A stretch of 287 nucleotides of DNA from Escherichia coli. Lineage in GTDB: Bacteria; Pseudomonadota; Gammaproteobacteria; Enterobacterales; Enterobacteriaceae. The position numbers and the translations under genes are program-made. The stretch lies in assembly GCF_003334255.1 (NCBI RefSeq), contig NZ_QOWU01000273.1; one strand, written 5' to 3'. Positions 1-287 of this stretch are shown here, one piece after another (position 1 is the first letter of the stretch; every line of letters starts with the position of its first letter). The notes under the pieces are model-generated. The model worked only from the letters and a program-made list of their open reading frames with translations, was not told the DNA's origin and did no database searches.

Positions 1-248
1 CGGTTTTTGTGTTGCGTGCTGATGTGGTTAGAATGTTGCGAATTAATATCACCTGGCAACTGGTGATTGTCTGCATAGTCAACGGTGAAGGAGAAAGCCC
101 CGTATGTGGTGACGCTGCGGGCAGCCTGTTTACAGGCGCGGCGGTAATAGTCGTGCCAGTTGTTCAGGCGGGAAGCCAGCAGGGGATCCACCGCCCACAT
201 CCAGTTAAAGAAGTCCTGAATATCTGAAAGTCCCTTAACGCTCTTCAT
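1..248 (-). CDS. Hypothetical protein, N-terminal 82 codons (3' end outside the window). Translation: MKSVKGLSDIQDFFNWMWAVDPLLASRLNNWHDYYRRACKQAARSVTTYGAFSFTVDYADNHQLPGDINSQHSNHISTQHKN...
   Basis: Seen in sequence: reverse complement of 246..248 is ATG, followed by 81 further sense codons with no stop through position 3 (positions 1-2 are the first two bases of the next codon). GGAGG sits 5 nt upstream of the ATG. Codon choice is enterobacterial-like (CTG x3, CGC x4, AAC, GAC, TTC, ACC, and only one AGA/AGG/ATA/CTA-class rare codon), and by my hand count about 53 of 82 codons end in G or C against roughly 50% overall GC. The ORF was absent from the supplied track, presumably because it has no stop inside the window. 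Product unknown: no recognisable Walker, HTH, CxxC pair, signal peptide or transmembrane segment. The true start could lie upstream, since the frame stays open to position 287. Confidence 0.75.
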   Translation of the reverse strand, partial: MKSVKGLSDIQDFFNWMWAVDPLLASRLNNWHDYYRRACKQAARSVTTYGAFSFTVDYADNHQLPGDINSQHSNHISTQHKN

Positions 249-253
249 GAGAA

Positions 254-258
254 CCTCC
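254..258 (-). promoter_or_regulatory. Shine-Dalgarno / ribosome-binding site (GGAGG) for the minus-strand CDS
   Basis: Seen in sequence: plus-strand cctcc at 254..258 reads GGAGG on the minus strand; the context is CCGGAGGTTCTCATG, with a 5-nt spacer (TTCTC) to the ATG at complement 246..248. This is a perfect core match to the anti-SD complement at acceptable, slightly short spacing. Caveat: if the ORF continues in-frame from upstream, this is just codons CCG-GAG-GTT. Confidence 0.5.
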
Positions 259-287
259 GGTAACAGACGTGCGGAAGCCTCCCGCGC

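Follow-up and report, generated by a model that had tools for sequence, protein, structure and literature searches.

Position and features of the window

The window, that is, the whole stretch of 287 nucleotides of Escherichia coli DNA analysed here, corresponds to positions 8001..8286 of the SCU-172 locus (L001), with 100% identity over 286 bases; window base 287 differs from L001. It sits in a P88-like (Xuanwuvirus, Peduoviridae; P2-like) E. coli prophage which, in L001, is located beside dmsA and carries terminase, portal, gpA replication endonuclease and integrase genes. P88 is the nearest sequenced phage to this prophage, the link being made through the neighbouring 73-aa protein (82% identity); the window DNA itself found no match among sequenced phages in a distant-mode search. 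All the early genes adjoining the window lie on its minus strand, on which the early operon comprises, in this order, an isrK-type RNA, a C4 antisense RNA, a 73-aa epsilon-like derepression protein, a 138-aa protein and gpA. The single-copy form of the region (window 78..287 only) also occurs in two E. coli "plasmids" of PLSDB, CP061233.1 and CP061270.1, of 1.0 and 1.2 Mb, which, given their size, are probably chromosome fragments filed as plasmids. The features recognized in the window are the following:

1..77 (L001 8830..8906), no strand: duplicated intergenic DNA, defined by alignment of the two copies
1..23, minus (ORF at L001 7406..8023): beginning of a 205-aa "ash family protein" ORF, start codon ATC at 23..21, as given in a GenBank record (P0037)
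9..227, plus: spurious chimeric ORF of 72 aa with a GTG start; codons 1-23 are intergenic, and the remaining ones lie antisense to the gene stub in codon alignment
77..78 (L001 8077|8078), no strand: duplication junction, defined by alignment of the two copies and by a single-copy relative
78..248, minus: 57-codon 5' stub of a phrog_3237-family gene, supported by a profile match and a pN/pS of 0.17
246..248, minus: ATG start codon of the stub, read from the sequence
254..258, minus: Shine-Dalgarno (SD) sequence GGAGG, separated from the ATG by 5 nt (TTCTC) and duplicated from the ribosome-binding site (RBS) of the 138-aa gene
259..287, minus: part of the spacer that separates the SD of the stub from the upstream 73-aa gene (whose stop, at L001 8317, lies beyond the window), from annotation and alignment

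No Rfam-type RNA was found inside the window itself.

A 5' stub of a phrog_3237-family gene on the minus strand

An earlier note, made from the letters of the window alone, had placed the real gene on the minus strand on account of a canonical ATG, a perfect GGAGG at 5-nt spacing, preferred codons and a raised GC content at third codon positions (GC3). These signals were all recovered: the ATG occupies 248..246 and the GGAGG 258..254, with TTCTC between them, the GC3 of the minus frame is 0.65 overall, and the codon-usage log-odds, trained on the other genes of the prophage, reach +16.3 bits for the minus frame versus -3.7 bits for the plus frame. What had been beyond the reach of that note is that the coding signal ends at window 78, and that 77|78 is the junction of a duplication. 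Within the window, the minus ORF counts 82 codons and remains open to the edge; its GC3 is 0.72 over codons 1-57 and 0.48 over codons 58-82, and no coding signal could be detected in window 3..77, where codon scores are about 0 in both frames.

In a comparison of nine loci, which represent only about 3 to 4 independent lineages, pN/pS was 0.17 in the minus frame versus 1.06 in the plus frame, and the variable sites of 78..248 were distributed as 8/5/16 over minus-frame codon positions 1, 2 and 3. This establishes the minus strand as the strand of selection, and the pattern of synonymous-site variation in the plus frame that, according to the earlier note, would have spoken for the plus peptide is absent.

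The source of the stub lies close by. An intact copy of the gene, encoding a 138-aa protein (WP_000843718.1), is present at L001 7003..7419, 829 bp downstream of the stub; it is preceded by the same SD (L001 7425..7429) and overlaps the start of gpA. The membership of the stub in this family is established by the phrog_3237 profile, which matches the intact protein with an E-value of 7e-52 and residues 7-57 of the ORF that starts with the stub with an E-value of 3.8e-17. Only positions 1-53 of the 129 in the profile are covered by the stub, so that the domain is not represented at full length. The stub shares 96-100% identity with the N-termini of phrog_3237/WP_000843718.1 family members and has their FxxWxW..P.L motif. 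It differs from them in that it is not adjacent to gpA and in that the rest of its ORF is unrelated sequence: the intact copies overlap or abut gpA in 9 out of 9 loci, whereas the stub has its place 829 bp upstream of that position, with a second isrK/C4 unit after it.

At 90% identity, the homologues of the minus-strand protein fall into 33 clusters, at 50% they are reduced to 17 representatives, and relatives of the 138-aa protein were traced down to 22-37% identity, among them the syntenic P88 gp15. Conserved, diverged homologues were thus found for the minus translation only, the plus translation yielding two near-identical clusters. Two residues, F13 and D57, never vary in the alignment, and W18, P22 and L24 hardly do; all five are encoded in the window. 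D51, which is conserved in the family, is replaced by A in the stub. The 138-aa protein is predicted to adopt an H-H-E-E-E-E-H-H fold, i.e. two helices, a four-stranded meander and two helices (pLDDT 80.8), and on this model the cut at residue 57 would fall inside the domain, after the first strand, leaving the stub with two helices and one of the four strands.

No NCBIfam or Pfam family matched the 138-aa protein (in NCBIfam, 0 of the 5 proteins tested found a match), a sequence search of the PDB returned nothing significant, and fold searches gave nothing convincing. Similarly, a tblastn search of the 138-aa protein against sequenced phages found no match, the gene being known only from prophages. 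The P4 protein ORF151 was considered as a counterpart, being encoded at an equivalent position, and was rejected as there is no similarity between the two. A Cys/Gly-rich metagenome representative of 813 aa (P0163), with some six tandem repeats of about 90 residues, aligns in five stretches with residues 44-109 of the 138-aa protein (E 1.8e-7); the match may come either from a related beta-meander or from composition.

An 829-bp tandem duplication with its junction inside the window

In L001, two tandem copies with a period of 829 bp, 7249..8077 and 8078..8906, differ at 6 of 829 positions, and the segment corresponding to the duplicated unit is found once, at 2747..3575, in the single-copy relative L003. 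The duplication is thereby established. The duplicated piece begins shortly before the isrK promoter and ends at codon 57 of the 138-aa gene, and no microhomology is visible at the junction 77|78. Using a junction probe (window 30..125), we found the junction complete in 4 of 5426 complete E. coli genomes, namely SCU-172, STEC2018-607, G6/7 and G8. A fifth genome, G1/2, has the same junction together with a 79-bp deletion just beyond it, and the remaining 60 of the 65 genomes with the 138-aa gene have the region in single copy. A megablast count, according to which 25 genomes covered 80% of the window, was discarded, since it joined non-colinear pieces from single-copy genomes; with the junction probe, the number is 4.

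The stub of the window, which departs from the intact copy in its own genome by D51A and one synonymous change, is shared without a difference by three junction genomes, which places the duplication in a single event. A draft assembly (P0156, L012) also contains the junction, with a stub of a different allele (RSITTSGD, D51 intact), and in STEC2018-607 (L002) the intact 138-aa gene (7003..7419) differs from the stub (8078..8248) at 8 or more of 171 positions. Given these mismatches between stub and intact alleles, the duplication has therefore been passed around by recombination, and the duplicated region appears, from the alleles compared, as a mosaic between lineages. The two repeat copies of G1/2 are only 94% identical to each other, which suggests later recombination with another phage. 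The deletion in this genome (L004, around position 2500) corresponds to L001 ~7987..8064, that is, to window 1..64 plus about 14 nt to the left; the internal isrK promoter thereby loses its -35 box, and the reading frame of the stub is shifted.

Open reading frames created by the junction

On the minus strand, the ORF that starts with the stub is 280 aa long in its full context (L001 7406..8248). Past codon 57, it runs through intergenic DNA and the isrK and C4 RNA genes and then through the 73-aa gene in the wrong frame. It is intact in four genomes, with a strong SD. Several observations bear on its tail: (i) in the tail frame, pN/pS amounts to 1.33 for the RNA region and 1.46 for the 73-aa gene, as against 0.33 in the true frame of that gene, (ii) in L005, compensating +1/-1 indels about 180 nt apart scramble the amino acids and leave the nucleotides nearly identical, and (iii) in G1/2, the 79-bp deletion swaps the tail of the stub entirely and produces an ORF of 122 aa. 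The placement of the real gene on the minus strand, as put forward in the earlier note, thus stands in so far as the coding constraint over 78..248 belongs to that strand and the plus ORF is a non-functional shadow; it does not extend to the minus ORF as such, which is a 57-codon duplicate fused at 77|78 to intergenic DNA and RNA genes.

A shorter frame of this kind is annotated as well. The 205-aa "ash family protein" ORF (PF10554; 638 clusters) coincides exactly with the isrK and C4 genes, and is also matched by PHROG families labelled "transcriptional regulator"; from the sequence comparisons, it is probably not a real gene. If the ash frame encoded a genuine protein, the 280-aa ORF would be a true fusion; this possibility was rejected on the grounds of the L005 frameshifts and of pN/pS values of 1.3-1.5. 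A "DNA-binding protein" annotated in L005 was likewise considered as a long frame over C4 and dismissed, as it is located upstream of isrK and is unrelated. In the RefSeq record of P4 (L013 8168..8584), a CDS named "cI gene product (AA 1-137), transcriptional repressor" lies over the C4/CI RNA. The PF10554 "Ash" family, which a survey of P4-like satellites took as the marker of epsilon (PMC8628076), may represent a translated RNA gene.

The plus ORF (9..227) has, as had been described, a GTG start, no SD and a length of 72 aa, and the rare codons listed for it are present in exactly the stated numbers (AGA, 1; CGA, 1; ATA, 2; GGA, 2; GTA, 2). It shares the triplet register of the minus frame, and its TGA stop at 225..227 is the antisense of Ser8 (TCA) of the stub. 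In this register, stops of the plus frame can come only from TTA, CTA or TCA codons of the sense strand. The expectation that a long shadow ORF would arise here was borne out: in 17 genes of the same prophage, TTA, CTA and TCA together make up 2.76% of codons, which gives a probability of about 0.25 that 50 codons contain no stop, and among the antisense stop-free runs of these genes 17 of 110 were at least 50 codons long. A stop-free antisense run as long as that of the plus ORF is expected by chance.

The warning that automated calls would put the gene on the wrong strand also proved justified. In several genomes, RefSeq (PGAP) carries a hypothetical protein, WP_162861635.1, which corresponds to window 33..227 on the plus strand, its counterpart in G1/2 being WP_187027798.1. 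At this locus, the calls of PGAP comprise the plus shadow ORF and the two 73-aa genes; in those of another gene-calling pipeline, the 280-aa chimera appears on the operon strand and the second 73-aa gene is lost. The plus peptide matched no family in PHROGs, NCBIfam or Pfam, and among 5.8 billion proteins it retrieved two near-identical clusters only, which are 96% identical versions of the junction ORF; the plus-ORF cluster has 36 member sequences. The ORF occurs only in junction-carrying genomes and is absent from the single-copy phage. Since its first 23 codons (9..77) are antisense to no coding sequence, it exists only because of the junction. Taking the frame comparisons together, both the 280-aa ORF and the plus ORF are chimeras created by the junction, and neither is under selection at the protein level.

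Antisense, codon-aligned shadow ORFs are a textbook gene-finding artefact. The plus ORF resembles them in using the register of the real frame, in having no RBS and no homologues, and in its pN/pS near 1. It differs from them in having been created by a rearrangement and not merely tolerated opposite a gene.

In the single-copy phage, the DNA of window 1..77 is a spacer that separates the isrK promoter from a divergent phrog_6315 gene, of which it forms a non-conserved upstream extension, homology beginning downstream of it. Because this spacer stretch opens both the extended phrog_6315 frame and the plus ORF, PGAP chooses an identical ATG at the two sites. PGAP gives the phrog_6315 gene three different starts, all on the plus strand: L001 8922..9386 (154 aa), L002 8862..9386 (174 aa) and L003 3408..4055 (215 aa). 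The phrog_6315 profile and a 34%-identical relative favour the shortest form, and the longest overlaps isrK on the opposite strand.

The duplicated unit resembles the immunity modules of P4 and P1

The presence of the RNA genes is established by Rfam: in both repeat copies, outside the window, C4 scores 82.8 bits (gathering threshold, GA, 45) and isrK 64-66 bits (GA 50). The 73-aa protein matches the Pfam family PF25738, "Derepression". The promoter of the module is sigma-70-like (TTGCCA-18-TACATT), with a -35 box that begins 2 nt to the left of the window. In an alignment of L003 and L005-L010 on the minus strand, from the isrK promoter to the 73-aa gene, three short patches located in isrK, in C4 (as the reverse complement) and before the SD of the 73-aa gene change together, and define five specificity types in these seven loci. 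Examples of co-varying patches are TTTCGCAG/CTAGCAAAG, ATTGCAAC/CAACTACAG and TTTCCAC/CTACGCACG. By their sequence, the five patch types look like heteroimmunity types of the C4 system in P88-like prophages. Co-varying specificity patches are a known logic of the c4 genes of P1 and P7, whose immI region comprises c4, icd and ant.

The immunity region of the satellite phage P4 consists of an isrK-type leader, the CI/C4 RNA, epsilon, ORF151 and alpha, and both Rfam families are also recovered in P4, where they are ordered as in the module. The module described here has in common with P4 the isrK, the C4 (CI RNA) and the PF25738 derepression protein, as well as its location upstream of a replication gene. 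It differs in its host element, which is a P2-like phage of the helper type with gpA and not a satellite with the alpha primase; moreover, unlike in P4 and P1, the whole module is present here twice in tandem, outside the window or at its edge. By analogy with these systems, C4 would gate the derepression protein, the downstream 138-aa gene and gpA, the duplication would put two such gates one after the other, and a doubled C4 module may affect immunity. With the isrK-orf45-anrP region of Gifsy-1 in Salmonella (PMC4825925), the module shares isrK, a region conserved in nucleotides and not in amino acids, and a gene of the anti-repressor type. The downstream protein is nevertheless a different one, 73-aa and epsilon-like here and AnrP in Gifsy-1.

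Discussion

We consider it very probable that the window represents the junction of an 829-bp duplication in a P88-like prophage, with the stub of a phrog_3237 gene on its minus strand and a spurious ORF on its plus strand. In this scenario, the 829-bp piece would have been doubled head to tail by illegitimate recombination in a small lineage, and the window would span the resulting junction, window 78..258 corresponding to the RBS and the 57 codons of the upstream, truncated copy and window 1..77 to the start of the second unit. The stub would have been fused by chance, in frame, to a stop-poor frame over isrK, C4 and the 73-aa gene, giving the ORF of 280 aa. On the opposite strand, a frame beginning at start codons of the intergenic piece would continue into the stop-poor, codon-aligned antisense of the stub, and thus yield the 72-aa plus ORF. 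The stub itself would be transcribed and translated within the operon, and its product is presumed to be non-functional.

The most serious competitor, which we nonetheless judge quite improbable, takes the minus ORF as a complete functional gene, encoding either a 280-aa fusion protein or, with the N-terminal stub alone, a small protein. Its intact ATG and strong SD would fit such a gene, as would a 280-aa ORF that is open in both L001 and L002, a tail frame that is open in all loci examined, and the call made on the operon strand by another pipeline. However, the family match is limited to residues 1-57, with an intact 138-aa copy 829 bp downstream in the same genome, and the cut falls inside the predicted domain of a stub in which the conserved D51 has become A. 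The tail, moreover, overlaps isrK and C4, is out of frame over the 73-aa gene, has a pN/pS of 1.3-1.5, and is replaced by a wholly different one in the 122-aa ORF that results from the 79-bp deletion of G1/2. Still less credit can be given to the plus ORF (9..227, or 33..227 in RefSeq) as a real small gene: its 64-72 codons without a stop, and the annotation of WP_162861635.1 by PGAP in several genomes, have to be set against the lack of an SD, the lack of any match in PHROGs, NCBIfam and Pfam, the two near-identical clusters among 5.8 billion proteins, a pN/pS of 1.06 and a codon score of -3.7 bits, for an ORF which is confined to junction genomes and whose stop-free run is of a length expected by chance.

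Repeats of about 0.8 kb can be mis-assembled, and it is conceivable that the tandem repeat is an assembly artefact and that the sequence of the window is absent from nature. This we hold to be exceedingly improbable. Complete genomes from three laboratories, in the USA, Switzerland and Germany, contain the junction, as does a separate draft assembly, and the plus-ORF cluster has 36 members. Between the copies there are 6 differences in L001 and a divergence of about 6% in G1/2, unlike in collapsed or expanded repeats; we rule out an artefact because of these copy and allele differences and of the independence of the three laboratories. A real duplication may also be more than neutral debris, in that two C4/isrK/epsilon-like modules before gpA would alter immunity or induction, and ribosomes from the strongly initiated stub ORF would cross the second promoter and the RNA genes; the later 79-bp deletion of G1/2, with its loss of the internal -35 box, could then be a compensatory adjustment. 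We regard this as unlikely, although less so than the readings weighed above.

The phenomena met at this junction, namely shadow ORFs, tandem duplication and a C4-type immunity module, are all already known, and the plus ORF in RefSeq is an ordinary annotation artefact. The main value of the finding therefore lies in annotation hygiene. WP_162861635.1, and WP_187027798.1 in G1/2, are spurious RefSeq proteins on the wrong strand, the 280-aa chimera of the other pipeline swallows two RNA genes and a real 73-aa gene, and neither pipeline flags the element as a partial duplicate. At a rearrangement junction, the question of which strand the gene is on can be the wrong one to ask. For the biology of these prophages, a wider consequence would follow only if the doubled immunity module alters lysogeny.

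Follow-up and report, generated by a model that had tools for sequence, protein, structure and literature searches.

The ATG at positions 248..246 on the minus strand of the window (the whole stretch of 287 nucleotides analyzed here) is the genuine start of a conserved early prophage gene of the phrog_3237 family and is served by a Shine-Dalgarno (SD) sequence of its own. The best overall explanation of the locus combines this start with a bridging role for a long overlapping open reading frame (ORF) and with the window copy as the remnant of a duplication, and we put its probability at roughly 80%. With this, the start codon is fixed, the two alternatives that had made it seem ambiguous (translational coupling to an upstream gene through an ATGA overlap, and an in-frame N-terminal extension) are excluded, and the locus is recognized as a truncated duplicate that current RefSeq annotation handles poorly. 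The ATG itself is an ordinary start, and its context, a long ORF free of stops, is mildly interesting. The principle known from gene eta of phage P4 appears to operate in P2-like phages of the helper type too, and the locus offers a directly testable example in which selection would act on the process of translation and not on the protein.

Matches to the window DNA are carried by 65 of 5,426 complete E. coli genomes. Identity to E. coli prophages is 99 to 100%, and the top match, E. coli SCU-172, shares 286 of the 287 bases, the one mismatch being the first base of the window. When phage and plasmid records were searched with the window, no high-identity match was returned, and the only partial matches were two to chromids. 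The locus belongs to the early region of a P2-like prophage of the P88/Xuanwuvirus type that is integrated adjoining dmsA, and the nearest sequenced phages are P88 and other Xuanwuvirus members within the Peduoviridae. The prophage genes run in the order integrase, repressor-like HTH protein, DUF4761, DUF4754, exonuclease, Dam methylase, DUF4406 and others, followed farther along by a 138-aa hypothetical protein, a gpA-type replication endonuclease and, later, portal and terminase genes. The window ORF shares its first 57 codons with the gene for the 138-aa protein. This phrog_3237-family gene is 137 to 138 aa long when intact and is placed directly upstream of the replication endonuclease gene, and a true ATGA overlap does occur at the 3' end of its intact copy, where the TGA overlaps the ATG of gpA (L001 9281-9284).

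The assignment of the start is based on initiation signals and on the N-termini of homologues. The start region on the minus strand reads ...ACCGGAGGTTCTC ATG AAG AGC GTT AAG... (in a longer read, GCGCGGGAGGCTTCCGCACGTCTGTTACCGGAGGTTCTC-ATG-AAG-AGC-GTT-AAG...), and an SD-like purine run is located 5 to 9 nt ahead of the ATG in all 37 distinct spacers. Similarly, all 33 homologue protein clusters begin at the methionine of the window, with MK(S/N)VKGLSDIQDFF..., and distant relatives of the P88 gp15 type (21 to 29% identity) have N-termini at most 6 residues away from it. The first position of the phrog_3237 profile aligns to residue 7 of the protein. The intact copy matches this profile over residues 7-135 and profile positions 1-129 (E = 1.8e-50), and the chimera made by the window-type copy, described below, matches it over residues 7-57 (E = 3.4e-17).

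Beyond its family assignment, the protein has few relatives. The 138-aa protein and P88 gp15 share 21% identity in pairwise BLASTP (E = 5e-7), the sole source of this link, and when phage records were searched by tblastn with the 138-aa query, none matched at E <= 1e-5. No similarity to P4 ORF151 was detected, and an NCBIfam search returned nothing for the 138-aa protein, the 73-aa protein encoded upstream of it, the chimera or a short antisense ORF in the window. An AF2 model of the 138-aa protein has a pLDDT of 78; Foldseek searches with this model against PDB and BFVD produced no match at E <= 0.001, with weak DUF5405-like phage hits only.

Table 1. Features placed on the window, with the basis of each placement or a remark.
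Feature	Positions	Strand	Basis or remark
ATG start codon of the phrog_3237-family gene	246..248	-	Homologue starts, PHROG profile, no upstream in-frame start codon
Shine-Dalgarno GGAGG, 5-nt spacer TTCTC before the ATG	254..258	-	Read from the sequence
TGA of the ATGA tetranucleotide, unused as a stop in the window lineage	245..247	-	+1 frame closed 59-71 nt upstream
Truncated 5' copy of the phrog_3237-family gene, codons 1-57	78..248	-	Homologue alignment and DNA unit alignment
Novel joint of the 829-bp tandem duplication, between GTTGAC and TATGCAG	77..78	.	Repeat-unit alignment
First 77 nt of the next repeat unit, leader upstream of the isrK-like and C4 genes beyond the window	1..77	-	Unit alignment
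Long, eta-like third-frame ORF, last 16 codons and TAA (237..235)	235..285	-	Overlaps the gene start by 14 nt (ATGAAGAGCGTTAA)
3' arm of a hairpin (GCGGGAGGCTTC) in the spacer between the derepression gene and the phrog_3237-family gene	274..285	-	RNAalifold
64-aa ORF, PGAP hypothetical protein WP_162861635.1	33..227	+	Antisense to the conserved gene fragment, spans the duplication joint

The copy of the gene in the window is incomplete. Its alignment with homologues breaks right after ...FSFTVD, and the alignment of the two DNA repeat units breaks at the same point. The repeated unit comprises a leader, isrK, C4, a derepression gene, a spacer and the first 171 nt of the 138-aa gene; its length of 829 bp is defined by alignment, and the period is not visible to Tandem Repeats Finder. 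The remaining full-query matches to the window have a single copy of the locus, with 829 bp separating the counterparts of the two window halves. At the joint, the reading frame continues from codon 57 directly into the second unit's long ORF, and the resulting 280-aa chimera extends over the start of the intact gene as far as the canonical TAA, at +11 of that copy.

As the window copy is a duplication remnant, it is possible, though doubtful, that its ATG is the functionally irrelevant start of a pseudogene whose product, if made, would be junk. The gene is indeed cut after codon 57, at a joint that a joint-specific search detects in only 4 of the 5,426 complete E. coli genomes, and an intact copy is available 829 bp downstream. 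Against this, the SD, the ATG and the 171 nt of coding sequence are identical between the window-type and intact copies in L002, so that initiation should occur here as well. In addition, the uninterrupted run of 280 codons could serve as the translated bridge of the second unit, as the fusion supplies the long frame of that unit with an SD and an ATG. The fusion is suggestive only, because a joint has a one-in-three chance of being in frame anyway.

Upstream of the gene, each unit carries an immunity module that consists, in this order, of an isrK-family RNA with its intrinsic terminator, a C4 antisense RNA and an ORF of 73 to 76 aa. In both units of L001 and L002, the C4 RNA (RF01695) scores 80 to 84 bits against a gathering score of 45 and isrK (RF01394) scores 64 to 68 bits against a gathering score of 50. 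Both RNAs are outside the window, for which an Rfam search matched no family. The ribosome-binding site of the small ORF is within a target complementary to C4, and across loci the C4 loops vary in concert with both target sites. Co-varying loops and targets are the classical design of immunity specificity in P1 c4 and P4 CI. The 73-aa ORF of the derepression type is a real gene: its precomputed annotation is Pfam Derepression (PF25738), its product shares 32% identity with P4 epsilon over 50 aa in BLASTP (E = 9e-8), and its variable columns are distributed over the three codon positions as 21/26/42, with an excess at the third.

The stop codon of the derepression gene is located 68 nt upstream of the phrog_3237-family ATG. 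The sequence-only reading had proposed that the gene is a member of an operon whichever way its start was resolved, and this is borne out by a 68-nt spacer that contains neither promoter nor terminator. Its observation that the 39 nt upstream of the ATG lack a promoter can be widened, since a scan for promoter-like and terminator-like sites found none across all 287 nt of the window. A suspected plus-strand promoter in the window, TTGTGT-16-TAGAAT, failed the promoter scan and was dropped.

The ORF that does reach the start from upstream lies in the third frame, which is open for 619 to 1114 nt upstream of the ATG in all loci of the window lineage. In every locus, its frame is that found one base after the ATG of the derepression gene. 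It begins shortly after the preceding gene in the same orientation and reaches as far as the 138-aa gene start, crossing on its way a promoter-like site (TTGCCA-18-TACATT), isrK, a second promoter-like site, C4, the whole derepression gene and the spacer. Its start is found 5 to 18 nt past five different upstream genes. Where a co-directional gene is located upstream of the module, the ORF is about 206 aa long; in the window lineage, where the module is preceded by a divergently oriented membrane-protein gene (phrog_6315), it reaches 368 to 372 aa. In that lineage the position of the ATG that opens the long ORF elsewhere is occupied by ACG, so that a far-upstream ATG has to be invoked, a point against the bridging explanation. 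This ATG, preceded by a GGAG SD, lies 18 nt past the DUF4406 stop, and from it the ORF passes codon-aligned and antisense through the entire phrog_6315 gene.

At its other end, the long ORF differs between lineages. In P88-type phages, its stop codon forms an exact ATGA overlap with the start. The spacer between SD and ATG is 4 nt shorter in the window lineage than in P88-type phages, and as a consequence the ORF is there in the third frame and ends with a TAA at +11 to +13. The expectation that an upstream ORF overlaps the start is therefore correct in substance, with an overlap of 14 nt, and wrong as to the frame, which is the third and not the +1; the ATGA idea fits the sister P88-type lineage and not the window sequence. 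We considered whether the change between +1 and third frame could count as independent evidence of selection and rejected this, as it results from a single 4-nt indel within the last 10 nt before the ATG.

The extent of this ORF also clarifies how it has been annotated. Three phage records list it as a 205-aa CDS, named either "hypothetical protein" or "transcriptional regulator." The translated isrK/C4 region matches the N-terminal parts of ORFs labeled antirepressor, Rha or transcriptional regulator in lambdoid and Stx phages at 34 to 47% identity, and the part of the chimera derived from isrK/C4 hits PHROGs 821, 995 and 6928. To judge from these matches, the same frame may be open in many phage types, with which they are consistent. 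The PHROG hits of the chimera to "transcriptional regulator" families were set aside as an indication of a regulator protein, the matching part being the translated isrK/C4 region. Our analysis thus explains why pipelines disagree on such loci, with some reporting a 205-aa "transcriptional regulator/ash" CDS and others the RNAs and a small derepression gene.

The question posed by the prophage is whether its long frame is kept open by selection. In nine loci the long frame contains 0 stops, compared with 2 to 12 per frame in the five alternatives; for random sequence with matched dinucleotide composition, the probability that a given frame is open is about 0.014. A census of stops in 67 unique sequences from IMG/VR, GenBank phages and genomes gives a similar picture. 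Polymorphic stop sites in the RNA segment number 1 in the long frame and 15 and 12 in the other two frames, and in the segment of the derepression gene there are 0 in the long frame and 7 in the other non-coding frame. In locus L006, insertions of +1 and +2 nt restore the long frame. Furthermore, two versions of the phrog_6315 gene that have diverged at about half of their nucleotides are both devoid of TTA, CTA and TCA codons. Under synonymous recoding with the codon usage of the prophage itself, the probability of an open frame is 0.0014 and 0.0029 for these two versions, and the same test on the overlap with the derepression gene gives P = 0.006 to 0.07.

The amino acid sequence encoded by the long frame shows no such constraint. 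Over the derepression gene, it is codon position 2 of the long ORF that is most variable, which argues against constraint at the amino acid level. A Pfam search with the long ORF of L005 gave no hit even at E <= 10, a precomputed and "weak" Phage_ASH hit is all that is recorded for the ORF of L003, and BLASTP detected no similarity to the cI/eta ORF of P4 (E = 0.56). Comparison of these sequences indicates that the long frame is kept open by selection without a constraint on its amino acids, as with P4 eta. The frame is probably translated, with selection maintaining translation itself and not the product, a view we hold with reasonable confidence. Selection of the eta type is seemingly strong enough to shape the codon usage of both an antisense gene and an overlapping gene.

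A less favored explanation, which we consider unlikely, is that the gene start is driven independently by its SD and that the long ORF is untranslated and uncoupled from it, its openness being a by-product of constraints from RNA structure and neighboring genes. The missing amino acid constraint and Pfam hit would be expected in this case, and it could be added that the ORF contains an intrinsic terminator (that of isrK), that it is absent from the PGAP annotation, and that natural variants exist in which it has a stop (L084) or lacks the canonical ATG (two others). By-products of this type would not readily account for the stop census (1 versus 12 to 15, and 0 versus 7), for recoding probabilities of 0.0014 to 0.07 across independent segments, for the frame-restoring indels of L006, or for an ORF that is packed at both ends like a gene after each of five different upstream genes.

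If the long frame is translated, a function can be envisaged for it. Before transcripts of the early operon arrive at the 138-aa gene and gpA, they would have 0.6 to 1.1 kb of RNA-gene sequence to traverse that would not be translated otherwise. Ribosomes that translate the long ORF may shield these transcripts from Rho, from pairing with C4 and from premature termination. As they would stop 11 to 13 nt past the ATG, they could reinitiate at the start of the phrog_3237-family gene, with ribosomes thereby being delivered to this start and onward to gpA. Two routes to the ATG could thus coexist, direct initiation led by the SD and termination-reinitiation. For the prophage, we infer reinitiation at the ATG and an anti-terminating effect of the long ORF by analogy with P4. 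At even odds, in our estimation, the ORF may represent a translation-only frame, free of stops over 0.6 to 1.1 kb, on which ribosomes escort P2-like early transcripts through an RNA-immunity cassette to the replication gene. As part of such a reading, the antisense phrog_6315 gene would have been purged of TTA, CTA and TCA to permit the frame, and the in-frame fusion at the duplication joint would preserve the same property.

The two alternatives that had been raised for the start can be examined against sequence beyond the window edge. The motif that gave rise to them is real, as TCATGA on the minus strand contains the ATG at 248..246 and the TGA at 247..245, and both peptides that had been quoted are reproduced, RGRLPHVCYRRFS* in the +1 frame and AREASARLLPEVL-MKSV... 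in the frame of the ATG. The third frame (AGGFRTSVTGGSHEER*) is likewise open to the window edge, which makes three of three frames open over 13 codons, and the chance of 13 random sense codons in a row is about 0.5. Since all three frames are open there, the 39 open bases are uninformative. Each frame was therefore followed from the ATG in the upstream direction at ten loci (L001 and L002 with two copies each, L003, L004, and L005 to L008), and P88-type phage records were treated likewise. With the sequence extended in this way, the +1-frame coupling and the ATG-frame extension both fail. The SD (258..254) and the third-frame TAA (237..235) had both been overlooked in the sequence-only reading.

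It is extremely improbable that the TGA of the ATGA closes a conventional +1-frame gene that is translationally coupled to the start, even though the tetranucleotide is present and the sister P88-type lineage has a 205-aa ORF that ends at the equivalent TGA. The +1 frame meets a stop 59 to 71 nt upstream (L001, L002 and L005 to L008), which in loci matching the window is the TAA of the preceding 73-aa gene, and from there to the ATGA at most one weak alternative start (TTG) occurs, in some loci only. As this frame closes so near to the ATG and is almost devoid of start codons, no gene ends at the TGA and RGRLPHVCYRRFS is the end of no ORF. The ATG of the window thus shares the tetranucleotide with the classical 4-nt ATGA overlaps of bacterial and phage operons and differs from them in that no ORF reads into its TGA. 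That Met 248 is internal to a longer protein in the same frame can be dismissed with the same assurance, as the ATG frame, while open over the 13 codons in the window, is closed 75 to 171 nt upstream and in none of the 10 loci contains an ATG, GTG or TTG between that stop and Met 248, every called homologue starts at Met 248 and none extends upstream of it, GGAGG is at an ideal distance from the ATG, and what speaks for a longer product is variant L023, in which a 1-nt deletion in the spacer fuses the long ORF in frame to give a 340-aa ORF.

When the start and the long ORF are placed into the context of known systems, the prophage locus belongs with P4 eta-CI-epsilon, P1 immI and P88 gp14-gp16 as its closest counterparts. 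Passages of a published account of P4 (PMC10111431), which summarize Forti et al. (1999, J Bacteriol 181:5225), describe a CI immunity RNA that is encoded within the long gene eta, and a constitutive promoter inside eta whose transcripts terminate early to give CI. The same passages (PMC10111431) state that translation of full-length eta occurs only on transcripts from an upstream promoter and is coupled to the preceding gene, and that this translation averts termination and thereby permits expression of the genes downstream.

The P4 left operon (eta, with nested kil, then CI RNA and epsilon) resembles the prophage in having a C4/CI-type RNA and a seqA/isrK-type target inside a long ORF, and an epsilon-family derepression gene is present in the prophage too. 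In both cases, the long ORF begins upstream of an internal promoter, lies close behind the preceding gene and extends into the next start. The prophage ORF, starting 5 to 18 nt after the upstream gene, does so by 4 or 14 nt, and in the P4 record NC_001609 the cI/eta CDS, as annotated, shares 8 nt with the beginning of epsilon. There are also differences. The long ORF of the prophage has no detectable protein similarity to cI/eta, overlaps the whole epsilon-like gene out of frame to end at the following gene, and contains no evident kil nested in the same frame. In addition, the prophage is of the P2-like helper type with gpA and is not a satellite, and anti-termination is something we infer in its case.

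The immI region of P1/P7 (c4-icd-ant) is another system in which a C4 RNA is flanked by complementary targets, and the downstream target extends over the ribosome-binding site of a small ORF with further genes behind it. The small gene of the prophage is epsilon-like, however, and not icd, no Ant homologue follows it, and RF03163 (c4-a1b1) is below threshold in the prophage (20.5 versus 46.7). Similarly, in the isrK-orf45-anrP-isrJ region of Salmonella Gifsy-1 (PMC4825925), which was compared through Rfam matches, an isrK-family RNA and a terminator are located upstream of phage regulatory genes, although Gifsy-1 is a lambdoid phage with other downstream genes. The closest counterpart in a sequenced phage is P88 (NC_026014), where gp14 (derepression protein), gp15 and gp16 (replication endonuclease) have the same gene order and RNA module, the long ORF is present, and gp15 is a distant homologue of the window gene. 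P88 is distinguished by a spacer between SD and ATG that is 4 nt longer and by a true ATGA overlap, compared with the 14-nt overlap ending in TAA of the window lineage.

Current annotation of the window itself reflects the duplication in an indirect way. RefSeq leaves the truncated gene fragment without annotation and instead annotates a 64-aa ORF antisense to it (WP_162861635.1), which has no PHROG or NCBIfam match. Because this ORF spans the duplication joint, it is possible only in carriers of the duplication, and it is probably spurious.

The spacer between the derepression gene and the phrog_3237-family gene contains a hairpin, the 5' arm of which is beyond the window edge. As a single-sequence fold it is not unusually stable (z = -1.75). 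The hairpin is conserved in both lineages, and RNAalifold on 14 distinct spacers predicts a stem of 11 pairs, with GC at pair 16-44 in 7 sequences and AU at this pair in 6.

The 829-bp tandem duplication comprises the isrK-C4-derepression gene cassette and 171 nt from the start of the gene that follows, which encodes a 138-aa protein. Among 5,426 complete E. coli genomes, just 4 contain its joint, GTTGAC|TATGCAG. In strain G1/2 (NZ_CP060083.1 3383871-3383928, DNA search match H57), similarity extends just 13 nt past this joint before the sequences diverge, and this early end of the match suggests an additional rearrangement of the duplicated locus.

In the P2-like prophage of strain STEC2018-607, the units (L001 7381-8209 and 8210-9038) are 91% identical, and the C4 loops and the two target sites complementary to them are precisely where the units differ. 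Because loops and targets differ between the units, this prophage carries two RNA-immunity modules with different specificities. Unlike STEC2018-607, strain SCU-172 has two identical C4 genes.

Features of the duplicated region and its flanks (L001, STEC2018-607 prophage; L002, SCU-172 prophage; L021 and L027, further homologous loci)
Feature	Position in window	Position in prophage loci	Remark
Tandem duplication	joint at 77|78	L002 8001-9658; L001 7381-9038	
64-aa hypothetical protein WP_162861635.1	33-227 (+)	L001 8060-8254 (-)	RefSeq/PGAP annotation
Conserved hairpin	274-285 (-), plus about 25 nt past the window edge	L002 8598-8636	spacer between derepression gene and next gene
phrog_6315 membrane-protein gene		L001 6901-7368 (-)	equivalent in L021/L027

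The eta-like long open reading frame (ORF) that runs through isrK, C4, and the derepression gene varies among homologous loci. A 1-nt deletion in L023 (IMGVR_UViG_3300018479_000124) makes it continuous with the reading frame of the 138-aa gene, giving 340 aa, while L084 has a stop codon inside the frame and the versions in L029 and L063 are without a canonical ATG. Two strongly diverged versions of the phrog_6315 gene are both free of TTA, CTA, and TCA codons (P = 0.0014 and 0.0029). The absence of these codons keeps open the long ORF, which runs antisense to this gene in codon-aligned register; the PGAP start lengthens the N-terminus of this gene so that it reaches about 19 codons inside the repeat unit. 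When translated, the isrK/C4 RNA region (L005 3394-4014; phage records H32-H52) matches phrog_821, 995, and 6928, all labeled "transcriptional regulator/repressor," and also resembles N-terminal parts of "antirepressor/Rha" coding sequences from Stx and other lambdoid phages. As translated RNA-gene sequence matches them, these families are built partly on such sequence or on eta-like ORFs hosting the RNAs.

The ORF of WP_162861635.1, which crosses the duplication joint antisense to the truncated gene and for which a search found no family match, is probably spurious. The sense-strand fragment of the truncated gene carries no RefSeq/PGAP annotation.

The hairpin-bearing spacer measures 68 to 72 nt, and a second GGGAGG is located in the 3' arm of the hairpin. 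Between lineages, both bases of one pair change: 7 sequences have GC and 6 have AU.

At its 3' end, the intact 138-aa gene has a genuine ATGA overlap (L001 9281-9284) between its own TGA and the ATG of the gene encoding the gpA-type replication endonuclease; in L005-type loci, 5 nt separate the two genes instead. At the prophage edge in SCU-172, an Rfam STnc130 sRNA (126 bits, L002 1040-1174, plus strand) sits in the interval between dmsA and the integrase of the prophage.

Follow-up and report, generated by a model that had tools for sequence, protein, structure and literature searches.

The closest described counterparts of the locus studied here are the RNA-based immunity systems of bacteriophages P4, P1 and P7. 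The P4 immunity region runs PLE - seqA - cI RNA - seqC - epsilon - orf151 - orf106 - alpha. Its seqA and CI RNA are the elements otherwise named IsrK and C4, and CI, which arises by processing of an untranslated leader, pairs with seqA and seqC and so prevents the replication genes from being expressed (PMC3632133, PMC4825925, PMC10111431). The immI region of P1 and P7 consists of the c4 antisense RNA followed by icd and ant. The heteroimmunity of these two phages was reportedly traced by Citron & Schuster, in 1990, to matched substitutions in loops and targets. The isolated Escherichia phage P88 (Xuanwuvirus) has a single-copy locus made up of isrK, C4, gp14, gp15 and a replication endonuclease gene (gp14-gp15-gp16).

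We analysed a 287-nt stretch of Escherichia coli DNA, referred to here as the window, together with related loci. The minus strand of the window holds an open reading frame (ORF) with 82 residues inside the window (MKSVKGLSDIQDFFNWMWAVDPLLASRLNNWHDYYRRACKQAARSVTTYGAFSFTVDYADNHQLPGDINSQHSNHISTQHKN). We conclude, with a probability of about 0.9, that this ORF is a chimera, in which a tandem duplication has joined the start of a gene to non-coding DNA into which its frame runs on by accident. The best match to the window, in strain SCU-172 (286/287 nt identical), lies in two tandem copies of an 829-bp unit that differ from each other at six positions. The joint between the copies has no microhomology: after ...FTVD the sequence continues directly with base 1 of the following unit. 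The truncated gene stands 829 bp upstream of an intact gene for a 138-aa protein, and 56 of its 57 codons are identical to those of the intact copy, the fragment carrying D51A in most carriers. The same GGAGG sequence precedes both. In SCU-172 the chimeric ORF, which is 280 codons long, and the intact 138-aa gene stand side by side, and the window copy continues into a second RNA cassette rather than into the replication endonuclease gene. In single-copy genomes, both halves of the window are present, 829 bp apart. The features of the window and of the surrounding SCU-172 locus (L001) are listed in Table 1.

Table 1. Features of the window and of the corresponding SCU-172 locus (L001).
Feature	Window positions	Window strand	L001 positions	Basis or remark
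Whole window	1-287		12620-12906 (window minus strand)	one mismatch
ORF, ATG at 248-246	3-248	-		frame leaves window at position 3
Upstream edge of conserved RNA-immunity cassette, ACACAAAAACCG	1-12	-		alignment A4
Read-through, codons 58-82, first 75 nt of repeat copy 2 ("polar tail")	3-77	-		repeat comparison
Antisense ORF, 64-aa hypothetical protein WP_162861635.1 (RefSeq)	33-227	+	12680-12874 (-)	spans joint
Perfect 6-bp inverted repeat ATCACC-N8-GGTGAT	48-53 / 62-67	.		repeat search
Novel duplication joint GAC/TAT (minus strand)	77-78	.		register comparison in L001; repeat spacing 829
phrog_3237 gene 5' end, 171 nt, codons 1-57, truncated	78-248	-		phrog_3237 profile
Last 39 nt of spacer, copy-1 epsilon-like "derepression" gene to ATG	249-287	-		alignment to L001
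Shine-Dalgarno GGAGG	254-258	-		5 nt upstream of ATG, read directly
Upstream early operon			9409-11547	
phrog_6315 gene			11521-11985 (-)	154 aa
Open frame across isrK, C4 and epsilon-like gene			11548-12672	ends 13 nt after ATG of 138-aa gene; equivalents in L002-L032
Repeat copy 1, 829 bp			12001-12829	repeat search, register comparison p vs p+829
Copy-1 equivalent of window 1-77			12001-12077	16 nt upstream of divergent phrog_6315 gene start
Copy-1 cassette			12110-12385	
End of copy-1 epsilon-like gene			12590	
Repeat copy 2, 829 bp			12830-13658	repeat search, register comparison p vs p+829
Promoter-like TTGCCA-18-TACATT			12908-12937	-35 TTGCCA begins 2 nt beyond window
Copy-2 cassette			12939-13214	
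Start of copy-2 isrK match			12944	38 nt past window end
GGAGG preceding intact 138-aa gene			13478-13490	
Intact 138-aa gene			13488-13904	overlaps start of replication endonuclease gene

The composition of the ORF changes where the two parts meet. Codons 1-57 have a GC content of 55.6% and a GC3 of 71.9%, against 41.3% and 48% for codons 58-82. A preliminary description of the window had noted such a shift, placed it at residue 61 and suggested a linker, a disordered region or a domain boundary. The shift is real in both GC and GC3, but the break falls slightly further upstream, between residues 57 and 58 (window 77/78), and is explained by the duplication joint rather than by a domain boundary: homology to the gene family stops at residue 57, and what follows is the second copy of the repeat.

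What lies beyond the joint? The repeat unit holds, in order, an isrK match, a terminator-like hairpin, a second promoter-like site, a C4 antisense RNA match and a gene for a 73-aa protein. The RNA matches are to Rfam families RF01695 and RF01394, the C4/CI antisense-RNA immunity cassette of P4, P1 and P7. They stand just outside the window, in the expected order and on one strand, and score above the gathering thresholds in both repeat copies (65.9 and 64.3 bits for isrK, gathering 50; 82.8 bits for C4, gathering 45). The 73-aa gene, also outside the window, encodes a protein that matches Pfam PF25738 (Derepression; E 1.8e-6, residues 10-65) and P4 epsilon (BLASTP E 8e-8, 32% identity over 50 aa). 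Loops a' and b' of C4 have complements both in the isrK part (a1/b1) and downstream (a2/b2); b2 overlaps the ribosome-binding site (AAGAGG) of the epsilon-like gene.

We scored these pairings in 25 distinct cassettes (alignment A3), taken from E. coli genomes, IMG/VR and P88, with 16 pairs for each of the two target sets. The proportions of paired cells were 98.3% and 97.5%, and 11 and 10 pairs, respectively, were changed on both sides. Covariation was 0.655 and 0.686, against 0.136 and 0.135 for shuffles and at most 0.24 for slid controls; none of 500 shuffles reached the observed score. At least 6 a-types and at least 11 b-types co-vary among closely related P88-like prophages. Such strong covariation between loops and targets indicates that the region into which the chimeric ORF reads evolves as an RNA regulatory element, not as a protein. 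The substitutions fall almost wholly within the loops and their targets, making this a very clean natural series of RNA-RNA covariation. Promoter-like and terminator-like sites are seen in the cassette, and by analogy with P4 and P1 we infer that here, too, C4 RNA would be processed from a leader and would confer immunity through termination and a translational block.

In 29 of 32 cassette copies, a single frame stays open through isrK, C4 and the epsilon-like gene for at least 197 codons; the figure is at least 208 in all of those except the G1/2 deletion copy described below. We rejected this frame as a real gene: it is closed in three relatives (L010, L020 and L029) and remains open in L017 despite +1/-1 indels, and so is not conserved as a protein, and the covariation across it is of the RNA type. 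It is probably a compositional by-product of GC-rich RNA structures. The P4 reference record still has a 137-aa "cI gene product" CDS drawn over the CI RNA.

It is unlikely, although the best of the alternatives, that the chimeric ORF has been co-opted for a function. This could happen in two ways: (i) ribosomes that start at the fragment's ATG could melt the isrK terminator, C4 and target structures of copy 2 in cis, such that read-through transcripts from copy 1 escape attenuation in copy 2, or (ii) the 57-residue N-terminal hairpin could compete with the intact 138-aa protein. Retention of the Shine-Dalgarno sequence and ATG is consistent with co-option, as is the fact that the fusion happens to fall in the frame that is open across nearly all cassettes. 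However, that frame is equally open in single-copy phages, where no start codon feeds it. In addition, the fragment's D51A is found in most carriers, and the ORF of G1/2 has only 122 codons. The shortening in G1/2 is due to a 79-bp deletion, 13 nt after the joint (L005 3843-3850 vs L003 3843-3921), that takes away the spacer of copy 2 together with the -35 region of its isrK-leader promoter and wholly changes the tail. G1/2 is otherwise nearly identical to G6/7. The deletion suggests ongoing decay or remodelling of the duplication in G1/2.

The gene at the start of the chimera belongs to a family catalogued as phrog_3237. In a scan of PHROG profiles, residues 7-57 of the window ORF matched profile positions 1-53 of 129 (E 4.3e-18), and the intact downstream gene matched positions 1-129 (E 7.4e-52). 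The window copy is, by this profile comparison, a fragment of a phrog_3237 member and not itself a member. The family is very small, with 17 representatives at 50% clustering among 1.8 billion proteins. Intact members are 127-145 aa long, apart from one that has an N-terminal extension and is 171 aa long. In an alignment of 10 members with identities down to 23% (alignment A2), F13, W18, P22 and D57 are invariant and W16 is present in at least 90%. F13, W16, W18 and P22 belong to a conserved N-terminal motif, DFxxWxW..DP, and all four are present in the window ORF. The aromatic N-terminal segment singled out in the preliminary description (F13, F14, W16, W18, W31, Y34 and Y35) is thus more than a chance feature, and these residues, the basic stretch RRACKQAAR (36-44) and the histidines H72, H75 and H80 are all where it had placed them.

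An AlphaFold model of the 138-aa protein (pLDDT 80) has helices at residues 10-20 and 22-44, four strands between 52 and 87, and two C-terminal helices between 90 and 133. The window fragment encodes the predicted helical hairpin and the first beta-strand (E52-56), and lacks the other three strands and both C-terminal helices. With a single strand left before the joint, the fragment would probably not fold alone. We infer that it has no function of its own, since most strands and the C-terminal helices of the predicted fold are missing.

The functional context of the intact protein comes from gene position. Both the intact copy and the divergent members lie directly upstream of, or overlap, a Phage_GPA replication endonuclease gene, and in the divergent members this holds with or without an RNA cassette. 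This position suggests that the 138-aa protein may be a gpA-associated replication accessory. Searches with the 138-aa sequence returned no Pfam family even at E <= 10, nothing in NCBIfam and nothing in 50,697 phage records by tblastn at E <= 1e-5, and a PDB sequence search gave noise only (E >= 0.44). P88 gp15 (121 aa) is a highly diverged homologue, with 22% identity and a pairwise E of 4e-7, whose kinship was detected only by direct pairwise comparison. P2 Orf83 (DUF5405, 91 aa) occupies the same position, directly upstream of and overlapping gene A. It resembles the C-terminal half of the 138-aa family weakly (hhalign probability 46.8%, E 2e-4, 50 columns), and a Foldseek search of BFVD also found DUF5405 proteins (E 8.9e-3, target-normalised TM 0.64), with the similarity outside the part encoded in the window. 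The DUF5405 Pfam profile does not match the 138-aa protein, and Orf83 lacks the Trp-rich N-terminal helical hairpin, the sole part of the family encoded in the window. P4 ORF151, considered as another possible counterpart, is unrelated (hhalign probability 0.2%).

Could the ORF nonetheless encode a genuine small protein over its full length, with an N-terminal module of aromatic residues, then a basic patch, and at the C-terminus either a polar or disordered region or a second domain? The ORF is uninterrupted and has a Shine-Dalgarno sequence and an ATG, and a public protein collection records the 280-aa product, via one gene caller (P0006). We consider this reading very unlikely. Beyond residue 57, intact family members have beta-strands and two helices in place of a polar tail. 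The continuation of the ORF overlaps Rfam-verified RNA genes with RNA-type covariation, and RefSeq does not annotate the chimeric ORF in any carrier locus inspected. The DNA of the tail is an intergenic spacer in single-copy relatives and varies between phages; it cannot be aligned between related phages save for its last ~12 nt (alignment A4), and it is rewritten by the deletion in G1/2. The polar tail, rich in His, Asn, Gln and Ser, is therefore non-coding spacer read in this frame. The window ORF has no match in NCBIfam or Pfam. The label "unrecognised protein" of the preliminary description is apt only in so far as the family is without known function: the family is catalogued, and the window contains a truncated, additional copy.

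The spacer stands just upstream of the promoter-like site of the isrK-like leader. It also contains the inverted repeat listed in Table 1, which is confined to phages with this spacer and is a putative operator or small hairpin. On the other side of the spacer in copy 1 is the phrog_6315 gene, which encodes a membrane protein with hydrophobic segments and, being transcribed leftward, breaks the rightward early operon just before the RNA cassette. It is absent from this position in P88, and hence behaves like a moron. Pipelines differ on its start (154 vs 215 aa). We considered whether the tail is coding on the opposite strand, as the N-terminus of the phrog_6315 gene in its 215-aa version, and rejected this because the profile of the family begins only with the Met of the 154-aa form. 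The antisense ORF WP_162861635.1 is annotated across the joint in SCU-172, G6/7 and STEC2018-607. Its N-terminus copies the non-family N-terminal extension of the adjoining gene's ORF, and the remainder is antisense to the phrog_3237 fragment; it is most likely spurious.

Among 5,426 complete E. coli genomes, megablast found parts of the window in 65, and in each case the match was chromosomal. In SCU-172, the window lies within a P2-like prophage adjoining dmsABC. This prophage has an early operon as well as genes for an integrase, an HTH repressor, a replication endonuclease of the gpA type, and the portal, terminase and capsid. The suggestion that the locus is accessory and possibly part of a prophage is borne out by this distribution and by the flanking genes that we inspected. 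The upstream early operon encodes a 3'-5' exonuclease, a ParE-like toxin-like protein, a Dam-type methylase and a DUF4406 protein, and the same gene set is found in distant relatives (L036-L038). Megablast of the window against 50,697 phage records gave no match, and a plasmid collection gave two partial matches, both to very large E. coli records (1.0 and 1.2 Mb).

The joint itself is rare. A 100-nt probe across it was intact in four of the 5,426 complete genomes, namely SCU-172 (USA), G6/7 and G8 (Germany) and STEC2018-607 (Switzerland), and was partly present in G1/2; the remaining matching genomes hold the halves of the window separately. An identical 28-nt joint sequence occurs once in IMG/VR, once in OAUP01000013.1, a 188-kb contig from a metagenome collection, and also in GCA_903972775.1. 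All carriers have a single breakpoint in common. The two copies differ from each other, depending on the carrier, by 0 (over 446 comparable nt), 6, 18, 43 or 64 nt, and differences of up to 64 nt make the copies resolvable in assembly. The joint is thus a real, heritable structure, since one breakpoint recurs across independent assemblies and the copies differ. That it is an assembly or collapse artefact, absent from cells, is extremely improbable: tandem repeats of ~0.8 kb are a classic source of misassembly and one IMG/VR contig ends inside the repeat, but complete genomes produced by three unrelated studies have the same breakpoint, as have another three assemblies, and the copies of most carriers differ by 6-64 substitutions, including C4 specificities, that collapse or expansion would not create.

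How did the chimera arise? In a P88-like E. coli prophage (Xuanwuvirus, P2 family), a tandem duplication created the gene remnant. The duplicated unit runs from the intergenic spacer through the P4/P1-type RNA immunity cassette and the 73-aa P4-epsilon-like gene to codon 57 of the next gene, with the cassette consisting of a promoter, an isrK/seqA-like leader that includes a1/b1 and a terminator, the C4/CI antisense RNA with a'/b', and a2/b2. The duplication left the intact 138-aa gene beside gene A and, 829 bp upstream, a 5' fragment that has its own Shine-Dalgarno sequence and ATG and reads into copy 2. On the analogy of P4 and P1, C4 RNA would pair with a1/b1 and a2/b2, block translation of the epsilon-like antirepressor, and terminate transcription before the 138-aa gene and gene A. 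As for P4 CI and P1/P7 c4, this shut-off would act both in the prophage itself and on superinfecting phages of the same specificity.

What is the functional significance of the duplication? If any part of it was selected, we suggest that it was the extra immunity cassette. Speculatively, that cassette could add to the dosage of C4 or provide a second immunity specificity, with the gpA-proximal copy alone gating replication of the prophage. The carriers differ in this respect. G6/7, G8, G1/2 and STEC2018-607 are heterotypic: the first three have specificities TTTCCAC/CAAACGAAG then TTCGCAG/CTAGCAAAG, and STEC2018-607 has TTGGAAC/CTAGCAAAG then TTCGCAG/CAAACGTAG. The copies are homotypic in GCA_903972775.1 and, over the part held, in OAUP01, and those of SCU-172 are near-identical apart from a mismatched b1 site in copy 1. 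Whereas a2/b2 match their own C4 in every cassette (7/7 and 8-9/9 positions), a1/b1 mismatch their own C4 in three of six carrier phages against none of 19 single-copy cassettes, although the carrier lineages are not independent. The mismatched cassettes are copy 1 of SCU-172, copy 2 of the IMG/VR contig and both copies of GCA_903972775.1 (L001 12152-12158; L013 219-494; L034 2451-2727 and 3280-3556). These carrier-only mismatches could reflect cross-wiring between the copies or relaxed constraint.

A tentative and rather doubtful extension of these observations is that the duplication itself was selected, such that the prophage carries two RNA-immunity cassettes to which recombination then gave differing C4 specificities. 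If this is true, a lysogen would shut down the antirepressor and replication operon in superinfecting relatives belonging to two immunity classes, the gpA-proximal copy alone would control the prophage's own replication, and the window ORF would be a scar of the event. The duplication may instead be neutral: it is rare, and G1/2 has already lost the leader promoter of copy 2. The chimeric ORF is best regarded as a by-product. It may be translated, and translation may have some effect: this is possible because the fragment keeps a good Shine-Dalgarno sequence and ATG and the frame is kept open for 280 codons in four carriers.

The chimeric ORF itself is ordinary. For annotation, it carries a lesson: ORFs that span a duplication joint should not be reported as new proteins, and the 280-aa entry and the RefSeq "hypothetical protein" are examples. 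A break in composition within an ORF can be the breakpoint of a rearrangement instead of the border between domains. As to phage biology, P88-like relatives of P2 have a P4-type isrK/C4/epsilon cassette directly upstream of the replication gene, with many co-varying specificity types; in a few lineages the cassette is present twice, in some cases with a different specificity in each copy. If the second cassette widened superinfection immunity, this would be a simple, testable case in which duplication of a cassette broadened RNA-based immunity. None of this bears on any long-standing open question.

Like P4, the locus has a match to the Rfam family of isrK/seqA and then one to that of C4/CI, next an epsilon-type gene homologous to that of P4, and then replication genes, and its targets flank the antisense RNA upstream and downstream, as do seqA and seqC of P4 (PMC4825925). 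It differs from P4 in that the host of the cassette is a complete P2-like phage of the helper type and not a satellite, in place of the alpha primase the replication gene encodes a gpA rolling-circle endonuclease, and the cassette is tandemly duplicated in a few lineages. Compared with immI of P1 and P7, the a' and b' loops likewise pair with a1/b1 upstream and a2/b2 downstream, b2 lies over the ribosome-binding site of the first downstream gene, and matched substitutions in loops and targets alter specificity. In contrast to immI, the downstream genes are not icd and ant, and there are at least 6 a-types and 11 b-types as against the two classical types. P88 has the locus in single copy, with a gp14 derepression protein that is 82% identical to the 73-aa protein, but unlike the carriers it lacks the duplication and so lacks the chimeric ORF. 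What is new here is that a P2-like phage carries a P4-type RNA immunity cassette twice, the copies being heterotypic in some carriers; this is a modest variant of a known system.
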